64,000 nt of DNA from Nanobdellota archaeon (GTDB taxonomy: Archaea; Nanobdellota; Nanobdellia; Pacearchaeales; GW2011-AR1). The translations under genes and the position numbers were made by a program. The stretch is from positions 81,944-145,943 of the forward strand of contig JAUSIK010000016.1 of assembly GCA_030648155.1 (NCBI GenBank). The letters are read 5' to 3'. Positions 1 to 64,000 of this stretch are shown here, one piece after another. Under the pieces are notes generated by a model that ran no database searches, had not been told where the DNA came from, and worked only from the letters and a program-made list of their open reading frames with translations. How positions within the stretch are numbered: the stretch's first letter is position 1; each line of letters begins with the position of its first letter.

Positions 1-2125
<2,125 letters not shown>

Positions 2126-2149
2126 TTTTAAAGATATTAATGAGATTAT

Positions 2150-2447
2150 TTAAATTCTTTTGAAGATTAAAGAAAGGTCCTCTTTAAATAGAATTATACC
2201 TGCTAGAGCTATTGTAACTATATTGGGAACATTAAATATTATTACTGCTTTTGAAAGGAATTGATACTTTAATGAGAATGCCTAAAAAAGTGAGCCTATA
2301 AGATAAAGAGCCATACCTGCTATCAGGAAGTAATTTTTATTCATAATAGGCCATTTTTTCATATATGCCGGCAAAGGTATCTAAAGCCATTGCTAGAAGT
2401 ATTAATCCATAAGACGCAAATTTAAATAAAACCTCTTTGGATATCAA
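2150..2447 (-). pseudogene. Degraded small multi-TM transporter gene (SMR/EamA-like)
   Basis: My reverse-strand translation gives hydrophobic fragments LISKEVLFKFASYGLILLAMALDTFAGIYEK, then a frame change at an A-run, then MKKWPIMNKNYFLIAGMALYLIGSLF, an in-frame TAG (comp. 2284-2282), and AFSLKYQFLSKAVIIFNVPNIVTIALAGIILFKEDL. The family call is by pattern only. Confidence 0.35.
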
Positions 2448-2478
2448 TTTAATTGTTAGGCTAATTTAATAAATACTT

Positions 2479-3324
2479 CTAGATCTGGGTTTTAAGATAG
2501 TCAATTATTTTTTCTGCAAGCATTTCTCTCTCATCTTCAAAGAAGTCAAAAGCAGGTGTAGAATTAACTTCTAAAACTATCCAATCGCCCTCATTTTTTA
2601 ATAAATCCACTCCTAAAACTTTTATGTTTGTTATTTTTGCTAATTTTTTTACTATCTTGCCGAGATTTTTATCTACAATGAATTTTTTAAAGCTTTTTTC
2701 ATATACGCCTGTAGATTTCCAACCTTTATTTTCCTTTAATGCTGTTTGAACAATTTCCCCATTTACTAAAGTTACTCTGTATGATGGTGAACGGATAAAT
2801 TGCTGAGCAATAATCGGAAGTTTTTCTTTAGTTTTACCCCAAAATTTATTTATTATTGCCTCTGCTTCTTTAATGTTCTCTGCTTTTTCTACATATTGCC
2901 CCCATGTTCCTGATACCCTTTTTAATATTACAGGCCAATGGCCGAAATGGTTAAGTTCTTTTTTTGCCAGAAAAATATTTTCTGAAAGGAGCATCGTTTC
3001 TGGCACTGGAATGTTATTTCTTTTACATTCCATATAAAATACCCACTTATCTTCAGGATAATATAATGATTTTGAAGATTCTATTACCTTTTTGCCTAGT
3101 TCTTCAAAAGTTTTAATAATTTCAAATGCAAAATCCTCCCCAGAATTGTTAAAAATAATATCACACTTGTTCGCTTTTTCTTCTAGATCCTGTTCGTTTA
3201 ATTCTTTTGATAAATTAAACATTATCATTTCCATCCCTTTTCTTTTAGCTACCTTAATGAATGCTTTTTCATCCTTTCCAGGATTTTTATCACTATATAT
3301 ATAACCTAATACCCTCTTTTTCAT
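2479..3324 (-). CDS. ATP-grasp family protein (RimK/LysX-like ligase)
   Basis: ORF track, 281 aa. Length and C-terminal pattern (...VLGVDLLKNEGDWIVLEVNSTPAF...) are typical of RimK-type ATP-grasp enzymes. Family-level call only. Confidence 0.6.
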   Translation of the reverse strand: MKKRVLGYIYSDKNPGKDEKAFIKVAKRKGMEMIMFNLSKELNEQDLEEKANKCDIIFNNSGEDFAFEIIKTFEELGKKVIESSKSLYYPEDKWVFYMECKRNNIPVPETMLLSENIFLAKKELNHFGHWPVILKRVSGTWGQYVEKAENIKEAEAIINKFWGKTKEKLPIIAQQFIRSPSYRVTLVNGEIVQTALKENKGWKSTGVYEKSFKKFIVDKNLGKIVKKLAKITNIKVLGVDLLKNEGDWIVLEVNSTPAFDFFEDEREMLAEKIIDYLKTQI

Positions 3325-3404
3325 AAAGCTATTAGTCTGCTTTCATATTTAAAGTTTTTTTATATAAGTTTAAAGCCTAAATTAATTAGTATTCTGCATT
3401 AGAG

Positions 3405-3417
3405 AAAGGTTTATAAT
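3405..3417 (+). promoter_or_regulatory. BRE/TATA-like promoter motif (aaaggtttataat) upstream of the SNF2 gene
   Basis: Matches the recurrent window consensus aaAGnTTTAWAWA. It lies in the divergent intergenic region 3325-3462. Confidence 0.4.
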
Positions 3418-3462
3418 CGAAATTCTAATTTAATTACTCTATCTAAATTTTTTTAAGAAGAG

Positions 3463-5256
3463 ATGAAAATAACAATAAACGAAGTTTTTTCTGAAGACGA
3501 GAGTATTTTAGACAAAGTCGAAAAGAAAGAGTTCGAGTCAGGAGAGGTTTTGAAGCTTAGAGTAGATGCTGAAGAAATGTCTAAAGAGGCTGAAGTTAAT
3601 CAACTCATTTCATATAACTCTATAAAGAAAAATTTAGAATATGAGCTCCCGCATCAGAGAGAAGGAGCAATTAAAATTCTAAGGGATATGAACTGCATGG
3701 CATTATTAGCCGATGAAGTAGGCTTGGGAAAGACTATTACGACAGGGATGATAATCAAGGAGTGCATTGTAAGGGGACTTGTAAAAAGAGTGCTGATATT
3801 AACTCCGCCATCACTTGTTGATCAATGGGCTCAAGAGTTAAAATTTAAATTTGATTTAGATTTTGAGATTATTGAAAATAAAAATCAATGGGACAAAATA
3901 AACTTTGCTATAGCATCCATAGATAGAGTTAAAGGATATGATGAGGCACAAGGAAAATTCAAGCATGATAAAGTTCATGAAATTGAGTGGGATTTATTGA
4001 TCGTTGATGAAGCCCACAAACTAAAAGATAGGGATACAGTCAGATGGAGATTTGTTGATAAAATTCCTAAAAAAAGATTTTTAATTTTAACTGCAACGCC
4101 ATTTCAAAATGACCTGCTTGAACTTTATAGTTTACTAAATCTTTTGAAAAGAGGACATCTAGGAACTCTTAAGGAATTTAAGAAGAAATTTTTGTTTAGA
4201 GGAAATAAAAGATATCCTTTAAACCCTCATGAATTAAAAGATAAATTACAGGAAGTCATGGTAAGAAGAAGGAGAGATGAAACAGGGATTGACTATAAAA
4301 AGAGAATTCCTAGAATTGTTGCAGTTGAGATGTCAAAAGAAGAGGAGGAAATTTATAAGGATATAACCGAACTATTACAAACTAAATATTTCTCTGCGAA
4401 GGGTGAAGAAATTAGAGGGAAGCTAATTATTTATTCTCTTCTTCCTAAAATTACAAGTTCTTCTAAATCGGCAATAGAATCTTTGACTAAAATTGTAAAC
4501 AATCCCAAATATCACGATGGTACTAGAGAATTCGCCAATATGATATTAAATAAATGTTTGAATCTAAAAAAGGATTCTAAAATTGAAGCATTAACCGAAA
4601 TTGTTAAAAAAATATACTCTGAAGATAGGGATGCTAAAATATTGATATATACTAGACATCCTACTACGGCCAAATATATAATTGAGAAGTTAAGCACTCT
4701 GGGATTAAAACTTATTGATTTTATTGGTGGGATGAGCCGAGAAGAAAAATTAGAAAAAATAAAAGAGTTTAAAGCGGATGTAAATATTATGGTAAGCACT
4801 GAAACTGGAGCTGAAGGACTAAATTTCCAATTTTGCAGTAATTTGATAAATTATGATCTGCCATGGAATCCAATGGCTGTAGAGCAAAGAATTGGAAGGG
4901 TCGACCGAATAGGTCAGAAAAAAGACATGTACATTTATAGTTTAGCAAAAAAAAATACAATGGAAGAGCATGTAGTTGATTTAATAATTAATAAAATGTG
5001 CTGTATAGGACTTGTAATTGGTGAATTACCGATTATCTTGTTTAATCTTGGCCTTGATAGCAAAGATGAATCTGGACTAAGTAAAATTGAAGAGATGCTT
5101 TTGAATGCCTTTATAGATTCTAAAAATAATTTGGAAAAATTTGCAAAGGATGTTATTAGAATCAAAGACTTACTTGACAAGGGAATAGAAGAATATATGA
5201 AAACCAAAGATAATAATTCAGCTTTATTAGACGATGGAAAACAAGGAACTAATTGA
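3463..5256 (+). CDS. SNF2/SWI2-family helicase (minimal, 597 aa)
   Basis: Motif I LLADEVGLGKT, motif II LLIVDEAHKLK, motif III LTATPFQN, and C-terminal lobe motifs STETGAEGLNFQ and YDLPWNPMAVEQRIGRVDRIGQ. Confidence 0.9.
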   Translation: MKITINEVFSEDESILDKVEKKEFESGEVLKLRVDAEEMSKEAEVNQLISYNSIKKNLEYELPHQREGAIKILRDMNCMALLADEVGLGKTITTGMIIKECIVRGLVKRVLILTPPSLVDQWAQELKFKFDLDFEIIENKNQWDKINFAIASIDRVKGYDEAQGKFKHDKVHEIEWDLLIVDEAHKLKDRDTVRWRFVDKIPKKRFLILTATPFQNDLLELYSLLNLLKRGHLGTLKEFKKKFLFRGNKRYPLNPHELKDKLQEVMVRRRRDETGIDYKKRIPRIVAVEMSKEEEEIYKDITELLQTKYFSAKGEEIRGKLIIYSLLPKITSSSKSAIESLTKIVNNPKYHDGTREFANMILNKCLNLKKDSKIEALTEIVKKIYSEDRDAKILIYTRHPTTAKYIIEKLSTLGLKLIDFIGGMSREEKLEKIKEFKADVNIMVSTETGAEGLNFQFCSNLINYDLPWNPMAVEQRIGRVDRIGQKKDMYIYSLAKKNTMEEHVVDLIINKMCCIGLVIGELPIILFNLGLDSKDESGLSKIEEMLLNAFIDSKNNLEKFAKDVIRIKDLLDKGIEEYMKTKDNNSALLDDGKQGTN

Positions 5257-6787
5257 CATTAAAGATTTTACTTTGGATTTTTTTAAGAACCTGGATTGTG
5301 AGGTTAAAATGGATAAGGGTATATTTATCATAAATAAAATTCCTGTTGACTTTGAAGAGTATTATGGGAAAAAAGGACCTTATACATTGGTATTTGATCA
5401 AAATGTTGAAGGGGGAGAGTTTGTGGGTGCTGGGAGTACTTTGCTTAAGAGCATGCAAGATTACTTGGATAGAAAAGGCCAAACTTCCTTATTGAGGCTA
5501 GCAATAGAAATTGATCCAGTAAAAGAAGTCTCGCAAAGAATAAAACTTGGAAATTGCAAAATTGAACAAGTTATACAAAAGAAAGAATATAATGTTCTAA
5601 AAAGATTTACTTTTTCATCAATATTTCAATACTTAAATGAAAAAGAAAGATTTCTAAATTCAATTTATGTTGATCGAGGCAATATTGCAGAATTTGATAT
5701 TTCTAAATACTCTAGTGTAGAAGGCAGAAAGGATGATGTTAATATAGGGGATATAAAAAGGGACCATCAAATTGCTAAAGATGAATTAAAAAAAATTATT
5801 TTAGGAATTACTGAAAAAATTGGAGCTAAAATAGAAGAGAAATTAGAAAAAGAAATTGTTAGAATTAAAGATCATTATGGAAAACAAATTAAAGAAAAAG
5901 AAGAGCAAATAGGGGGTATAGAAAGACAATTAAAAAAAGCAGAAGAACAATTTAATAAAACTGCAGAAAATGAGAAAAAACAAATTCAAGATAAAATTGA
6001 GAAGCTAAAAAAAGATATTGAAATTATTAAAAATTCAGATTTAATTAATAAAACCAAAAAAGAAGAAGATTTTTTAATTAATGATGAAATAAGAAAGCAT
6101 GGATTAAATATTTCTAACAAATTAATAAATACAACTATAGTTTATTATCCGACTTTTATATTGGATGTGAATGTGATAAACAGCCAAAGCAAAGGAAACT
6201 TTGAAGTAAGATATAATCCCCATATACAATCATTAAGTTTTCCTTTTTGCAGGGCGTGCAATAGAGAAATTATGGATGTTTATTTATGCTCATCCGGGCA
6301 TGCTTCGTGTAGGTTGTGCTTAATGAAATGTTTATGCTGCAGCAAGGAATATTGCAAGAATTGCGTTGATAAAAAGTGCTCATCTTGCTTTAGAGATATA
6401 TGCAAGAAATGCTATTTAAGATGCAATGGATGCGGAAAAGGTTTTTGTGAAATGCATATAAGAAAAATAAATGACAATCAACATGCCTGTTTATCCTGCT
6501 TTGCCTCTTGTATTGGGTGCAGTAAGGCCGGGATCAAAAAGAATTTCTTTAAATGTCCGTCATGTGGAAGCGAGGCCTGTGAAAACTGTTCTAGAAAGAT
6601 TTTTGTAAAAGCTGGAATAAAAATGGCATGCCCAAGATGCACTCAAAAGTGCGATGCATGTAAAAAATTATATCAGAAATCTGAATATTATAAATTAAGG
6701 ACCTGTGAATGCGATTCATGCAATTCATTGACTAGATGCTTATCCTGCAAAAGAGTTTTATGTAAAAGAGTCAGGAAACAGTTTTGA
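5234..6787 (+). CDS. SNF2-associated protein: N-terminal globular region, K/E-rich coiled coil, C-terminal multi-CxxC (zinc-ribbon-rich) domain
   Basis: ORF track, 517 aa. The start overlaps the SNF2 stop by 23 nt. Residues ~175-295 are a K/E heptad-like region. I counted 35 Cys in the last ~180 residues, mostly as CxxC pairs. Confidence 0.7.
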   Translation: MENKELIDIKDFTLDFFKNLDCEVKMDKGIFIINKIPVDFEEYYGKKGPYTLVFDQNVEGGEFVGAGSTLLKSMQDYLDRKGQTSLLRLAIEIDPVKEVSQRIKLGNCKIEQVIQKKEYNVLKRFTFSSIFQYLNEKERFLNSIYVDRGNIAEFDISKYSSVEGRKDDVNIGDIKRDHQIAKDELKKIILGITEKIGAKIEEKLEKEIVRIKDHYGKQIKEKEEQIGGIERQLKKAEEQFNKTAENEKKQIQDKIEKLKKDIEIIKNSDLINKTKKEEDFLINDEIRKHGLNISNKLINTTIVYYPTFILDVNVINSQSKGNFEVRYNPHIQSLSFPFCRACNREIMDVYLCSSGHASCRLCLMKCLCCSKEYCKNCVDKKCSSCFRDICKKCYLRCNGCGKGFCEMHIRKINDNQHACLSCFASCIGCSKAGIKKNFFKCPSCGSEACENCSRKIFVKAGIKMACPRCTQKCDACKKLYQKSEYYKLRTCECDSCNSLTRCLSCKRVLCKRVRKQF

Positions 6788-6831
6788 CATAGTATATATA
6801 AAATTAAATATTAAGATTATTTTATTTAATT

Positions 6832-7638
6832 ATGGATTATGACGGAGTAATACAGGAAAGAAATTTAGAAAATATTGCTTCAAATAATGGGTTTAAGTTC
6901 AGTGATACATTCTTTCCTTATACTTCTGGAAAAATCGGACCTGAATTTGTAAATGCTGAAGTGGTCTGCCATAATAGAGATCACCATGATAGTGCAATTG
7001 AAGACCTAGCCAGATTAATAAGAAATAAAATTTCAGCTGAAAAATACGATTTTATTTCCGGAGGGGAAAGCAGAGATTGGGTTTTTTCCTTTCAAACTGC
7101 ACAAAAATTAGGAAAAGCTCACGTAATGCTTTACAAAGACGGAAAATATATTGGTGGACCTTTAAAAAATAAAAAAATAATCCATGTAGCAGATATTAAT
7201 AATGAAGGAAGCTCTATAGAAAAACATTGGAAACCAATAATCGAAAAAGAAGGGGGAAAAATTGAGACGGTATTCTTCTATGTTGAAAAATGCGATGAAG
7301 GCAAGCAAGTAATGAAAAGAATAGGATTAGAATCGTATGCTTTAGTTTATTTAGATGAAAATTCTTGGAAGTATCTTTTAGATAGAGAGTATATTACTAA
7401 AGAAAATTATAAATCTATATCAAAAAGAAAAAAAGACCCTGAAAAATGGGCTAGGGAGATGCTTTTATCTGAAAAGGGAATTGAAAGACTAAAGGAATTG
7501 CTAGATGGAAATAATAAAAACAGGGATAGAGCTTTAAAAGTTTTAGAGAGAGGTTATCCAGATTTAAAGGAAGAAATACTGGCAAGATTGAAAAATAAAA
7601 ACGGTGGAAAGATAGAAAGTCTTATTAAGATGAAATAA
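6832..7638 (+). CDS. Type I phosphoribosyltransferase (orotate PRTase-like) with a helical C-terminal extension
   Basis: PRPP-loop-like IIHVADINNEGSS and an upstream SGGESRDW. About 75 aa of K/E-rich tail follow. Family-level call. Confidence 0.55.
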   Translation: MDYDGVIQERNLENIASNNGFKFSDTFFPYTSGKIGPEFVNAEVVCHNRDHHDSAIEDLARLIRNKISAEKYDFISGGESRDWVFSFQTAQKLGKAHVMLYKDGKYIGGPLKNKKIIHVADINNEGSSIEKHWKPIIEKEGGKIETVFFYVEKCDEGKQVMKRIGLESYALVYLDENSWKYLLDREYITKENYKSISKRKKDPEKWAREMLLSEKGIERLKELLDGNNKNRDRALKVLERGYPDLKEEILARLKNKNGGKIESLIKMK

Positions 7639-7648
7639 GTGTAATGAT

Positions 7649-7921
7649 ATGCTGCCACTTTCGACTCTTAATGAAAGAATGTCAAAGCTTAGAAATTGGG
7701 CTTTAGATGGAAATTCTATAACTAAAGATAAAATTTTTAGAGATTTTAAAGAGAGCATGGAGTTTGCCAACAAAGTTGCTGAAATTGCTGAAAAACACAA
7801 TCATCATCCTATGCTTTTGATAAACTATAATAATGTAAGAATGACTTTAACTACACATACTGCTAAAGGGCTAACACTAAGGGATTTTGATGTCGCGGAA
7901 GAGATTGATAAGTTGGGGTGA
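7649..7921 (+). CDS. Pterin-4a-carbinolamine dehydratase (PCD/DCoH family)
   Basis: Signature E-x3-HHP-x5-Y-x9-H, read as EKHNHHPMLLINYNNVRMTLTTH. Confidence 0.8.
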   Translation: MLPLSTLNERMSKLRNWALDGNSITKDKIFRDFKESMEFANKVAEIAEKHNHHPMLLINYNNVRMTLTTHTAKGLTLRDFDVAEEIDKLG

Positions 7922-7942
7922 TTGGATAGTAGTAACAAAAGC

Positions 7943-7957
7943 AAAGATTTAAATAAT
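7943..7957 (+). promoter_or_regulatory. BRE/TATA-like promoter motif (aaagatttaaataat)
   Basis: Consensus motif 21 nt upstream of ATG 7978. This implies a leaderless or near-leaderless mRNA. Confidence 0.45.
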
Positions 7958-7977
7958 CTTTTTTGGACTATTTTTCT

Positions 7978-8601
7978 ATGAGAGAGATAGAATTACAGCC
8001 TGAGCAAATACTTGTACCTGGAGAGTATAAACTAGGAAACGAATCTATTTTGAAGATTTACTATAGAATTTTTGATAGAGATCATGGAAGAGATTTGCCT
8101 CCTGTTATTACAGCGAGAGCAGATTTTATAAGCGAATCTCAAAGGCAAGAAAGATTTGAAAGAAAAATTGAGATGCTTAATAGGCAGATAAAAGAATTTC
8201 GGGCTGTTGATGCTGGATACTTTCTTCCTCTTGTTAAAAAAGATTTTGAGACTTTTTCTGTGCTCATTAAAAAATCCCCATATTATCTTTTAGATGGCAA
8301 TCATAGATCTGCGGCAGCGACTTTAACACATAATCCAATTAGAGCACTGGAAATAGAAAATGATGATGATATAAGCAAAATTGAAGAAATGGTTGAAAAA
8401 GGAGGGGTATTTGATTTCAAATTTAAAGAAAAAGATCTTTATACTTTATTGTCTTCATTTGAAGATTATTGTTTGGGAGAAGAGCATGCCATAGGAAGAG
8501 GCAAAATTGATAAAGTTAAATCAGTAAGAGAGAGGGTTGATGCATTGGTTTCTAATGGGGATTTACCCCAATATATAATAGATAAATATAAAGCGAAATA
8601 G
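7978..8601 (+). CDS. Hypothetical protein with a ParB/sulfiredoxin-like DGNHR motif
   Basis: The ORF track frame (7963..8601) begins with TTG inside the promoter spacing, so I prefer ATG 7978 (MREIELQ...). The LLDGNHRSAAA motif resembles the ParB/Srx fold. Weak call. Confidence 0.45.
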   Translation: MREIELQPEQILVPGEYKLGNESILKIYYRIFDRDHGRDLPPVITARADFISESQRQERFERKIEMLNRQIKEFRAVDAGYFLPLVKKDFETFSVLIKKSPYYLLDGNHRSAAATLTHNPIRALEIENDDDISKIEEMVEKGGVFDFKFKEKDLYTLLSSFEDYCLGEEHAIGRGKIDKVKSVRERVDALVSNGDLPQYIIDKYKAK

Positions 8602-8803
8602 CTAATCTTCTTTAATCTTTAAGAAGATTAAAAAGGAAATTATAAAAAATGGCAAGAGGGCTCAAGAAACTGCTTGTTTTTTATTCATGTTTTTAAAAAA
8701 ATAGACTATTAATTTATGTATGATTGAAAAGATAAAAAGGCATTTATTTTTCAGAGCTTCGAGAAATACTTCAAAGAATGATTTATAAAGTTGAATTCTA
8801 TAT

Positions 8804-9184
8804 ATGCTTATGCAAATAAAAGAGTTAATGAAAAGGCCTTATGTAATTGATAAAGATATAAGTTTAGGCGATGCTGCAAGAATAATGAGTTCTAAGAGCA
8901 TAGGGAGCTTATTATTTGTATTAAAAGGAAAACTTAAAGGAATTCTTACTGAAAGTGATTTATTGAAAAATTTTGGAAAAAACAAAACTATTACTCAAAT
9001 TATGTCAAGAAATATTCTTAGTATTTCTGAAAACGATAGTATTGATGATGCCCTAAAAATAATGAAAGAGAATAAAATAAAACGCCTTCCTGTTATAGAC
9101 TCTAAGAAGAAACTTACTGGTATAATTTCAATGACTGATATAGCTGCAAATGTTGATAAATTAGATGGGGAATTTTTCTTTTAA
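8804..9184 (+). CDS. CBS-domain pair protein
   Basis: 126 aa with two CBS-like repeats (VIDKDISLGDAARIM...GILTESDLL and ISENDSIDDALKIMKENKIKRLPVIDSKKKLTGIISMTDI). Confidence 0.8.
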   Translation: MLMQIKELMKRPYVIDKDISLGDAARIMSSKSIGSLLFVLKGKLKGILTESDLLKNFGKNKTITQIMSRNILSISENDSIDDALKIMKENKIKRLPVIDSKKKLTGIISMTDIAANVDKLDGEFFF

Positions 9185-9186
9185 TA

Positions 9187-9435
9187 ATGATATGGTATAT
9201 TTTACTTTTGTTAATTGGTGTTCCAGTTGGATACTTAATAGCTTACCTCGCGAAAGATGAACTTACTGGAGGAAGGGCTTGGTTTAAGGCATTGATAATT
9301 ATTTCAATTATAGGATGGATAGTTTTTGGTTTTCTTGACAAGCCCTATATCGGTTTTACACTGTTATTCATTGCTATTGTAGCATCTATAAGCTTACTCA
9401 AAAGTTATGATAAGAAATGGACTAGGAAAGTTTAA
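9187..9435 (+). CDS. Small membrane protein (2-3 TM)
   Basis: The ORF is hydrophobic throughout. It starts 2 nt after the CBS gene stop. Confidence 0.5.
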   Translation: MIWYILLLLIGVPVGYLIAYLAKDELTGGRAWFKALIIISIIGWIVFGFLDKPYIGFTLLFIAIVASISLLKSYDKKWTRKV

Positions 9436-9627
9436 ATATTAACATTAATCTTGATAAGTATGGCTTACATAAAGATAAGCATTATCGAAATTATTTCTAC
9501 AATTTAGTTGGATAGCTAAATACTTTTAAAAAAATGGATTCAGATTTTAACTTTTTGCTTGGGAATGATTTTTTACCTAAGATGGGAAAGTATAAAAGGG
9601 AAATCTTAGATTATCTATGGGGGAAAG

Positions 9628-12438
9628 ATGTACAATACACAACAATCTGAAAAGGAAATACTAGATTTCTGGGATAAGCATAAAATTTTTGACAAACTTA
9701 GAAAAAAGAATAGGGGAAATAAAAAATGGAGTTTTATTGACGGTCCTATAACTGCAAATAATCCTATGGGGGTACATCACGCATGGGGAAGAACATACAA
9801 GGACTTATTTCAGAGATTTAAAGCAATGCAAGGTTTTGATCAAAGATATCAAAATGGATTTGATTGCCAGGGATTATGGGTAGAAAGGGAGGAAGAAAAA
9901 GAACTTGGATTAGAATTTAAGGAGGACATTGAAAAATTTGGGATCCTTAATTTTGTTAAGGCTTGTAGAAAGAGGGTAGAAAAATTTTCAAAGATACAAC
10001 AAGATCAGTCGATAAAACTAGGCCAATGGATGGATTGGACTCATAGTTATTATACGATGTCAGATAATAACAATCTGCATAATTGGCATTTATTGAAGAC
10101 TTATTATGATAAAGGATGGTTGTATAAGGGAAAGGATGCGGTTCCTTGGTGTTGGAGATGCGGAACGGCGAGCTCTAAGCACGATATTGTTACTGAAGGC
10201 TACAAAGAAGTAACCCATACAGCATTATTCATGCAGTTTCCATTAAAGGATAACCCAGATGAATATTTTTTAATATTTACTACAACTCCCTGGACAGTTC
10301 CAGCGAATGTGGCCATTGCTGTCAATGCAAAAATAGAATATGCAAAGGTTGAGAATAATGGGGTCAAATATTGGATTGCAAAAAAAAGAGTTGCTGAATT
10401 AGAAGGGGAATACAAAATATTAGAAACTAAGAAAGGAAGCAGTTTGAAAGACTTAGAATATGTGATGCCTTATAGTGACTTAGAAGTTCAAAGCAAATCT
10501 CCCCATAAAGTAGTCTTGTGGGATTTAGCCTCTGAAGAAGAGGGAACTGGAATAGTGCATATTGCTCCAGGGTGCGGAACTGAAGATTTTCAGCTAGGTA
10601 AAAAAGAAAAATTGCCCTCGATTTCACCATTGACAGAAGCCGGTATATACCAGGAAGGTTATGGTGAATTTAGCTTAAGAAAATATACTGAAGTTAATAA
10701 AAAAGTACTAGAAGATCTCGAACAAAGAAGATTTGTCTACAAGACCAAACCTTACAAGCATAGGTATCCTCATTGTTGGAGATGCGGAAAGGAATTGGTT
10801 TTTAGACTTGTTGACGAATGGTACATAAAGAGTTCTGAAATGAGGAAAAAACTTATCAGTGAAAATAAAAAAATCGAATGGTATCCAGATTACGGAAAAA
10901 TTCGACAAGAAGAATGGTTCAAGAATATGGGAGACTGGCTCATTTCAAGAAAAAGATATTGGGGTTTGCCTTTGCCAATTTGGGAGTGTCCGTGTGGAGA
11001 GACTGAAGTATTTGGCAGTCTCGAAGAATTAAAGAAAAAAGCGATAGATAAAAAGAAAATAGAGAATTTGCCAGAAATACATAGGCCTTGGATAGACGAA
11101 ATTAAAATTAAATGCTCCAAATGTGGAAAAGAAGCATCAAGAGTCAAAGATGTAGGAGATGCCTGGCTCGACGCGGGAATTGTGCCATTTTCTACTTTGA
11201 ACTACCTGAATGATAAAAAAAACTGGGGGGAGTGGTTTCCTGCTGATTTCATATGTGAAAATATGCCTGGACAATATAGGGGATGGTTTAATGCTCTTAT
11301 GTGGGCAAGTGTTTCATTAACTGGAAAAGCACCATTCAAATCAATTTTAGGATATGAATCATTAAAAGATGAGAAGGGAGAGGAAATGCATAAGAGCAAA
11401 GGCAACACTATATGGTTTGACGAGGCTGTAGAAAAAATAGGGGCTGATCCTATGAGATTGTTATATGTTCTACAAAATCCATCACAAGAAATGAGGTTTG
11501 GATTTAATACTGCAAATGAACCTAAAAATAACCTAAATATACTATATAATATTAGTAAATTAATTAATAAACCTGATAAATCTGGAAAAGAGAGTTATGA
11601 AGACAAATGGATATTAAGCAGATTTAATTCTTTAATAAAAAAAGTTACAGAAGAATTAGAAAACCTGCATCCCCATATTGCAAGCCGGGAACTGCAGAAT
11701 TTTTGGCTTGGAGATTTAAGTAGAAAATATATACAACTAGCAAGAGATAGATTAGCTAATGGCAATCCTGCGGTTAACAAAACATTAATGGAAATATATA
11801 TTGGATTAATTAAAATGTCGGCTCCATTGATTCCTTTTATTACAGAAAAAATATGGCAGGAAATGCGAACGAAGAATATTGTTAAAGAAGAATCTGTGCA
11901 CTTGACAGAATGGCCAACGTTTGAAAAGAAAAAAATTAATAAGAAACTTGAGGAAGAATTTAAACACGTCTTTGAAATTATTGAGAAAGGATTATTCGCA
12001 AGAGATAAAGTTCAGATAGGTTTAAAGTGGCCTCTTGGAAAAGCAGTAATAAACTTAACTAAAGAAATGAAATTATCTAAAGAGGCGGAAGAAATTATAA
12101 TGAGACAATTAAACGTAAAAAAGTTAGAACTAAAAACAAGTAGTGAAACTGGTGTGGTATTAGATACAACTATGACGAAAGAATTAGAAGCGGAGGGTTA
12201 CGCGAGAGAGTTTGCAAGAAATGTTCAGGCAATAAGAAAGAAAGAAGGTTTACAAAAAGGGGATTTTATAGACTTAAAAGTGACTGCAAGCAAGGAAATA
12301 GCCTCGATGTTAATTAAACATGCCGCTTTTATAAAGGAACGAGTAAATGCAAAAAAAATTGAATTTGTCGACGATAAAACCAAAAAAACTGGAGAATTTA
12401 CTATTAAAGAAAACAAAATAAGCATACTTTTTTCGTAA
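9628..12438 (+). CDS. ileS: Isoleucyl-tRNA synthetase
   Basis: HIGH-type PMGVHHAWGR, KMSKS-type KMHKSKGN, Zn knuckles WCWRCGT and HCWRCGK, and WLISRKRYWGLPLPIWEC, which is typical of IleRS rather than ValRS or LeuRS. Confidence 0.8.
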   Translation: MYNTQQSEKEILDFWDKHKIFDKLRKKNRGNKKWSFIDGPITANNPMGVHHAWGRTYKDLFQRFKAMQGFDQRYQNGFDCQGLWVEREEEKELGLEFKEDIEKFGILNFVKACRKRVEKFSKIQQDQSIKLGQWMDWTHSYYTMSDNNNLHNWHLLKTYYDKGWLYKGKDAVPWCWRCGTASSKHDIVTEGYKEVTHTALFMQFPLKDNPDEYFLIFTTTPWTVPANVAIAVNAKIEYAKVENNGVKYWIAKKRVAELEGEYKILETKKGSSLKDLEYVMPYSDLEVQSKSPHKVVLWDLASEEEGTGIVHIAPGCGTEDFQLGKKEKLPSISPLTEAGIYQEGYGEFSLRKYTEVNKKVLEDLEQRRFVYKTKPYKHRYPHCWRCGKELVFRLVDEWYIKSSEMRKKLISENKKIEWYPDYGKIRQEEWFKNMGDWLISRKRYWGLPLPIWECPCGETEVFGSLEELKKKAIDKKKIENLPEIHRPWIDEIKIKCSKCGKEASRVKDVGDAWLDAGIVPFSTLNYLNDKKNWGEWFPADFICENMPGQYRGWFNALMWASVSLTGKAPFKSILGYESLKDEKGEEMHKSKGNTIWFDEAVEKIGADPMRLLYVLQNPSQEMRFGFNTANEPKNNLNILYNISKLINKPDKSGKESYEDKWILSRFNSLIKKVTEELENLHPHIASRELQNFWLGDLSRKYIQLARDRLANGNPAVNKTLMEIYIGLIKMSAPLIPFITEKIWQEMRTKNIVKEESVHLTEWPTFEKKKINKKLEEEFKHVFEIIEKGLFARDKVQIGLKWPLGKAVINLTKEMKLSKEAEEIIMRQLNVKKLELKTSSETGVVLDTTMTKELEAEGYAREFARNVQAIRKKEGLQKGDFIDLKVTASKEIASMLIKHAAFIKERVNAKKIEFVDDKTKKTGEFTIKENKISILFS

Positions 12439-12511
12439 TTGAATAGGGGCACATCCGCAAAACATTTAAATAGTATTGGTATTTAATTTATGTAAGAGGT
12501 TGAAACAGCTC

Positions 12512-13345
12512 ATGATAATAAAAGATGAATTTTTAAGCAGACTAAGAAAAATATTTGACCTTAACTTATATGAGGCTAAAGTTTGGACTGCTTTGCTTTC
12601 AAGAGGGGTATCGACCGCTGGAGAATTAAGCAATATTTCTGATGTTCCTCGATCTAGGACGTACGATATTTTAGAATCCTTAGAGAAAAAGGGGTTTGTG
12701 ATTATGAGATTAGGAAAGCCTATCAAGTTCGTGGCATTAAAGCCTGATGAGGTTGTTGAAAGAGTTAAAAGAAACTTAGTTGTTGAGGCTCAAAATAAAA
12801 CAAAGAGATTAGAACAATTAAAAAATGATGATGTTTTGATTGAACTTACTTCTTTGTATACTAATGGAGTTAAATTTATTGAACCTTCTGACTTATCTGG
12901 AAGTTTAAGAGGAAGACAGAATGTTTACAATCATCTTGATATGATGATTAGATCTGCTGAAAAAGGAATTACTATTGTAACAACACACGAGGGACTGAAT
13001 AGAAAGTTTGAAGCTTTAATGCCTGCGCTAGAAAGAGCAAAGAAGAAAGGGGTTGAAATAAAAATTCTTGCTCCTATTGGGCCTGAAAATCATAAAATAG
13101 CCAAGGATTTGGCCAAGGTGGCCGATGTAAGGGATTGTTCTGGAGCTAGCTTAAGAGGAAGGTTTACAATTGTAGATTCTAATCAACTTTTATTTATGTT
13201 ATTAGATGACAAGAAAGTACACCCTAATTATGATGTTGGAGTTTGGCTTTCAAGCGAGTTTTTCTCCCAAGTCCTGGAAAAGATGTTTTCTGATACATGG
13301 AGCCAAATGACTCCTTTGTCCAAGGTTAAGATGAAGGACAAGTAA
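12512..13345 (+). CDS. TrmB-family transcriptional regulator
   Basis: N-terminal wHTH LNLYEAKVWTALLSRGVSTAGELSNISDVPRSRTYDILESLEKKGFV. The track start is a TTG at 12476, directly after a TATA motif (12459-12473), so ATG 12512 is preferred. Confidence 0.8.
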   Translation: MIIKDEFLSRLRKIFDLNLYEAKVWTALLSRGVSTAGELSNISDVPRSRTYDILESLEKKGFVIMRLGKPIKFVALKPDEVVERVKRNLVVEAQNKTKRLEQLKNDDVLIELTSLYTNGVKFIEPSDLSGSLRGRQNVYNHLDMMIRSAEKGITIVTTHEGLNRKFEALMPALERAKKKGVEIKILAPIGPENHKIAKDLAKVADVRDCSGASLRGRFTIVDSNQLLFMLLDDKKVHPNYDVGVWLSSEFFSQVLEKMFSDTWSQMTPLSKVKMKDK

Positions 13346-13569
13346 AATAAGAATTATCTGTTTACTAAGATATTATATTTAATAATGTTACTTTCACCTA
13401 TTGACTTTTTAATTTTTTTAATTAAATCAGTTTTGTTAGTGATTTTATAAAATTTCAGAAGTTTGTATTGAACACTTATTGAGAGGTCGTAAAGATTTCT
13501 TGAATCTTTCATTTTGAATATACATCAAAATCAATTAAAAAGAAGAGGTGTATTTATTATACTACATTT

Positions 13570-13863
13570 TCAAAATCCTTCATTTCTTTCTACCCTATAT
13601 AGTGAAACATTTGGTGTGCACAATACAAAATTTACATGATCTCTAAGTGTGGCTTCATCTCTGCTATGACCGCACAAAATTCCTTCTTTATAGGCTACAA
13701 AAGAACGATTATATCGATCTAAATGGCCTAATTCAAGGTCTCTTATAAAAGATTTGGAATTATCTTCAATATAATCCCCTCTTCTTTGGACTTTAGATTT
13801 TTCCTCATGAAATTCTTTAGGGTCTAATACATACTCCACTTTTTTAATTACTTTTAATATCAT
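13570..13863 (-). CDS. Hypothetical protein (C-terminal half resembles the small protein at 61362..61616)
   Basis: ORF track, 97 aa. The segment NRSFVAYKEGILCGHSRDEATLRDHV compares with QRKFIAVKEDELIEVGDNFEEVLKKV. Confidence 0.4.
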   Translation of the reverse strand: MILKVIKKVEYVLDPKEFHEEKSKVQRRGDYIEDNSKSFIRDLELGHLDRYNRSFVAYKEGILCGHSRDEATLRDHVNFVLCTPNVSLYRVERNEGF

Positions 13864-13903
13864 TTCATAATTAAAATAACATTATTTATAAGTATTTTGG
13901 AGG

Positions 13904-14266
13904 TCATCTGGCAAACTCCACATTTTCTAGATTTTCAAAAAATTCGTCACCTGTTAGAAACTTAAATCCTATTTTCTTTGATAAAATATATCCAACACAA
14001 TCAACATAGCTTAATTTCCTTTTATAATTTATTTTCCTGAATTTTGCAGCTTCCTTAGCAACTTCCTTATCTATTTCCAAAAATGAAAAATTAAACTTGT
14101 CTAAAACTTCATCGGCCTTTTTTTCATTTAGATTAGATAATAGGTAAAAATAAAATTCTGAAAGATTTAAAGTTGTGGTTATAAAAGTTAATTCAGCATA
14201 TTTTTGGTAACTCTTATTACCCTTAAGTATCTCAATAATCGCATAAGTGTCGAAGAAGTAATTCAT
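13904..14266 (-). CDS. vapC: PIN-domain toxin VapC
   Basis: The N-terminus MNYFFDTYAIIE is typical of PIN domains. This internal Met start leaves 1 nt between the VapB stop and the VapC ATG. Confidence 0.8.
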   Translation of the reverse strand: MNYFFDTYAIIEILKGNKSYQKYAELTFITTTLNLSEFYFYLLSNLNEKKADEVLDKFNFSFLEIDKEVAKEAAKFRKINYKRKLSYVDCVGYILSKKIGFKFLTGDEFFENLENVEFAR

Positions 14267-14267
14267 T

Positions 14268-14504
14268 CTAGTCTTCCGGCCAAAAAGCTTTGTCAACATC
14301 TCTTAATGCTTTTTGAGTGTTAATATTCTTTAGTTCTTTTGCTAACATCCCAAAAACATCTCTGACCTTTGTTTTATCTTTAGTCTCTACAGTAATAATT
14401 ATTTCTTTTCCCTCACTTAATTTTTCTTTTTCTACTATTTTCATAGGCAGGACTATTCCAAATGAATTCCCCCATTTTTTTACGTGAACGATAGTTCTTT
14501 CCAT
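14268..14504 (-). CDS. vapB: AbrB/SpoVT-fold antitoxin VapB
   Basis: VKKWGNSFGIVLPMKIV is a SpoVT/AbrB swapped-hairpin motif. The gene lies directly upstream of the PIN gene. Confidence 0.8.
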   Translation of the reverse strand: MERTIVHVKKWGNSFGIVLPMKIVEKEKLSEGKEIIITVETKDKTKVRDVFGMLAKELKNINTQKALRDVDKAFWPED

Positions 14505-14584
14505 GAGTTATATATGTATAACTATTATATAAATATTTCTAATTTTAAGGATAATTTATTAAATTAGGACATTTTCGTAATGCC

Positions 14585-15325
14585 ATGTATATTGATGTTC
14601 ACTGCCATTTAGATATATGCAAAGATATTGATAAAATTATTGAAGAAGTTAGAAAGAAAAAAATAGGAATTATTATTTCTAATGGAGTTAAACCTAGTGT
14701 TAATAGAAAAATTTTAGAATTGGCTAAAAAATATAAAGAAGTTAAATGCTCAATGGGGATTTATCCTATTGATGCTTTAGCTTTGTCTGACGGAGAAATT
14801 GATGAAGAAATTAAATTTATAAGAAAGAATAAAGATAAAGTCACTGCAATTGGGGAGGTTGGAATTGATTATAAGGAAGACTCTGAAAATTGGGATAGGC
14901 AGAAGAAAATTTTCCGCAAATTTATCAATTTAAGTATAGAATTAAATAAACCTATAATTGTGCACTCAAGAAAAGCTGAAAAGGAATGTATTGAAATTTT
15001 AGAAGAGTTGAATGCTAAAAAAGTAGTAATGCATTGTTTTTCTGGGAAATTTTCACTTATTGAAAGAATATCCCGCAATGGATGGTTTTTATCTATTCCT
15101 GGAAATGTAAACCACAGCGAACAGTTTCAAAATATTGCTAAGAAAATAGATATTAAAAATTTATTGTGCGAAACAGATGCGCCTTATTTGCATCCATTAA
15201 AAGAAAGAGACAACACTCCTGTTAATGTTATTTATTCTTATAAAAAAATTGCTGAATTAAAAAATATGAAAATAAAAGATGTGGAAAAAGCAATTGAAAA
15301 GAATTATTACAGGCTGTTTAGCTAA
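14585..15325 (+). CDS. TatD-family metal-dependent hydrolase/DNase
   Basis: N-terminal IDVHCHLD, internal EVGIDY and HSR motifs, and C-terminal ETDAPYL. Confidence 0.85.
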   Translation: MYIDVHCHLDICKDIDKIIEEVRKKKIGIIISNGVKPSVNRKILELAKKYKEVKCSMGIYPIDALALSDGEIDEEIKFIRKNKDKVTAIGEVGIDYKEDSENWDRQKKIFRKFINLSIELNKPIIVHSRKAEKECIEILEELNAKKVVMHCFSGKFSLIERISRNGWFLSIPGNVNHSEQFQNIAKKIDIKNLLCETDAPYLHPLKERDNTPVNVIYSYKKIAELKNMKIKDVEKAIEKNYYRLFS

Positions 15326-16181
15326 ACAGGCCTTTAACCCAATTCCATAGACGAGAAAAAAATCCAGGATTGTTTGATTCTGGATTTTGAGATTCTATTA
15401 TGGTATCATTATTTGAAGAATTCATTGATTTATTGTTAATAATAGCATTTGCTTCTTCTACCGTAACTTGCCTACCGCCTGAAGAATTATTTTCTGAAAT
15501 TGATTCGTTATTTGTGACTGGAGCCGTTTGATTAATTTGCGAGGATTGATTTAATGCTGTTTCATTATTAGTTTCATTTTTTTGGATTGTTAATATGGAA
15601 ATTTCTCCGGTTAAGCATTTGTATACAGTTAACAGAGCATTTGAAGTAGATGCAGTGTTTAATTCAATGACGAATGTTTTGTTTCCAAAAGATATTTTTT
15701 CTTCAGGCTTTTCGGTGTTTGATAAAGTCAATTGTTTTGCTCCAACTACTGCCCTTACTTTTCCTCCTTCAGTAACTTCAGCATTTGAAACCATGACAAA
15801 AAGCCCTTTTATTGTTTCTACTTCATTTTCCTCCAGGGTCTTGGATTCCCCATCGATAGATAATTGCGCATTTGTATCTGTTGAATTTTCGAATTTAACA
15901 GTATATTTACCTGTTAATAGTTCAATTTCTTGAGAAGAACTCGAGTTTGATAAATCAACTCTTCTTGCGTCTATAATCAAATCTGCACTTACTTTTTTAT
16001 AGAAAACTCTTTCTTCTGTTTTAGTCAGTCCAATTCCCAATCCATTTATTACTTTGCTTAATCCTATCTCTAATTCATCATCAGATGAGTCTGGGGTAGT
16101 TCCGTCTGAACAAATAGGTTTTGCTGATACTAATGAAAGTGAAATAAATATTATTAGAAATATCGCAATCTCTTTTTTCAT
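15318..16181 (-). CDS. Secreted S/N/T-rich protein with N-terminal signal/anchor
   Basis: MKKEIAIFLIIFISLSLVSA signal-like N-terminus and a low-complexity N/S-rich C-terminal third. The plus-strand ORF 15595..15933 is antisense to it and was discarded. Confidence 0.6.
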   Translation of the reverse strand: MKKEIAIFLIIFISLSLVSAKPICSDGTTPDSSDDELEIGLSKVINGLGIGLTKTEERVFYKKVSADLIIDARRVDLSNSSSSQEIELLTGKYTVKFENSTDTNAQLSIDGESKTLEENEVETIKGLFVMVSNAEVTEGGKVRAVVGAKQLTLSNTEKPEEKISFGNKTFVIELNTASTSNALLTVYKCLTGEISILTIQKNETNNETALNQSSQINQTAPVTNNESISENNSSGGRQVTVEEANAIINNKSMNSSNNDTIIESQNPESNNPGFFSRLWNWVKGLFS

Positions 16182-16213
16182 TTATTTGAAAGGAGTTTGA
16201 TATTTATAAAGGA

Positions 16214-16226
16214 TGCGGGAGGGAGG
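16214..16226 (-). repeat. Duplicate of the tRNA-Leu 3' end (cctccctcccgca), distal copy
   Basis: Exact 13-nt match to the last 13 nt of tRNA-Leu(UAA) (comp. 16341-16329). Also identical to the 3' end of tRNA-Leu(CAA). Confidence 0.8.
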
Positions 16227-16239
16227 CTCACGAGATTAT

Positions 16240-16328
16240 GATCTCGGATCCGTCAAACTTTACAAAGTTTGAGGATTCGAACTTATGCACAGCATTTTGA
16301 ATCACCCATATAATCTAAAGATTATATA
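16240..16328 (-). repeat. 89-nt element E, copy 1 (directly 3' of tRNA-Leu(UAA))
   Basis: 84/89 identical to 37892-37980 on the other strand. Contains three hairpins (atataatc/gattatat, gattcaaa/ttcgaatc, caaactt/aagtttg). Confidence 0.8.
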
Positions 16329-16457
16329 TGCGGGAGGGAGGATTCGAACCTCCGAAGGCACTAAGCCACAAGATAACCTATATCTTGTTAAGCTACTTTC
16401 TCTAACGAGAAAGCGACATCTTAAGTCTTGCGCGTTTGACCACTTCGCTACCCCCGC
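16329..16457 (-). tRNA. tRNA-Leu(UAA) with a ~45-nt intron at the canonical 37/38 position (comp. ~16419-16375)
   Basis: Manual cloverleaf: acceptor GCGGGGG/CTCCCGC, anticodon stem CAAGA/TCTTG, loop CTTAAG|A, long variable arm, T-arm GGAGG-TTCGAATC-CCTCC, discriminator A. A TATA-like gctttaaaaatg lies ~30 nt upstream. Confidence 0.8.
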
Positions 16458-16509
16458 ATTAAAACTAGAGAAAACCAACATTTTTAAAGCTTAATGTTTG
16501 GGGAAAGAT

Positions 16510-16836
16510 ATGAGAAAAGATAACTTAAAAAAGAAATTTGAGAAGTTAGCTCTAAAATGGTATGAAGATACCTGTATTCATTCAAATCCTGAAATTATAA
16601 ATTCCCATCCTAATTGTGAGAAATTAATCAAAATGGGAGAACCAATTATCCCATTTATTTTAGAAGATATTAAGAATTCTAAATATGGGGATTGGGGTTA
16701 TATATTAAAAACAATAAGTAGAGAGGATCCTGTTCCTAGACATCACTATGGCTTTTATAATTCAATGAGGGATGATTGGCTAGCATGGGGAAAGAATAAA
16801 GGATACATTTCTTATACTGAAATACGAGTCAATTAA
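16510..16836 (+). CDS. Hypothetical protein
   Basis: ORF track frame (16498..16836, TTG). ATG 16510 fits the TATA-like motif at ~16469-16481 better. No recognisable motif. Confidence 0.5.
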   Translation: MRKDNLKKKFEKLALKWYEDTCIHSNPEIINSHPNCEKLIKMGEPIIPFILEDIKNSKYGDWGYILKTISREDPVPRHHYGFYNSMRDDWLAWGKNKGYISYTEIRVN

Positions 16837-16840
16837 GAAA

Positions 16841-17002
16841 TTAAACTTCAGCATCTATTTTTAGCAAGATTTCATTCGCTTGTAATGCTACTTGCTGGAT
16901 TATTTCTTGCTCACTAGCTCTTGGATTTTCTGTTTTGAACTTTAGGGCATGTGCTGCTCCTGAAATTATTGCCATTTTAAGCCTCTTTTCATCTTCTTTC
17001 AT
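16841..17002 (-). CDS. Possible small protein (53 aa)
   Basis: My translation: MKEDEKRLKMAIISGAAHALKFKTENPRASEQEIIQQVALQANEILLKIDAEV. It is below the ORF-track length cutoff and fills an otherwise empty gap. Confidence 0.3.
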   Translation of the reverse strand: MKEDEKRLKMAIISGAAHALKFKTENPRASEQEIIQQVALQANEILLKIDAEV

Positions 17003-17038
17003 AATTTTGTTAGATTAGCGATGCTTAAAAAGATTTAG

Positions 17039-17302
17039 TTAGTCAGTTGTTATATTGAAGTCGTTTAAAGAGACATTCTGCGAAAGAGTTGAATTAGTCA
17101 TATTGAGTGAAATATTTTGTGGAGATAGTGGGATAGATTTTTCTTTTTCATAATCTATGTTGAAGATAACATTTCCTGTTTTATATTCGAATCCTCCTAG
17201 AAATCTTATTTTAAAGTATATTAAGCCCGCAATAACGAACAAGGCCACAATTAAGAAGATAAATATAGCAAATATTATCCCCTTTTTACCTTTCATGGTC
17301 AT
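17039..17302 (-). CDS. Small single-pass membrane protein
   Basis: N-terminal TM segment GIIFAIFIFLIVALFVIAGLIYF. Confidence 0.5.
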   Translation of the reverse strand: MTMKGKKGIIFAIFIFLIVALFVIAGLIYFKIRFLGGFEYKTGNVIFNIDYEKEKSIPLSPQNISLNMTNSTLSQNVSLNDFNITTD

Positions 17303-17403
17303 CTGGAGAGAAGGAATTATATAAATCTTATGGGATTCTTAAATTAAAAGAGAATATAAAACTTTAAAAAGAAATATTAGCTTAGAATTCAATAAGAGGA
17401 TAT

Positions 17404-18231
17404 ATGGAAGAGGTTTTAAAAAAGCTTAAGACAGAGTTAAAAATTAGAGGTTTTTCACCTTTGACATTAAGAAATTATTCATTTTTTGTAGAAAAATTTC
17501 TGCTTAAGTCCAATAAAAATGAGAACGATCTTACACAAGATGATGCGAAAGCTTACCTAGGGGAGCTTTTTGATTCAAAATCGAAAAATACTATTATGCT
17601 TGCTGCTGCTTCTCTTAAATTTTTTTATACTGAAATATTAGGCAAAGAATTTTCGCAGATTAAAATGCCTAAAAAAGATAAAAAATTACCTGAAGTCTTA
17701 ACTAAAGAGGAAGTAAGAAAATTAATAGAAAGTGCAGATAATATAAAATCTAGATTAATTATCTCACTGCTTTATTCCAGCGGATTAAGGGTTTCTGAAC
17801 TTGTAAATTTAAAGAAGGATGATTTAAACTTGCAAGAGAAAATTGGCTGGGTTAGAAGAGGAAAGGGAGGGAAAGACAGACTCATTACATTGTCTGTAAA
17901 TTTGGCTGGAGAATTAAAAGATTATTTTGAAATGAAAGGAAAAGACAAAGTTTATGTTTTTTCCAAGGATAAACCGCTGACTACTAGAAATATTCAAAAG
18001 ATAATTAAAGGAACCAGGATTAGGGCAGGAATAAATAAGAAAGTTACACCGCATACACTACGGCATTCTTTTGCGACTCATTTGCTTGAGGCAGGAACAG
18101 ATATTAGATTTATTCAGAGCATGCTCGGGCATAGTAGTATTGCTACAACTCAAATTTACGCGCATGTTTCAACTGATGAAATAAAGAAAATTAAAAATCC
18201 TTTAGATGTGCTGGATAACGATTCAAAGTGA
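17404..18231 (+). CDS. xerA: Tyrosine recombinase, XerA/XerC/D-like
   Basis: SAM-like N-domain, then catalytic residues in GLRVSELVNL (R), HTLRHSFATHLL (HxxR) and GHSSIATTQIYAHV (H...Y). The 275-aa size is typical of archaeal XerA. Confidence 0.85.
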   Translation: MEEVLKKLKTELKIRGFSPLTLRNYSFFVEKFLLKSNKNENDLTQDDAKAYLGELFDSKSKNTIMLAAASLKFFYTEILGKEFSQIKMPKKDKKLPEVLTKEEVRKLIESADNIKSRLIISLLYSSGLRVSELVNLKKDDLNLQEKIGWVRRGKGGKDRLITLSVNLAGELKDYFEMKGKDKVYVFSKDKPLTTRNIQKIIKGTRIRAGINKKVTPHTLRHSFATHLLEAGTDIRFIQSMLGHSSIATTQIYAHVSTDEIKKIKNPLDVLDNDSK

Positions 18232-18352
18232 AAGAAAAAACAAAATGTATTCTTTAGAGGAGATTAGGTTTATCAGGTAAGGACATGAGAGAAGTTTTAG
18301 AGAAGATATACAAAGAAACTAATTGGTAAAATTAATATTTTAAAAGATAGAA

Positions 18353-18769
18353 CTATCTGAATGACTTCTGTCTCTTTGCTCTGGCTTTCGAATCTCCAGG
18401 CTTTCTAGTTTCTTTTCTTCTTGAATCTGGAACAATCATATTTCTATCATATTTAACGAAGGCTTTCTTTAAGACTTCTGAACCTGTAATGTTTAGAAGA
18501 GCTTTTGCAATTGCCAATCGTGCTGCCTGTATTTGGCCTTCTTTTCCACCGCCTGTAACATGAATATGGAAATCATACTGCAAATCATCGCCTAATTCAG
18601 ACTGATAGATTCTTAGAGGCTCTAGAAGTGCTAAACGATGGAACAAGGATAATTCCATATAGGATAAATAATTATAAAATATTTTTCCAGTTCCTTCTTT
18701 AACCTTTAGTTTTGCAACTGCGGTTTTTCTTTTTCCTGAAATTGTTGGCAAGTTTTTTTTAATTGTCAT
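18353..18769 (-). CDS. rps9: 30S ribosomal protein uS9
   Basis: C-terminal ...DSRRKETRKPGDSKARAKRQKSFR, and its position after uL13. Confidence 0.9.
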   Translation of the reverse strand: MTIKKNLPTISGKRKTAVAKLKVKEGTGKIFYNYLSYMELSLFHRLALLEPLRIYQSELGDDLQYDFHIHVTGGGKEGQIQAARLAIAKALLNITGSEVLKKAFVKYDRNMIVPDSRRKETRKPGDSKARAKRQKSFR

Positions 18770-19170
18770 ATTTCTTTAGATAAATTATTTAGCGAGATAG
18801 TTTTTACCTTAAATTCTTTTTCAAGAGTTAATTTTTTTGATTCTATAAATTCAGCAGGGGTGTCGTTGTAGCAAATTATTCTACCGAATGCATCTCTTCC
18901 TCTCCCTTCTTTGTAGCTAAGCATTCCTCTTATTGTTCTTTTTACTATTCTTTCTGGATTTTTAGGAAAGTGCGGGCCGTTTAGCGAAGATCCTCCCCTC
19001 ATTCTAGATTCCCTATAACTATCTATAACGCCTCTTTTTCTTCCAGAGACTACCGCATTATTGCAATTAACAACTACTACGGAATTTCCTAAAAGTGCTT
19101 TTTTAGCTGCGACACTGCACAATCTTCCTAGTGGTGCATTTGATGCGTCAATAATTATTTTTCCAGTCAT
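18766..19170 (-). CDS. rpl13: 50S ribosomal protein uL13
   Basis: IIDASNAPLGRLCSVAAKKALLGNSVVVVN pattern, in the eL18-uL13-uS9 order. Confidence 0.9.
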   Translation of the reverse strand: MTGKIIIDASNAPLGRLCSVAAKKALLGNSVVVVNCNNAVVSGRKRGVIDSYRESRMRGGSSLNGPHFPKNPERIVKRTIRGMLSYKEGRGRDAFGRIICYNDTPAEFIESKKLTLEKEFKVKTISLNNLSKEI

Positions 19171-19535
19171 CTTATTATTTTAATACCCTCCGCTTTCGGA
19201 TTAGTTTTTATTTCTTGGGCCAAATAGACAAAATCTGATTTTGACTCTTTTAATTTTTCCTTTGCTTGGACTGAAATAGCCAACGCGCAAATTTTTAGTT
19301 TCTTTGTTAAATTACCTTTGCTTAATACTTTCCCTGGAATAACTAACGTATCTCCTGCTTTTGATTCTTCGTTTATTCTAGATAAATTAACTGCTGAAAA
19401 CTGCCTCGTTGATGCAGATAATATTTGAGCAATTTTACTCCAATCAGAATTTTTTACTGCAAGCCTTATTGTCTCTGCTAACTCTGGGTTTGTTTTTTTT
19501 CTTAATCTTATTTTTAATTTGTTTTTTGATATCAT
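19167..19535 (-). CDS. rpl18e: 50S ribosomal protein eL18 (L18e)
   Basis: 122 aa. The operon position upstream of uL13 and the pattern ...VNLSRINE...GDTLVIPGKVLSKG are typical of L18e. Confidence 0.8.
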   Translation of the reverse strand: MISKNKLKIRLRKKTNPELAETIRLAVKNSDWSKIAQILSASTRQFSAVNLSRINEESKAGDTLVIPGKVLSKGNLTKKLKICALAISVQAKEKLKESKSDFVYLAQEIKTNPKAEGIKIIR

Positions 19536-19612
19536 AAAGGCATTGATTTAATGAAGGTATTTAAAACTATCTATGTAGAAAGTTTTTTATACTAAAGTGT
19601 GTATAAGTGTGT

Positions 19613-19846
19613 ATGGCAAAAAAGAAGACAAGGGTTAATATAAGTGTAGATAAAGAATTACTCGATAAAGCGAAAACTAAGCTTACACTCTTCGGAGGAA
19701 AATTAAGCACATTATTTAATGCTTTTCTTGCTGACTTTGTAGAAACTATGGGGAAGGATGCGGTGAAGGGATATAATATACTTGAGAAAAAAATGAATGA
19801 AATAGAACAAAGAGTAAAAAAATTTGAAGATAAATTCAAGAAATGA
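19613..19846 (+). CDS. Small ribbon-helix-helix-like protein (antitoxin/regulator-like)
   Basis: MAKKKTRVNISVDKELLDKAKTK is a typical RHH beta-strand start. The track start is GTG 19607. The competing minus ORF 19567..19881 is hydrophobic low-complexity. Confidence 0.5.
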   Translation: MAKKKTRVNISVDKELLDKAKTKLTLFGGKLSTLFNAFLADFVETMGKDAVKGYNILEKKMNEIEQRVKKFEDKFKK

Positions 19847-20050
19847 TTATTTCTTAGAGCGGAAAATAAGAACAACTGCAATTAAAATATAGAAAGCTAA
19901 AATAAAAGGATTGTGAAAAATAATTAAGGCAAGCAGAGGGGAATTTACAATATAATTAGAGCCTTGTTCGACATTTATCTTAATAAAATAGGATACTGCT
20001 AGAATTAAAATAATTGCAATTCCCAAATATAAACTTATTTTTCTATTCAT
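19847..20050 (-). CDS. Small membrane protein (2 TM)
   Basis: Hydrophobic 67-aa ORF. Confidence 0.4.
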   Translation of the reverse strand: MNRKISLYLGIAIILILAVSYFIKINVEQGSNYIVNSPLLALIIFHNPFILAFYILIAVVLIFRSKK

Positions 20051-20159
20051 ATTATTTTTAGAATTGTTAAATATATAAGTTTAATGAGACGAGCACTTTT
20101 ATGCAGAAATATTTATATAGTCTTCATCACAGAATCTTGTATAAATAAAAGAGAAAAAT

Positions 20160-20357
20160 ATGATGAAAAAATGTTCTTTTTGCAAACAACCGCTTGCTGA
20201 TGAACCAGCATTTGAGGTATGTAAAAAATGCGGGCATGCAATTTGGGGGGAAAAGATGTTTAATGCCATTAAAGAAAATATGGAGAAAGCAAAGCAGGTC
20301 GGAGATTTATATCAGGGTTCAGTCACAGAGGATCAGCATTTCAGGAAGGCTATTTAA
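20160..20357 (+). CDS. Small zinc-ribbon protein
   Basis: CSFCKQ...x13...CKKCGH four-Cys ribbon, 65 aa. Confidence 0.5.
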   Translation: MMKKCSFCKQPLADEPAFEVCKKCGHAIWGEKMFNAIKENMEKAKQVGDLYQGSVTEDQHFRKAI

Positions 20358-20397
20358 ATAGGATAATGTTTATAAACTCTATCTTTTAGTTAATTCT

Positions 20398-20658
20398 ATG
20401 TTAAAGCGAAAGTCACCAAGAACTAAAGGAAAGATATCTTTCAGTAAATACTTTCAGGCATTTAAAGAAGGAGATTCAGTAGCCATAGTAAGAGAGCTAG
20501 GAGTGCCTTTGGCTTATTCTAAAAGAATGCAGGGAAGAACTGGAAGAGTAATTGCTAAACAGGGCCAGTCATACCATGTTGAGATTAAAGATTTAAATAA
20601 AAAAAAGTATTATTTTATTAAGCCAATACATCTTAAAAAGATAGAGGAAATAAAATGA
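20398..20658 (+). CDS. rpl21e: 50S ribosomal protein eL21 (L21e)
   Basis: KGDSVAIV-type SH3 core (FKEGDSVAIVRE...RMQGRTGRVI). It begins the conserved archaeal L21e-RpoF-DUF655 gene string. Confidence 0.85.
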   Translation: MLKRKSPRTKGKISFSKYFQAFKEGDSVAIVRELGVPLAYSKRMQGRTGRVIAKQGQSYHVEIKDLNKKKYYFIKPIHLKKIEEIK

Positions 20659-20954
20659 TACTAGGAAAGAAGCCTTTAACATTAGCAGACGTTGGAGAAT
20701 ATGTTCAAAAAGGAGAAACTAAGGAAGCAGTCTTGGAATATTTAAAAAAGTTTGGGAAGGTTTCAAAAGATAAAGCTGACAAATTAAAGGAAGCTATTTC
20801 TGGACTGAACAATCCTAAAATAAAAGATGAAAGCATTGTTAAAATAATAGATTTTATACCGAAAGACCAGGAAGATCTAAATAAAATATTCTTAGAAAAT
20901 GGTCTAAATGAAGAGGAAGTTTTAGCTGTCCTCGCAATTTTGAAGGGCAATTGA
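20655..20954 (+). CDS. rpoF: RNA polymerase subunit Rpo4/RpoF
   Basis: Size (99 aa), helical pattern, and the conserved position between L21e and DUF655. Confidence 0.6.
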   Translation: MILGKKPLTLADVGEYVQKGETKEAVLEYLKKFGKVSKDKADKLKEAISGLNNPKIKDESIVKIIDFIPKDQEDLNKIFLENGLNEEEVLAVLAILKGN

Positions 20955-21496
20955 AAATGATCGAAAAAGACCAATATGCAATAGTATTAGATTATCTACC
21001 TTATGGGTATCCCATGAACGGAAAACCAATTCCAATAGCTCAAGCTATCGGAGAAAATACTTTAGTTTTACTTGAATTGATTCCTAGAAGAGGAACTGTA
21101 ATTGAGCAAAAAGAAAAGGTTTATATAGGCCCGGATAAAAGAGATAAGATACATTACATAGGGGGGAGACTCCCTTTTGATAAAGTCACAGAGACTGCGA
21201 AGATCCAACTGCAGGAATACATTTCAGGAGTAGTTGCGGAGCAGGAAAAGAAATATATAGATTTCTTTAACAATGCCCAAGCAATAAATACAAGACTACA
21301 CCAATTTGAACTTCTTCCAGGATTTGGACAAAAACATACGCAAGAGTTAATTAAGGCCAGGGAAGAGAAACCTTTTGAGTCCTTTGAGGACATAAAGAAA
21401 AGGGTTCATAACATACCTGACCCTAAGAAAGCAATTGAGCGCAGAATTTATGATGAACTTTCTCAAAAGCAAAGGTTCAACCTATTCGTAAAATAA
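20951..21496 (+). CDS. DUF655/COG1491 predicted RNA-binding protein (OB + HhH)
   Basis: YAIVLDYLPYGYP...LLELIPRRG N-terminus, ...QFELLPGFGQKHTQELIKAREEKPFESFEDIKKRV HhH region, and conserved gene order. Confidence 0.7.
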   Translation: MKMIEKDQYAIVLDYLPYGYPMNGKPIPIAQAIGENTLVLLELIPRRGTVIEQKEKVYIGPDKRDKIHYIGGRLPFDKVTETAKIQLQEYISGVVAEQEKKYIDFFNNAQAINTRLHQFELLPGFGQKHTQELIKAREEKPFESFEDIKKRVHNIPDPKKAIERRIYDELSQKQRFNLFVK

Positions 21497-21497
21497 A

Positions 21498-22004
21498 ATG
21501 GCAGAAGAACAAAAACCAGTAAAGAGAAATCCGCATCAGGAAGTGGAGTCAGAAACACTAGTTAGAATACTTGGATATGATATACCTGGATCTAAAAATC
21601 TATACTTAGGTTTAACTTATATCAAAGGTGTTTCTTGGGCTTTGTCTCATGCTATATGCATTAAATTAAATCTTGATAAAACAAAAAAAATAGTAGAGCT
21701 TAGTAAAGATGATATTCATAAAATTGAAAGTTTTATGAGAGAGCTTCCAATTCCAGAATTTTTGAAAAATAGAAGGTTTGACCCTGAAACTGGAGAAACT
21801 AAACATTTTTATGGAGCTGATCTTGATATGAAAAAAGAGTTTGATATTAAAAGATTAATTAAAATGAAAAGCTACAAGGGAATAAGGCATGCAACAGGAC
21901 AGCCTGTTAGAGGGCAGAAAACTAGATCCCACTTCAGAAATAGAAAGAATAAGAAAACTACTGGATTAAAGAGAGAAAAGAAGAAAGAGGTTGCTGCAAA
22001 ATGA
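21498..22004 (+). CDS. rps13: 30S ribosomal protein uS13
   Basis: LVRILGYDIPGSK...YKGIRHATGQPVRGQKTRSH. Confidence 0.9.
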   Translation: MAEEQKPVKRNPHQEVESETLVRILGYDIPGSKNLYLGLTYIKGVSWALSHAICIKLNLDKTKKIVELSKDDIHKIESFMRELPIPEFLKNRRFDPETGETKHFYGADLDMKKEFDIKRLIKMKSYKGIRHATGQPVRGQKTRSHFRNRKNKKTTGLKREKKKEVAAK

Positions 22005-22507
22005 TAAGGAAAAGAAAATTATATCAAAGACCAATGAAACTCTATCAGAAAGATAGAATCGAAGAGGAAAATGTCCTTGTAAAAAGATACGGTTTAAAAA
22101 GCAAGAGAGAAATATGGAAAACTCTTGCTAAAATAAATTACTTTAGAAAGAGAGCTAAAGATCTTGCTAAATCAAGCGGTGAAGAGCAGGAAGTGTTTTT
22201 TAATTATCTAAAAAGTTTAGGACTAGAAATAAAGTCAATAGCAGATATATTAGACCTGCAAATAGAAGACTTACTTAAAAGAAGATTATCTAGCGTGGTC
22301 GTAAGCAAGGCATTAGCTACCACTCCAAAGCAGGCGAGACAGATGATAGCTCATAAAAAAATAATTGTCGGAAAAAATGTAATCGACGCCCCTAGTTATA
22401 TTGTCCCTATAAATCTTGAATCTGAAATAAAAATAAAAAAGAAAAACAAAATAAAAAAAGAAGAAGTGAATGCTGAAAAAGAAGCACCTGTGGAGGTTAG
22501 CGTATAA
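22001..22507 (+). CDS. rps4: 30S ribosomal protein uS4
   Basis: S4 domain RRLSSVVVSKALATTPKQARQMIAHKKIIVGKNVIDAPSYIV, within the uS13-uS4-uS11 order. Confidence 0.9.
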   Translation: MIRKRKLYQRPMKLYQKDRIEEENVLVKRYGLKSKREIWKTLAKINYFRKRAKDLAKSSGEEQEVFFNYLKSLGLEIKSIADILDLQIEDLLKRRLSSVVVSKALATTPKQARQMIAHKKIIVGKNVIDAPSYIVPINLESEIKIKKKNKIKKEEVNAEKEAPVEVSV

Positions 22508-22962
22508 TGGAAAGTGCAGTTGAAGAAAAAATAGTTGAAAAAGAAGCAACTGAAGAGCAGAAAGAAGATTTAAAGAAAAAGGTAAAGGAAGAAAGAGTTG
22601 GTATAGCCTATGTTTACAGTTCGAGAAATAATACTATTATTCATGTAACTGATCTAGTTGGAAATACTCTTTCAAGAATCAGTGGAGGAATGGTTACTAA
22701 ACATTCTAGACTTAAATCTAATCCGACTATTGCTATGTTTGTCGCTAAGAAAGCTGCTGAAAGACCTAGAGATTTAGGAATTACAAGTCTTTACATAAGA
22801 ATGAGGGCAGAAACTGGAAGTACTGGACATGGTCCTGGAGCTCATGCGGCGGTTAAGACTCTTGGAAAAGAAGGGTTTAGAATAATTAGTGTTTTAGATA
22901 CCACTAAAGTTGCTCGTGGAGGGCCTAAAAAGAAAGGAGGACGAAGAGGCAGAAGAGTGTAA
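22507..22962 (+). CDS. rps11: 30S ribosomal protein uS11 (with ~30-aa acidic N-terminal extension)
   Basis: GIAYVYSSRNNTIIHVTD...GPGAHAAVKTLGKEGFRIISVLDTT. Confidence 0.9.
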   Translation: MESAVEEKIVEKEATEEQKEDLKKKVKEERVGIAYVYSSRNNTIIHVTDLVGNTLSRISGGMVTKHSRLKSNPTIAMFVAKKAAERPRDLGITSLYIRMRAETGSTGHGPGAHAAVKTLGKEGFRIISVLDTTKVARGGPKKKGGRRGRRV

Positions 22963-22993
22963 GATTTAAAAACGCACTTAACAATAAATCAAC

Positions 22994-23689
22994 ATGACAA
23001 TCGTTCAAAACACCCCAGAAAAAATTGTAATAAGAATGGAGGCTAATGAGCCTTTAGCAAATGCCATAAGGAGGAGTGTAACTGAAGTCCCTACTCTGGC
23101 AATTGAAGAAGTTGAGGTTTTTAAAAATGATTCTGCGCTTTATGATGAAGTTTTAGTTCATAGATTAGGACTAGTTCCTTTGAAAATGGATAAAGGAATG
23201 AGCGAAAAGACAAAAATAGAATTTAAATTAGTTAAAAAAGGACCTGGAATTGTTTATGCTGAAGATCTTTCAGGAAATGGTGAGCCGGTGTTTGGAAAAA
23301 TTCCTCTTACAATACTTGGGGAAGAAAGCAAAATTGAATTAGTTGCCACAGCTGGACTTGGAAAAGCAATCCAACATGCTAAGTATCTTCCAGGACTGTG
23401 TTACTATAGACACTTACTTGAAATAAATTCATCTTCTAAAATTGACGGCCTTATTGAAAAGTCTAAAGGACTAATGAAAGCTGAAAAGAAAGGCGGAAAG
23501 TGGATTTGTGATTTGAATGAGGCAGTAGTTGAAGAAATTCAAAATATTGATAAGAATGCTGTAAAAGATTCTTCTGAAATATTGTTTGTAATTGAATCTT
23601 TTGGAAACATGCCGGCCAAAGATATTTTGATTAAGGCCATTGAGGCATTAACTGATAATTTAGATGAATTTGAGAAACAATTCAAATAG
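22994..23689 (+). CDS. rpoD: RNA polymerase subunit Rpo3/RpoD
   Basis: LANAIRRSVTEVPTLAIEEVEVFKNDSALYDEVLVHRLGLVPL. It follows uS11 as in most archaea. Confidence 0.85.
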   Translation: MTIVQNTPEKIVIRMEANEPLANAIRRSVTEVPTLAIEEVEVFKNDSALYDEVLVHRLGLVPLKMDKGMSEKTKIEFKLVKKGPGIVYAEDLSGNGEPVFGKIPLTILGEESKIELVATAGLGKAIQHAKYLPGLCYYRHLLEINSSSKIDGLIEKSKGLMKAEKKGGKWICDLNEAVVEEIQNIDKNAVKDSSEILFVIESFGNMPAKDILIKAIEALTDNLDEFEKQFK

Positions 23690-23716
23690 TGTTATTTTTA
23701 TAAAGTAGTGACAATC

Positions 23717-23731
23717 GGAAGATTTATATAG
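23717..23731 (+). promoter_or_regulatory. BRE/TATA-like promoter motif (ggaagatttatatag)
   Basis: Consensus motif 21 nt upstream of ATG 23752. Confidence 0.45.
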
Positions 23732-23751
23732 GTATTTTTTATGAATTTTAT

Positions 23752-24228
23752 ATGTTAAATAGATTATTAGAAAAAATAAGAAAGTTATCCATTCTAGGAA
23801 TAGTAAGTGCTGGGTACGGGGTGGCTTTATATGAATCTGAGTCTGATAAATACAATATTGCTGAAGCTATACTAAAATCAAATAATTCAGAATTACCCCA
23901 AATTGAAAGAGAATCAATGAAATTTGAACCATTTTTACATTTAGGAAATATTGAAAAAATAGGTAATGGAAACAACTTTGGTTATATGAATGATGATTTA
24001 AATCTTGATTTAGTAAGTGTGAAAAATAATCGCCTAATTGTTAATCAATATTACGGCGATAATTTTATTGAGAGGGAAGTAAAATTAAATGTTAAAGGGA
24101 TTCCTACTAATTATAGTGTTTCTGATAAATGTAAAATCATTGTAACTGACTTTAACAATGATGGATTAAATGATATTATTGTCAGAGATCCTGATGGAAA
24201 ATTTTCTTCATTGTTCAGGATTAAGTAA
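23752..24228 (+). CDS. Hypothetical membrane-anchored protein with an FG-GAP/VCBS-like C-terminal repeat
   Basis: N-terminal TM segment and TDFNNDGLNDIIVRDPDG near the C-terminus. Confidence 0.5.
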   Translation: MLNRLLEKIRKLSILGIVSAGYGVALYESESDKYNIAEAILKSNNSELPQIERESMKFEPFLHLGNIEKIGNGNNFGYMNDDLNLDLVSVKNNRLIVNQYYGDNFIEREVKLNVKGIPTNYSVSDKCKIIVTDFNNDGLNDIIVRDPDGKFSSLFRIK

Positions 24229-24234
24229 TTTTTT

Positions 24235-24397
24235 ATAAAGAAATTCTCTAAAATTTCTAATACTCGTGAGAAATCTCTAATATTTATGCAGGAGTTTGTC
24301 TTGTCGATTTCTCCCGGTTCTCACAAAACCCCTCAGGTTTTGTGATTTTCATTTCTGGCCGATGCAGAGCATCGGGATATTAAACCCAGAAATGAAA
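24235..24397 (+). repeat. Bipartite intergenic repeat, copy 1 (conserved 5' module + variable core + 51-nt nested palindrome 24347-24397)
   Basis: The 5' module ataaagaaattctctaaaatttc and the 3' module tttcatttctgg-ccgatgc-aga-gcatcgg-gatattaaac-ccagaaatgaaa recur at 40602-40734. Possible structured sRNA or MITE-like element. Confidence 0.6.
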
Positions 24398-24438
24398 TAA
24401 GTAAACTTATAAACGTAATTCTACTGGGATTTTTATTC

Positions 24439-24522
24439 GCGGAGATGCCGGAGCGGTCAAACGGACGCGATTAAGGCTCGCGTGGCTTAGTGCCTTCGAA
24501 GGTTCGAATCCTTCTCTCCGCA
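24439..24522 (+). tRNA. tRNA-Leu with anticodon AAG (as folded by hand)
   Basis: Acceptor GCGGAGA/TCTCCGC, anticodon stem CGCGA/TCGCG, loop TTAAGGC, long variable arm TGGCTTAGTGCCTTC, T-arm GAAGG-TTCGAATC-CTTC, discriminator A. A TATA-like aaacttataaacg lies ~25-35 nt upstream. Confidence 0.75.
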
Positions 24523-24597
24523 TTTCATGATCAAAGATCATGTCAAATCTCAAGGATTTGAAAGGTTGCTAGATACAAAACCCGCTGGAGGTTTTGA

Positions 24598-24617
24598 TTC
24601 GGATACTTCTCTCCGCA
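24598..24617 (+). repeat. Degenerate duplicate of the tRNA-Leu(AAG) T-loop/3' end
   Basis: ttcggatacttctctccgca versus the tRNA's ttcgaatccttctctccgca (18/20). The last 12 nt (24606-24617) are exact. Confidence 0.75.
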
Positions 24618-24676
24618 TAACCTGTTGGAAAACAGGTTTAATCCAAAGGATTAATTGTGCAAAAGAAAAAATGCTG

Positions 24677-25057
24677 TTATTTTCTATACTCTAATGAAAT
24701 TAAATAAACAAGAAATGCAAAAATTATACCTATTGAATCTAAAATTACGTCGCTAAATGCTGAAGAACGACCAGGAGTAAAATATTGATGTATTTCGTCT
24801 ATTATTGCATATGTTAGCGCTAAAATTATTCCTAGTGAAATTAATTCTTTGTTTTTTCCCTTTGTGAGTGAGATAAATAAAAATATGGAAAGTAGAAAAA
24901 ATATTGAGATGTGATAAACTAGTGCATTTAATCCTATTACTTTCCCAATAGTTGAAGATTCTTCTCCTGTGAGAGAGGAAAAATAAAATATTAGTATTAC
25001 TATAATGGATGTAACTAACCAAGATATTTTTGAGTTTTTTTCTAACCAGGAAATCAT
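24677..25057 (-). CDS. VanZ-like membrane protein
   Basis: Four TM segments and DEIHQYFTPGRSSAFSDVILDSIG, the VanZ family signature region. Confidence 0.7.
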   Translation of the reverse strand: MISWLEKNSKISWLVTSIIVILIFYFSSLTGEESSTIGKVIGLNALVYHISIFFLLSIFLFISLTKGKNKELISLGIILALTYAIIDEIHQYFTPGRSSAFSDVILDSIGIIFAFLVYLISLEYRK

Positions 25058-25098
25058 ATTTTCGGTAGATTTATTTAGGTTATAAGCTTTATTCTAAA

Positions 25099-25695
25099 AT
25101 GAAATTCAGTTCAAAGGAAGTTAAAGATTTAGTATATGCTGGATTACTGATATCCTTAGCTTTTGCAATCCTTTTAGCTGGAGGGTATGAAGCACTAATA
25201 AGTTTGGACGCTGGATTAAGTGTGGCTTTCATTATATCCTTTTTTACAGCTGGAATTGGATTTTTACTTCATGAACTGATGCATAAATATGTGGCTCAAG
25301 GGTATGGGTTACAAGCTGAATTTAGGGCATTTTATAATATGCTATGGCTTGCTTTGTTGTTTTCGTTATTTGGATTTATATTTGCTGCACCTGGCGCTGT
25401 TTTCATACAGGGAAGGATAACTACTCAAAGAAATGGGAAGATTTCTTTGGCTGGGCCATTAACCAATATTATATTGGCTATTTTATTCTTAATAGGGGTT
25501 TTAATTTATGGAAAAGAGGGAATATTAGGATTTTTCTTCTTTATTGGATTGACTATTAATTCTTTACTTGGAGCTTTTAATATGATTCCAGTAATTCCTT
25601 TTGATGGGGGAAAAATTATTACATGGAACAAACCGGTTTACTGGGTAACAGTTATTGTTGCTGTTGGATTGTGGATAATCAGCTGGATTATTTAG
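25099..25695 (+). CDS. M50-family (site-2 protease-like) membrane metalloprotease
   Basis: HExxH in LLHELMHKY and the downstream FNMIPVIPFDGGKI motif. Polytopic membrane protein. Confidence 0.75.
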   Translation: MKFSSKEVKDLVYAGLLISLAFAILLAGGYEALISLDAGLSVAFIISFFTAGIGFLLHELMHKYVAQGYGLQAEFRAFYNMLWLALLFSLFGFIFAAPGAVFIQGRITTQRNGKISLAGPLTNIILAILFLIGVLIYGKEGILGFFFFIGLTINSLLGAFNMIPVIPFDGGKIITWNKPVYWVTVIVAVGLWIISWII

Positions 25696-25731
25696 AACAA
25701 TACTTAAAAGGCTTGTTTTATTAAAAGTTAT

Positions 25732-26121
25732 ATGCAAAAAAGCAATAGTTTCATAACCTTAATAAGATATTTTGGATTGTTTAATTACAATTCTCCAATA
25801 GTGGAAAAAACTTATGCAGTTAATGCAGACCAAAGAAAAGAAAGCCATGGGGAGATTTTAAGAAAATTAATCGATAAATCAACAAGTAAACTTTGGGGCA
25901 AAAGAGCAAATGAATCAGGAGTTGAAAAGTTCAGGGAAGGTTTTAAAGATTATATATTGACTAAAGAAATGGAAGAGGAAAATATTGAAGACAGGTTCTT
26001 TATACTTAATTTTGCTGTTAGTAGTTATTTTCTTTATGCAGATGATTGTTTAAGATCTGGGCGTGAACCTAATATGAAAACTTTGGAAATTAGGCTAAAC
26101 AGAAATAGGCCTAATTTATAA
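25732..26121 (+). CDS. Hypothetical protein
   Basis: ORF track only; no recognisable motif. Confidence 0.4.
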   Translation: MQKSNSFITLIRYFGLFNYNSPIVEKTYAVNADQRKESHGEILRKLIDKSTSKLWGKRANESGVEKFREGFKDYILTKEMEEENIEDRFFILNFAVSSYFLYADDCLRSGREPNMKTLEIRLNRNRPNL

Positions 26122-26126
26122 TCTTA

Positions 26127-26141
26127 GAAAGGCTTATAAAG
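26127..26141 (+). promoter_or_regulatory. BRE/TATA-like promoter motif (gaaaggcttataaag)
   Basis: Consensus motif 21 nt upstream of ATG 26162. Confidence 0.45.
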
Positions 26142-26161
26142 AAAAGTTATTTTATTACAAA

Positions 26162-26632
26162 ATGGGCAAAGGATTAATAATCGGTGTGGTTGTTGCTATA
26201 TTAGTAATTATTCTTGGATACTTTATTTTAAATAATGGTGAAATGAGCAGTACAACTGAAGACAAAAATGAAATTGAAGGGACAAATGATAATACTAATA
26301 CTGGGAAGGAGGAAACCGGTGAAAATGTAATTACTATAACCTCAGCTGGATTCGGCCCTAAAACATTACAGATTAAACAAGGTGACAGCGTAACTTTTGT
26401 AAATGAAGATACTGCGGAGCATTGGCCAGCTAGTGCTATGCACCCAACACATACAGTTTATCCCGGTTCAGATATAGAAAAATGTGGAACTGTAGAAGAA
26501 ATCAAGATATTTGACGCTTGCAAGGGATTAAAACAGGGAGAAAAATATATGTTTGTATTTAATGAAAAAGGAAAATGGAATTATCATGACCACTTGGTTA
26601 GTGGGTTGTATGGAACGGTTGAAGTAAATTAG
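26162..26632 (+). CDS. Membrane-anchored cupredoxin-fold-like protein
   Basis: N-terminal TM segment and C-terminal beta-rich domain (TLQIKQGDSVTFVNED...HWPAS...KWNYHDHL...GTVEV). Fold-level guess. Confidence 0.5.
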   Translation: MGKGLIIGVVVAILVIILGYFILNNGEMSSTTEDKNEIEGTNDNTNTGKEETGENVITITSAGFGPKTLQIKQGDSVTFVNEDTAEHWPASAMHPTHTVYPGSDIEKCGTVEEIKIFDACKGLKQGEKYMFVFNEKGKWNYHDHLVSGLYGTVEVN

Positions 26633-26640
26633 ATTCTAAA

Positions 26641-27015
26641 ATGGACCGCAAACACTTGGCAATATTCTTTATTCGAATTGGTTTAGCCTTTGTATTCTTG
26701 TACGCAGGCATTGGAATAATAACCAATCCTGATTCATGGATTGGATTTGTACCAAAAATTGTTTCTAAATTTATGTCTACCTATGTTGTACTTTATTCGC
26801 ATGCGATTTTAGATATTATTCTTGGAGTTTGGTTAATATATGGAAAACGAGTTTTTTATGCGTCTATACTATGCAGTTTAAACTTATTATCAATAATAAT
26901 ATTTAATGCCGGCTCGATGGATATAATATTTCGAGACATATCTATTTTATTTTCTTCCTTGGCTTTGGGAATACTAAGTTATGGTCAGGCGAATAAGTAT
27001 AAAAAGAGTGAATAA
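26641..27015 (+). CDS. DoxX-family membrane protein
   Basis: About four TM segments and N-terminal FFIRIGLAFVFLYAGIGIITNPDSW, typical of DoxX. Confidence 0.6.
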   Translation: MDRKHLAIFFIRIGLAFVFLYAGIGIITNPDSWIGFVPKIVSKFMSTYVVLYSHAILDIILGVWLIYGKRVFYASILCSLNLLSIIIFNAGSMDIIFRDISILFSSLALGILSYGQANKYKKSE

Positions 27016-27043
27016 TATTTTATATTTAAATAAAGAGGGGAAT

Positions 27044-28003
27044 ATGAATAAATACGATGCAGTAACTGTTGGAAGCGGATTAGTGGATGCGTATGTAAGG
27101 GCTGAATTTAAGGAAAAAGATGGTATGATGTATTTTCCATCTGGAACCAAAATATTAGTAGATAAAATAGCTTTTTCTGTCGGAGGAGGGGGAATAAACA
27201 GCGCAATGTGCTTTTCACATCTTGGACTAAAAACAGGCTTTATGGGAAAAATTGGAAGCAAGGCCAATGGGAGTATAATTACGCGAGAGTTAATAAAGAA
27301 TAAAATTGATTTTTTAGGAGTTATTTCAAAAAAAGAGCATACAGGATACTCTATTATTTTAGAAAGTGAAAAAAAGAATAGAACTATAGTGAGCTCAAAG
27401 GCAGCAAGCGATAATTTAAAATTCAGCGAGATAAATTTAGGAAAATTTGAAACGAAATGGTTTTACTTTACTTCACTTGGCGGAGAATCATTTTTAACAC
27501 AAAAGAAAATAGCTATATATGCCAGAAAAAATAAAATTATGCTTGCATATAATCCTAGCAGTTACCATACCAAAAAAGGAATTGATTATTTAAGGCCAAT
27601 ATTAGAAAATTGCAATGTGTTAAGCTTGAATAAAGAGGAGGCTAAAATGCTTATTAGAAACGGAAATTTATACAAGGGATTAAGAAATCTTGGGCCAAAT
27701 ATTGTTTCCATAACTGATGGGGCAGGTGAAGGGGGAATTTATGATGGAAAATATTTGTACAGTTACATTCCTCCAAAAATTAATGTTAAGGAAGCTACTG
27801 GCGCTGGAGATGTTTTTGCAAGTTCTTTTGTAAGCGGTTTATTAAAATTAGGAAACATTGAGGGGGCTTTGAAAGCTGCAATAACTCACTCTGCTTTTGC
27901 AATTAGCAGAGAAGATGGAATTGGAAAAAGATTATCTAGTTGGAAAAATATTGAGAAGATTATGCAAAAAAATAAATTAAAAATTAAAAAAATAGAACTA
28001 TGA
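27044..28003 (+). CDS. PfkB-family carbohydrate kinase (ribokinase-like)
   Basis: GGGGINSA (GG motif) and the C-terminal TGAGDVFASSFVSG anion-hole motif. ATG 27044 is preferred over the 26981 extension, which overlaps the DoxX gene. Confidence 0.8.
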   Translation: MNKYDAVTVGSGLVDAYVRAEFKEKDGMMYFPSGTKILVDKIAFSVGGGGINSAMCFSHLGLKTGFMGKIGSKANGSIITRELIKNKIDFLGVISKKEHTGYSIILESEKKNRTIVSSKAASDNLKFSEINLGKFETKWFYFTSLGGESFLTQKKIAIYARKNKIMLAYNPSSYHTKKGIDYLRPILENCNVLSLNKEEAKMLIRNGNLYKGLRNLGPNIVSITDGAGEGGIYDGKYLYSYIPPKINVKEATGAGDVFASSFVSGLLKLGNIEGALKAAITHSAFAISREDGIGKRLSSWKNIEKIMQKNKLKIKKIEL

Positions 28004-28992
28004 AAATTGGATTTTTTGAACTTGAGAAATGGGAGCAAGATTATATAAAAAATAATTTGAATGGACATAAAATTTTTTTTTACAGTGAGAAGCTAAATAT
28101 TAAAAATGCACACAAAATAAAAAATTTAGATGCTGTTGTTTGTTTTATCTATTCTAGATTAACTAAAGATGTGCTAATGAAAACCTCTGGAATAAAACTA
28201 ATAAGCACAATGTCTACAGGGTTTAATCATATTGATACAAATTACTGCAAAGAAAATGGGATAAAAGTCAGCAATGTTCCATCCTATGGAGAAAATACCG
28301 TTGCAGAGCATGCTTTTGGATTGATATTATCTTTATCGAAGAAATTAAACTTAGCAATAGCTCGGACAAAAAAAGATAATTTTTCTCTTAAAGGATTAAT
28401 GGGATTTGACTTAAAAGGAAAAAAGTTAGGTGTTATTGGTGTAGGCAAAATAGGATATCAAGTTATAAGGATGGCAAAAGGATTTGACATGGATATTATT
28501 GCATTTGATTTATATAAGAATAATGGATGGGAAAAAGAATTAGGATTTACATACGTCTCCTTAGATAAACTGCTTATGCAATCGGATATAATAACACTCC
28601 ACGTACCTCTAAATGGAGAAACCAGACATATTATCAATATGGGAAATATAAAAAAAATTAAAAGAGGGGTATATATTGTAAATACTTCAAGAGGAGAAGT
28701 AATTGAAACTAAGGCATTGCTTTACGGCCTTGATAAGGGAATTATAAGCGGGGCTGGTCTAGATGTTTTAGAAGAGGAAAACCAAATGAGGGAACATAAG
28801 AAATATTTACATTCTAGCAAAAACAACGGTGAAATAATGAGGCAAAATCACAAATTGCTAAAAAATGATAATGTTTTAATAACTCCACATTCGGCTTTTT
28901 ATACTAAAGAAGCAATCAAAAGAATATTAGATACCACTATAGAAAATATTAATAGCTTTTCTAAGGGTAAAACATTGAATAGTGTTTACTAA
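28000..28992 (+). CDS. D-isomer-specific 2-hydroxyacid dehydrogenase
   Basis: NAD-binding GVIGVGKIGYQV, with NTSRG and TPHSAF catalytic-domain motifs. Confidence 0.85.
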   Translation: MKIGFFELEKWEQDYIKNNLNGHKIFFYSEKLNIKNAHKIKNLDAVVCFIYSRLTKDVLMKTSGIKLISTMSTGFNHIDTNYCKENGIKVSNVPSYGENTVAEHAFGLILSLSKKLNLAIARTKKDNFSLKGLMGFDLKGKKLGVIGVGKIGYQVIRMAKGFDMDIIAFDLYKNNGWEKELGFTYVSLDKLLMQSDIITLHVPLNGETRHIINMGNIKKIKRGVYIVNTSRGEVIETKALLYGLDKGIISGAGLDVLEEENQMREHKKYLHSSKNNGEIMRQNHKLLKNDNVLITPHSAFYTKEAIKRILDTTIENINSFSKGKTLNSVY

Positions 28993-29009
28993 TTGAAATA
29001 CAATTAAGA

Positions 29010-30224
29010 TTATTCATATCTTAGAGCTTCTACTGGCTTTACCTTTAAAGCCCTGTATGCAGGCCAGAACCCTGAAATTATTCCAACGAAAAACGCAAAA
29101 GCCATACAACCTACTAAAAGATAAATAGGTGTTGCTGCTTTTAGAAGGGTTGTTCCTAATTGATTTACTGCAATATATTCTATTAAATTACTTACCCCTA
29201 TTCCTAGTAGAATCCCAATAATCCCACCTATAAGGCCTAAAATTCCTGCCTCAACTAAAAAGATTGAAAGAATATCTTTGTTTTTTGCACCTATTGCTTT
29301 CATTACACCTATTTCTCTTGTTCTTTCTAGAACTGAAGTAAACATTGTATTGGCGATGCCAATACCTCCAACTAAAAGAGAAATAGCGGCGACACTTAAA
29401 AGAAAAGTTGTAAGGACATTTAAGACCGAACCAAAACTTGAAAGTATTTCTTCAGGAGTATTAATATTAAAATCCCTATTTTCTTCATCTACATTTCTAA
29501 ATTTTGATAATCTTCGTTGTACTCTTTCTGCAACTTCATTGATGTCTTCATTTTCATTTACCTGCACTGCAATTTGATCAATTCTCTCTTTTGTTTCTGG
29601 AAATAAAATTCTAAAATTATCAAGAGGCATAAAAATAAGCCTGTCATCGAATGGATTTCCAACTGTTTTTAATATAGATTTAACTTTAAACTCTTTTTCG
29701 TTAACTAATAATTTATTCAGAGGCCTTACTTGCTTTGTAAAGAAAACTCCATTTTTGTATTGATTTCCAATCATTATTTCATTACTATCTCCTTCCTCTA
29801 AAAGCCTCCCATCTTCGGCTTTATAGAATCCTGATTCTATAAATACTGATGAGTGATCTAATGGAATTCCAATAACAAAGGTATAGCGTATTTCATCATT
29901 AAATTCCACTTTTCCAGTACTCCCAACCCAATAAGAAAAGTCTTTTACTCCTGGAGTTTTTTCAATTACTTCTACATCTTCTAATGTAAATTGAACTGCC
30001 CCTCCCGTTCCAGGGCCTGCAAGCTGGCCTCTAGGTTCAATGAAAAATTTATCTGTTCCGAATTGGCGAAAAAGCTCTTCGACTGCACCTTGTAAACCTA
30101 AGGAAACACTAATTAAAACAAAAATTGTTGCTACAGCAATTAATATTCCTATTAATGTCAATGATGATCTTACTCTTTTTTTTAGAAGATTTCTACCTGC
30201 AATTTTAAAGTAGTCGGAAATCAT
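29010..30224 (-). CDS. ABC transporter permease, MacB/FtsX family
   Basis: N-terminal TM segment, large extracytoplasmic domain, and C-terminal FtsX module GGIGIANTMFTSVLERTREIGVMKAIGA. Confidence 0.85.
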   Translation of the reverse strand: MISDYFKIAGRNLLKKRVRSSLTLIGILIAVATIFVLISVSLGLQGAVEELFRQFGTDKFFIEPRGQLAGPGTGGAVQFTLEDVEVIEKTPGVKDFSYWVGSTGKVEFNDEIRYTFVIGIPLDHSSVFIESGFYKAEDGRLLEEGDSNEIMIGNQYKNGVFFTKQVRPLNKLLVNEKEFKVKSILKTVGNPFDDRLIFMPLDNFRILFPETKERIDQIAVQVNENEDINEVAERVQRRLSKFRNVDEENRDFNINTPEEILSSFGSVLNVLTTFLLSVAAISLLVGGIGIANTMFTSVLERTREIGVMKAIGAKNKDILSIFLVEAGILGLIGGIIGILLGIGVSNLIEYIAVNQLGTTLLKAATPIYLLVGCMAFAFFVGIISGFWPAYRALKVKPVEALRYE

Positions 30225-31432
30225 TTTCTTAATGCCTCAATTGGATTTAACCTTGAAGCTTGAAATGCTGGAATTATTCCTGATAGAACGCCAATTAAAA
30301 ATGAGAATGATAATGAAAATAAAACTAACGGAAATGAAATTGAAACAATAAAATCAATTCCTAAAAATGAGCTTGCTACACCTGAAGCAAGAAACGCTAA
30401 ACTTAGACCTATTATTATACCCACTATACCTCCAACTAAACCAAGAAAGGCTGATTCAAATAAAAAAATATAAAGAATGTCTTTGTTTTTAGCTCCTATT
30501 GCTTTCATTACACCTATTTCCCTTGTTCTTTCTAGAACTGAAGTAAACATTGTATTGGCTATGCCAATACCTCCAATTAAAAGTGAAATTGAAGCTATTC
30601 CTGTTATTACTATTCTTATAACTCCTAGAATAGTATTAATTGTCTCTACACTTTGGACCGGCGATTGTACTGAAAAATCATCTTCTCCTTCTTTGAGATC
30701 TCTGTCTTCCCTTAGTTCTACTGCTATTCGTTGGGCAACATCTTCTATTTGATTTTTATCTACAACTTGAACAATGATCATGTCGATTTCATCATCGATG
30801 TTTAGAATATCCATTAGTTCTGATTCTGCCATTAGAATTACTGAATTTATCTGAAAAGTACTTGCCTTTTTTAGTATCCCTATAACTTCAAATTCTTTTC
30901 CCTGAATTTTTAACATTGAACCAATCCTTACTTTTTTTCCAAACCTATCATCTGTAAAATCATTTCCTAAAACTACTTTACCTCTATCGCTAGCTTCTAA
31001 TAACCTGCCTGATTCTAATTCTATATTTAAAGAGTCATAAATAATTTCCAATTGTACTTTATTGTCAGGCATGCTAGCAATATAACTGAAATCAGAAACT
31101 TTGTTAAAATCTACTTTCACTATTCGAATAAGCCGAGGGATAGTTTCTTTTACTCCTGAAACAGATGATAAAACTCTTAGGTCGTGCTCATTTAATTTAT
31201 TTACAACAGTACTGCCAGGTGGTCCAAACCCTGTTCCTGCATTTTGAACAACTAGTTTATCGGCATCAAGAGTTGCAAATTGGCCGGTTATTGCTTGCTG
31301 AAGTGCATCACCAAGAGATATTAATGAAACTACTGCAGCGATACCAATAAATATTCCAAGCATTGTAAGCCATGATCTTAGACCTCTGTTTTTAATATTT
31401 TTCAGAGCTAGGATAATATAATCCCTTATCAT
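30221..31432 (-). CDS. ABC transporter permease, MacB/FtsX family (tandem paralog)
   Basis: Same architecture as 29010..30224 and the same FtsX motif. Confidence 0.85.
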   Translation of the reverse strand: MIRDYIILALKNIKNRGLRSWLTMLGIFIGIAAVVSLISLGDALQQAITGQFATLDADKLVVQNAGTGFGPPGSTVVNKLNEHDLRVLSSVSGVKETIPRLIRIVKVDFNKVSDFSYIASMPDNKVQLEIIYDSLNIELESGRLLEASDRGKVVLGNDFTDDRFGKKVRIGSMLKIQGKEFEVIGILKKASTFQINSVILMAESELMDILNIDDEIDMIIVQVVDKNQIEDVAQRIAVELREDRDLKEGEDDFSVQSPVQSVETINTILGVIRIVITGIASISLLIGGIGIANTMFTSVLERTREIGVMKAIGAKNKDILYIFLFESAFLGLVGGIVGIIIGLSLAFLASGVASSFLGIDFIVSISFPLVLFSLSFSFLIGVLSGIIPAFQASRLNPIEALRK

Positions 31433-32317
31433 TTATGATTCCTGCAATTTATTTCTTTTTGCTTTTCGCATTCTGCTTCTTAACACTCTGTATAAAACAA
31501 TAATTAATATTAATGCGATAATTAAGCCAATGTATAATCCTGTATTGCTTTTTTCAATTAAACCTAATTCTAATGCCCTTTCTTTAGTGTAAACTGTCAG
31601 AGGAATACTGATAGTTTTAGTTATAATTTTATTATCAAAATCTCTATACTCTAATTGGCCCACTAATGCTGAATTTTGATCTCTGTAAACTACATCAAAT
31701 GAAATTGTTTCAAAATCATCTGAATCAATATTTCCAATGTATACATTTTTATCTGAAAGTAATGTGAATCCTTGGGGTTCGATAGTTACTGAAACAAACT
31801 TAGCATCTGCAAAACCTTTATTCACAACCTTTAATGTTAAGCGGGTTTGCGTTCCTATTACTGGTTTTTCTGTTTCTGCTGAAAAAGATAAATCTGCATT
31901 TGCCCTTATAGTTATTCCAATTGTTCCTTGTCTTGTAACAGAAGTGGTGTTTACAGTATATGTAATTACATAAGGAATTTTATAGTCTCCTGGTGCGATA
32001 TCATTGGCGGCTTTTATTCTAAATGAGAATTCTTCTTCGTCACCTTCATCAATTTCATCTATAGAATCTTCTGAATTGCCAATTGAAATAAAAGGCAAAT
32101 TGGTTAAGTCTAGCCTTATAGAAACCGAGGTCGCATCATCTTCTAACTCGTTGCTTAATTCTATATTAAGACTTCCAGTTTGACCAGGAGTTAATGTTTC
32201 TGATTCCACTGAACTAATTGTAATAGCTGAGGAAAAAACAGAAAATATAGCTACTAGATAGACTAGGGAAAGTGTAAATTTAAGGGCTGATTTTGTTTTG
32301 GCCATGTTGTTTTTCAT
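31433..32317 (-). CDS. Secreted Ig-like/CARDB-type (COG1361-like) protein with C-terminal TM anchor
   Basis: Signal-like N-terminus, beta-rich repeats, and C-terminal TM segment GLYIGLIIALILIIVLY followed by a basic tail. It directly abuts the permease gene. Confidence 0.5.
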   Translation of the reverse strand: MKNNMAKTKSALKFTLSLVYLVAIFSVFSSAITISSVESETLTPGQTGSLNIELSNELEDDATSVSIRLDLTNLPFISIGNSEDSIDEIDEGDEEEFSFRIKAANDIAPGDYKIPYVITYTVNTTSVTRQGTIGITIRANADLSFSAETEKPVIGTQTRLTLKVVNKGFADAKFVSVTIEPQGFTLLSDKNVYIGNIDSDDFETISFDVVYRDQNSALVGQLEYRDFDNKIITKTISIPLTVYTKERALELGLIEKSNTGLYIGLIIALILIIVLYRVLRSRMRKAKRNKLQES

Positions 32318-32345
32318 GTTGAGTGATTTAAAAGATTTTGGGTGT

Positions 32346-32666
32346 TTACTCTTCCATTAAATGAAGATTAGTAATATCTGCTTTGTTGTAAATTCCATAA
32401 TTACGTTTGGCTCTTGTGTTATTTGAGATCGATTGGTTTCCATTTAAATAATCTCTAATGGAGTAGTTAGCTAAATAGGATATATTTTTCATAAAGAAAT
32501 AGTGTTCTCCAATTTTATCTAGATTTCCAGTTACTATTTCATCTGTACGTATTGATTCAAATATCACCGTTTTTCCTAACAATGCGTTTAGCTCTTCTGC
32601 TTCTAGTACTTTTTGCTCTGCTAAAATTTGCTCTAATTTTTGTTCTTGTTTTGGTACTTTTGCCAT
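32346..32666 (-). CDS. Hypothetical protein
   Basis: ORF track only. Confidence 0.4.
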   Translation of the reverse strand: MAKVPKQEQKLEQILAEQKVLEAEELNALLGKTVIFESIRTDEIVTGNLDKIGEHYFFMKNISYLANYSIRDYLNGNQSISNNTRAKRNYGIYNKADITNLHLMEE

Positions 32667-32762
32667 AAAATGAAGTGATTTGTTGATTATTTAAACCTTT
32701 GTTTTTGTTACTATTTTTAAGTTAATATTGAATAATTTTACCAGACCTATCTTTTCTTTTTT

Positions 32763-33101
32763 CTAAACAAGAGAAATATTTTTCATTGATTCTTTTATGT
32801 TTTTTAGGTCTTTGGTACATGTATTCCATATTCTCTTTATACTTGCTTCAAAATAAGAATGAATTATAAAATCTCTAAATTGGGCCATCTCAAACCAGGG
32901 AACATGCTTATTTTTTTCCTTTAAAGACCTGGGAATATTTCTACTTGCCTCACCAATAATCTCCAATCGCCTTATTACTGCATCTTGCAATTTTTTATCT
33001 TTGTTGAACTGCTCTTCTGAAATGCCTTTAATGTATTCTTCTATTAACTGTATGCATTCATTAATATCGTTAAGATATAACTTGTAATCCCTTTTCATCA
33101 T
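32763..33101 (-). CDS. HEPN-domain (DUF86) toxin, HepT-like
   Basis: Rx4-6H-type region RRLEIIGEASRNIP...FRDFIIHSYF. The start overlaps the MNT gene stop by 4 nt. Confidence 0.8.
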   Translation of the reverse strand: MMKRDYKLYLNDINECIQLIEEYIKGISEEQFNKDKKLQDAVIRRLEIIGEASRNIPRSLKEKNKHVPWFEMAQFRDFIIHSYFEASIKRIWNTCTKDLKNIKESMKNISLV

Positions 33102-33391
33102 AAAATGGAAATTTCATCACCCAATATTATCTCTTTTAATTCAGGTCTTATTGTTTCATATTCTACCAGATCAACTTTTTTGTTTATTGCATCTTGCAAA
33201 ATTTTTTTAAGCCTTATTGTTTCTATTAAACCGAATTCGTCATTTATTTTTACCAAAACATCAATATCGCTATTCTCCCTTTGCTCTCCTCTCGCGTAGC
33301 TTCCAAAAATGCCTGCTTTTTTAACTCCATTATTCTTTAATAGAGGACTTATTATTTTTTTTATCTCCTCTATCTCAAGTTTTTTTTCCAT
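33098..33391 (-). CDS. Minimal nucleotidyltransferase antitoxin, MntA-like
   Basis: GIFGSYARGEQRENSDIDVLV (GSx10DxD motif). Confidence 0.85.
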   Translation of the reverse strand: MEKKLEIEEIKKIISPLLKNNGVKKAGIFGSYARGEQRENSDIDVLVKINDEFGLIETIRLKKILQDAINKKVDLVEYETIRPELKEIILGDEISIL

Positions 33392-33436
33392 ATAAATTGA
33401 ATGTTAAAGAAGTTTTTAAGACTTTCTTATATAATA

Positions 33437-34150
33437 TTATTTACCAATAACCCATTTTCCTTTAACCTTTTTGGTAACTTTTTCTATTTTGCCGTCTTTT
33501 AGCCAGTATATTTTTTCTGTGTATTTTTGGGCTAAATTTGGTTCGTGGGTGATAATAATAATCGTTTTTCCTTTTTTGTTTAGGCCTTGGAGAAATTGCA
33601 TAACTTTCTCTCCAGTAATAGTATCTAAATTTCCTGTTGGTTCGTCAGCAAGGATAATATCGGGATCATTCGCAAGAGCACGAGCAATGGCTACTCTTTG
33701 CTGTTGGCCACCTGAAAGCTGATTAGGATAATGATCTTCCCTATCTGCAAGGTCGACTAATTTTAAAAGAGATTCTGCTTTTTCAAGCCTATCCTCTTTT
33801 CTAATGTTCTGGAATAACATTGGAAGCATAATATTCTCTTTGGCAGTTAGGTTAGGAATTAAGTTGAAACTTTGAAAAATGAAGCCTATTTTTTTGCCTC
33901 TAAATTGAGCTAATTCCGATTCCTTAAAATGGGAAATATCTATTTTGTCTAGATAAATCGAGCCTTTTGTTGGAGTATCTAAACTGCCAACAAGATTCAT
34001 TGCAGTTGATTTGCCAGAACCTGATGGGCCCATTATCGCCACAAAATCACCTTTGTTTATGTCTATATCCAGCCCATTTAGAGCTTTGACTATATTATCC
34101 CCCATTTCATAATACTTATGGACTTCTTTCAATTTTATTAATTCTGTCAT
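33437..34150 (-). CDS. ABC transporter ATP-binding protein (MacB/LolD-type)
   Basis: Walker [10 protein letters not shown], signature [15 protein letters not shown], Walker [12 protein letters not shown]. Confidence 0.9.
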
Positions 34151-34223
34151 AAAAATAATCTAATTAGATGGTTTAAGTAGTTTTTTATTTACGGAAAAAG
34201 TATAAAAACAGCACTTCACTAAA

Positions 34224-34565
34224 TTGGAAATGGGCTTAGAGGATTTGGCAGAGCAAATTGACATAGACAAAGTCAATACTGGTGGTTTGGGAGACTTGGG
34301 AATAAGCCCTGATAATCTGTTTTCTGCTTTTTGGAGTTCAATGCCTGCCGAATACGCAAACAAATTTTCTTTAATGTTAGATTTAGGTATTGGCCTATTA
34401 ATTGCAGGAATTATTTATATTGGATTTATGCTATTAATTAAGTTTTTTTCTGCTTTTTTTGGAGCGAAAAAATTGAAAAAAATAAGCTTCCAGCTGGACG
34501 AGGTTGTTTATTTATTAGGCAAAAATAAGAATCATAAGGACGATACTCAAAAGAAGAAGCATTAA
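34224..34565 (+). CDS. Small membrane protein
   Basis: TM segment LGIGLLIAGIIYIGFMLLIKFF. Preferred over the overlapping minus ORF 34160..34363. Confidence 0.4.
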   Translation: MEMGLEDLAEQIDIDKVNTGGLGDLGISPDNLFSAFWSSMPAEYANKFSLMLDLGIGLLIAGIIYIGFMLLIKFFSAFFGAKKLKKISFQLDEVVYLLGKNKNHKDDTQKKKH

Positions 34566-34798
34566 ATTGAAATTTGGCTCAAATTACTCTCTGAATTTGG
34601 TGTTTCTTCATAATAAAAAACTTCTCCAAAGCGAACATCCTCCGGCGAATATGATTTTATTACGCCATTAATTCTTAGACCATACCTAATACTCTCCTTA
34701 TCTGCTTCTGCTTCTACTTCTACTACTCTAACTTGAAGTATATTATTATTCTCGATATAAATAACTTGATCTCCAACTGAAAATATTTTTCTTGTCAT
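34562..34798 (-). CDS. Hypothetical small protein
   Basis: ORF track only. Confidence 0.4.
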   Translation of the reverse strand: MTRKIFSVGDQVIYIENNNILQVRVVEVEAEADKESIRYGLRINGVIKSYSPEDVRFGEVFYYEETPNSESNLSQISI

Positions 34799-34911
34799 GA
34801 AAATACGCGATTATATGGCTATTTAAGGGTTGCTGTTTTGGACATTTTGTATAATATCATTACAATCGTCATAAAAGGAATATTTAAATATCCAGGTGGA
34901 TCCTATATGAT

Positions 34912-35361
34912 ATGAAAGGTACTAGGCCCATATTCGTAACACTTCTTTGTATATTACTTTTCATAATAACTATTGGACTTTTCACAAGCTGGGGGTATCA
35001 ATCAGTTAATTATATTCTAAGTCAATCATTTAATGTTGAGTCAGAAAGTACAATATATGATTTATTTATAGGAATAATTGCTATAATCGCAAGCGTTTTA
35101 GTTTTCATTGGTGCCACATATATTTGGAAAATGAATTACAAGGGGCCTATATGGGTGTTATTCGGTTCAATAGGCTTTCTTATAAAAAATATTCTTGATA
35201 TTATTAATGATATCAATCCTCTTATGAAGGCAAGCGAAGTTGGTTCATTAGATATAAATATAGCTTCTTTAGCGATAGCCTCTGATATCTTTCAGTTTGC
35301 CTTTTGGATATTTATAATTATTTTCTTTAATAGAAGCTCGTTCAAAGAACATCTATCCTAA
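34912..35361 (+). CDS. Membrane protein (4 TM)
   Basis: Hydrophobicity pattern. Confidence 0.5.
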   Translation: MKGTRPIFVTLLCILLFIITIGLFTSWGYQSVNYILSQSFNVESESTIYDLFIGIIAIIASVLVFIGATYIWKMNYKGPIWVLFGSIGFLIKNILDIINDINPLMKASEVGSLDINIASLAIASDIFQFAFWIFIIIFFNRSSFKEHLS

Positions 35362-35406
35362 ATCATTATGCGGAAACTTTAAAAAGCATGAATGAGGAAT
35401 AATATT

Positions 35407-35604
35407 ATGATAATACCAGTTAGATGTTGGAGCTGTGGGAAGCCAATAGGGCACTTATGGCAGGAATATAAGAAAAGAATAGATGCTGGAGAAGATTCTG
35501 GAAAAGTTTTAGATGAACTCGGACTTGATAGATATTGCTGTAGAGGTACTTTACTAGGCCATGCAGATATGCTGCCTGAAATAACTAAGTTCAAGAAAGC
35601 TTAA
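35407..35604 (+). CDS. rpoN: RNA polymerase subunit Rpo10/RpoN
   Basis: MIIPVRCWSCGKPIGHLW...LGLDRYCCR. The internal Met is chosen because RpoN orthologs start MIIPVRC. Confidence 0.85.
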   Translation: MIIPVRCWSCGKPIGHLWQEYKKRIDAGEDSGKVLDELGLDRYCCRGTLLGHADMLPEITKFKKA

Positions 35605-35845
35605 ATTTATTCTTAAAATTACAATTTTCACATATTATTGTTTTATGGGTTTTTAATATTCGTGTTTTCCCTTTTAATTGGGAAAGGCATTTTTTACAAA
35701 ACTTTTTTCTATAATGCCCGAGTTTTATTTTATATTTCATGGCAAGGCGTCTTGTCTTTTTCATCTCTTCTGGAGTGAATTTTTGCTTGGCGAAGAAAAG
35801 ATTTATCTTTTCTTGGGCTTCATTTTTTGTAAGGGGAGATTTCAT
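35591..35845 (-). CDS. rnp4: RNase P protein component 4 (Rpp21/Rpr2)
   Basis: Helical basic N-terminus plus the zinc ribbon FCKKC...x~20...CENC. Confidence 0.7.
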   Translation of the reverse strand: MKSPLTKNEAQEKINLFFAKQKFTPEEMKKTRRLAMKYKIKLGHYRKKFCKKCLSQLKGKTRILKTHKTIICENCNFKNKFKLS

Positions 35846-35966
35846 TATTCATTAAATGAGTAGATAGTTAAGTAAGTTTCTATTGGGATTCTATCTAAAT
35901 ATCAACTTTCTCTAACGCAAATAAAGAGATAGTAAGATTTTTAAGGTTTAATTTGTCATTAGTAGC

Positions 35967-36386
35967 GTGAAAGATTTTGATATCGATTTTGGTTTAAATA
36001 AGAATATTCATGGATTTAGAAAGAAAGATATTGCTTCCCCTAAAATAGGAGATATTTATATTACTAAAGTTGGTCACAGAGGTATTACTCAAACACAAAA
36101 AGCGGAAGTTAAAAAAAGAGCAAAATATAGATGTGAGAAATGTGGAAAGAAAAAGGATTCTGAAGATTTAGAAGTCGACCATAAGATAGCAATTCATAAG
36201 TATAGTAAGGGGAAAGTTATGGATGAGGTTACGGCTAAGATTAATTATGGAATGAGAAGAGAAAAAATGCTATATGATAAAATAGATAATTATCAAGCAT
36301 TGTGTAAAAAATGCCATAATGCAAAAAATAAGGAAGAAGCTGGAGAAAGGGCTAAAAAAAGAAAACTCAATTCTATACTTGACTGA
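35967..36386 (+). CDS. HNH endonuclease
   Basis: CEKCGKK...LEVDHKIAIHK...ALCKKCHNAKN (CxxC...DH...N...CxxCH). GTG start as in the ORF track. Confidence 0.75.
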   Translation: MKDFDIDFGLNKNIHGFRKKDIASPKIGDIYITKVGHRGITQTQKAEVKKRAKYRCEKCGKKKDSEDLEVDHKIAIHKYSKGKVMDEVTAKINYGMRREKMLYDKIDNYQALCKKCHNAKNKEEAGERAKKRKLNSILD

Positions 36387-36440
36387 AATTAAGAAAAATA
36401 TAAACTCTCAATACTCAACACTTTACTCGGAAGAGAGTAA

Positions 36441-36450
36441 AGCTTAAATA
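36441..36450 (+). promoter_or_regulatory. TATA-like box (agcttaaata) upstream of 5S rRNA
   Basis: Ends 21 nt before the 5S 5' end. Confidence 0.45.
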
Positions 36451-36470
36451 CCTTCATTTAGATATGAAAA

Positions 36471-36587
36471 TGAAGACGGCCATAGTAATGAGGCAATACC
36501 TGTTCCCATTTCGAACACAGAAGTCAAGCTCACTACGTCTGCTGCGTTAGTCTCCGACAAGAGGCGAAGCACAGATGCTGTCTTCAC
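36471..36587 (+). rRNA. rrf: 5S ribosomal RNA (stand-alone)
   Basis: Terminal helix TGAAGACGG / CTGTCTTCA and the conserved core ggccatag...cccatttcgaacacagaagtcaagc, followed by a T-run (36589-36595). Confidence 0.85.
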
Positions 36588-36651
36588 CTTTTTTTATTAT
36601 ATAGATTGATCTTGCACAATCCTTAAAAATCAATTATTTGTAAGAATGTAA

Positions 36652-37620
36652 ATGGAAAAAAGAAGGTTAATTGAGGTGGTTGATAGTTTTAAAGATAAAA
36701 ATATTGTTGTATTTGGGGATGTGGCCATAGATAAGTATGTTTATGGAAAAGTTGAAAGAGTTAATCCTGAAAACCCTGGGGCGCCACTTTTAAAGATTGA
36801 AAAAAAAGAATATAGATTAGGATGCGCAGCAAATGTTGCCCTTAATATTTTATCTTTGCAGGGAAAGGCTTGTCTAGGATGTGTTATTGGGGATGATAAT
36901 AATGGAAAATTATTTGAAGATTTATGCAATTCATATGGAATAAAATTATTTTCCGTAAGAGAAGGAGAGATGATAATTAAGGAAAGATCTATAGAATCTG
37001 AATTTAACCAATATCTTTTGAGAACAGATGACGGGGAATTTAGCCTTCCACTAATAACCACTGAATCGCAAAATATTTTACTAGATAATTTGGCAAGGTA
37101 TAAAATAGACGCTATAATATTATCCGATTATAATAAACATTTATTCAGAAATGGATTCGCTAAAAGAATAATCTCGTTTGGAGAGAAGAATAAAATTCCA
37201 GTTGTAGTAGATCCAAAGCCTGTTAATTCTTTATCGTTTGAAAATTCTACATTAATATGCCCTAATTTAAAAGAAGCCAAAGAAATTGTGGATTCTAATT
37301 CTGAAGAGCCTAGATATCTTGCACGAAAGTTAAAAGAAATTGTAAAAAGTAAATACATCATAGTTACTTGCGGAAAAAATGGGATGGTTTGTTATGACGG
37401 CAATGAGTTCACCGAAATACCTACTAAAGTTAGAGAGGTAGTTGACGTTACAGGGGCTGGAGACACTGTTTGTGCAGTTGTTACGCTTGGTTTAGCATCT
37501 GGTTTAAATTTAGTTGAATCAGCACATTTGGCTAACTATGCTGCTGGAATTGTGGTGGAAAAGCAAGGCACCTCGAGTGTTAACGCCCAAGAGCTTATCA
37601 GCAGAATAAATGAAGATTAG
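36652..37620 (+). CDS. PfkB-family sugar kinase, RfaE/HldE domain-I-like (heptose-7-phosphate kinase-like)
   Basis: VFGDVAIDKYVYGKVERVNPENPGAPLL...GCAANVALN and the C-terminal TGAGDTV. Confidence 0.75.
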   Translation: MEKRRLIEVVDSFKDKNIVVFGDVAIDKYVYGKVERVNPENPGAPLLKIEKKEYRLGCAANVALNILSLQGKACLGCVIGDDNNGKLFEDLCNSYGIKLFSVREGEMIIKERSIESEFNQYLLRTDDGEFSLPLITTESQNILLDNLARYKIDAIILSDYNKHLFRNGFAKRIISFGEKNKIPVVVDPKPVNSLSFENSTLICPNLKEAKEIVDSNSEEPRYLARKLKEIVKSKYIIVTCGKNGMVCYDGNEFTEIPTKVREVVDVTGAGDTVCAVVTLGLASGLNLVESAHLANYAAGIVVEKQGTSSVNAQELISRINED

Positions 37621-37630
37621 AAAAGAGAAG

Positions 37631-37640
37631 CTTTAAAATA
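37631..37640 (+). promoter_or_regulatory. TATA-like box (ctttaaaata) upstream of tRNA-Leu(CAA)
   Basis: Ends 24 nt before the tRNA 5' end. Confidence 0.5.
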
Positions 37641-37663
37641 GAGTTTATTCTTAGTTTTTATAT

Positions 37664-37747
37664 GCGGGGGTAGCGAAGTGGTCAAACGCGACAGCCTCAA
37701 GAGCTGTTTCCTTAGTGGATTCGGAGGTTCGAATCCTCCCTCCCGCA
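37664..37747 (+). tRNA. tRNA-Leu(CAA), intron-less
   Basis: Acceptor GCGGGGG/CTCCCGC, anticodon stem ACAGC/GCTGT, loop CTCAAGA, long variable arm, T-arm GGAGG-TTCGAATC-CCTCC. The first 27 nt and last 28 nt are identical to tRNA-Leu(UAA). Confidence 0.85.
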
Positions 37748-37876
37748 TTTATCCCATCAAAGATGGGATTCAATTCTGAAGGAATTGTGCATACGCTAGA
37801 CTACTGTTTTTATAACAGGTAATAGTTTCTTTGAACTCATAGAAGGTTTCTTTACAAAGAAAGCTTGTATTTCTGG

Positions 37877-37891
37877 ATCCTCCCTCCCGCA
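37877..37891 (+). repeat. Exact 15-nt duplicate of the tRNA-Leu(CAA) 3' end (atcctccctcccgca)
   Basis: Identical to 37733-37747. Confidence 0.85.
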
Positions 37892-37980
37892 TATATAATC
37901 TTTAGATTATATGGATGATTCGAAATGCTGTGTATAAGTTCGAATACTCAAACTTTGTAAAGTTTGATGGATCCGAGATC
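37892..37980 (+). repeat. 89-nt element E, copy 2
   Basis: 84/89 identical to the reverse complement of 16240-16328. Confidence 0.8.
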
Positions 37981-38151
37981 TTGTGTTTCTGCGACTCACC
38001 ATGGAAATAATTACCATGGATATTGCGCTGATGAGTCTGAAAGACAACCAAGAAAATTAATTGAAATACAGACTAGTCTTATAAAGTCTTATAGAATTCT
38101 TTAGATGATATTGGATAATTTTTTACTCTCTGCTATTTTTTTGAATAGATA

Positions 38152-38161
38152 CCTTTAAATC
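38152..38161 (+). promoter_or_regulatory. TATA-like box (cctttaaatc) upstream of tRNA-Arg
   Basis: Ends 26 nt before the tRNA 5' end. Confidence 0.5.
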
Positions 38162-38186
38162 GTGTTAAAAAGTTAAATTAAGTGAT

Positions 38187-38263
38187 GGCTCCGTAGCTCA
38201 GCCTGGATTAAGAGCACCAGGGTCCTAACCTGGGGGTCGCAGGTTCAAATCCTGTCGGGGCCG
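38187..38263 (+). tRNA. tRNA-Arg(CCU)
   Basis: Acceptor GGCTCCG/CGGGGCC, D-arm GCTC...GAGC, anticodon stem CCAGG/CCTGG, loop GTCCTAA, T-arm GCAGG-TTCAAAT-CCTGT. Confidence 0.85.
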
Positions 38264-38336
38264 TTTTGTGAATAGGGATTTAAAGTTGTGAAACATGCAG
38301 GTTTTATTGATGTATAAAAAATATGGATATTTGTTC

Positions 38337-38350
38337 ACAAGGTTTATAAT
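38337..38350 (+). promoter_or_regulatory. BRE/TATA-like promoter motif (acaaggtttataat)
   Basis: Ends 22 nt before ATG 38372. Confidence 0.45.
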
Positions 38351-38371
38351 GGCCAATTTATTTGTTTTAAA

Positions 38372-39184
38372 ATGAAAGATTTAGCTTTAGTTTATATGGT
38401 TGCAGGAATCTCCAGCCGGTTTGGAGGAAAAATAAAACAGTTTGCTGAAGTAGGGCCTGATGGAGAAAAATTATTAGAGTATTCTATTAAACAAGCAATA
38501 CCTGCCGGATTTAGTAAAATAGTCTTAATTGTTGGAGAGAAAACTGAAAAGCCAATGAAGGAGATATTTGGGAATAGTTATATGGGATTGCCAATCCTGT
38601 ATGCTAAACAAGAATATAATCAAAGTGAAAGAGACAAACCTTGGGGGACAGCTGATGCTTTATGCTCTGCTAAAAATGTAATTGACTGCCCATTTGTAGT
38701 ATGTAATGGGGATGACTTATATGGGCAAACTGGTTTTGAGGCACTTGCTAATCATTTAAGAAAAAATAATGATGAGGCTACATTAGGATATAGAATATTG
38801 GAGGTTCTTCCTGAAAAAGGAAGCATTAACAGAGGGATTTTTAGAACAGAAAATAATTATGTAAAAGAAATAAATGAAGTTATTGGAATTTTTAAAAATG
38901 ATTTGAGTGCAAGTGGAATAAAAAGAGAAGATTTATGCAGTATGAATATTTTTGCACTGCATGCAAATACAATCAAAACATTAGATGGAATAGTTAAAAA
39001 ATTTAAAGAAGAAAATAAGGGAAATAGAAAAATAGAATGTTACTTGCCTGTTGAATTATCGAATTTAATAAAATCTGGAGAAATATCTATGAGGATTTAT
39101 GATTCAAAAGAAAAATGGTTTGGAGTGACTAACCCTGGTGATGAAGAAATAGTCAAGAAAGAATTGATAGCCTTGAAAAAATGA
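38372..39184 (+). CDS. Sugar-phosphate nucleotidyltransferase family protein
   Basis: N-terminal MVAGISSRFGGKIKQ loop, PWGTADAL and NGDDLYG motifs. Confidence 0.7.
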   Translation: MKDLALVYMVAGISSRFGGKIKQFAEVGPDGEKLLEYSIKQAIPAGFSKIVLIVGEKTEKPMKEIFGNSYMGLPILYAKQEYNQSERDKPWGTADALCSAKNVIDCPFVVCNGDDLYGQTGFEALANHLRKNNDEATLGYRILEVLPEKGSINRGIFRTENNYVKEINEVIGIFKNDLSASGIKREDLCSMNIFALHANTIKTLDGIVKKFKEENKGNRKIECYLPVELSNLIKSGEISMRIYDSKEKWFGVTNPGDEEIVKKELIALKK

Positions 39185-39882
39185 ATATAAATTTAATAAA
39201 ATCTAATGAAAGAGGTTCAACTAAATTGCCTTGGCTTGAAAGCAAACACACTTACAGTTTTAACAGATATTACAACCCTTTTAGAGAAAAATTTGGAGCA
39301 TTATTAGTTGTAAATGATGATATGATCGATCCTGCAAAAGGATTTATGGCTCATCCTCATGAGAATATGGAAATTATTACAATATTATTAAAAGGATCAC
39401 TAATGCATGAAGATAATATAGGCAACAAAGGAGTTATTAACGAGGGGGATGTTCAAAGAATATCGGCTGGAACGGGCATATTTCATTCTGAAATTAATAA
39501 CTCTTTAATAGAAAAAACGCATTTATTGCAGATATGGGTTGAACCTAAAGAACTAGGCATTTCTCCAAGTTATGAACAAAAAAGTTTTAAGAATATTAAA
39601 GAAAATGAGTTTCATTTAATGGTGTCTAACAAAAATAAGGAAAGCATTTACATTCATCAGGATGCATTTTTTTCATTAGGAAATTTTAACCAAGGGAAAA
39701 AAGAATACATAATAAAAAAGAAAGCTAATGGAGTATACCTTTTTGTTGTTGAGGGTGAAATAAAAATAGAGGAAAATATACTTAATGAAGGAGATAGTGC
39801 TGAAATTAAAGATAGTGAAATAATTAATATAAATATTTTGGAAAATTCGAAGATTTTAATTGTAGAAGTTCCGCTTAATTAA
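39181..39882 (+). CDS. Pirin-family (cupin) protein
   Basis: HPHENMEIITILLKGSLMHEDNIGN and ISAGTGIFHSE. Confidence 0.85.
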   Translation: MNINLIKSNERGSTKLPWLESKHTYSFNRYYNPFREKFGALLVVNDDMIDPAKGFMAHPHENMEIITILLKGSLMHEDNIGNKGVINEGDVQRISAGTGIFHSEINNSLIEKTHLLQIWVEPKELGISPSYEQKSFKNIKENEFHLMVSNKNKESIYIHQDAFFSLGNFNQGKKEYIIKKKANGVYLFVVEGEIKIEENILNEGDSAEIKDSEIININILENSKILIVEVPLN

Positions 39883-39884
39883 AT

Positions 39885-39983
39885 TTATTCTTGATTTTTT
39901 CTTTTCCTTAAATTTTTTTCCAATTTCTTTTTTTTCCAGCCACGCCTTGCCATTTTTGGAAAAGTTAATCGCTGTATTTTCAT
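39885..39983 (-). CDS. Possible very small basic protein (32 aa; eL41-like?)
   Basis: My translation: MKIQRLTFPKMARRGWKKKKLEKNLRKRKNQE. It is below the track cutoff, and the eL41 idea rests on composition only. Confidence 0.25.
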   Translation of the reverse strand: MKIQRLTFPKMARRGWKKKKLEKNLRKRKNQE

Positions 39984-40076
39984 ATGCCTGCTCATTCTTT
40001 AAGAAGAAAATTAGGGTATTTAAATTATATGTATTTTTTAATAAATGTTTAAAAAGATGGAAATTGAGCCTATATT

Positions 40077-40601
40077 ATGAAAATAAATATAGCTTCTAAA
40101 AATCCTGTAAAAATAAAGGCTGTTCGTGAAGTAATTCCCTATTATGAAATATTAAGAAATTCTGATGTTGTTGGTGTAGAAGTTGAAAGTGGAGTTTCAA
40201 GACAGCCAATGAGTTGTGAGGAGACTATAATTGGTGCTAGAAACAGATCTAGAAATGCTTTTTTTGATTGTGGTATAAGTTTTGGTATAGAAGGAGGGTT
40301 AATGAAGACTTCAACAGGATTATTTAATATATGTTTTTGTTCTATATATGATGGTAAAAACTATTTTATTGGGATGGGGGGAGGATTTAAAATTCCTCAA
40401 AAAGCTGAAAAATTTATTAATGAAGGTAAGACACTTGAAGAGGCATTTTACTTAGCTAATCTAACTAGTGATAGAAAAATTGGATCTGATGAAGGAGCAA
40501 TATCTATTTTGAGCAACGGTAGAATAAATAGACAAAATTATATTGAGAATACGATTAAAAATGCCTTAATGGAATTTGAAAACTCTCATTTATACAAGTA
40601 A
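40077..40601 (+). CDS. Non-canonical purine NTP phosphatase (YjjX/DUF84 family)
   Basis: MKINIASKNPVKIKAVREV N-terminus and the typical ~170-aa length. Confidence 0.7.
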   Translation: MKINIASKNPVKIKAVREVIPYYEILRNSDVVGVEVESGVSRQPMSCEETIIGARNRSRNAFFDCGISFGIEGGLMKTSTGLFNICFCSIYDGKNYFIGMGGGFKIPQKAEKFINEGKTLEEAFYLANLTSDRKIGSDEGAISILSNGRINRQNYIENTIKNALMEFENSHLYK

Positions 40602-40734
40602 ATAAAGAAATTCTCTAAAGTTTCCTACCTAACCAGGGCAGAGAGGCGCGGTATTCGGAAATTTTTGACTCGAGAATTTCTAATTTCATTTCTGGCCGAT
40701 GCAGAGCATCGAGGTATTAAACCCAGAAATGAAA
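40602..40734 (+). repeat. Bipartite intergenic repeat, copy 2 (51-nt nested palindrome at 40684-40734)
   Basis: Same 5' module (ataaagaaattctctaaagtttc) and 3' palindrome as 24235-24397. The core differs and is GC-rich (accagggcagagaggcgcgg). Confidence 0.6.
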
Positions 40735-40770
40735 TCAAAAGATTTAAATTGATATTTAATTGATAGTTTT

Positions 40771-41697
40771 ATGACAAAGATTCATATATTATTGTACTAT
40801 AAATTTACCCCTATAAAAAACACAGCAAAATTTGCTGAAGTGCATTTAGAAAAATGCTTAGAAATTGGGCTTTTAGGGAAAGTATTGGTTGCAAACGAAG
40901 GGATAAATGGTTCTGTTGTAGGAACAAGGGGCCAAACTGAAAGATATAAGGAATTCTTGAGAGGAATAAAAGGTTTTGAAGATGTAGTTTTTAAGGAGGA
41001 ATTATGTGAATTTCCTCCCTTTAAGAGAATGATGGTTAAAGTCAAAAAAGAAATAATTAGACTAGATAAAAAGGTTGATATTAATAATAGGGGAAAATAT
41101 ATTTCTCCTGAAGAATTTTTAAAATTATATGAAAATAATGAAGATGTTCTAATTTTAGATGCTAGAAACGAATATGAATCCAAAGTTGGAAGATTCAAGA
41201 ATGCATTCACTCCTAAAATAAATTCATTCAGAGAATTTCCAAAGGTTGCAAAAATGCTCAAAGATAAGAAAGATAAAAAAATTGTAATGTATTGTACAGG
41301 GGGGATAAGATGTGAAAAAGCATCCGCGTACCTAAATCAAGAAGGATTTAAAGACGTATCTCAATTAGAGGGGGGGATAATTACATTTTGCCAAAAAAAA
41401 CCAAATACCGTGTGGGAAGGAAAATGTTTTGTATTCGATGAGAGATTACTCTCTAGTGCAGATTCTTCGAAAGTTATTACTCATTGTGTTCATTGTTTTG
41501 CAGACTGTGACTTATATAATAACTGCAAAAATGTAAAATGCAATAATTTAATTAATATTTGCCCTAGATGTGAAAAAGAAAATAGCGGATGCTGTTCTAA
41601 AGATTGTTTAGAAAAATATAGCGGGGTTCTAAGGCAGAAAATGATATCGAATAGAGGGAAAAAGAATAGAATTAATGAAATAGCTGTTCGATGTTGA
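40771..41697 (+). CDS. trhO: Rhodanese-domain tRNA uridine(34) hydroxylase TrhO (YceA/UPF0176)
   Basis: Active-site loop MYCTGGIRCEKASAYL and a Cys-rich C-terminal tail. Confidence 0.8.
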   Translation: MTKIHILLYYKFTPIKNTAKFAEVHLEKCLEIGLLGKVLVANEGINGSVVGTRGQTERYKEFLRGIKGFEDVVFKEELCEFPPFKRMMVKVKKEIIRLDKKVDINNRGKYISPEEFLKLYENNEDVLILDARNEYESKVGRFKNAFTPKINSFREFPKVAKMLKDKKDKKIVMYCTGGIRCEKASAYLNQEGFKDVSQLEGGIITFCQKKPNTVWEGKCFVFDERLLSSADSSKVITHCVHCFADCDLYNNCKNVKCNNLINICPRCEKENSGCCSKDCLEKYSGVLRQKMISNRGKKNRINEIAVRC

Positions 41698-41756
41698 CAA
41701 ATAATATATCTTTTTAAAGAAGCAAACTTTTTTAAGGCTGGAAATTACATTATTTT

Positions 41757-43370
41757 ATGAAATGGAACAAAAACAACAATAAAAAGAGCCATAAATTTTC
41801 ACCGAAGCCTAAAAGATTTGAAACTGAGCCTGAAGAAAGAAGTATAGGCGAGATAACCAAGGAAGATTTAGATAATAATTTATTGCTAGTTGGATTCATA
41901 GATAAAATACAACAGACAGCAGGGCCAACTGTATTCTTTATTTCAGACGGAACAGGGACTTTAGCACTAAAGGGATTTGTCGGTCCTGGGGAAAGAGCTT
42001 ATCCTGAAATTGGAGAAGGGGATGCAGTAAACGTCAAAATAAAACTAAGTGAATTTAGAGAGGCTATAGAAGGGGAGATTTTGAGCATTAAAAAATTAAT
42101 GCATGAAGAAAAAGATAATTTAATAAAAGAAATTAGAGAAATAGAAATGAGAAGAGCTGATATTAAATTTGAATCATTTATGGTTGAGGATAAAATACTA
42201 GAAAAATTAAAAAATTCTCTTATTAAAGCTGCAAAAGAAATAAGGCTGGCAATTATTCAAAATAGGCCTATAATAGTAAGGCATCATAATGATGCTGATG
42301 GGTATTCAGCAGGATATGCTCTAGAGAAATCAATAATACCATTAATAGAAAAACAGCATGGCGGTGGAAAATCTCCTTGGGAATATTATACTCGTGCTCC
42401 TTGTGCAGCTCCATTTTATGAAATTGATGATTCTATAAGAGACACTGCTCATTCACTTGCAAATGAGGCTAAATTTTCTAATAAAATGCCCTTGATAATT
42501 ATTGCAGACAATGGATCATCACAGGAAGATCTTCTAGCGATATTACAGGGAAAAGTGCATGGAATTGATTTTATAGTTGTAGATCACCATTATTTTGAAG
42601 AAGATGTTATTTCTGAACAAACACTCGTCCATATTAATCCATTTTTAGTTGGTGAAGATGGTGCTAAATATTCAGCTGGGATGTTATGCTCTGAACTTGC
42701 AAAATTAATAAATAATGATGCAAAGGTTGAGCAAATTCCAGCGATGGCTGGAATGGCTGATAGAATAGACAACCCTAAGGCGATAGAAGGATACTTAAAA
42801 ATAGCCGAAAAGAAAGGATATAATAAAGATCTTTTACTGAAAATTGCTTCTGTAATTGACTTTACTTCTTCTAAATTAAGATTTATGGAAGCGAGAGAAT
42901 TTATAGAAGTTTTATTTGGAGAGCCGATGGAAAAGCAGAAGGAATTAGTTGCATTACTAGATCCTTATATAAAAAAGCAAGAACGTAAAGGAATTGAAAT
43001 TGCAAAAAAAGCAGTGAAAATAGAAAAAATAAAAGAAGTAACTTTACAATTATTATATGTTGAAGAAAACTTTAGAAGAGGATTTTATCCTAAGCCTGGA
43101 AAATGTACTGGCTTAATACATGATGATATTCAATCATCTAAAAAATTGACTAAAGTAGTAACTGCTGGTGTATTGCAAGATGCTGTGACAATGCGGGCAA
43201 CAGATGAGGCAAACTTTTCTGTTCATGAATTAATTGAATATATGAATAAGCATATTCCTGAAGCTTTTGTAGAGGGTGGTGGACATAAAAACGCTGGGGC
43301 AATTACATTTATACCTTCAAAACAAAAAGAAGTTGTAGAAGCATTAAAGGAATATATTAAATCTAAGTGA
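41757..43370 (+). CDS. DHH/DHHA1 phosphoesterase with N-terminal OB fold (archaeal RecJ/GAN-like nuclease)
   Basis: HHNDADGYSAG (DHH motif I/II), IADNGSS, VVDHH (motif III) and the C-terminal GGGHKNAGA (DHHA1). Confidence 0.75.
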   Translation: MKWNKNNNKKSHKFSPKPKRFETEPEERSIGEITKEDLDNNLLLVGFIDKIQQTAGPTVFFISDGTGTLALKGFVGPGERAYPEIGEGDAVNVKIKLSEFREAIEGEILSIKKLMHEEKDNLIKEIREIEMRRADIKFESFMVEDKILEKLKNSLIKAAKEIRLAIIQNRPIIVRHHNDADGYSAGYALEKSIIPLIEKQHGGGKSPWEYYTRAPCAAPFYEIDDSIRDTAHSLANEAKFSNKMPLIIIADNGSSQEDLLAILQGKVHGIDFIVVDHHYFEEDVISEQTLVHINPFLVGEDGAKYSAGMLCSELAKLINNDAKVEQIPAMAGMADRIDNPKAIEGYLKIAEKKGYNKDLLLKIASVIDFTSSKLRFMEAREFIEVLFGEPMEKQKELVALLDPYIKKQERKGIEIAKKAVKIEKIKEVTLQLLYVEENFRRGFYPKPGKCTGLIHDDIQSSKKLTKVVTAGVLQDAVTMRATDEANFSVHELIEYMNKHIPEAFVEGGGHKNAGAITFIPSKQKEVVEALKEYIKSK

Positions 43371-43510
43371 TTTACTTTTTAGCTTTCAATGCGCCTACGA
43401 AATAAATAGAGACTTTCTCAAAGATAAGATTTTTTCATGTTTTAGAGTAGGTGTTAGCATGGTTTTTACTTTTTTAAGGCTGGTTAAACACTCCCACGTT
43501 TTTTGGGTAA

Positions 43511-43525
43511 GAAAGATTTATATAG
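43511..43525 (+). promoter_or_regulatory. BRE/TATA-like promoter motif (gaaagatttatatag)
   Basis: The spacing fits ATG 43548 (MVQNK...) better than ATG 43539. Confidence 0.45.
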
Positions 43526-43538
43526 TATTGGTTCATAA

Positions 43539-44108
43539 ATGATACATATGGTTCAAAATAAGAACAATTTAGAATTGGAAATAATCTTGATTTTGTTAAA
43601 GAATAAATCTCATCTAAGAGAGATAGCAAGAGCTCTCAATGAATCCCACTCCACAATCCACAGAAAGATTAATGAATTATTGAAAGAGAATGTCTTAGAT
43701 TATAAGAGAGAAGGTAAAAATAAAATATTTTTTATTAAAAATAACTTAAAAGCTAAAAATTATGTTTATTCGGCCGAAATTCACAAATTAAATAGTCTTC
43801 TGAAAAAACATCCGGAATTATCCATAATTTTGGAGGATATTAAAAAATATTTCTCAAAAGGAATGATAATCTTATTTGGAAGTTATGCTAAAGGAATTCC
43901 TAAGAAGGATAGTGATATTGATATTTACTTAGAAACTAATGACGATAGCTTAAAAAATAAAATGAAAGAAACAAATTCTAAGTTAAGCATAAAAATAGGG
44001 AAATTTGATACAAAATCTTTATTAGTTAAGGAAATTATAAAGAATCATATAATCATAAGAGGGGTGGAGGATTTTTATGAAAAAGTTGAATTTTTTAAAG
44101 AAGCTTAA
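43539..44108 (+). CDS. wHTH + minimal nucleotidyltransferase (MNT-type antitoxin)
   Basis: ILFGSYAKGIPKKDSDIDIYL (GSx10DxD) after an N-terminal HTH (LREIARALNESHSTIHRKINEL). Alternative start at 43548. Confidence 0.75.
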   Translation: MIHMVQNKNNLELEIILILLKNKSHLREIARALNESHSTIHRKINELLKENVLDYKREGKNKIFFIKNNLKAKNYVYSAEIHKLNSLLKKHPELSIILEDIKKYFSKGMIILFGSYAKGIPKKDSDIDIYLETNDDSLKNKMKETNSKLSIKIGKFDTKSLLVKEIIKNHIIIRGVEDFYEKVEFFKEA

Positions 44109-44568
44109 ACAAAAAGGAGTTATTGAATTAGTTGAGTCTTCTGAAGAGATGAAATCTTCTTATTTAATAAAGGCAGATAACTGCCTTAAATCTGCAAAAA
44201 TACTATTTTCAAGCCAACTTTATGAGAACTCTACTTCTGAAGCTTATTATTGTATGTATAATTCTTTATTGTCACTATTATTCAAAATTGGAATTAAATC
44301 TGAGAGTCATTCTTCTTCAATAATTCTCTTTGATAAACTATTTGATGATAAAGAGATGGTAAAAATAATTTCTTTGGCTAAAGAAGAAAGAATTGACAAG
44401 CAATATTATGTGGAAACACAACAGATAGTTAAAGTAACTAAAGAATCGTGTAATGAGATGATACTAAAAGCAGAAGATTTTCTAGTCAAGATGAAGTTAT
44501 TAATAAGTGAAGTGAGTAATGAGAAAATCAATTCTGCCAGAGATTCTTTTAAAAAATTGTTGGAGTAA
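44077..44568 (+). CDS. HEPN-domain protein (toxin partner of the MNT)
   Basis: All-helical 163 aa whose start overlaps the MNT gene by 32 nt. This is the typical MNT-HEPN arrangement. Confidence 0.65.
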   Translation: MKKLNFLKKLKQKGVIELVESSEEMKSSYLIKADNCLKSAKILFSSQLYENSTSEAYYCMYNSLLSLLFKIGIKSESHSSSIILFDKLFDDKEMVKIISLAKEERIDKQYYVETQQIVKVTKESCNEMILKAEDFLVKMKLLISEVSNEKINSARDSFKKLLE

Positions 44569-44717
44569 TATAAATTAAGACTGAAAAGCCTACTGCTCTT
44601 TTTAAGTTCATATTAATTTTAATAATAACTAGTTTTTAAAAGTTTGGAAAAAAGGTTTTTAGGCCTTTTATAAGAAAGGTTAAATAAAAAATAAAAATAT
44701 TTGTGTTTTATATAGGA

Positions 44718-44912
44718 TTAAAATTTCCTATGGTTCTTATAGCACTCTCTGCAATAGACTGGTTTTCCTTCTGTTGGTTTAAAAGGTACTACACAATCTT
44801 GCTTGCAATCAGCACATATTGCCTTGTGCTCTTCTCTAGGTCGATCGTTATCTCTTCTGAATCCGCCGCCTCTGTTACCGCCAAAGCTTCTTCTGCCAAA
44901 TCCGCCGTTCAT
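44718..44912 (-). CDS. RGG-rich CxxC-x17-CxxC zinc-ribbon protein
   Basis: MNGGFGRRSFGGNRGGGFRRDN... followed by CADCKQ-x17-CRECY. An SD-like ggagg lies 8 nt upstream. Confidence 0.6.
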   Translation of the reverse strand: MNGGFGRRSFGGNRGGGFRRDNDRPREEHKAICADCKQDCVVPFKPTEGKPVYCRECYKNHRKF

Positions 44913-45171
44913 TTTTTAGCCTCCTGTAGTTTAATTAATAGTATTCCTTTTTTACAAGAATTATAATTAGGTACGTTCCTTGGTGTTTCTCTTATATTCA
45001 ATTTTCTCGCATACATATTCGTATATCATTAGCCCCAAGAAGAGAAATTTTGCTTCCAATTCTGTGTCTAAATTCCATATTATTGAGGTGTTTTTCGAGC
45101 TTTTAAATCTTTGTTTTTGCATTATTTAAGTTGATGCAAAGGTTTAAACATCCAGTATGAGGAGTTTTATT

Positions 45172-45208
45172 GTACGGGGAGCGATCCCTTATTAACCCCT
45201 CCCCGTAC
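45172..45208. other. GC-rich 10-bp-stem hairpin (gtacggggag ... ctccccgtac)
   Basis: Perfect inverted repeat with a 17-nt loop in an AT-rich intergenic region. A plus-strand TATA-like aaaggtttaaaca sits at 45138-45150. Confidence 0.5.
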
Positions 45209-45283
45209 GCTTAATTATTAAGATTTGAATGGAATTCTACATATAAGAGTTTTGAAGATAAAGAAATTCTCAATTTTAAAATA

Positions 45284-45365
45284 CGCCGACGCCCGGAATC
45301 GAACCGGGATATCCCGAAGGAAGCGAGTTCTCAAGACTCGTGCAGTACCATTGTGCCACGTCGGC
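45284..45365 (-). tRNA. tRNA-Ser(UGA)
   Basis: Acceptor GCCGACG/CGTCGGC, 3-bp D-stem, anticodon stem CGAGT/ACTCG, loop CTTGAGA, long variable arm, T-arm CCCGG-TTCGATT-CCGGG, discriminator G. Confidence 0.85.
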
Positions 45366-45470
45366 TTAATTATGCCTATATTTAGAGACTTATAAAGTTT
45401 TAGAATTCCATTCTTTTAGATACCATATAATTATATATTCAGTTTTTCTATTAGGCAATAAGGTAAAAAA

Positions 45471-46238
45471 ATGGAGGTATGTGCTTTAGCATCAGGTTCT
45501 AGTGGAAATTCCTTTTATGTAGGCAATGGCAAGGAAGGAGTTCTTATCGATGTTGGAATAACTTGCAAACAAATTTGCGAAAGACTTGCCAATAGAGGCA
45601 AAAATGCTGAAGGGATAAGGGCAATATTTATTACACATGAACATATTGATCATGTAAGAGGGGTCGACGTTTTTGCAAGGAAATTTGATATTCCAATATA
45701 CCTTACAAAGGGAACTAGTGAAAATTGCTTTGTATGCTCTAATAAAAGCCTGATTAGAATAATTAAAAATAATGAAATTGTAAAGATAGCCGACATGAAA
45801 ATAGAAGCTTTTTCTAAATTTCATCATGCTGTAGACCCTGTTTCATATAATGTTTACTTGAAGAAAAAAATAAGCATAATAACTGATGCTGGGTATGGAT
45901 GCAAGAATATTAAAAAACATATTTCAGATTCAGATTTTTTAATTATGGAGGCAAATCACGATGAGAGAATGTTAGAAAATGGGCCGTATCCATATTTTCT
46001 AAAAAATTTGATAAAAAGCGATGTAGGGCACTTATCCAACAAACAATCAGCTGAATGTGTTTTAGAAAATTCTTCTAAAAAATTGAAGAATATTGTTCTT
46101 TCCCATCTGAGTAAGACAAACAATACTCCGCAAATAGCTTTAATGGCCTTTAAATCTGCATTAAACCAAAAAAAAGATGTTCAACCTAATATAGATGTTT
46201 CTGTTAGAGAAGAGTCTACTGAATTGTATAGGATTTAG
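45471..46238 (+). CDS. MBL-fold metallo-hydrolase
   Basis: ITHEHIDHVRG (HxHxDH motif). Confidence 0.8.
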   Translation: MEVCALASGSSGNSFYVGNGKEGVLIDVGITCKQICERLANRGKNAEGIRAIFITHEHIDHVRGVDVFARKFDIPIYLTKGTSENCFVCSNKSLIRIIKNNEIVKIADMKIEAFSKFHHAVDPVSYNVYLKKKISIITDAGYGCKNIKKHISDSDFLIMEANHDERMLENGPYPYFLKNLIKSDVGHLSNKQSAECVLENSSKKLKNIVLSHLSKTNNTPQIALMAFKSALNQKKDVQPNIDVSVREESTELYRI

Positions 46239-46256
46239 TTTGGGATTTTATAGATA

Positions 46257-46271
46257 GAAAGATTTAAATAT
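46257..46271 (+). promoter_or_regulatory. BRE/TATA-like promoter motif (gaaagatttaaatat) upstream of glmS
   Basis: Identical 18-mer atagaaagatttaaatat also at 50645-50662. Confidence 0.5.
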
Positions 46272-46307
46272 TGTTATAATTGTAAAGTAGTATCAAATTA
46301 CAACAAA

Positions 46308-48107
46308 ATGTGCGGAATAATAGGATTTATTGGAGAAAAAGAAGCAAAGAACTTGCTTGTTGAAGGTTTAAAGAGATTAGAATATAGAGGTTACGATAGT
46401 TCTGGAATTTGTGTTAAAAATGATCTTGGGCTTAGTATTGTGAAAAATTTGGGAAAAATAGATCAGCTTGAAAAAGATTCTCGCCTTTCAAGTGTTAGAG
46501 GAAAAATTGGGATTGCACATACTAGATGGGCTACACATGGGGAGCCTAGTGAAGTGAACGCTCATCCTCATTGCGACTGTAAAAATGAACTGGCTGTTGT
46601 GCATAATGGAATAATCGAGAATTATTCTTCTTTGAAGAAGATATTAGAAAAAGAAGGACATAAATTCAAGAGCAAAACAGATTCAGAAGTTATTGCTCAT
46701 TTGTTGGAAAAATTCTATAAAGGAAATCTTGCAGAAGCTTTATTGAAAGTTCTTCCTCTTTTAGAAGGAACATATGGACTGGCAGTTATTGCCGAGAAAA
46801 GCGGCGAAATAGTTGTAGCTAAAAAAGGATCTCCATTGGTTTTGGGGATTGGAAATGGTGATATGTTTTTTGCTTCTGACCAAACTGCTTTAATAAATCA
46901 CGTTAATAAAATTATTTATCTTAATGATAATGAAATAGCTGTTTTAAGAAAAGATAATTTTGAAATAAAAAATATTAATGGAAAGAATGTTAACTATGAG
47001 ATTGAGGAATTGAAACTCGGTGCAGAAAGCATAGAGAAGAATGGATTTGAGCATTATATGCTTAAAGAAATATTTGAACAGCCTAAATCAGTAAAGAGCG
47101 CGCTTACTGGACGCTTGAATAAAGATGGCGTAAAACTATCAATTAATATAAATCTTAAGAAAATTGAAAGAGTTATATTGTTGGGCTGCGGCACAAGCTG
47201 GCATTCAGCATTAATAGGAAAATATGTGATTGAGGAATTGACTAATATTCCTGTGGAAGTAGATTACGCTTCTGAATTTAGGTATAGAAATACTCCAATT
47301 AGAGATTCTGATTTAGTAGTAGCCATATCCCAATCAGGCGAAACTGCAGATACTTTAGCTGCAATAAAAAAGGCAAAAGAATGCAATGCAAAAACAATAG
47401 GAATTGTGAATGCAGTTAGTTCTTCTATTGCAAGAGAATGCGGAACAGGAATTTATCTTCATGCAGGCCCTGAAATAGGTGTTGCAAGCACTAAAGCGTT
47501 TACTTCGCAAATTACCGCCCTTATTTTATTGGCTTTGTATATAAGAAAAGAAAGAGGAATGGAATTGGATAATGATTTATTAAAAGAAATAGCCTCTTTG
47601 CCGCAAAAGTTAATTCTTTCTCTTGAGAGCTGTGATGAAGTTGAAGAACTAGCTAAGAAATTTAAAGATAGCAAGAACTTTATTTTTTTGGGCAGGGGAT
47701 TTAATTTTCCGATAGCGCTTGAAGGAGCTTTAAAATTAAAAGAGATTTCTTATATTCATGCAGAGGGTTATCCTTCTGCAGAAATGAAGCATGGACCTAT
47801 AGCATTAATTGATGAAAATATGCCGTGCTTGTTTATATGCCCCCATGACCATACTTATGATAAAGTTTTGAGCAATATAGAAGAAGTAAAAGCAAGAAAG
47901 GGGAAAATAATTGCAATAACCGACAAAACTGATGATAAACTTTCCTCAATAGCGGACGAGATAATTTATGTTCCTGCGGTACATCCTATTCTTTCACCTC
48001 TTGTTAATGTTATACCTTTGCAATTATTTGCATATTTCGTTGCAAATATGAAGGGCTTGGACGTAGATAAGCCTAGAAATTTAGCTAAGTCTGTTACGGT
48101 TGAATAA
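46308..48107 (+). CDS. glmS: Glutamine--fructose-6-phosphate aminotransferase
   Basis: MCGIIGFIG N-terminal nucleophile, two SIS domains (GCGTSWHS, SQSGETADT) and the C-terminal ...NLAKSVTVE. Confidence 0.95.
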   Translation: MCGIIGFIGEKEAKNLLVEGLKRLEYRGYDSSGICVKNDLGLSIVKNLGKIDQLEKDSRLSSVRGKIGIAHTRWATHGEPSEVNAHPHCDCKNELAVVHNGIIENYSSLKKILEKEGHKFKSKTDSEVIAHLLEKFYKGNLAEALLKVLPLLEGTYGLAVIAEKSGEIVVAKKGSPLVLGIGNGDMFFASDQTALINHVNKIIYLNDNEIAVLRKDNFEIKNINGKNVNYEIEELKLGAESIEKNGFEHYMLKEIFEQPKSVKSALTGRLNKDGVKLSININLKKIERVILLGCGTSWHSALIGKYVIEELTNIPVEVDYASEFRYRNTPIRDSDLVVAISQSGETADTLAAIKKAKECNAKTIGIVNAVSSSIARECGTGIYLHAGPEIGVASTKAFTSQITALILLALYIRKERGMELDNDLLKEIASLPQKLILSLESCDEVEELAKKFKDSKNFIFLGRGFNFPIALEGALKLKEISYIHAEGYPSAEMKHGPIALIDENMPCLFICPHDHTYDKVLSNIEEVKARKGKIIAITDKTDDKLSSIADEIIYVPAVHPILSPLVNVIPLQLFAYFVANMKGLDVDKPRNLAKSVTVE

Positions 48108-48177
48108 GATTTTTTTAGATCTATTTAATAAAAATGTCTTTTACCACTAGAATCTTTTTATATAGCCTAAATGTTCC

Positions 48178-49728
48178 TTGCAGATGAAGAAGAGGCATTC
48201 ATTAACAATTTTGATTATTATCGTATTTTTATGGGTTATTTTTTTATTTGCATACAATCCAAAATTTTTGGGTTTTATTACATTTGGAGATCCTTACTTC
48301 AATAACTGCTTGACTAATTTAGTAGATAATTTTTCTCCTTTAAACTCAAAAGCTATTGTTTATTTAAAATTTAATAATCTATCATCATATGGGGAGTATG
48401 ATTTAATAGCTTGTGATTTTTCTGGCCATAATAATACTGCCCTTTTATCAAATCCCTTTTGGAATAGTTCTGGAGGTCCTTTTGGAGATGGCGCTTTTGA
48501 GTTTAAAGGAAATAATGATATCTCGATCCCTGATAAAGATGAATTAAGCCCTTCAACGACTCAAGCATTTTCAGTTTCATTCTGGATAAAACCATCGACC
48601 TTTAACTTTGCTGGAACAGCGTTTGATCATGATTGTGAATGTGCTGTTCATCCAATTTCTAAATATTCTTCTTTTTTAGGCAACAATCGGGAATAGTATT
48701 TCAGAATATATAATGCAAGTGCAGTTGATGGAGGCACTAACAGGCCAAAAAGAATTAGCTTTTATGTGTTCAATTTATCAGGTTCTATTGGCGCGGGATC
48801 ATATTTTCAAGATAATCTAAATGAAAATGAATGGATACACATTATAGGTATTATGAATGGAACACATACTCTTATTTATAAAAATGGAGTTTTAAGAGAT
48901 TTTGATGATATTTCTGGCTATGGTATAACTATGGGTAATGGGGTCGCTCCTGTGATTCTTGGAGGAATGTCTCATGGAGGTTATTTCTACGGGTCTATGG
49001 ATGAATTGAGAATATTTAATAGATCTTTGAATTCTAGCGAGATAATTGATTTATACAACTTGAATTTATCATTGATTCTAGATATATTAGATGTAAATAT
49101 AATATCTCCAGAGAATATTACATATAATATATCTAATTACTCTATAAATATAACTCTAGATAAAGCCGGCTATTGTGAATATTCTTTAGATGGAGGGGTT
49201 AGTAATAATAGTTTGGTGTCTAATTTAAGTAATGGCGGATTTACAACTATAAAGAATAATATTGCTGATGGAAATTATATATTGAATGTTTATTGTAATA
49301 ATAGTTTAGGCGTTAAGAATTATACTGAAAAAGTTTTTTTCTCAATTAATACTAGCAATATTTCTGCTATTATCACGGAAGAGCAATTTGATAATAATGT
49401 TGTAAGTTCATCTGGAGGAAGCAGTGGAGGAGGGGGCGGTTCTACGATCTCAAATGATGATGAAATAGAGATCAATAATACTCCAATTGAAAATTCTCCG
49501 CCTAAAAATGAAGAACCATCTAACTTTCAAGAAAATCAAGAGAATACTAATCAAGAAAATGAAAATAGCAATTTAGTTGGCCTTGCTATAAATGAAAATT
49601 TGCAAAGAGGAAAAATAAATATATCTTTAATTTTGATAGTTTCTATTTTTGTTGCTGCTGTGATAATTATTGCTTATAGAAAATTTAGACTTTTATTAAT
49701 CTATAATTGTCGAATTCTACATCCATGA
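48178..49728 (+). pseudogene. LamG/concanavalin-like surface protein interrupted by one in-frame TAG (48694-48696); C-terminal G/S linker, N/E/Q-rich spacer and TM anchor
   Basis: Track ORFs 48178..48696 and 48766..49728 (GTG start) are in the same frame, and no further stop lies between them. The LamG domain is split across the TAG (FSVSFWIKPS... upstream and NEWIHIIGIMNGTHTLIYKNGV...GSMDELRIFNRSL downstream). Confidence 0.55.
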
Positions 49729-50506
49729 AATCAGTGCGTATGCCTGCATAGCCTTCATTTAATAAAGGAGATTTGGAACTTAGACTGCCGTCAGTTACAT
49801 CTAGAACTAATGCCCATGTTCCTGTCCAACCTTTATCAAGATATAATTTTATATTTACCTTTCCATTTAAGTTTGTAACTTGACTTTTTAGGCCTAGCCA
49901 GACATTTTTAGGAAGAAGGTTTGGGCTTGATGCTCTATTATAGGTACCTGTAAATATTTTTTTTGATGCTAGGGTATAATATTGGCCATTTAGTTTCTTT
50001 TTAATTATCGCCGTACCATCAACTCTAATGCCTGCATAATAAAGATTGTTGCTATTTTGATATCTACTCATCAAGAGAAGCCCGTTATGCTCATCTCTAT
50101 TTGGACTTTTACTTAGCTGATCCCTATTTATTTTAAAATAAGACATTTGCTGGAAATTCTGCCATTTAGACCTGGATAATAATCTAAAAATATTTTGAGG
50201 GTGATATCCATTATCCGTATCTACTGGATTTGAAGCTAGATAAATCAAACGCCATTTATCGGTCGCTGAAAGCTCTTTTTGAATGGTTTTACCTCTTCCA
50301 TTTGATAGGTTTAATTTTGCTCCTGAATTTAACCACCAATAAGGGCTGGAAGTTAGAGAGTCGCTTGATGCCTCGTAGAGAACTCCATTAGTATTAAAAG
50401 AATATAGATAAGGAGAGGTTATTAAGGCAGGGGTAGTGGCCTCAACTCTAATTACAATTAAGGATATTACAATCACGGCAAATACTAATAAGTCCCTCTT
50501 TTTCAT
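49685..50506 (-). CDS. Secreted jelly-roll (LamG/DUF1080-like) protein
   Basis: Signal-like N-terminus and the C-terminal GYAGIRTDFMDVEFDNYRL. Confidence 0.55.
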   Translation of the reverse strand: MKKRDLLVFAVIVISLIVIRVEATTPALITSPYLYSFNTNGVLYEASSDSLTSSPYWWLNSGAKLNLSNGRGKTIQKELSATDKWRLIYLASNPVDTDNGYHPQNIFRLLSRSKWQNFQQMSYFKINRDQLSKSPNRDEHNGLLLMSRYQNSNNLYYAGIRVDGTAIIKKKLNGQYYTLASKKIFTGTYNRASSPNLLPKNVWLGLKSQVTNLNGKVNIKLYLDKGWTGTWALVLDVTDGSLSSKSPLLNEGYAGIRTDFMDVEFDNYRLIKV

Positions 50507-50647
50507 ACATAGATTATATCAAAATATCATATATAAGGAAATAATGTTCTGGAAAGGATGTTTTGGGATGTAGATATTGAAAGTTGATTAAGGTTGGTAA
50601 ATGGGAATTAATTTTTCTAATGTGTCATTACATAGTAATTACATATA

Positions 50648-50662
50648 GAAAGATTTAAATAT
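50648..50662 (+). promoter_or_regulatory. BRE/TATA-like promoter motif (gaaagatttaaatat)
   Basis: Ends 21 nt before ATG 50683. Confidence 0.5.
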
Positions 50663-50682
50663 AGGTAAATTAACTCTAATTT

Positions 50683-52110
50683 ATGAAAAAATTAATAAAT
50701 AAAATTTTTAAAATGAAAAGAAAACAAAAAGTAGCAGTTATAGGCATGGGATACGTTGGTTTTCCCTTGGCTTGTGCAATTGCTCGGTCAAAAAAATATG
50801 AAGTTTATGGTATTGATATTGATGAAAAAAAGATTGAACAAATAAAAAGAAGAATTTCACCTGTTGAAGATAAACAAGCTCAAAAAGATATTAAAAAAGT
50901 AAAAATAAATGCCACTACGGATTTATCAACTCTTAAAGAAATGAAATATATTATAATATGCGTTCCTACTCCTATTGATCATAATAAAAATCCAGATTTA
51001 ACTCCTGTAAAAAGGGCAACTGAAAGCATTGCTAAAAATTTAAAAAAAGGCCAACTTATAATACTAGAGTCTACTGTTAACCCGGGAGTTTGTGAAGAAG
51101 TTATATTGCCTATTCTTGAAGAAACAGGCTTAAAGGGAGGAATAGATTTTGAATTAGCCCATTGTCCTGAAAGAATTAATCCAGGAGATGCAAATTGGAA
51201 TGTTTATAATATTCCTAGAAATATTGGGGGCTTGACATTAGAAGGGACAAAAAAAATAGGAAATTTTTATAGAACTTTTATTAATGCACCAATTAAAGTG
51301 ATGTCTTCCCTAAAAACAGTTGAATCCACAAAGATAATTGAAAATACTTTTAGAGATATTAATATTGCTTATGTAAATGAACTTGCTAAATCTTTTGATA
51401 AATTAGGAATAGATGTAATGGAAGTGATTAATGGTGCTTCAAATAAACCGTTTGCCTTTATGGCACATTATCCGGGATGTGGTGTTGGTGGACATTGCAT
51501 TCCTGTAGATCCTTATTACCTTATTGATTACGCTGCAAAAAATGGATTTAATCATAACTTGCTTAAAGTTGCGAGAAAGATAAATAACAGCATGCCTATG
51601 TATACTGTTGATAAACTAGTTAAGAAATTGAATGATTTAGATGTTCCTCTTAAAGATGCAAAAATAGGAGTTTTAGGAATTTCTTATAAGGCAAATATGG
51701 GGGATATTAGAGAAAGTCCTTCATTAGAAATGATTTCTAAATTGAAGAAAATGGGTTGTGATGTTTTCACATATGATCCATATTGCCCTGAAGAGTCTAA
51801 TGCTGAACTAGATGAAATATTAAATGAATGCGTTGGAGTTATTATAGCTACAAACCATAAACAATTTACTAAAATTAAAAAATGGAAAAACATTAGAATT
51901 ATTATTGATGGAAGAAATTGTTTATCCAAAACCAATATTGGAAAGAAAGTTACATTCTATGATGGAATTGGGAGAGGAATTAAAGACGATTTAGACTCAA
52001 CTGGTTCAAATAATATAAAAGATACCAAAAAAATTGATGGAATAATTATTGCAAAACCTCTCACTTTGCTTAATAAGGGCATGAGGTATATTAAAAATGA
52101 ACATCACTAA
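50683..52110 (+). CDS. Nucleotide-sugar dehydrogenase (UDP-GlcNAc/ManNAc 6-dehydrogenase-like)
   Basis: VAVIGMGYVGFPLA Rossmann start. The catalytic-Cys region GVGGHCIPVDPYYL is the WbpA/WecC/Cap5O-type pattern rather than the Ugd-type GGSCFPKD. Confidence 0.8.
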   Translation: MKKLINKIFKMKRKQKVAVIGMGYVGFPLACAIARSKKYEVYGIDIDEKKIEQIKRRISPVEDKQAQKDIKKVKINATTDLSTLKEMKYIIICVPTPIDHNKNPDLTPVKRATESIAKNLKKGQLIILESTVNPGVCEEVILPILEETGLKGGIDFELAHCPERINPGDANWNVYNIPRNIGGLTLEGTKKIGNFYRTFINAPIKVMSSLKTVESTKIIENTFRDINIAYVNELAKSFDKLGIDVMEVINGASNKPFAFMAHYPGCGVGGHCIPVDPYYLIDYAAKNGFNHNLLKVARKINNSMPMYTVDKLVKKLNDLDVPLKDAKIGVLGISYKANMGDIRESPSLEMISKLKKMGCDVFTYDPYCPEESNAELDEILNECVGVIIATNHKQFTKIKKWKNIRIIIDGRNCLSKTNIGKKVTFYDGIGRGIKDDLDSTGSNNIKDTKKIDGIIIAKPLTLLNKGMRYIKNEHH

Positions 52111-53389
52111 GAAAGAATTTATCCGGACATTTTTTGCATCTTGCATGTTTTTTATTATTGTTTATTTAGTAATTTCATTCAAAATTTATACCTTTTCAAA
52201 TTTTAGCTTTCTATATATTTATACCATTTTTATTACAACATTTATGCTCAGCAGAATTTTGGGCTCATTTTTCTATAGATCTTATAAAAAAAGACTTAAT
52301 GAAGACCAAAGAAAAATATTAAGGGCAGGGTACGAGCCTACACTTAGCATAGTTATACCCTGCAAAAATGAGGGAAAAGTTATATATCATACAATGCAGA
52401 AATGTTTAGAAACTAATTATCCAAAGAAAAAAATTGAAATAATTGCTATTAATGACGGCTCTACTGATAATACTTATGATGAGATGCTTAGATTGCAAAG
52501 AGATTATAATGATAGAAAAGTTAAAATAATAAACTTTAAGAAAAATAAGGGAAAAAGAAGGGCTATGTATCTAGGTTTTAAGAGAGCAAAGGGTGAAATT
52601 ATTCTTCAAATCGACAGTGACAGTTACCCTGAAGAAAATGCCTTTAAAAAAATTGTAATGCCTTTTATTGATAAGAGAGTAGGTGCTACAGTGGGGCATA
52701 CTGACCCTGCAAATAAAGATAAAAATTTAATGACTAAAGTTCAAACAGCTTATTATTTCATGTCATTTAGAGCATTAAAAGCCACTGAAAGCATTTTTGA
52801 TATGGTGTTCTGCTGTTCTGGATGTTTTTCAGCTTATAGAAAAGAATATGTTTTGCCCGTTCTGGATAAATGGATTGAAGAAAAATTCATGGGTAAGGAA
52901 ATAATTTTTGGTGATGATAGGGCATTAACAAATTGGATTATTAGGGAAGGATATAAGACAATTTATGTCGCTGAAGCACTAGCTTATACGGTTGTTCCAG
53001 AAAAATTAAAGCAATTTTTTAAACAACAAGTAAGATGGAAAAAAGGCTGGTTTATTAATTCAACTAGAATTCTTCCTGAAATAATAAGAAGAGATAAATT
53101 TGTAGCATTTACTTATTTTATTCCTTTAATTATATTAACATTGACAACTCCATTCATTGCTTTTAAAGCATTAATCCTAAACCCTCTAATTTTTGGCATC
53201 TCACCTTTCCATTATGTAATTGGCATAATGCTTGTCTCCTTTTTACTTTATACCCATTATACAATTTATTCTAAGGAAGGTTATGGAAAATATATGATTG
53301 TGTGGTCTATTCTAAATATGACTATATTTTCCTATATACTCCTTTATGCCCTTTATGATTTAAGAAATATGGCTTGGGGGACAAGATGA
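52097..53389 (+). CDS. Processive family-2 glycosyltransferase, hyaluronan-synthase/NodC/chitin-synthase-like
   Basis: SIVIPCKNEG, INDGSTD, QIDSDSY, CSGCFSAYRKE, GDDRALTN and QQVRWKKGW (QxxRW). TM segments flank the catalytic domain. Confidence 0.85.
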   Translation: MNITKKEFIRTFFASCMFFIIVYLVISFKIYTFSNFSFLYIYTIFITTFMLSRILGSFFYRSYKKRLNEDQRKILRAGYEPTLSIVIPCKNEGKVIYHTMQKCLETNYPKKKIEIIAINDGSTDNTYDEMLRLQRDYNDRKVKIINFKKNKGKRRAMYLGFKRAKGEIILQIDSDSYPEENAFKKIVMPFIDKRVGATVGHTDPANKDKNLMTKVQTAYYFMSFRALKATESIFDMVFCCSGCFSAYRKEYVLPVLDKWIEEKFMGKEIIFGDDRALTNWIIREGYKTIYVAEALAYTVVPEKLKQFFKQQVRWKKGWFINSTRILPEIIRRDKFVAFTYFIPLIILTLTTPFIAFKALILNPLIFGISPFHYVIGIMLVSFLLYTHYTIYSKEGYGKYMIVWSILNMTIFSYILLYALYDLRNMAWGTR

Positions 53390-54300
53390 AAGATAGCCAT
53401 CTTACTAAAACAAAAGTATTTTTCTTTATACTTTTAGTTTTCTTCTTGGCAGTTATATCTTCAGGATTACATTATTCTGATGAAGGTTCAAACTTAAATG
53501 TCTGGAAATCTATAGATTATATTGAGAATAATATTACTAAAATATTTGAAAAAGAAAAAGTTTTATTACAATACGGACAGGGCGAGTATTGTGAATTTAA
53601 GCCGCAAAATAATACAATCATATTAAGATTAGATGATATTGCTGCTTGGAGATATAAAGAAATATCAAATTGGATAATTACTGAAATATTGAGCAGGGAT
53701 ATGGGAGTAACTTTAGGAGTAATTCCACAGAATCTTGGGAAGGATCCTAAAGTTGTAAAATATCTTAATAATTTAAAGATGAATCCTTTAATTGAAATTT
53801 CATTGCATGGTTTTAATCATGAAGAAAATGAATTTCTGAATTTAAATGAAGAGGAGGCTTTGTCTAAGATTATTGCAGGAAAAAATGAAATAGTTAATGT
53901 CACAGGGGTTGTGCCTGCCACATTTATTCCCCCTTATAATGAATATTCTTCTGAAGTAAAAGACGCTTTAATGGAACAAGGCTTCAAAATATTTTCTGCC
54001 AAAGAAGATGAGTACAATATAGATCAAAATTATTATTCAATTGGGTACAATGCCCGAACTTATGACTTTTACACTAAAAGATTCATACCTGTAGAAGAGA
54101 TTATATCAGACTGCAGGCAATCCTTAAATAAAACTGGGATATGTGTGGTTATGATTCATCCGCAAGATTATTTAGCTGAACCGTCTAGTGAAAATATAGA
54201 CCTGGAAAAGTATAATGAATTCTTAAAACTTTTAAATGAGCTTCAAGAATTAGATGTTCAATTTAAGACATTTAAAGATCTTATTGAATGCCACAATTAA
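53374..54300 (+). CDS. Membrane-anchored polysaccharide deacetylase-like protein (NodB/DUF2334-like)
   Basis: N-terminal TM segment, then ILRLDDIAAW...SLHGFNHE...FIPPYNEY. The alternative start ATG 53386 forms an ATGA overlap with the GT2 stop. Confidence 0.6.
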   Translation: MGDKMKDSHLTKTKVFFFILLVFFLAVISSGLHYSDEGSNLNVWKSIDYIENNITKIFEKEKVLLQYGQGEYCEFKPQNNTIILRLDDIAAWRYKEISNWIITEILSRDMGVTLGVIPQNLGKDPKVVKYLNNLKMNPLIEISLHGFNHEENEFLNLNEEEALSKIIAGKNEIVNVTGVVPATFIPPYNEYSSEVKDALMEQGFKIFSAKEDEYNIDQNYYSIGYNARTYDFYTKRFIPVEEIISDCRQSLNKTGICVVMIHPQDYLAEPSSENIDLEKYNEFLKLLNELQELDVQFKTFKDLIECHN

Positions 54301-54335
54301 GAAAAATTTATATTTGTAGGAATTCTAAATAAATT

Positions 54336-54821
54336 ATGAAAGAGGAAACTGCGACATTTGGCATGGGGTGTTTTTGGGGAGTGGAACTTCTTTTTTCTAA
54401 GATAGAGGGGGTAAATTCTGCTACATCTGGATATATGGGTGGGGATGAGATAAAATATCCTAATCCAACTTATGAGCAGGTCTGCAGTGACGAGAGCGGT
54501 TATGCTGAAGTAGTTGAAGTTAAATATGATTCTAGCAAGATAAGTTATAAAGAATTGCTTAAAATATTCTTTGAGAATCATAATCCAACTACATTAAATA
54601 GGCAGGGGCCTGATTTTGGGAGCCAATACAGGTCAGTTATTTTTTATTATAGTGGTGAACAGAAAAAGATGGCTGAAAAGGTAAAAAAAGAATTTCAGGA
54701 TATGATTGGCAAGGAAAGAGAAATTGTTACTCAAATTGTAAAAGCTTCAACTTTTTTCCCTGCTGAAGAATATCATCAGAAGTACCTGGAAAAAAGAGGA
54801 GTAACTAGCTGTCATATTTGA
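54336..54821 (+). CDS. msrA: Peptide methionine sulfoxide reductase MsrA
   Basis: GMGCFWGVE active-site motif and GYAEVVEVKYD. Confidence 0.9.
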   Translation: MKEETATFGMGCFWGVELLFSKIEGVNSATSGYMGGDEIKYPNPTYEQVCSDESGYAEVVEVKYDSSKISYKELLKIFFENHNPTTLNRQGPDFGSQYRSVIFYYSGEQKKMAEKVKKEFQDMIGKEREIVTQIVKASTFFPAEEYHQKYLEKRGVTSCHI

Positions 54822-54878
54822 ACTTATTTATACGAGAATTAATCATAAGTAGAAGTATCTTGGCAAGAAAAAAATTAC

Positions 54879-55799
54879 TTATTTTACTAAAAACCTCTTG
54901 CAGATCTCAATAAGTCTAGGCTGAATCTTTTGTTTGAATTCTTCAAACTCTTCCTCGTCATAAGAAGCTATTGCTAACTCTTCTACCTTCTCCTCACTTT
55001 CAAAGAACTTACCATTTTGAAGAAGATTAAGTTTTTCGCTTATCAATTTAGCAAAATCTATTTTAATAATGGATGAATTCTTTATTTTCTCAACAATCTC
55101 ATTTAAGTCTGCTTTAAGAGAGCCCTTTATCAAAAAAAGGTCGAATAAATCTCTTTCTTGAAGTTTATTTCTTGTCAGTACCGCCCTATACTTTTCTAGA
55201 GTTATTTCTTTTAGTGAATAGCTTAAAACATTGAAATTTTTTATGTCAAGCCCTAGCGTAAATAATAGCTCTTTAGAGTCAAATAGATCGGTTATTGCTT
55301 TGATTGAAACTTTTTCCGGAGGGCTATTCATTTTCTCAATAAAGTTTATTTCTACTTTTATAAACTTGTTTTCTGAATAATATATCTTGAATGTGTAAAC
55401 TGTTCTTCCGCTTAACATTTTACAATATCTCTTATTGCCCCTATCTGCGCTAAAATCAAGTCCAAGAATCTCTGCAACTTCTTTTAGCTTAGGAACAAAA
55501 TAATCAAGAAAAGCTTTAATTTTTCTTTCTCTCGCATTTCTTGTTAATTCTCTTAAACTACTCGAATCTTTATACACAAAATCCAAATCTTCAGAAAACC
55601 TGTGATATTTTAAGTAATTTCTTGAGAGTAATGTTCCGCCTTTGAAAATAAGTTCTTTTCCAAGATCTTTTTTCTCAAACTCTACTAAGATTAAGGTTAA
55701 AAGCAAATCTTTCTCTAAGATGTCTTTATTATGCTGGAGATTAAGATTGAGTTTCAATTGTTCTATATATCTGCTTATGTTGATTTCTTTCCAACCCAT
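54879..55799 (-). CDS. AbiEii/AbiGii-family nucleotidyltransferase toxin (DUF1814)
   Basis: FKGGTLLSRNYLKYHRFSEDLDF motif. Confidence 0.8.
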   Translation of the reverse strand: MGWKEINISRYIEQLKLNLNLQHNKDILEKDLLLTLILVEFEKKDLGKELIFKGGTLLSRNYLKYHRFSEDLDFVYKDSSSLRELTRNARERKIKAFLDYFVPKLKEVAEILGLDFSADRGNKRYCKMLSGRTVYTFKIYYSENKFIKVEINFIEKMNSPPEKVSIKAITDLFDSKELLFTLGLDIKNFNVLSYSLKEITLEKYRAVLTRNKLQERDLFDLFLIKGSLKADLNEIVEKIKNSSIIKIDFAKLISEKLNLLQNGKFFESEEKVEELAIASYDEEEFEEFKQKIQPRLIEICKRFLVK

Positions 55800-56371
55800 T
55801 TTGGATACCTCTTTAGATAATTACGTGTATTCTTTAAACTTATCAAGTGTTCTGACTCTTTAAAATAAACTTTATCTAAATAGGTTTTTGCGGGATCAGA
55901 GTAAAAATAACTTATTTTATTCTTAGTCTTTGACTCCTTTAATCCAAAAATAAGATTCTCTTTAGTTTTTATAAATCTTGTATTTAGGCCAACTATCTTT
56001 CTCTTACCACTTATTCTTGTGTTGATTATATTTATTAAATTAGGAGTTTGCCATGTTTTTCCTTGTTCATAAATCGCAGTATTAAGTCCAATATACCATT
56101 TTATTTTTTCTCTATTTAATACATCAAAGATAAGCTCTCTATCAGAATAATTGCAAAAATTCTTTTTTCTTTCATCATAAGAATTAATATAGTAATATCC
56201 TAGAAATATCCTCTTTATGTAATTATGTTTAGATAAATATTCAATAATGTTCTTATTGTTAAATTTAAACTTGAGCTTCTTATATTCTTCCAATAGATGC
56301 AGGATTTCTTCTTTTTTGAATATCTTACCCCTGTTAAGTAAAGCTTCGTGGATAGTATTTATTGTATTCAT
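55775..56371 (-). CDS. AbiEi-like antitoxin/transcriptional regulator
   Basis: Its end overlaps the AbiEii start by 25 nt. N-terminal wHTH-like region. The consensus promoter aaaagatttatataat lies ~22 nt upstream. Confidence 0.55.
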   Translation of the reverse strand: MNTINTIHEALLNRGKIFKKEEILHLLEEYKKLKFKFNNKNIIEYLSKHNYIKRIFLGYYYINSYDERKKNFCNYSDRELIFDVLNREKIKWYIGLNTAIYEQGKTWQTPNLINIINTRISGKRKIVGLNTRFIKTKENLIFGLKESKTKNKISYFYSDPAKTYLDKVYFKESEHLISLKNTRNYLKRYPKWVGKKST

Positions 56372-56607
56372 AAATAGGCAACTCTGTTATATTATATAAA
56401 TCTTTTGTGTTGTTTTAAAAACAGGCACTTTTTGACTATTTTTGAAACAAGATATTTGCAATAATAAATATAAACTTAGAAGAACTAGCAGTTGCGCACA
56501 ACTGCTATTTACATATTAAGATCTTATCAACAAAGGCAGATGGGATAAGAAACGTATGGGATGAAAAGTTAATCAAATTTTATCCTATAAAGATAGACTC
56601 TTAATTT

Positions 56608-57003
56608 TCACAAAGGTCTTTTTTCAAACTGAGGCATCCTAACTATCTTTGGCGTAATTCCTATTTCTTTTAATGAACTGCTAAGCCATTCTTCTTTTGC
56701 CCATTGATCATGGCCTAGGGCAATAATATCTGGATTAAGCGAGGCAATAGTATTTATGGGATTAAATTTTACATCACTGCCGAGAATTACATTGTCTACG
56801 AAATTTAGAGACTGAATATTTTTAAGACGAATGTTTTCATTATTAATAGGTTTTTTCCCTTTTATTCTTTCTGAATTAATATCTCTTGCTACAATTACAA
56901 TAAGTTCTGAATTTTTAGAAAGGGCTTTGGAGTTTTTCAGATATTCTATGTGGCCTGTGTGTAATATATCGAATGTTCCTGCACATACAACTCTAGTTTT
57001 CAT
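56608..57003 (-). CDS. ribL: Cytidylyltransferase-fold FMN adenylyltransferase (archaeal FAD synthetase RibL-like)
   Basis: VVCAGTFDILHTGHIEYL (HxGH) and ELIVIVARD...KGKKPI, as in archaeal RibL. Confidence 0.65.
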   Translation of the reverse strand: MKTRVVCAGTFDILHTGHIEYLKNSKALSKNSELIVIVARDINSERIKGKKPINNENIRLKNIQSLNFVDNVILGSDVKFNPINTIASLNPDIIALGHDQWAKEEWLSSSLKEIGITPKIVRMPQFEKRPL

Positions 57004-57085
57004 TATGCCAACACAAGAAAGAGCTGTTATTTAATTATTTCTCTAAATATAAAAAGCTCTTCGGTAAAAACTAAATAAAAAAAGA

Positions 57086-57364
57086 TTAACCGAAGAGAGC
57101 TGAAAGACCGGCTGCAGATTCTGAAGGTTTTTCTTCTTTCTTTTCTTCCTTCTTTTCTGCTGGGGCTGCTGCAGGAGCTGCTGCCATCGCACTTGCGTTT
57201 GCCAGTTCAGATGCTATATCTACGCCTTGTAGACTTGCAATTAACACTTTTGCTTTTGCTTCGTCAACTTCAACACCAGCTGCATGAACAACTTTTTTCA
57301 AGTTTGCTTCATTTACAGGCTGGCCAAGTTTATGCAACAGTAAAGCTCCGTAGATGTATTCCAT
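57086..57364 (-). CDS. rpl12: 50S ribosomal stalk protein P1 (L12e)
   Basis: [11 protein letters not shown]... and the Ala-rich hinge with an acidic tail ...[20 protein letters not shown]. Confidence 0.85.
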
Positions 57365-58173
57365 TACTTTGTTTCCTCCTTATGGTTTTGATTGGATTTG
57401 TTTATTAAATTTTCAATTGCTTTTTCTTCTGCTGAAGCTTTTCCTAATAGACGGGATAATGTTTCCTTGCAAACATAACCTATTTTTACTGCGAACCCTA
57501 AGGCCTTTCCTATTGAAGATCTTAATTCTTCATATGCTATTTTTTTATCGATTACTATATTTACATATACTTGGTCTGAAACTGAATCATATGCAGCTAT
57601 AGGAATAAATCCTACTTTCATTGGAAGAATATTTAATTTTCCTAGTACAGATGCAACGTTGGCTTTTATTGGCTCTCCTTTTTTGGCTACTACTGCTCCT
57701 TGCTTTATTGCCAGTTTACCGCCTTCAACAGCGACTTTTAATCCTACAGAAGACAATTCTGATATTGCTGGGCCTGGTATTAGGTCAGTTGGGCCTGGTT
57801 CAATAGAAATTTCTTCTGGGGCAATTTCACCGGCTCTTGCTTTAGTTGGAGATTGATTATCTGCCAAAAGTCCTGATAATTCGAATGCATCTAAATCTGA
57901 AAAGAAAATAGCTATATCTGCAATGATATGATCTTTTAAATTTTGCAGTGCTCCTTTTTCTGTAGATGCAATAGCCCTCACCACTATTGATTTTTTTGCT
58001 ACAAGTATATCTGCTTTTCCCCTAAAATTTTTTTTAATTGAATGAAATTGAGAACTTGGAAGGCCTTTTGTTGAAGCTATAAGAATCGTCTTGCTCGACT
58101 TCATTTTTTTTGCAAATTCTGAAACTAACTTCTTTTTTTCTTCTAATTTTGGAGATACTAATTCGGCTGACAT
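57364..58173 (-). CDS. rplP0: 50S ribosomal protein uL10 (P0)
   Basis: Position between uL1 and P1, and an N-terminal uL10 domain ([31 protein letters not shown]). Confidence 0.85.
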
Positions 58174-58790
58174 TACATTCCCTCCACTTTTATAGGTTTA
58201 CTCATAGTATACTTTACCATTACATTTTTAATATTGTCTTTCTTTTTTGGAAGAGCATTTACAATTCCATTAAAGACTGTACGAATATTATCCATTAATT
58301 GATCTTGAGGCATAGCTTCATTGCCTATACTTACTTTTATGCTAGTCTCTTTTACTCTTATCTTTATAGATTTAGAAATTTTACTTAATTCATGATTAAT
58401 CGCATCTGAACTCTCTTGATTAATAATTCCTAATTGCGGTGAGGGCATTTTTCCTGCAGGACCAAGAATTTTACCGAATGTTGTCGCTACTGACGGCATT
58501 AATGGGGCAATGGCGATGAAGAAGTCATATTTTTTAACTAAATTCTTAAGAGTTTTTTTATCTTTGTATTTTGGAAAATCCAATTTTGTAATTGTATCAA
58601 CTAAATCTGATTTTTTGTCCATAAATCCGCAAACTTTTTTATCTTTTGGCTTGTGGGGAACACTAATTATGGCGTTTATATTCTCTCTTCTTAAATCAAT
58701 ACCTTTTAAATTTACAATTAAGTCTAAGCTTTGGCTAAACTTGCGTTTTTTCTCTTTAGACAATTCTTCTAATGCGTTCTTTACATCCAT
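58173..58790 (-). CDS. rpl1: 50S ribosomal protein uL1
   Basis: FSQSLDLIVNLKGIDL...GKILGPAGKMPSP. Confidence 0.9.
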   Translation of the reverse strand: MDVKNALEELSKEKKRKFSQSLDLIVNLKGIDLRRENINAIISVPHKPKDKKVCGFMDKKSDLVDTITKLDFPKYKDKKTLKNLVKKYDFFIAIAPLMPSVATTFGKILGPAGKMPSPQLGIINQESSDAINHELSKISKSIKIRVKETSIKVSIGNEAMPQDQLMDNIRTVFNGIVNALPKKKDNIKNVMVKYTMSKPIKVEGM

Positions 58791-58868
58791 ATTTATCTCC
58801 TACATTATGATCCAGGCCCCTAGAACTCTATGGTCTAGATATGTAGTTTAACGATAGTTAACAGATAG

Positions 58869-59189
58869 TTAGTGGGTTTTTAAAGATTTCGCTTGTAATT
58901 CTTTTTCTAAATCGGATATTTTTTCTTCTATCCTCTTTATGTTTTTTGGATATCCAGAGATTGTAAGGATAGTTGTTCCAGATGGATTGGACTCGTCTCC
59001 CTCCATATGGTGCAATTTTAGAAAAAGAGAGTAGGTATGGGAAAAATAGAGATTAAGGGTATTTCCGTTATATTTTTTAGACTCCATCTGGAGATATTTC
59101 ATTTCTGGATCAATACTTTTAACATTTTCATTAAAAACTTGCGGCTTATATAATCCCTGTGCGATTGATTTGTAAACAACTCTTTCCAT
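58869..59189 (-). CDS. Hypothetical protein occupying the slot where nusG/spt5 and rpl11 normally sit
   Basis: ORF track, 106 aa. No NGN/KOW or uL11 motifs are recognisable. Confidence 0.5.
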   Translation of the reverse strand: MERVVYKSIAQGLYKPQVFNENVKSIDPEMKYLQMESKKYNGNTLNLYFSHTYSLFLKLHHMEGDESNPSGTTILTISGYPKNIKRIEEKISDLEKELQAKSLKTH

Positions 59190-59192
59190 CCT

Positions 59193-59375
59193 TTAGGCGA
59201 AAATTCTCTCTATTATTTTCATAGCATCTGATATAATAAAACCTGCTGCGCCGATAATTAATATTCCTATGGCTGAAACTTTTGCTATTGATTTGAATTC
59301 TTCACCGGTTGGCTTTTTTAACAAATGCCAAACTCTTTTCGACTGCACAAAAAAGGATTTTAATTTTTCTATCAT
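59193..59375 (-). CDS. secE: Protein translocase subunit SecE/Sec61-gamma
   Basis: 60 aa with a single C-terminal TM segment (VSAIGILIIGAAGFIISDAM), directly downstream of ftsZ. Confidence 0.75.
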   Translation of the reverse strand: MIEKLKSFFVQSKRVWHLLKKPTGEEFKSIAKVSAIGILIIGAAGFIISDAMKIIERIFA

Positions 59376-59405
59376 GCTTTATTTATTCGATCAAAGTTTT
59401 TAAAG

Positions 59406-60509
59406 TTATTTATTTTCCACAAAATCTATCCCTAGCTCTTTTTCTAAATCGTCACCGTATTTACTTGCTTCTTCGTCGGAAGAGCCTAGAATTTGAGAGC
59501 TTTTAACTCCTGTGACTATCAGAAGCACCTTTATTGATTTATCCATGTCTGCAGATATCTGAGCTCCAGAAATTATTTTTGCATTCGGGGAAATTTTAGC
59601 GCCAAGAATTTCCATCACTTTTTTATATTCTTCCAGAGATAAATCATTTCCTCCGATGATGTTTACTAAAGCTCCTGTTGCTTGGCTTATGTCTACATCT
59701 AATAATGGATTATTGATTGCTTTTTCAATTGCTTCCTTTGCCCTATTTGGGCCATCTGCTTCCCCGATTCCAATTAAAGAGACTCCACCATTAGACATTA
59801 CGGCCTTTACATCAGCAAAATCTAGATTTACAAGGCCTGATTTGGTTATTAATTCAGTTATGCCCTTGACAGAGTTAGTTAGGATTTCATCCGCTACTTT
59901 AAATGCAGTATGTATCGGAAGTTCTGGGGCAATTTCTAGAAGTTTATCGTTGGGAATTACTATGAGTGTATCTGCAATTGAAGCAAGCCTTTCTAATCCA
60001 TATTGCGCATTTTCAATTCTTTTTTGGCCTTCAACAGTAAATGGCAGGGTTACTATTCCTATTGTCAAAGCGCCGGATTTTTTTGCAATTTCTGCAACAA
60101 CTGGAGATGAACCTGTGCCTGTACCTCCGCCTAGACCGCATGTGATAAACACCATGTCGCTGTCACTTAACTTCTTCCTTATTTCTTGTTCGGATTCTCT
60201 CGCAGCCTGCTCTCCAATTTTAGGGTTGCTTCCTGCCCCTAGGCCATGTGTTAGTTCTCTTCCAACTAGAATTTTAGCATCGACATCACAATAAAGTAAA
60301 TCTTGGGCATCTGTATTCACTGCAATTATTTCACATCCTTTTATCCCTATCTCTTTCATTCTCGATACAGAATTTCCACCTCCACCTCCGCACCCAACAA
60401 CTTTGATGCGAGCCGAATGTCTTTGAAGCAAAGATTCCAGCTCTTTATCTATAGCTTGTGTGCCGGGATTTTCATGAATTACTGCAATATCCACAGCCAT
60501 ATTGAGCAT
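59406..60509 (-). CDS. ftsZ: Cell division GTPase FtsZ
   Basis: VVGCGGGGGNSVSRM, NTDAQDL and GLGGGTGTGSSPVVAEIAK (tubulin signature). Confidence 0.95.
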   Translation of the reverse strand: MLNMAVDIAVIHENPGTQAIDKELESLLQRHSARIKVVGCGGGGGNSVSRMKEIGIKGCEIIAVNTDAQDLLYCDVDAKILVGRELTHGLGAGSNPKIGEQAARESEQEIRKKLSDSDMVFITCGLGGGTGTGSSPVVAEIAKKSGALTIGIVTLPFTVEGQKRIENAQYGLERLASIADTLIVIPNDKLLEIAPELPIHTAFKVADEILTNSVKGITELITKSGLVNLDFADVKAVMSNGGVSLIGIGEADGPNRAKEAIEKAINNPLLDVDISQATGALVNIIGGNDLSLEEYKKVMEILGAKISPNAKIISGAQISADMDKSIKVLLIVTGVKSSQILGSSDEEASKYGDDLEKELGIDFVENK

Positions 60510-60602
60510 ATGAGATGATTGTTTATAAGGATTGTTATATTATTCAATAGGGGTAGTTTTTGCTACGAATAAATTTATAACTCTTTAGTTCTTTAATGAT
60601 TA

Positions 60603-60872
60603 ATGACTGAAAAAAGCATGATAATTCATGATTCTCTAAAGATAATAGGGGTGGCATTTGTGTTTACAGGGGTAATAGGAATAATTGTATCCTCATTAGT
60701 TGGGATTTTTCAGGTAATTATATGGTGGCAGAGCATATTGTTAGTATTATTATCAATTTTTGTAACGACTGTTGGCTTTTTTGCATTTAACGGAGGACCG
60801 TATTCAAGAGTTAAAGCCGTAGAAAAACATATTTCTAAAAAAAGAGGAAAATCAATGAGTTTTTTATTGTGA
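60603..60872 (+). CDS. Small membrane protein (2-3 TM)
   Basis: Hydrophobicity pattern. Confidence 0.5.
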   Translation: MTEKSMIIHDSLKIIGVAFVFTGVIGIIVSSLVGIFQVIIWWQSILLVLLSIFVTTVGFFAFNGGPYSRVKAVEKHISKKRGKSMSFLL

Positions 60873-60900
60873 TTGCTTTTTAATATTAAATATTGTTTTA

Positions 60901-61359
60901 TTAATTTAATGTTTCTAGATATGCTATTTTTTTATTAATACTGACAAATAAATCAAAACCATTAATTTCTAAAAAATCCATGCCGATTAAAGTTGGAATT
61001 CTAGCCGCATTATTTAATTTATCTTGACCCTCATTTCTAATTCTAGGAACATCTGCTACCAAGATCTGCATTGTAAAATTTTGCGGTTTATTCTCTATAT
61101 CCTTAAGAGAAAATGTGAATTTATTAATTAGAAGAACAGGAGTTTTCCCTTTTCCCAGACCCATTAATGGGGCTGCACTTTCAAAATTTGTAAAAGGAAT
61201 GTTTAATCTTATAGCATCTCCTGCAGAGAGAATTGTTTTTGGTGCTCCTGTATCAATAATTGCCTCAATTCTCCCAAAGGACCTTGGATAAGTAGACAAT
61301 AAAGGTAAAATTACTCTTTTAGAACCTTGCATATCTCTAATTTCTAGATTAAACCTCAT
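60901..61359 (-). CDS. Retropepsin-like single-domain aspartic protease
   Basis: AIIDTGAPKTIL (D-T-G-A catalytic motif) and ...IPTLIGMDFL. At 152 aa it would need to dimerise. Confidence 0.7.
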   Translation of the reverse strand: MRFNLEIRDMQGSKRVILPLLSTYPRSFGRIEAIIDTGAPKTILSAGDAIRLNIPFTNFESAAPLMGLGKGKTPVLLINKFTFSLKDIENKPQNFTMQILVADVPRIRNEGQDKLNNAARIPTLIGMDFLEINGFDLFVSINKKIAYLETLN

Positions 61360-61361
61360 CT

Positions 61362-61616
61362 TTAATAAAGAATAATTTCTTCCTTGCCAGGAATATATTC
61401 AATTAGAACAGAGGAAGGATTAAATCCTTTTTCTTTAACCTTTTTTAATACTTCTTCAAAATTATCTCCAACTTCTATAAGCTCGTCTTCTTTAACAGCT
61501 ATAAACTTTCTTTGATATTTATGACTAAATTCTGCTATTTTTGCAGAGATAAAACTAGAGCCTGCTTCTAGTGATTTAAATTCCTCTAAAATCATATCAT
61601 TAGACATATGATTCAT
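61362..61616 (-). CDS. Small antitoxin-like protein (DUF5678-like) coupled to the retropepsin gene
   Basis: 84 aa. Its stop lies 2 nt before the protease ATG. The DUF5678 assignment is from memory of the family pattern (...KFIAVKEDELIEVGDNFEEVLKKV...). Confidence 0.5.
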   Translation of the reverse strand: MNHMSNDMILEEFKSLEAGSSFISAKIAEFSHKYQRKFIAVKEDELIEVGDNFEEVLKKVKEKGFNPSSVLIEYIPGKEEIILY

Positions 61617-61644
61617 AAGAGATGAATAGTTATAAAACTTTCTT

Positions 61645-62364
61645 TTAGCTTGATTGTTTATCTTTATTTTCTTCTAATTTATTCTCAAGCTTCTCTTCAT
61701 TTGATTCAACTGATTTTTTGATTTTTGTGTCAGGCTTGATTTCTTCCAAAACTAAGGGTTTTCCAAGAAGTTCCTTGAATTTTTCTGAATATACTTTTAC
61801 AAAGACCTCCATGGATTTCGGACCTTTAATCATTACACTTTCCTTTATTTCATATTCTGGAATAAATCTAAATAAAACTGAAAATAGTGTTTCTGCTTTT
61901 TCCTTCTCGTCTGAAACTTTTCTTGTTATATTAAATTTGTATTTTATTTCTTTTCCTGAAAGAGGATTGTTGAAGTCAACCATCACCCTGCCTCCTGAAA
62001 CTGCAATTATTTTTACCATTATATCGTCTAATGTTAGGACTAGGCCAGGATAAGGACTAACTTTTTTTTCAGTAAACGCTTTCAAGGGAATAGTTTTAAC
62101 AAGATCTCTCTTTCTTTCTCCGAAACTTTCTTTCGGAGACAATATTATTTCATATTCTTTTCCAATCTCCTTTCCCTCTAAGGATTTATCTAATCCTTTT
62201 ACGACCATTTCCTGGCCTATTGCAATAATTGTCTTTATTGGCTGTGCATTAGGATTTAATTTTTTTAAGTCTTCAGAAATATTAGAGTCAAAAATATCGC
62301 CGTTTGCATATCCAGTATATTTCAATTCTACGAAATCATTCTTAGATATTTTATTATTTTCCAT
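61645..62364 (-). CDS. FKBP-type peptidyl-prolyl isomerase (long archaeal SlyD-like type)
   Basis: DFVELKYTGYANGDIFDSN...VVKGLDKSLEGKEIG...VDFNNPLSGKEIKYKFNI. Confidence 0.85.
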   Translation of the reverse strand: MENNKISKNDFVELKYTGYANGDIFDSNISEDLKKLNPNAQPIKTIIAIGQEMVVKGLDKSLEGKEIGKEYEIILSPKESFGERKRDLVKTIPLKAFTEKKVSPYPGLVLTLDDIMVKIIAVSGGRVMVDFNNPLSGKEIKYKFNITRKVSDEKEKAETLFSVLFRFIPEYEIKESVMIKGPKSMEVFVKVYSEKFKELLGKPLVLEEIKPDTKIKKSVESNEEKLENKLEENKDKQSS

Positions 62365-62414
62365 GATTAGGGGAAATTAGTAAGTTTTATAAACGTTTCT
62401 TAATAGGAAGGAGT

Positions 62415-62804
62415 ATGGTTTTAAGATTAATAGACGCAACACAGGCAAAACCTGGGGCTACCATAACTATTGATGGAGAGCCCTTCACTGTTAAGTCAAA
62501 TGATATTAGCAAGACAGGAAAGCATGGAGCAAGCAAGTGCAGAATAGAAGCTGTAGGCATCTTTACTCAAAAGAAAAAGGTAATTGCCGTAAACGGTGCT
62601 GAAAGATTTGAAGTTCCTTTAGTGGAAAAGCATAAAGCACAGGTATTAAGTGTATCTGATAAGTCTGCATCAGTTATGAACTTGACAAGTTACGAAACTA
62701 TTGACCTTCCATTTATGGAAGAATTAAGCGGACAGCTTGTTGCAGAACAACAAGTTGAATATTGGGATATTGAAGGAAAGAAAGTAATAATGAGGATCCT
62801 ATAA
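62415..62804 (+). CDS. eif5a: Translation initiation factor 5A
   Basis: Hypusine loop SKTGKHGASKCRIEAVGIF. Confidence 0.9.
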   Translation: MVLRLIDATQAKPGATITIDGEPFTVKSNDISKTGKHGASKCRIEAVGIFTQKKKVIAVNGAERFEVPLVEKHKAQVLSVSDKSASVMNLTSYETIDLPFMEELSGQLVAEQQVEYWDIEGKKVIMRIL

Positions 62805-62837
62805 ATGGCGACTAAAATACCTACAGCACAAAAAAGA

Positions 62838-62969
62838 ATGTTTCAGAATGTGTTTGTATGCAAAGACTGCAGTAAAAAGATAAGAACTCAAGTTGTTAGA
62901 ATTATTTTGAAAAAAGTTAAGTGTCCTCGATGCAATGGAAGAGCATTTAGGCCAATAAGGAAAAAATAA
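62838..62969 (+). CDS. rpl40e: 50S ribosomal protein eL40 (L40e), 43 aa
   Basis: My translation: MFQNVFVCKDCSKKIRTQVVRIILKKVKCPRCNGRAFRPIRKK (CxxC-x~17-CxxC ribbon with a basic tail). It is below the track cutoff and the N-terminus is uncertain. Confidence 0.55.
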   Translation: MFQNVFVCKDCSKKIRTQVVRIILKKVKCPRCNGRAFRPIRKK

Positions 62970-62973
62970 AGAG

Positions 62974-64000
62974 ATGGTGTCAACATTCGTAATATATGAT
63001 CTGGCTTTTTTAGTCTTGTTTACTTTAGCAACAGTTATATTTCTTTATAGAAAAAGACATAACTTGCAAAGACAGGGATTATTATATTTATATAGAACTA
63101 AAGTAGGAATAAGATTTATTGAATGGACAAGCAGGAAATTTCCTAAAACGCTCTATGCTTTGCAATATGTTGTAATTACATCTGGATTTATTTTAATGAT
63201 TTCAATGACTTACCTTTTGCTTAGATTTTCATACATTTATATTACTTCTGACGTTATAGCTCAAACTCTTAAAGTTCCTGTTATTATACCTTTAATTCCT
63301 TACTTGCCTGAAATATTTAATCTTGACTTTTTACCTCCATTTTACTTTACATATTGGATACTTATTATTGCAATTATTGCAATTCCTCATGAATTTGCCC
63401 ACGGCATTTTTGCAAGACTAAATAGAATAAAAATTCATTCAACAGGATTTGGATTTTTGGGGCCTTTTTTGGCAGCTTTTGTTGAGCAAGATGAAAAGGA
63501 CATGGAAAAAGCTAAGAAATTTCCACAGATGGCTGTTTTAGCAGCAGGCACTTTTGCAAATGTTATATTTACAGTGATATTTGGATTGTTGTTTTGGCTT
63601 TTCTTTTCATTGGCTTTTACTCCAGCAGGAGTAATATTCAGCTCATATGCAGCTGGTGTTGTTGATCTTTCAGGAATTGAAGTTATTGATGGGAAAACGG
63701 TTACATCGCTTGATGATATCCCTAATATTATTGATAAAGAAAAAGAATTTGTGCCAATTGAATTTAATGATCAGGTATTTTACGTTCCTCCAAAACAACT
63801 TGCAAGTGCAATTGAAAATAAATGGCCTCAAATATTGGCAGTGTTAGATTCTCCTGCATTTAGGGAGGGCCTGAAAGGAGCAATTACAGAAATAGATGGA
63901 CAAAAGATAATGAGTTTTGATGAGATAAGAGTCATATTAGATGAAAAATCTCCAGGGGATAGTGTAAATATTAAGACTGTATTGACTAATGGGGAAACAG
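62974..64000 (+). CDS. M50 site-2 protease with PDZ-like domain(s); 3' end beyond the window
   Basis: My translation from ATG 62974: MVSTFVIYDLAFLVLF...IAIPHEFAHGIFAR (HExxH)...AVLAAGTFANVIF. No stop occurs before 64000, so it is absent from the track. Confidence 0.75.
   Translation, partial: MVSTFVIYDLAFLVLFTLATVIFLYRKRHNLQRQGLLYLYRTKVGIRFIEWTSRKFPKTLYALQYVVITSGFILMISMTYLLLRFSYIYITSDVIAQTLKVPVIIPLIPYLPEIFNLDFLPPFYFTYWILIIAIIAIPHEFAHGIFARLNRIKIHSTGFGFLGPFLAAFVEQDEKDMEKAKKFPQMAVLAAGTFANVIFTVIFGLLFWLFFSLAFTPAGVIFSSYAAGVVDLSGIEVIDGKTVTSLDDIPNIIDKEKEFVPIEFNDQVFYVPPKQLASAIENKWPQILAVLDSPAFREGLKGAITEIDGQKIMSFDEIRVILDEKSPGDSVNIKTVLTNGET

Follow-up and report, generated by a model that had tools for sequence, protein, structure and literature searches.

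A minimal SNF2 ATPase and its cysteine-rich partner as a probable archaeal form of the YqhH-YqhG module

We describe a pair of overlapping genes, located in the 64,000-nucleotide stretch of DNA analysed here (the window), that we read as a YqhH-YqhG two-gene module in its DPANN-archaeal form, in which a translocase would act together with a non-enzymatic targeting adaptor; we put the probability of this reading at roughly 60%. In a model organism, yqhH and yqhG have names but no assigned function, and our comparisons place them as one branch of a module found in Bacteria and Archaea. In B. thuringiensis, yqhH encodes an ATPase whose knockout is UV-sensitive (PMC10054049), and B. subtilis YqhH has been treated as a poorly characterised HepA/RapA-like translocase associated with RNA polymerase (PMC7385302).

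Both genes lie on the forward strand. The ORF map assigns the SNF2 gene (P0001) to positions 3463-5256 (597 aa) and the partner gene (P0002) to 5234-6787 (517 aa), and the partner ATG precedes the SNF2 TGA such that the two genes share 23 nt (5234..5256, + strand), an arrangement suggestive of translational coupling. An earlier sequence-only reading had described the pair, its sizes and its overlap exactly so, and the N termini of partner homologues align from Met1, supporting the start call within the overlap. An AT-rich intergenic region upstream (3325..3462, + strand), identified by sequence reading and the ORF map, is the presumed promoter of the pair and separates it from a divergently oriented ATP-grasp gene; the other neighbours in the window encode a P-type ATPase, an unassigned 268-aa ORF and an aminoacyl-tRNA synthetase. 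Tight junctions are kept in relatives, with an overlap or a gap of at most 46 nt in DPANN and overlaps of 35 nt in Bacillus (sp. N5-665) and 8 nt in haloarchaea, so that the co-expression signal originally noted from this one overlap is conserved across all three groups.

Judged from its sequence, the upstream gene product is a catalytically intact SNF2-type ATPase of the YqhH subfamily. Pfam identifies only SNF2-rel_dom (residues 76-332, E = 1.7e-36) and Helicase_C (373-484, E = 5.2e-21), and the GLGKT (87-91), DEAH (182-185) and QRIGRVDRIGQ (475-485) motifs are all preserved, confirming the previous description of a motor with intact helicase motifs and no accessory domains. The SNF2 core (61-520) is flanked by acidic N-terminal (1-60) and C-terminal (521-597) tails, each with a pI of 4.6. 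We found 39% identity to Bacillus YqhH over 477 aa (E = 1e-104) and 37% to a Brevibacillus orthologue (E = 3e-111), the top match in the plasmid collection, whose gene adjoins gcvT/PA/PB and is followed by a gene annotated as encoding a 'YqhG family protein'. Partner-linked SNF2 proteins from Bacillus, Brevibacillus, haloarchaea, Nostoc and Zipacnadia align to the window protein at 34-39% identity (E = 1e-91 to 1e-116); the other SNF2 protein of the same genome reaches just 2e-7.

The downstream gene product is, by profile comparison, a remote YqhG homologue without a recognisable catalytic motif. An AlphaFold2 model (pLDDT 85) bears out the three parts proposed for it earlier and adds a further beta hairpin. 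The model begins with a YqhG-like alpha/beta domain (residues 1-165, or 1-170 in our part list; 5234..5743, + strand) that includes a predicted beta hairpin at 109-147 with about 25 residues per strand. An antiparallel, K/E-rich helical hairpin follows (175-288, or 171-290 in the part list; 5744..6103, + strand) and holds the conserved residues R210, H214-Y215 and E221, with Y215 falling in one of three columns invariant across the superfamily (G69, Y224 and E289 in the numbering of the homologue P0228). The additional hairpin (292-328, or 291-335 in the part list; 6104..6238, + strand) carries the motif LNIxNKLINTTIIYYP, and a profile of the 291-335 segment matches the partner encoded on a Nostoc plasmid (5e-9). 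The C-terminal tail (336-517, with the modelled array spanning 339-517; 6239..6787 including the stop codon, + strand) is a basic array of CxxC knuckles, predicted to bind zinc, containing 35 Cys, 15 CxxC motifs and 3 His with a net charge of +24 and a pI of 9.1. Between 0 and 38 CxxC motifs occur in partner tails across the superfamily, and the zinc-ribbon array appears to have been gained repeatedly and at very different lengths.

We could assign no Pfam, NCBIfam or PADLOC domain to the partner, and the PADLOC search, which the sequence-only reading had proposed as a check, yielded at most coiled-coil noise for partners of any lineage. Foldseek searches of the PDB, another suggested check, returned nothing at E <= 1e-3 for either the full-length or the short-form partner model, leaving a conserved YqhG core without a solved structural relative. 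The nearest structural likenesses of the tail were weak (LIM, PHD and RBR fingers, E >= 0.013), and searching PDB sequences by profile produced no more than weak noise of the RING, LIM or FYVE kind in the Cys part. Matches in BFVD, with TM-scores of 0.1-0.16, were attributed to arrays of Cys residues or to coiled coils. Hydrophobic residues fill most of the conserved positions, and we found no nuclease-like motif in the alignments. The absence of a domain or catalytic motif, the hydrophobic conservation, the basic tail and the fast evolution of the protein make an adaptor, rather than an enzyme, our best reading of the partner.

A loose likeness to YqhG had been suggested earlier, and our profile searches indicate that it is real but remote homology. 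The YqhG model PF11079 did not match the window partner at E <= 1, and a six-frame search of the whole genome gave no match at E <= 10. Only one of 89 family representatives passed this model (P0228, 36 bits against a cut-off of 25), itself a homologue of the window partner (BLASTP 2e-29); none of the 88 others matched at E <= 1, and P0276 and P0278 gave YqhG-specific matches below threshold. A superfamily profile built from the N-terminal parts of 11 diverse partners recovered Brevibacillus YqhG at 4.8e-17 and Bacillus YqhG at 6.3e-7, where the best of 2000 shuffles scored 0.2, along with haloarchaeal (1e-19 to 1e-26) and cyanobacterial (3e-17) partners. A profile of the N domain alone found Brevibacillus YqhG (4.9e-4) and Bacillus YqhG (1.9e-3) in register (best shuffle 0.27), and a DPANN-only profile reached a haloarchaeal partner (2.5e-16) and Brevibacillus YqhG (1.1e-3) and gave no match to Bacillus YqhG. 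Alignment of the DPANN family with a single Bacillus YqhG by hhalign was insignificant, and word-indexed protein searches with the N-part profile or the N-part of P0228 returned closer relatives only and did not reach YqhG. Because neither PF11079 nor hhalign finds a direct match, the homology depends on intermediates.

The association of the two genes extends well beyond the window. A partner lies downstream of every YqhH-like SNF2 gene in our sample from Bacillales, haloarchaea, cyanobacteria, DPANN and the bacterium Ca. Zipacnadia, and in the window it follows tightly on the same strand, as in yqhH-yqhG. Within the window's GTDB family the same 20 of 121 genera carry both the SNF2 orthologue and the partner, in strict co-occurrence, and the two are adjacent in 21 of the 23 copies; a census of this kind had been suggested at the outset, and the partner does accompany its SNF2 orthologues. 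For all five divergent partner homologues that we looked up, an SNF2 gene of about 595-615 aa lies immediately upstream and the remaining neighbours are unrelated. Three genomes hold two paralogous pairs, with each SNF2 paired to its own partner. Insertions of 2.5 kb and 5.1 kb separate the genes in two genomes, where both remain open; the inserted genes were considered as effectors and proved to be surface proteins or unassigned ORFs. Co-occurrence and adjacency are far beyond chance, and where one gene is gained, kept or lost, so is the other.

When the same genome pairs are compared, partners are 33-36% and motors 60-66% identical, so that the partner diverges at roughly double the rate of the motor. 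We found the pair to be patchy: of 373 other genomes drawn from the phylum virtually none carry it, and among the 18 genera that FtsZ places closest only 2 do. FtsZ served as the yardstick of relatedness, the aminoacyl-tRNA synthetase at 9628-12438 having been discarded because its identities are bimodal, and SNF2 identity showed no correlation with FtsZ identity (rho 0.03). This scattered distribution fits an accessory function and differs from the constant chromosomal site beside gcvT that the Bacillales orthologues occupy.

In several respects the window pair resembles Bacillales yqhH-yqhG. The motors belong to the same SNF2 subfamily, share 37-39% identity and measure about 560-600 aa without accessory domains, and gene order and overlapping junctions are alike. 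The partners share a core plan in which an alpha/beta domain at the N terminus is followed by a helical segment containing the conserved R..HY motif and, at the end, by a beta-strand motif. In contrast to YqhG, the window partner is archaeal, is missed by PF11079 and has a much longer helical hairpin (about 115 aa), and compared with Bacillus YqhG (271 aa, no CxxC) it carries an extra basic array of 180 aa with 15 CxxC motifs. The sequence-only reading had known of no characterised system with this architecture and had named assignment to a described system as grounds for abandoning the idea. The pair is indeed functionally uncharacterised, but it belongs to the named yqhH-yqhG genes (PF11079), and because these are themselves uncharacterised that objection applies only by half.

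We infer that the SNF2 protein and its partner form a complex, with the YqhG-like alpha/beta core and beta hairpins docking onto the motor and the helical hairpin serving either as a rigid arm or for dimerisation. The basic tail, predicted to contain multiple zinc ribbons, would bind nucleic acid, or perhaps a protein sitting on DNA, and would place or gate the ATP-driven dsDNA translocase, such that a protein-DNA complex is stripped or remodelled; the target could be, for example, a polymerase that has stalled or a factor bound to a lesion. Since the tail is missing from partners in Bacillus, on cyanobacterial plasmids and in one short DPANN paralogue, it appears to be an add-on that the core function would not need, and it probably tunes target choice. 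Why a minimal SNF2 motor needs a dedicated non-enzymatic partner is a question that could be pursued in tractable systems, including B. subtilis genetics and the Haloferax plasmid versions. DPANN genomes are very small, yet about one in six genera keeps this 3.3-kb accessory module, an indication that it serves genome maintenance or conflict with mobile elements in a way that selection can act on.

Eukaryotes offer a functional analogy in HELLS/DDM1 and CDCA7, where a minimal SNF2 motor depends on a separate CXXC zinc-finger protein for reading DNA and for its own recruitment or activation (bioRxiv 10.1101/2023.01.30.526367). The parallel is one of function only: we detected no homology between the partners, and the substrate of the eukaryotic pair is the nucleosome. 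By extension, the CxxC array might serve as a nucleic-acid reader made of modules whose number can expand (from 0 to about 19 zinc ribbons across lineages) and which gives a generic SNF2 translocase its target specificity, a prokaryotic counterpart of zinc-finger-guided remodellers such as CDCA7-HELLS. In DPANN, and in haloarchaea that carry it on plasmids, the array could mediate a new, effector-less exclusion of viruses or plasmids by stripping their replication or transcription machinery. We consider this more specific proposal quite unlikely.

A different reading, possible although on balance unlikely, is that the pair is an accessory module against viruses or mobile elements in which the partner senses foreign nucleic acid and the SNF2 protein acts alone or feeds another system. 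The scattered distribution, the paralogous duplications and the fast-evolving partner with its variable tail would suit such a role. Haloarchaeal plasmid relatives divergently adjoin DUF499 (HmaC-like), HNH and DUF1156 genes, or restriction and PD-(D/E)XK nucleases, and cyanobacterial relatives sit on mobilisable plasmids amid toxin-antitoxin genes. The top PADLOC matches of the SNF2 protein are BrxH and DrmD, and it shares an SNF2 ATPase core with DISARM DrmD, BREX BrxHI, Hma HmaA, Zorya ZorD and Dpd DpdE. Those proteins, however, are 870-1300 aa long with extra domains, none of their systems has a YqhG-like partner, no companion gene of these systems lies in the window, and the matches to defence families are partial and all score far below curated cut-offs. 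DISARM and Zorya had been named earlier as possible parallels, but the matches reflect only the generic SNF2 core: DrmD models score 222 and 216 bits against cut-offs of 610 and 950, with no drmA, drmB, drmC or methylase neighbours, and ZorD scores 79.5 bits against 1500, with no MotA/B-like neighbours. The BrxHI match is partial (233 bits in two stretches), and pglX, pglZ and brxC are absent within 10 kb. DUF499 and DUF1156, present beside the haloarchaeal relatives, were not found in the window's own 1.25-Mb genome (88.8% complete). The domain searches found no nuclease, methylase or other effector domain in the two proteins, and in the window, as at seven further loci from DPANN, the neighbours are housekeeping or surface-protein genes, with no defence genes nearby. 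The fixed chromosomal position in Bacillales also argues against an anti-element role, and searches of IMG/VR viral contigs and phage records, together with a plasmid tblastn using the partner N-part, found no relative.

The pair could instead be a two-chain RapA, with the SNF2 protein as the motor core and the partner replacing the flanking domains and binding RNA polymerase for post-termination recycling. E. coli RapA (HepA; PDB 6BOG, 4S20, 7M8E), a prokaryotic Swi2/Snf2 ATPase that recycles RNA polymerase and removes protein from DNA, is the closest solved structure to the ATPase core (127 bits). The alignment to it starts at about residue 97, so the RapA N-terminal domain is missing, and YqhH has been named 'HepA' in the literature (PMC7385302). 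These points are offset by the scores of SSO1653 (115) and ISWI (107), which the RapA match barely exceeds, and by the NCBIfam RapA model, whose 195 bits fall below both its cut-off of 576 and the DrmD score; neither RapA_C nor another extra Pfam domain was found. RapA is a single 968-aa chain that includes N- and C-terminal domains of its own, to which the partner shows no likeness in sequence or fold: E. coli RapA residues 641-968 score below shuffled controls against partner profiles, and no RapA chain appears among the best 50 Foldseek matches of either partner model. The sequence profiles and Foldseek thus do not support a split version of E. coli RapA. Given also that archaeal and bacterial RNA polymerases differ and that a patchy distribution would be odd for a polymerase recycling factor, we judge this reading very unlikely.

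That the genes are mere neighbours with independent roles, the partner being a structural protein of a general zinc-ribbon or coiled-coil type, might be argued from the two genomes in which insertions split the pair and leave both genes open, but it is highly implausible in view of the strict co-occurrence and adjacency from DPANN, haloarchaea and Zipacnadia to cyanobacteria and Bacillales, and of paralogous SNF2 proteins that each retain a partner of their own.

The SNF2 ATPase (597 aa; window 3463-5256, + strand) and its partner (517 aa; 5234-6787, + strand) overlap by 23 nt, with the partner ATG lying within ...GACGATGGAAAACAAGGAACTAATTGA, and our ORF map reproduced exactly the coordinates and lengths of the sequence-only reading. 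The GC content of the pair (~0.30) is the same as that of its flanks. Pfam assigned the first protein SNF2-rel_dom and Helicase_C and nothing else, and its helicase motifs are intact (I, GLGKT, residues 87-91; II, DEAH, 182-185; VI, QRIGRVDRIGQ, 475-485), confirming a motor without accessory domains; both its N and C tails are acidic (pI ~4.6 each).

The partner, P0002, had no match in Pfam, NCBIfam or PADLOC. An AlphaFold2 model built from 20 homologues (mean pLDDT 85) contains the three parts proposed for it (globular N terminus, coiled coil and Cys-rich C terminus) as an alpha/beta domain (residues 1-165; its beta hairpin at 109-147 is very long), an antiparallel helical hairpin (175-288) and short zinc knuckles in series (339-517), together with a second long beta hairpin (292-328). 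The Cys part (35 Cys, 15 CxxC motifs) is strongly basic: its pI is 9.1 and its net charge +24, versus a family median of +12. P0116 (332 aa), a naturally short member of the family, was modelled as well (pLDDT 88) and shares this core but has no zinc part. Structural searches of the PDB with both models returned no significant match, and matches of the partner model in a viral structure library were uninformative.

Partner homologues numbered 124 in a 90%-clustered collection, all annotated as unnamed or 'hypothetical' and all from Pacearchaeota/Nanoarchaeota-type DPANN assemblies; a 50%-clustered library held 369 representative clusters. In five of five divergent homologues the gene directly 5' encodes an SNF2 (593-615 aa) in the same orientation; the two genes overlap by 8-11 nt or are 1-46 nt apart, and the remaining neighbours are housekeeping genes that differ at each locus. 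Sampling one genome per genus of the window's GTDB family (121 genomes), we found the SNF2 orthologue (58-73% identity) in 20 genomes and the partner in the same 20 plus one other, G395, for which the SNF2 orthologue search reported none. The partner adjoins 21 of the 23 SNF2 copies, and in the other two insertions of unassigned ORFs or surface-protein genes part the genes: 2.5 kb in G458 (C16:13000-20000; four opposite-strand ORFs without Pfam match) and 5.1 kb in G415 (C1:113000-122000; two same-strand genes, one with Laminin_G_3 and one with GLUG and a pilin N terminus), with SNF2 and partner frames open in both. Across 401 genomes of the phylum, convincing matches were confined to this family. 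We infer that the two proteins form a complex, as had been predicted from the overlap.

Three genomes carry two paralogous pairs each (G415, contigs C1 and C4; G449, C4 and C3; G482, C11 and C40), in which one partner is ~460 aa with zinc ribbons and the other ~330 aa without a Cys array; their SNF2 proteins are 58-62% identical to that of the window. In-frame stops break the partner genes at G425:C14:6602-7878 and G435:C10:2187-2873 beside SNF2 genes that look intact, which could reflect decay or assembly error.

A tblastn search of plasmid records with the SNF2 protein gave as top match a Brevibacillus laterosporus gene that adjoins gcvT-gcvPA-gcvPB and is followed by a gene annotated 'YqhG family protein'; a chromosome-sized Bacillus replicon has the equivalent locus, where the end of yqhH and the start of yqhG share 35 nt. 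(The yqhG of E. coli is an unrelated gene.) The window's SNF2 is 39% identical to Bacillus YqhH (E 1e-104) and 34-37% identical to partner-linked SNF2s from haloarchaeal and cyanobacterial plasmids, the bacterium Ca. Zipacnadia and another uncultured lineage, versus E 2e-7 for the second SNF2 in its own genome. After each of these partner-linked SNF2s comes an unannotated protein of 346-1095 aa, and every one matches a profile drawn from 11 diverse family members (N-terminal 335 residues of each). The same profile matched two genuine YqhGs (PF11079 scores 419 and 248 bits) at 6.3e-7 and 4.8e-17, against 0.2 for the best of 2000 shuffled controls, bearing out the YqhG likeness suggested in the sequence-only reading. 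A profile of the N domain only recovered both YqhGs in register; one distant family member, P0228, passed the Pfam YqhG threshold and two others gave YqhG-specific sub-threshold matches. In the reverse direction, PF11079 missed the window's partner, passed one of 89 family representatives and found none in a six-frame genome search, and hhalign of the DPANN alignment against a single Bacillus YqhG was insignificant. Judged from these profiles, the partner is a remote homologue of YqhG, connected via intermediates and without Pfam membership. The locus is a DPANN variant, equipped with zinc ribbons, of an SNF2-plus-adaptor module that is widespread and already named but functionally uncharacterised; the sequence-only view that no characterised system has this partner architecture needs the qualification that the pair belongs to a named gene pair, yqhH-yqhG.

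The zinc tail of the partner is an add-on. Its CxxC count differs between lineages: the partners of Bacillus, Brevibacillus and cyanobacterial plasmids have 0, as does the DPANN short form, those on three haloarchaeal plasmids have 2 and many DPANN proteins 6-8, whereas the window's partner has 15, that of Ca. Zipacnadia 32 and that of Halorhabdus tiamatea 38. The last, on pHTIA (L028:7575-10862), is a 1095-aa protein with 115 Cys and a repeat period of ~45 residues, and a restriction endonuclease gene comes next.

An accessory role, or one in conflict with mobile elements, is a live alternative reading. The pair is scattered (two of the 18 genera nearest by FtsZ identity have it), SNF2 identity is uncorrelated with FtsZ identity (rho 0.03, n = 18) and the partner evolves at about twice the rate of the motor; haloarchaeal plasmid copies divergently adjoin DUF499 (HmaC-like), HNH and DUF1156 genes or adjoin nucleases, and the cyanobacterial copies are carried by mobilisable plasmids, with toxin-antitoxin genes around them. 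Against a defence role, both proteins lack effector domains, no defence genes surround the DPANN pairs (the window and seven other DPANN loci), DUF499 and DUF1156 are absent from the window's own genome (1.25 Mb, 88.8% complete), the Bacillales locus has a fixed chromosomal position, and searches of viral contigs and phage records found no relatives. Nor did PADLOC and NCBIfam place the pair in a known defence system: the SNF2 gave partial core matches to DrmD, BrxH, DpdE, ZorD and RapA, far under curated cut-offs, and partners gave no PADLOC match beyond coiled-coil noise. The analogies once drawn to DISARM (DrmD) and Zorya (ZorD) are therefore generic only, and of that earlier interpretation the predicted complex and the YqhG likeness stand. 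A RapA split in two is unsupported for this family, as partner profiles scored under shuffled controls against the C-terminal third of E. coli RapA, RapA chains were absent from the structural matches of both partner models, and RapA is only nominally the motor's best solved-structure match, its 127 bits barely exceeding SSO1653 (115) and ISWI (107).

Most likely, the module is a dsDNA translocase whose targeting or gating would fall to a non-enzymatic partner that binds nucleic acid. The literature counts B. subtilis YqhH among poorly characterised HepA/RapA-like translocases (PMC7385302), and B. thuringiensis YqhH has ATPase activity, its knockout raising UV sensitivity (PMC10054049); our literature search turned up no publication about Bacillus-type YqhG or the archaeal pair.

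Several loci carry further genes. On three haloarchaeal plasmids (L023, L025, L026) the YqhH-like SNF2 and YqhG-like partner are divergent from a 1070-aa DUF499 (HmaC-like) gene, with an HNH endonuclease gene further upstream in L025 and L026 and a DUF1156 gene also in L026; these may be Hma-like systems with the pair as helicase module. Loci L019 and L020 place two HicB-like (UPF0150) antitoxin-type genes (2901-3455) between SNF2 and the YqhG-like partner and a radical SAM/SPASM gene 3' of the latter. In Ca. Zipacnadia the operon may be larger: the SNF2-partner pair is immediately preceded, in the same orientation, by a 305-aa ORF without Pfam match and the gene of a 499-aa AAA ATPase (L018:1649-4049).

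Two co-directional ORFs follow the pair in the window (268 aa, 6832-7638; 212 aa, 7963-8601), neither with a Pfam match at E <= 1e-3 nor conserved beside the pair in other genomes. Beyond them, window 9628-12438 encodes a 936-aa class I aminoacyl-tRNA synthetase whose identity across genera of the family is bimodal (65-72% in ~20 genera, 35-43% in the rest), which suggests that two xenologous forms circulate in the family.

What the first reader, a model, noticed from the sequence alone, without database searches (positions are those of the whole stretch)
16214..16341. 89-nt element bracketed by 13-nt direct repeats at the 3' end of intron-containing tRNA-Leu(UAA)
On the minus strand the tRNA ends in cctccctcccgca (comp. 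16341-16329). Element E follows (comp. 16328-16240), then 13 nt (ataatctcgtgag), then a second exact cctccctcccgca (comp. 16226-16214). This is a complete insert-flanked-by-target-duplication layout with a tiny, ORF-less insert. E is 94% identical to the copy at 37892-37980, whereas the surrounding intergenic DNA is unrelated. Homology stops exactly at ...ccgagatc in both copies, which defines a discrete element boundary. E folds into three hairpins, and one contains a T-loop-like gttcgaatcc.
Basis: seen in the sequence. Interest (0 to 1): 0.65.

Follow-up and report, generated by a model that had tools for sequence, protein, structure and literature searches.

The report
Small inserts stacked behind tRNA genes
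The 89-base element is real. It is one member of a family of small, gene-less, hairpin-rich DNA modules that pile up directly behind tRNA genes in Woesearchaeota archaea, each bounded by a fresh copy of the last 12-15 bases of that tRNA, which points to an undescribed tRNA-targeting insertion process.

Summary
The sequence facts hold. CCTCCCTCCCGCA occurs exactly four times (0.26 expected), and E1 and E2 are 84/89 identical.

- E2 is also preceded by the 13-mer and lies behind tRNA-Leu(CAA).
- The "13-nt spacer" is the 3' arm of a hairpin that starts inside E. The unit is therefore 102 nt, and E2 is a truncated copy.
- A third tRNA-Leu (AAG, 24439-24522) carries a related module plus repeat.

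Related Woesearchaeota contigs show three module families (X, E, Y) in arrays directly behind tRNA-Leu(UAA/CAA/AAG), tRNA-Asp and tRNA-Met. Each module is followed by a copy of that tRNA's own 3' end. The right edge is always the discriminator base. The left edge is module-specific: position 59 for X, 61 for E.

Empty orthologous sites exist. Module similarity follows neither locus nor genome. Distal repeats are more decayed, and X is always nearest the tRNA.

The stems covary. There is no Rfam family, no phage or plasmid match, no terminal inverted repeats and no transposase in the window.

Best reading: these are non-autonomous, tRNA-3'-end-specific insertion modules that create a target duplication and are added at the tRNA-proximal end. 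The enzyme is unknown. The geometry resembles casposon integration. This is a new variant of a known kind, and the mechanism is inferred.

The parts
16329..16457 (-). tRNA-Leu(UAA) with a 45-nt canonical-position intron. Its last 13 nt (16329-16341) are repeat copy 1 of locus 1.
   Evidence: Rfam RF00005 49.5 bits; ARAGORN Leu(taa) with intron; sequence.
16227..16328 (-). Complete E module, 102 nt. Sub-features: hp1 16308-16327; T-loop-like GTTCGAATCC 16273-16282; hp3 16254-16271; hp4 16231-16246; TGAG 16227-16230.
   Evidence: Coordinates checked. Fold z = -3.1. Helices are kept with compensatory changes in L001, L025 and L018. nhmmer E-value 5e-26.
16214..16226 (-). Solo repeat copy 2 of locus 1 (tRNA nt 61-73, 13/13 identical). 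The ancestral flank and TATA-like TTTATAAATA of ORF 16181..15318 follow directly.
   Evidence: The same flank motif follows the last repeat in L018 and L021. The ORF is orthologous to those of L009 and L018.
37664..37747 (+). tRNA-Leu(CAA). Its last 15 nt (37733-37747, ATCCTCCCTCCCGCA) are repeat copy 1 of locus 2.
   Evidence: Rfam 60.8 bits; ARAGORN.
37748..37876 (+). X module, 129 nt. Order of features: hp1, hp2, conserved TTGTGCATACGCTAGAC, hp3, TTTGAACTCATAGAA, hp4, TTGTATTTCTGG.
   Evidence: nhmmer E-value 6e-30. Seven copies aligned. Covariation, folds.
37877..37891 (+). Solo repeat copy 2 of locus 2 (tRNA nt 59-73, 15/15 identical), lying between X and E2.
37892..37980 (+). E2, a 3'-truncated E module (84/89 identical to E1). 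It lacks the 3' arm of hp4, the TGAG tail and a terminal repeat.
37981..38186 (+). Remaining 206 nt of inserted DNA between tRNA-Leu(CAA) and tRNA-Arg(CCT). It includes a TATA-like CCTTTAAAT about 30 nt before tRNA-Arg. In relatives L030 and L032 the two tRNAs abut with 0-1 nt between them.
   Evidence: The promoter reading is inference.
24439..24522 (+). tRNA-Leu(AAG). Its last 12 nt are repeat copy 1 of locus 3.
   Evidence: ARAGORN; Rfam 52 bits.
24523..24605 (+). Y module, 83 nt. Order of features: hp1, hp2, AAAGGTTGCTAGATAC, a hairpin AAAACC..GGTTTT, and a T-loop-like end GATTCGGATA.
   Evidence: Homologous to the second module of L002 (nhmmer E-value 5e-24). Sequence. Fold z = -2.0.
24606..24617 (+). 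Solo repeat CTTCTCTCCGCA, 12/12 identical to the end of tRNA-Leu(AAG).
24618..24661 (+). Truncated start of a further module (hp1 AACCTGTT..AACAGGTT, hp2 TAATCC..GGATTA, ATTGTGCA), with no terminal repeat.
   Evidence: Sequence. Assignment rests on resemblance to the shared 5' module and is inference.

Best explanation
E is an older, partly decayed member of a family of small (about 70-130 nt), ORF-less, hairpin-rich, non-autonomous insertion modules (X, E, Y) found in Woesearchaeota. The modules are inserted as DNA immediately after the discriminator base of tRNA genes. Each insertion leaves a second copy of the tRNA's last 12-15 nt on the far side of the insert (from T-loop position 59 for X, or 61 for E, to position 73), so the tRNA stays intact.

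New modules enter at the tRNA-proximal repeat, the only one next to an intact T-arm. Arrays therefore grow polarly: X is youngest, E and Y are older and further out, and the distal repeats decay.

Shown here: insertion polymorphism, tRNA-specific repeats at five tRNA species, array polarity, module phylogeny that does not follow locus or genome, and conserved stems.

Inferred: the repeat is a true target-site duplication made by a trans-acting enzyme that positions staggered cuts relative to the conserved T-loop/3' end of the tRNA gene. This geometry is like casposase integration next to a T-psi-C-loop segment. Also inferred: the conserved hairpins and motifs are cis signals for that process, and/or keep the upstream tRNA processable. 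The enzyme is not identified.
For: 1. Repeats are non-random and tRNA-specific.
- The 13-mer occurs 4 times against 0.26 expected.
- All three tRNA-Leu genes of the window carry a module plus a copy of their own 3' end. tRNA-Arg and tRNA-Ser do not.
- In relatives the solo copies track each genome's own tRNA end: CCTCCTTCCCGCA, CTACTCCCCGCA, CCTCCTCCCCaCA.

2. The same X module (pattern search) lies behind tRNA-Asp(GTC), tRNA-Met(CAT), tRNA-Leu(AAG) and tRNA-Leu(UAA). Each time it is followed by nt 59-73 of that particular tRNA.

3. Empty sites exist.
- L009 has tRNA-Leu(UAA) directly followed by flank and the orthologous ORF (47% identity, 1e-78).
- L030 and L032 have tRNA-Leu(CAA) abutting tRNA-Arg(CCT), where the window has 438 nt.

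4. X identity ignores orthology and genome. Leu-CAA (window), Leu-UAA (L002) and Leu-AAG (L025) copies are 83-90% identical. Two copies in one genome are 68% identical. Orthologous Leu-UAA loci are 60-68% identical.

5. Polarity. X is proximal in 5 of 5 mixed arrays, and distal repeats are more degenerate. The ancestral flank follows the last repeat in W1, L018 and L021.

6. Stems are kept by compensatory changes. For X, 96% of cells are paired, 19 cells have double changes, and 0 of 500 shuffles reach this. For E, 95% are paired, 8 pairs have double changes, and 0 of 500 shuffles reach this. Slid controls give 18-60% paired.

7. Published precedent for the geometry. The A. boonei casposase needs the T-psi-C-loop segment plus a 15-bp TSD. 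M. mazei casposons at tRNA-Leu form tandem arrays that share one TSD (PMC5137440, PMC4779613).
Against: - No terminal inverted repeats in X or E, and no conserved right end across module types.
- Pfam found no transposase, Cas1, reverse transcriptase or TnpB among the 50 largest non-overlapping window ORFs scanned. It found only a housekeeping-type XerA.
- The repeat's right edge is fixed at nt 73 while its left edge differs between module types. This is what element-borne tRNA fragments (attP-type) would give, and is less expected from a fixed-stagger cut.
- X and Y end in T-loop-like sequences (TTTCTGG-AT, ATTCGRAT). This also fits an attP mimic of attB.
- In L025 the two solo repeats resemble each other more than the tRNA end.
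- Two other inserts at the Leu(CAA)/Arg junction, the LAGLIDADG ORF and the ACT ORF, show no repeat.
- Only 5-7 distinct copies per family were available, from MAGs and metagenome contigs.
- There is no direct evidence of recent movement or of transcription.
Confidence: 0.6

Rival explanations
1. The modules are scars of conventional integrase-type mobile elements (plasmids or viruses). Such elements carry a tRNA 3' fragment in attP, integrate by tyrosine-recombinase crossover inside the tRNA 3' end, accumulate in tandem, and then lose almost all of their DNA. The direct repeats would be attL/attR cores.
For: - Partial tRNA duplication on MGE integration is the standard source of tRNA 3' fragments in archaea (PMC9897764).
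- The repeats run from the T-loop to the exact tRNA end, with element-type-specific length.
- X and Y ends mimic the T-loop, as an attP core would.
- Gene cassettes are bounded by the same repeats: an MNT/HepT toxin-antitoxin pair and a two-ORF cassette in L021.
- The region downstream of tRNA-Leu(UAA) is variable and rich in toxin-antitoxin genes.
Against: - Closely related X copies (74-90%) sit behind tRNAs with unrelated 3' ends (Leu, Asp, Met), each with the matching repeat. attP/attB homology cannot explain this without re-templating.
- All seven X copies have the same architecture and ends, which independent deletion remnants would not give.
- No integrase lies inside any array. The only recombinase nearby is a syntenic XerA equivalog.
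- No match to X, E or Y in IMG/VR, phage or plasmid collections.
Confidence: 0.2
2. X, E and Y are primarily functional structured RNAs or 3'-trailer elements co-transcribed with the tRNA, acting in termination, processing or stability, or as a small RNA. On this reading they are kept by selection, and the tRNA-like 3' tag is part of the RNA's function.
For: - Stems covary while single-stranded motifs stay invariant: TTGTGCATACGC, TTTGAACTCATAGAA, TTGTATTTC.
- Orientation is always that of the tRNA.
- In the E alignment, G-U cells on the tRNA-sense strand outnumber A-C cells by about 12 to 2.
- Every module begins with a hairpin 3-4 nt after the discriminator.
- T5-T6 runs lie at conserved places in X.
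Against: - Empty orthologous sites show the modules are dispensable.
- Distal repeats decay freely, as in L018, L021 and L025.
- E2 and the module at 24618-24661 are truncated.
- Distribution follows neither tRNA identity nor genome.
- No Rfam family matches.
- This reading is compatible with the best explanation as a secondary property, but it does not by itself explain the duplications.
Confidence: 0.1
3. E1 and E2 are simply products of segmental duplication or ectopic gene conversion between paralogous tRNA-Leu genes, which share identical 5' and 3' parts. No element is involved.
For: tRNA-Leu(UAA) and tRNA-Leu(CAA) share the 5' 26 nt and the 3' 25 nt, so ectopic recombination is possible. 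E has so far been seen only behind tRNA-Leu genes.
Against: - In locus 2, homology starts at the solo repeat behind X, not at the tRNA. It ends inside a hairpin, and nothing else is shared.
- Behind tRNA-Leu(AAG) in L025, E carries an AAG-type repeat (CCTTCTT..), not the UAA-type.
- This reading does not explain X behind Asp and Met, or the empty sites.
Confidence: 0.05
4. The modules are archaeal bulge-helix-bulge introns in the T-loop (position 58/59) that happen to begin with a copy of the 3' exon.
For: The organisms have intron-rich tRNAs: a 45-nt intron here and about 200 nt in L021. From my own knowledge, 58/59 is a known non-canonical intron position in some archaea.
Against: - The X 3' end (TTTCTGG) has the same sense as T-loop nt 54-58, so the 4-bp central helix of a BHB cannot form (sequence).
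- The upstream tRNA is already complete.
- 1-kb cassettes with reverse-strand genes share the same repeats.
Confidence: 0.02

Closest known systems
Casposons (Cas1/casposase transposons) at tRNA 3' ends, and their tandem arrays
   Same: - Insertion beside the T-psi-C-loop-encoding part of a tRNA gene.
- A 14-15-bp direct duplication.
- A TSD length that is specific to the element type.
- Repeated use of the same site, giving arrays in which neighbours share one repeat and the newest element is expected next to the tRNA (PMC5137440, PMC4779613).
   Different: - Casposons are 8-20 kb (my own knowledge), have terminal inverted repeats, and carry cas1 plus polB. The modules here are 70-130 nt, have no TIR and encode no protein.
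- The duplication here lies wholly inside the tRNA (nt 59-73). In A. boonei it overlaps the tRNA by only 5 bp.
- To my knowledge casposons are not described in DPANN, and no Cas1 was seen in the window.
Tyrosine-integrase integrative elements in tRNA genes, and their integrase-less derivatives (CIME-like elements, tycheposon satellites)
   Same: - Direct repeats made of the tRNA 3' end.
- Tandem accretion at one tRNA.
- Cargo-only or decayed units lacking a recombinase.
- Toxin-antitoxin cassettes in the same arrays (PMC9897764; bioRxiv 10.1101/2020.12.28.424599, listed).
   Different: - Those elements are tied to one tRNA by attP/attB sequence identity. Here one module family sits behind at least five tRNAs with unrelated 3' ends and always has the matching repeat.
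- The modules are far smaller than any described element of this kind and have conserved secondary structure.
MITEs (miniature inverted-repeat transposable elements)
   Same: Small, ORF-less, multi-copy, dependent on a trans-acting enzyme, and flanked by a target duplication.
   Different: The modules have no terminal inverted repeats and a fixed orientation. Their 12-15-bp duplication is longer than is usual for MITEs (my own knowledge), and their target position is strict, at the 3' end of tRNA genes.
IS200/IS605-derived palindrome-associated elements (PATEs)
   Same: No TIRs, subterminal hairpins at both ends, strict orientation, and structure rather than sequence conserved.
   Different: From my own knowledge, IS200/IS605 elements insert 3' of a 4-5-nt motif without any target duplication. 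No TnpA or TnpB was found in the window.

Membership tests
MITE | Terminal inverted repeats | tested here: not met
   X starts TTTATCC... and ends ...TTGTATTTCTGG. E starts TATATAATC and ends CTCGTGAG. The ends are not reverse complements.
MITE | Small, non-coding, multi-copy, flanked by a target-site duplication | tested here: met
   Modules are 70-130 nt with no conserved ORF. There are 2-7 copies per family in the sequences held. Repeats of 12-15 nt match the local tRNA.
Casposon or casposon derivative | Cas1 (casposase) and PolB genes inside the element or in the genome | not testable with these tools
   None among the 50 window ORFs scanned with Pfam. The rest of the genome (a 307-kb contig and beyond) could not be searched.
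Casposon or casposon derivative | Terminal inverted repeats bound by casposase | tested here: not met
   No TIRs.
Casposon or casposon derivative | TSD of about 14-15 bp adjacent to a T-psi-C-loop segment of a tRNA gene, with tandem arrays sharing a TSD | tested here: met
   X has a 15-nt repeat starting at T-loop position 59. Arrays such as tRNA-X-DR-E-DR share repeats. The register differs from A. boonei (PMC5137440).
Integrase-type integrative element (attL/attR in a tRNA) | Direct repeats equal to a tRNA 3' segment that restores the gene | tested here: met
Integrase-type integrative element (attL/attR in a tRNA) | Element-encoded integrase between the repeats | tested here: not met
   No ORF in X, E or Y. 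The L021 cassettes contain two ORFs without significant Pfam hits and an MNT/HepT pair. The nearby recombinase lies outside the arrays and is a XerA equivalog (266 bits against a 220 cutoff).
Integrase-type integrative element (attL/attR in a tRNA) | Specificity for one tRNA through attP/attB identity | tested here: not met
   X lies behind Leu(UAA), Leu(CAA), Leu(AAG), Asp(GTC) and Met(CAT), each with its own repeat. X copies behind Asp and Met are 74% identical to each other.
IS200/IS605 PATE | Insertion without target duplication, with TnpA/TnpB in the genome | tested here: not met
   12-15-nt duplications are present. No TnpA or TnpB in the window.
Archaeal BHB intron | Bulge-helix-bulge motif spanning both boundaries | tested here: not met
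   The module 3' end has the same sense as the T-loop, so no central helix is possible. The upstream tRNA is complete.
Any Rfam RNA family | Covariance-model match | tested here: not met
   Only tRNA hits at the three window loci and at L012. All other matches are far below gathering scores.
Integron (IntI + attI + attC cassettes) | attC sites with R''/R' core GTTRRRY, and an IntI gene next to the array | tested here: inconclusive
   A XerA-type recombinase is conserved two small ORFs upstream of the tRNA-Leu(UAA) array. However, arrays also occur 6-21 kb away and behind other tRNAs. By eye I saw no GTTRRRY cores at the module boundaries; no pattern search was run. The boundaries are 12-15-nt tRNA repeats.

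The most novel reading that the evidence does not exclude
The T-arm of a tRNA gene acts like a CRISPR leader for an undescribed integrase in DPANN archaea. The enzyme could be casposase/Cas1-like or wholly new. It would measure from the conserved T-loop, duplicate tRNA nt 59-73 whatever their sequence, and add structured ORF-less modules (and occasionally gene cassettes) one after another at the tRNA-proximal end. The result would be a repeat-insert-repeat array built from tRNA 3' ends, and the modules' conserved RNA or ssDNA folds would be the signals the machinery recognises.
Probability: 0.15. Interest if true: 0.9.

Novelty: new variant of a known kind. Interest (0 to 1): 0.68.

Why it matters
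If the reading is right, Woesearchaeota carry a tRNA-gene-specific insertion system that works by position. Its target is the last 12-15 nt of whichever tRNA it hits, not a particular sequence. It moves elements that are only about 100 nt long, encode nothing and have no inverted ends.

Three consequences would follow:
- It would be a new kind of safe-harbour mobile element in genomes usually thought of as streamlined.
- It would give a natural, analysable example of polar repeat-insert arrays growing next to a T-psi-C-loop segment. That is the same geometry invoked for casposons and for the origin of CRISPR arrays.
- It bears on the old proposal that insertions at tRNA 3' halves seed non-canonical introns and split tRNA genes.

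There is also a practical point. These solo tRNA ends and modules will confuse tRNA and ncRNA annotation in DPANN MAGs.

Tried and rejected
- E in public collections. Exact E blocks gave 0 hits in IMG/VR, 0 in GTDB genomes and 1 metagenome contig. The window's own genome is not in the species-representative set, so the full copy number in this genome could not be counted.
- Virus or plasmid origin. There were no X, E or Y matches in IMG/VR, INPHARED phages or PLSDB plasmids. The 11 IMG/VR hits to the 16-base core TTGTGCATACGCNAGAC lie inside unrelated viral coding DNA and are chance matches.
- Known RNA family. None was found.
- Split X module flanking cargo (an autonomous partner). Not found in the window or in any fetched locus.
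- dif/XerA idea. E hp1 (TATATAAT-CTTTAG-ATTATATG) looks like an 8-6-8 recombinase core, and XerA is a conserved neighbour. However, the first hairpin varies in sequence between modules, arrays occur far from xerA, and the archaeal dif paper gives no sequence in its text to compare. I dropped this as unsupported.
- BHB intron, split or permuted tRNA, and pseudo-tRNA readings. All were rejected from the sequence: no central helix is possible, and the modules have no 5' acceptor or T-stem strand.
- Retroelement-type origin. The boundary at position 59 coincides with the m1A58 stop of tRNA-primed reverse transcription (my own knowledge). But no repeat carries CCA, no RT was found, and E and Y start at 61-62. 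I did not pursue it.
- Random capture at a staggered break. All seven X copies are complete and in one orientation, which argues against it.
- Correction of my own earlier assumption. The ORF downstream of the L002 array is not an orthologue of window ORF 15318-16181.
Full report
**1. Checking the observation**

The window has 31.6% G+C. BRE/TATA-like GCTTTAAAA boxes lie about 30 nt upstream of the tRNAs. The closest public contigs are labelled Candidatus Woesearchaeota MAGs.

The 13-mer CCTCCCTCCCGCA occurs exactly four times. Allowing two mismatches adds no further sites, 0.26 are expected, and 0 of 100 shuffles reach four. Two copies are the 3' ends of tRNA-Leu(UAA) and tRNA-Leu(CAA). The UAA gene is at 16329-16457 on the minus strand and has a 45-nt intron. 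The CAA gene is at 37664-37747 on the plus strand. The other two copies are solo.

E1, comp(16240-16328), and E2, 37892-37980, are 84/89 identical. Sensitive searches find no other copy in the window.

**2.

- E2 is itself preceded by ATCCTCCCTCCCGCA (37877-37891). It lies behind tRNA-Leu(CAA), separated from it by a 129-nt module that I call X.
- The "13-nt spacer" ATAATCTCGTGAG supplies the 3' arm of a hairpin whose 5' arm, CGAGAT, is inside E. The relative L001 keeps this helix as CCAGAT/ATCTGG. The unit is therefore 102 nt (16227-16328). The homology stop at ...CCGAGATC is where E2 was truncated, in the hairpin loop. It is not an element boundary.
- The third tRNA-Leu of the window (anticodon AAG, 24439-24522; ARAGORN, and Rfam 52 bits) is followed by an 83-nt module Y. 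After Y comes a 12/12 copy of that tRNA's own end (CTTCTCTCCGCA, 24606-24617), and then the truncated start of a further module.
- tRNA-Arg(CCT) and tRNA-Ser(TGA) in the window have nothing of the kind.

**3. Related loci**

One exact E block hit a groundwater metagenome contig, L001. Homologues of the 53-aa ORF upstream of tRNA-Leu(UAA) and of the PfkB kinase upstream of tRNA-Leu(CAA) gave syntenic loci from about ten related genomes.

Behind tRNA-Leu(UAA) the layouts are:

| Locus | Layout after the tRNA |
|---|---|
| L001 | X, repeat, E, repeat |
| L002 | X, repeat, Y, repeat |
| L012 | X, a further piece, repeat |
| L016 | a short E-like unit, repeat |
| L018 | an E-like unit, degenerate repeat, MNT/HepT cassette, degenerate repeat |
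| L021 | a two-ORF cassette, repeat, MNT/HepT cassette, repeat |
| L009 | nothing |

L009 is an empty site flanked by the orthologue of window ORF 15318-16181 (47% identity, 1e-78).

At the CAA locus, L030 and L032 have tRNA-Leu(CAA) abutting tRNA-Arg(CCT) with 0-1 nt between them. The 438 nt between these genes in the window are therefore inserted DNA.

In every genome the solo repeats match that genome's own tRNA end, including lineage-specific substitutions. The ancestral flank (TTCCTTTA...TTTATAAATA) follows the last repeat.

**4. The decisive result**

A degenerate X pattern searched in 185,579 species genomes found four places, all in Woesearchaeota MAGs. There X lies directly behind tRNA-Asp(GTC), tRNA-Met(CAT), tRNA-Leu(AAG) and tRNA-Leu(UAA). 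In each case it is followed by nt 59-73 of that particular tRNA:
- TTCCCGG... at the contig end for Asp
- ATCCCACCCCCGCTA for Met
- ATCCTTCTTGGCCGCA, imperfect, for Leu-AAG

The repeat is therefore defined by position in the tRNA, not by sequence.

Its right edge is always the discriminator base. Its left edge is constant within a module family: position 59 for X (15 nt), position 61 for E (13 nt), and 12-13 nt for Y.

X copies do not group by locus or genome:
- Leu-CAA (window), Leu-UAA (L002) and Leu-AAG (L025) copies are 83-90% identical.
- The two copies in one MAG are 68% identical.
- Orthologous Leu-UAA loci are 60-68% identical.
- The Asp and Met copies are 74% identical.

X is nearest the tRNA in all five mixed arrays. 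Repeats behind X are mostly perfect, while those behind E and Y are often decayed.

**5. Anatomy of the modules**

All modules start 3-4 nt after the discriminator with a hairpin whose sequence varies freely. In most, a second hairpin (AATYC..GRATT) follows, and in X and E a TGTGCATA-type motif.

X continues with hp3, then an invariant GAACTCATAGAA / TTGTATTTC stem that encloses a covarying hp4.

For E, pairing is kept by compensatory changes in hp1, hp3 and hp4.

Counted on the alignments:

| Module | Cells paired | Double changes | Shuffles reaching this |
|---|---|---|---|
| X | 96% | 19 cells | 0 of 500 |
| E | 95% | 8 pairs | 0 of 500 |

Slid controls give 18-60% paired. The samples are small (7 and 5 sequences) and related, so this is supportive rather than conclusive.

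No Rfam family matches.

E's internal GTTCGAAT(C/A)CTC resembles the T-loop/T-stem junction with which Y ends (GATTCGAAT|CCTCC). I read it as a fossil junction inside a composite unit. This is inference.

**6. Mechanism**

Shown:
- The modules are inserted DNA.
- Each insertion is accompanied by a second copy of the resident tRNA's 3' end.
- The tRNA stays intact.
- Arrays are ordered with the youngest unit next to the tRNA.
- The families move between tRNA species and genomes.

Inferred: the repeat is a target-site duplication created by staggered cleavage, positioned relative to the conserved T-loop/3' end.

The closest documented geometry is casposon integration. The A. boonei casposase needs the T-psi-C-loop segment of tRNA-Pro plus an adjacent 15-bp segment, which is duplicated. 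M. mazei casposons at tRNA-Leu make 14-bp TSDs and tandem arrays that share a TSD (PMC5137440, PMC4779613).

Against membership in that family:
- There are no terminal inverted repeats.
- No Cas1 is in view. Pfam found no transposase, RT or TnpB among the 50 window ORFs scanned.
- The duplication register differs.

The tyrosine recombinase at 17404-18231 is a XerA equivalog (NCBIfam 266 bits against a 220 cutoff; PDB 4A8E, 7e-55). It is conserved in synteny with rpL13/rpS9 in all relatives. I treat it as a housekeeping gene that happens to be a neighbour.

**7. Rivals**

- **Integrase/attP scars.** This model explains the fixed right edge, the T-loop-like module ends and the toxin-antitoxin cassettes. 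It cannot explain one X lineage carrying matching repeats behind unrelated tRNAs. It also cannot explain why all X copies share the same ends. No extrachromosomal counterpart was found.
- **Purely functional RNA.** This is contradicted by the empty sites, the truncated copies and the decaying repeats. The modules may still be transcribed.
- **Segmental duplication.** This fails on the extent of homology.
- **T-loop BHB intron.** The module end has the same sense as the T-loop, so the required helix cannot form.

**8. Verdict**

The best explanation is a family of non-autonomous, tRNA-3'-end-specific insertion modules with target duplication and polar array growth. My overall confidence is about 0.6. 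It is high for insertion, duplication and family membership, and low for the enzyme and cutting model.

I found no description of such modules in five full-text literature searches covering casposons, XerA/dif, archaeal integrated elements at tRNA genes, Woesearchaeota tRNAs and miniature tRNA-associated elements. I rate it a new variant of a known kind.

Noticed in passing
window 24439-24661: A third tRNA-Leu (anticodon AAG) carries an 83-nt module Y, a 12-nt copy of its own 3' end, and the truncated start of another module. An A34 anticodon is unusual for an archaeal tRNA. The same anticodon occurs in relative L025.
   Followed up: partly
window 37748-37876: The 129-nt module X lies between tRNA-Leu(CAA) and the repeat in front of E2. 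It has invariant motifs TTGTGCATACGC, TTTGAACTCATAGAA and TTGTATTTC, and covarying hairpins. The same module sits behind tRNA-Asp and tRNA-Met in other Woesearchaeota MAGs (L024, L026).
   Followed up: yes
window 37748-38186; L030 2644-2806; L032 1923-2086: In two relatives tRNA-Leu(CAA) and tRNA-Arg(CCT) abut with 0-1 nt between them, probably forming one transcription unit. In the window 438 nt are inserted between them, and a TATA-like CCTTTAAAT lies about 30 nt before tRNA-Arg, as if the insert supplied a new promoter.
   Followed up: partly
L028/L029 3600-4628; L046 1971-2407: The same tRNA-Leu(CAA)/tRNA-Arg junction holds a 1.0-kb insert with a LAGLIDADG-type ORF in one relative (Pfam 23.0 bits against a 22.5 cutoff). 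In another it holds a split ACT-domain ORF. Neither has a recognisable repeat. This junction is a hypervariable insertion hotspot.
   Followed up: partly
window 17404-18231: A XerA-type tyrosine recombinase is conserved two small ORFs upstream of, and divergent from, tRNA-Leu(UAA) in every relative examined. The first hairpin of E (TATATAAT-CTTTAG-ATTATATG) has the 8-6-8 shape of a recombinase core site. No functional link could be shown.
   Followed up: partly
L021 836-2700 (also L018 3437-4300): Gene cassettes are bounded by the same tRNA-3'-end repeats as the small modules: two unknown reverse-strand ORFs (about 1.06 kb) and an MNT/HepT toxin-antitoxin pair (about 0.77 kb).
   Followed up: partly
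L021 609-852: tRNA-Leu(UAA) of this relative has an intron of about 200 nt at the canonical position, with two long hairpins. ARAGORN mislabels the gene as Ser(tga).
   Followed up: no
window 43539-44568, 54879-55799, 13904-14299: Toxin-antitoxin-type genes are scattered in the window: an MNT/HEPN pair next to tRNA-Ser(TGA), an AbiEii nucleotidyltransferase, and a PIN-domain protein. No tRNA-end repeat flanks the pair next to tRNA-Ser.
   Followed up: partly
window 36472-36586: A stand-alone 5S rRNA gene (Rfam 66 bits) lies just upstream of the PfkB gene and the tRNA-Leu(CAA)/tRNA-Arg pair.
   Followed up: no
L025 (reverse strand) 7128-7256: Behind tRNA-Leu(AAG) of MAG CAYHYK01, the two solo repeats (CCTTCTTGGCCGCA and CCTTCTTAGCCGCA) share a one-base insertion relative to the tRNA end (CCTTCTTCCCGCA). 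They resemble each other more than the tRNA. Simple stepwise duplication does not explain this.
   Followed up: no

Follow-up and report, generated by a model that had tools for sequence, protein, structure and literature searches.

The trailer of tRNA-Leu(AAG) appears, from its own sequence and that of its relatives, to belong to a family of short hairpin-rich modules that sit directly 3' of tRNA genes in Pacearchaeota-like DPANN archaea. We put at roughly 50% the probability that these trailers are gene-less, non-autonomous insertion modules, which duplicate the 3' end of the tRNA upon insertion. The window, by which we mean the whole 64-kb stretch of DNA analysed, has a G+C content of ~31%; among its genes are those for archaeal ribosomal proteins and RNA polymerase, one isolated 5S rRNA and a tRNA with an intron. 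The proteins closest to its RpoD are labelled Pacearchaeota or Nanoarchaeota, and its source is a Pacearchaeota-like DPANN archaeon.

Trailers behind the Leu tRNA genes of the window

The genes S13-S4-S11-rpoD lie upstream of the tRNA-Leu(AAG) gene, and trailers are present behind all three Leu tRNA genes of the window. Their parts are as follows.

24439-24522, plus strand: tRNA-Leu(AAG), host gene of the trailer; found by ARAGORN and by Rfam (tRNA, 52 bits); intact, CCA not encoded
24523-24597, plus strand: unit A, 75 nt; ttt, hairpins 1-3 and a linker with gctagatac, from sequence and fold
24523-24525, plus strand: ttt, start of the AAG trailer, read directly in the sequence
24526-24542, plus strand: hairpin 1 of unit A, catgatc/aaa/gatcatg
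24543-24561, plus strand: hairpin 2 of unit A, tcaaatc/tcaag/gatttga
24568-24576, plus strand: gctagatac in the linker of unit A
24576-24596, plus strand: hairpin 3 of unit A, caaaacc/cgctgga/ggttttg
24598-24617, plus strand: direct repeat ttcggatacttctctccgca, copying its own tRNA from T-loop to discriminator (positions 54-73)
24618 to ~24676, plus strand: apparent fragment of an older unit, lacking a terminal repeat; hairpins aacctgtt/ggaa/aacaggtt and taatcc/aaa/ggatta, then attgtgcaaaag
37663-37748, plus strand: tRNA-Leu(CAA)
37749-37876, plus strand: unit A-prime, 128 nt; left part homologous to unit A, then hairpin 3 and the motif M45
37877-37891, plus strand: exact 15-nt repeat atcctccctcccgca, equal to tRNA-Leu(CAA) positions 59-73
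37892-37980, plus strand: unit B, truncated at its right end and lacking a final repeat; adjoins the A-prime repeat
16329-16457, minus strand: tRNA-Leu(TAA), intron-bearing; from Rfam, sequence and ARAGORN with introns
16227-16328, minus strand: unit B, 102 nt, with an internal T-loop relic gttcgaatcctc
16214-16226, minus strand: exact 13-nt repeat cctccctcccgca, equal to the 3' end of tRNA-Leu(TAA)

Direct reading of the AAG trailer gave the parts, coordinates and order of the original prediction, which had also described the terminal stretch as a copy of the tRNA's T-loop and 3' end. That copy is real: ttcggatacttctctccgca (24598-24617) matches the tRNA's ttcgaatccttctctccgca (24503-24522) at 18 of 20 positions and the final 12 nt are exact, while within the 64 kb the 11-mer ttctctccgca is found at just two places, 95 nt apart. 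The 95-nt trailer folds as three hairpins at -25.8 kcal/mol (z = -2.0 against dinucleotide shuffles). Behind the repeat, the fragment at 24618 to ~24676 extends to the stop of a VanZ-like gene, and its attgtgcaaaag matches atttgtgcaaaagc in the second unit of locus L156. Because the repeat has two mismatches and a fragment of an older unit follows, unit A of the window looks like an old copy, with the remains of a still older one behind it.

The tRNA-Leu(CAA) trailer, from 37749 onward, has the same order of parts, again as predicted, and the homology between A-prime and unit A covers hairpins 1 and 2 and tgtgcatacgctagac. The two copies of unit B are 95% identical over 104 nt (the 37892-37980 region against 16240-16343), including the flanking tRNA 3'-end repeat, and the B units at 16214-16343 (minus strand) and 37877-37980 (plus strand) form inverted repeats 21.5 kb apart. 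The downstream flank of tRNA-Leu(TAA) in the window is 71% homologous to the downstream flank of tRNA-Leu(AAG) in the related locus L009 (5641-5940), indicating that gene order has been shuffled between Leu-tRNA loci, probably through B-type repeats. Short-read contigs of the same organism (L001, L162 and L163; Logan, SRR13727527) stop at or near tRNA-Leu loci, and such repeats may explain assembly breaks at tRNA loci.

Several further observations concern the neighbourhood of these genes. The intron of tRNA-Leu(TAA) is ~45 nt long and lies after the anticodon; ARAGORN missed the gene when run without intron mode and Rfam found it. A 52-nt nested-hairpin repeat (-23.6 kcal/mol) occurs at 24347-24398, ~40 nt upstream of tRNA-Leu(AAG), and at 40684-40735, upstream of a rhodanese-like gene; the two copies are 96% identical, and none of the fetched loci has the repeat. 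The stretch at ~38005-38058, which separates unit B from tRNA-Arg(CCT), has TGATGA, two bases on CTGA and a weak hit to the C/D-box snoRNA ceN65 (E = 0.2), and is possibly a C/D-box small RNA.

Units, repeats and empty sites in related archaea

The comparative DNA came from metagenome assemblies throughout, one set of loci being chosen by pattern. We fetched the syntenic rpoD-linked tRNA-Leu locus, whose anticodon is AAG or GAG, from related metagenomic species, and the rpoD survey covered 80 additional loci from species-representative genomes, with some redundant contigs of the same species counted. A copy of the gene's own last 12 nt (at most one mismatch) was found within 700 nt downstream of 18 of 79 tRNA-Leu genes in this survey, as against 1 of 22 calls for other tRNAs, which is probably a miscalled Leu, and the repeat sequence changed from genome to genome along with the tRNA. 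Units in the survey measured 66-170 nt with their repeat, and the exact repeat of 12-19 nt always ended at the discriminator. Across all loci, units span 38-227 nt with the repeat excluded, start 0-4 nt past the discriminator and keep a single orientation throughout; the terminal repeat is a copy of the host tRNA's last 12-21 nt, running from the T-loop or nearby to N73. The 3'-end copy, which had first seemed a peculiarity of one tRNA, is therefore a regular feature and always matches the local tRNA, in the manner of a target duplication or an att repeat.

A metagenome scan by the conserved right half of A-prime added further tRNA loci. The original prediction had asked whether homologous trailers exist only behind Leu tRNAs, and they do not: units lie behind Ser(GGA), Ser(GCT), Tyr(GTA) and Glu(CTC) genes, and also behind Arg(GCG), Gly(GCC) and Val(TAC) genes in the same metagenome loci. 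The longest tandem arrays, those of L111/L120, have four units. Unit A has full-length homologues in two settings: as the last unit of the L111/L120 array, which follows tRNA-Leu(TAG), and as the second unit behind tRNA-Leu(TAA) in L159. Among 149 tRNA calls, exact 13-mers of the tRNA's own end were found only 51-378 nt downstream, the exceptions being a Leu pair with identical 3' ends in L080 and the oppositely oriented Leu genes of the window, whose copies are inverted. Among these fetched tRNA loci there was no repeat pair more than 378 nt apart and no kilobase-sized relative with such repeats. No copy of the B-core pattern was found in contigs of the species-representative genomes, and the genome of the window is evidently not one of these representatives. 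No within-species polymorphism was captured; the contigs with identical neighbour proteins were short, came from the same sample and ended at tRNA loci.

The length of the repeat is nearly constant within a unit family (15 nt for A-prime, 13 nt for B, ~20 nt for A), and this variation between families is unlike the product of a single enzyme with a fixed stagger. Distal repeats drift, as seen in L010 compared with L009 and in L157. The proximal copy always completes the tRNA in the ARAGORN calls, so splicing of a bulge-helix-bulge intron is not needed. L112 carries a perfect tandem duplication, and since both of its units bear the same mutated repeat, this array grew by duplication and not by re-insertion. 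In L100 a hairpin loop of the unit has taken up a stem-loop of ~85 nt, while the hairpin's own stem is preserved.

Insertion is best seen where orthologous sites with and without a trailer can be set side by side. At the rpoD-linked tRNA-Leu gene, units with repeats are found in the window and, among the relatives, only in L009-L012; no repeat was detected in L002, L013, L015/16, L017 or L018. L005 lacks a clean repeat, and a decayed copy of the 3' end, recognized by eye, closes the gap between its tRNA and the promoter. The gap from the tRNA to the VanZ gene is 154 nt in the window against 6 nt in L013, and in L002 the homologous flank begins at the tRNA end. Because orthologous tRNA genes in related species are without it, the AAG trailer is an insertion. 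A second case is provided by L091: its flank past the distal repeat can be aligned, at 75-79%, with sequence that in L074 and L085 directly adjoins the tRNA end, so that L091 carries a 118-nt insertion consisting of a unit and a 15-nt copy of the tRNA end. As a side observation, the anticodon of the rpoD-linked tRNA-Leu is AAG in the window and some relatives and GAG in others (L009, L015, L017 and L018 against L002, L005 and L013). To our knowledge, A34 is unusual in archaea, and we know of no archaeal A34 deamination.

The sequence of the repeats points to the target as their source. In L009 the repeats equal that locus's own tRNA sequence (cctccttcccgca), unlike those of the window. Units of the A-prime family share one junction behind Leu, Ser(GGA, GCT) and Tyr genes, namely ...ttgtatttctgg followed by local tRNA positions 59-73, and position 59 of the repeat agrees with the host as well, with a behind Leu genes but t behind Ser and Tyr genes. 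Such locally matching repeats indicate duplication from the target, since a repeat borne by the element would not match each new host; conservative att recombination does not fit either, because the new tRNA would then end in the 3' sequence of the former host. Remains of earlier hosts do occur inside the units: the Tyr unit of L131 has a Leu-type relic (ttcccgca) near its left end, and decayed T-loop-like pieces lie within B and A-prime units, suggesting that units carry traces of the tRNAs they stood behind before.

Integrase scars, trailer RNA and tRNA cassettes as alternatives

Much of this anatomy could also be left by tyrosine integrases. Plasmids or viruses that integrate in the T-loop region with their own copy of the 3' end, do so in tandem and then undergo internal deletion would leave att arms only, and the result would look like cis-mobilizable elements or like the arrays of partial tRNAs in tycheposon islands. 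For integrases that target tRNA genes, the classic identity block is just such a direct repeat, extending from the T-loop as far as the tRNA end, and the G-U-free palindromes described below would fit protein-binding sites. Tandem elements separated by partial tRNAs, with decayed remnants, are known for tycheposons (10.1101/2020.12.28.424599) and for elements of archaea (PMC9897764; PMC4779613), and tycheposon islands and cis-mobilizable elements combine a tRNA 3' location, direct repeats of a tRNA part and tandem arrays with older copies outward and decay (10.1101/2020.12.28.424599; PMC9897764). Our units are like integrated elements in their location, in repeats of the tRNA 3' part, in tandem arrays and in decay, but they measure 38-227 nt instead of kilobases, their repeats are 12-21 nt as against ~40-45 nt, and one unit family stands behind different tRNAs with repeats that match locally.

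Neither an integrase nor a full-length relative was found to go with such scars. No array contains a gene, no integrase lies in or beside the arrays, and among the 149 tRNA calls no kilobase-sized element is bounded by such repeats. The only recombinase of the window is encoded by the integrase-like gene at 17404-18231, which we considered as a partner enzyme and rejected as the housekeeping XerA (NF040815, 266 bits against a cut-off of 220); a XerA/dif-type site was likewise dropped on reading the sequence. Pfam found no transposase, Cas1, PolB or reverse transcriptase domain in 34 ORFs of the window (most of those of at least 230 aa plus two smaller; NCBIfam was run on four). A small HNH-endonuclease protein (35967-36386) was detected by Pfam just upstream of the lone 5S rRNA gene (36472-36586). 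Four IMG/VR scans, with the A-prime core, the B core and two tRNA-Leu 3' ends, were empty. The sequence to the left of the distal repeat shows no T-stem mimicry, and scars would also have to account for one family that stands behind Leu, Ser and Tyr with a locally matching repeat from position 59. Taken together, we regard integrase scars as unlikely, though they fit better than the readings that follow.

The hairpins bear on a different possibility, that the trailer is a functional RNA, co-transcribed with the tRNA and released by tRNase Z. It might then be a small structured RNA in its own right, or act in cis on 3' processing, and its tail would imitate the 3' end of the tRNA. All 25 distinct units examined open with a perfect hairpin (6-9 bp), although its sequence differs between units, and the first 32 nt fold with a median of -5.2 kcal/mol behind tRNAs with units and -0.5 kcal/mol behind those without (96 tRNAs, p = 2e-9). 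A run of at least five T within 15 nt of the tRNA was found in 0 of 29 unit-bearing genes. From this fold contrast and the missing T-runs we conclude that the opening hairpin belongs to the unit and is no intrinsic terminator; the same lack of T-runs between tRNA and unit leads one to expect read-through, as a trailer RNA would need, and T-runs do follow the distal repeat in L124 and L131.

Hairpins 1 and 2 were aligned with a covariance model in 19 copies, 16 of them distinct. Pairs are intact in 98.5% of cells of this alignment, which, being fitted to the model, leans towards structure, against 74% in shuffles; sliding the 3' partner by 1-3 columns lowered pairing to 24-47%. When whole A-prime units were aligned with MAFFT, RNAalifold recovered no structure, the hairpin columns being off register by one, and because of this one-column shift the covariance-model alignment replaced it. 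The compensatory changes of the original prediction are borne out, with double changes at all 8 pairs of hairpin 1 and at 2 of 6 pairs of hairpin 2, and the hairpins keep a conserved register across the 16 distinct copies. Its inference of selection on structure stands, the trailer with its conserved register being no neutral debris; its reading as a whole stands in part, as the empty orthologous sites speak for an insertion and not for an ancestral trailer under purifying selection.

Conserved structure with covariation is what a trailer RNA would show, and on the sense strand whole units fold with slightly greater stability and with more G-U pairs (p = 0.02), most plainly in the L100 unit (sense -61.0, antisense -44.8 kcal/mol). 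Hairpin 1, however, has a single G-U pair and zero one-sided (G-U type) changes in the 16 distinct copies, and by our own reading about half of the loops have 3 nt, often GAA, AAA or GTA, closed by C-G. The missing G-U intermediates and the 3-nt loops closed by C-G point to DNA palindromes more than to RNA. Presence differs between orthologous sites, unit order and type vary, the distal repeats drift as described above, and no complement of the tail that could form a tRNA-like minihelix was seen by eye. Rfam 15, run on both trailers at gathering and permissive thresholds, passed the tRNA alone, the other hits being weak and at chance level. More specific RNA roles were dropped as well. No C/D-box or H/ACA guide boxes are in register, and the core motifs of a hammerhead or HDV-like tRNA-releasing ribozyme are absent on reading the sequence, as is any Rfam hit to one. 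Altogether a functional trailer RNA seems to us improbable.

The repeats might finally be what is left of tandem tRNA cassettes, in which the tRNA was duplicated with the ~45-nt motif M45 and a flank, and the downstream body then lost up to the T-loop, leaving only its last 15-20 nt. M45 (GTTTCTTTGA..TAGAA..TTTCTTTTCTAAAGAAAG.TTGTA) forms the right half of A-prime, at 37822-37869 in the window, and the metagenome scan returned ~40 free-standing copies (loci L099-L161). We had taken hits lacking an upstream tRNA for chance matches and dropped that view, as they are real free-standing copies. In five of the loci (L115, L132, L138, L147 and L156) M45 is followed after 0-2 nt by the start of an intact tRNA gene, and L156 shows the order M45, tRNA, flank, degenerate M45 and tRNA positions 54-73, just as a decayed cassette would; the perfect tandem duplication in L112 also fits. 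Such free-standing M45 upstream of intact tRNAs allows a non-mobile origin for part of the structure, with A-prime units as second copies of tRNA cassettes that suffered 5' deletion. M45 may serve stable-RNA genes as a promoter or leader, or it may be a tiny module in itself, possibly a mobile one. One free-standing copy sits within a group I intron of a 23S rRNA gene; the 23S rRNA gene of a related archaeon at 4026-7619 (minus strand) of L118 has two group I intron hits (45 and 35 bits; gathering score 50).

As an account of the whole family, decayed cassettes are very unlikely. Units A, B and most other families lack M45, and in DNA not selected by the M45 pattern the motif occurs only inside tRNA-Leu trailers and never upstream of a tRNA. 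The hairpin flank is missing behind repeat-less tRNAs, and deletions that arose independently would not all have produced one junction, ttgtatttctgg joined to position 59, at Leu, Ser and Tyr loci. A further alternative, fortuitous resemblance or neutral decay of sequence next to the tRNA, might draw on the z-score of only -2.0 for the single-copy fold; it is refuted by dozens of independently assembled loci that show the arrangement with its architecture conserved and with covariation, and can practically be discarded. Reading of the sequence also disposed of a CRISPR-like array, as the 'spacers' are conserved families, and of a retroviral-type primer-binding site, as the repeat is in the sense orientation, not complementary, and lacks CCA.

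Known elements and a possible insertion route

Read as insertion modules, the units can be compared with several known systems. Family 2 casposons of Methanosarcina target the 3' end of tRNA-Leu and form tandem arrays that share the duplication, which is family-specific and from 14 to 35 bp long; they are multi-kilobase elements with Cas1, PolB and terminal inverted repeats, insert in either orientation, and produce a duplication that starts with CGCA and runs downstream of the tRNA (PMC4779613). The units have in common with them an archaeal host, the tRNA-Leu 3' end, tandem arrays and a long family-specific duplication (15, 13 and ~20 nt here), but they are gene-less, have a fixed orientation and a repeat that ends with the tRNA's last bases, and no terminal inverted repeats were seen when the ends of A, A-prime and B were compared by eye. 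This also sets them apart from MITEs, which combine terminal inverted repeats with a short duplication of 2-10 bp, the duplication here being longer.

For palindromic elements of the IS200/IS605 type, the insertion point lies 3' of a target of 4-5 nt and no duplication is made. They share with the units the absence of genes and of terminal inverted repeats, the presence of hairpins (subterminal in their case) and strand specificity, and probably move via single-stranded DNA; the units, however, have varying junction bases (CGCA, GGCG, GGGA, GGCA and CCCA) and a repeat of 12-21 nt. Target-primed retroelements are alike in fixed orientation, in one sharp and one less sharp boundary, in long variable duplications and in carrying relics of hosts, as in L131. 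The Neurospora mitochondrial retroplasmid integrates at tRNA 3' ends through hybrid cDNA, and a methylated nucleotide at position 58 stops reverse transcriptases; the A-prime repeat starts at position 59, just after it. Against this likeness, the hairpins have the look of palindromes in DNA, the junction lacks the CCA that a mature tRNA template would leave, and no reverse transcriptase was seen.

From anatomy alone we infer the following insertion mechanism. The repeat would be made from the local tRNA gene at insertion: one strand would be cut at N73/N74, the opposite one within the T-loop or close to it, and synthesis would fill in; by this duplication of the target the tRNA would stay intact. 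New modules would enter beside the tRNA, and older ones would be pushed outward and decay. The near-perfect palindromes may serve as the recognition target of a putative trans-acting enzyme, or alternatively they may keep the module from disturbing the folding of the pre-tRNA. As to the intermediate, one can speculate on double-stranded DNA, hairpinned single-stranded DNA or target-primed reverse-transcribed cDNA.

The genomes of DPANN archaea are tiny, and descriptions of mobile elements in them are few. Only tentatively, and at clearly less than even odds, do we go further and propose the units as miniature mobile elements of DPANN archaea, of which we found no description, that insert in one orientation precisely after the discriminator of many different tRNA genes, duplicate the final 13-20 bp, lack inverted repeats and genes, are moved in trans and drive rearrangements of tRNA loci; the putative trans enzyme would read tRNA genes or hairpinned single strands. 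In such genomes it would be a mistake to annotate hairpins and partial tRNA copies that follow tRNA genes as terminators, pseudo-tRNAs or new small RNAs. If the units are merely integration scars, they would be a record of heavy traffic of unsampled elements. If they are mobile, a tRNA-gene-targeting insertion mechanism is still to be found, which would be of interest for site-specific DNA insertion. In either case, repeats of this kind behind different Leu tRNA genes can reorder the genes of the genomes that carry them.
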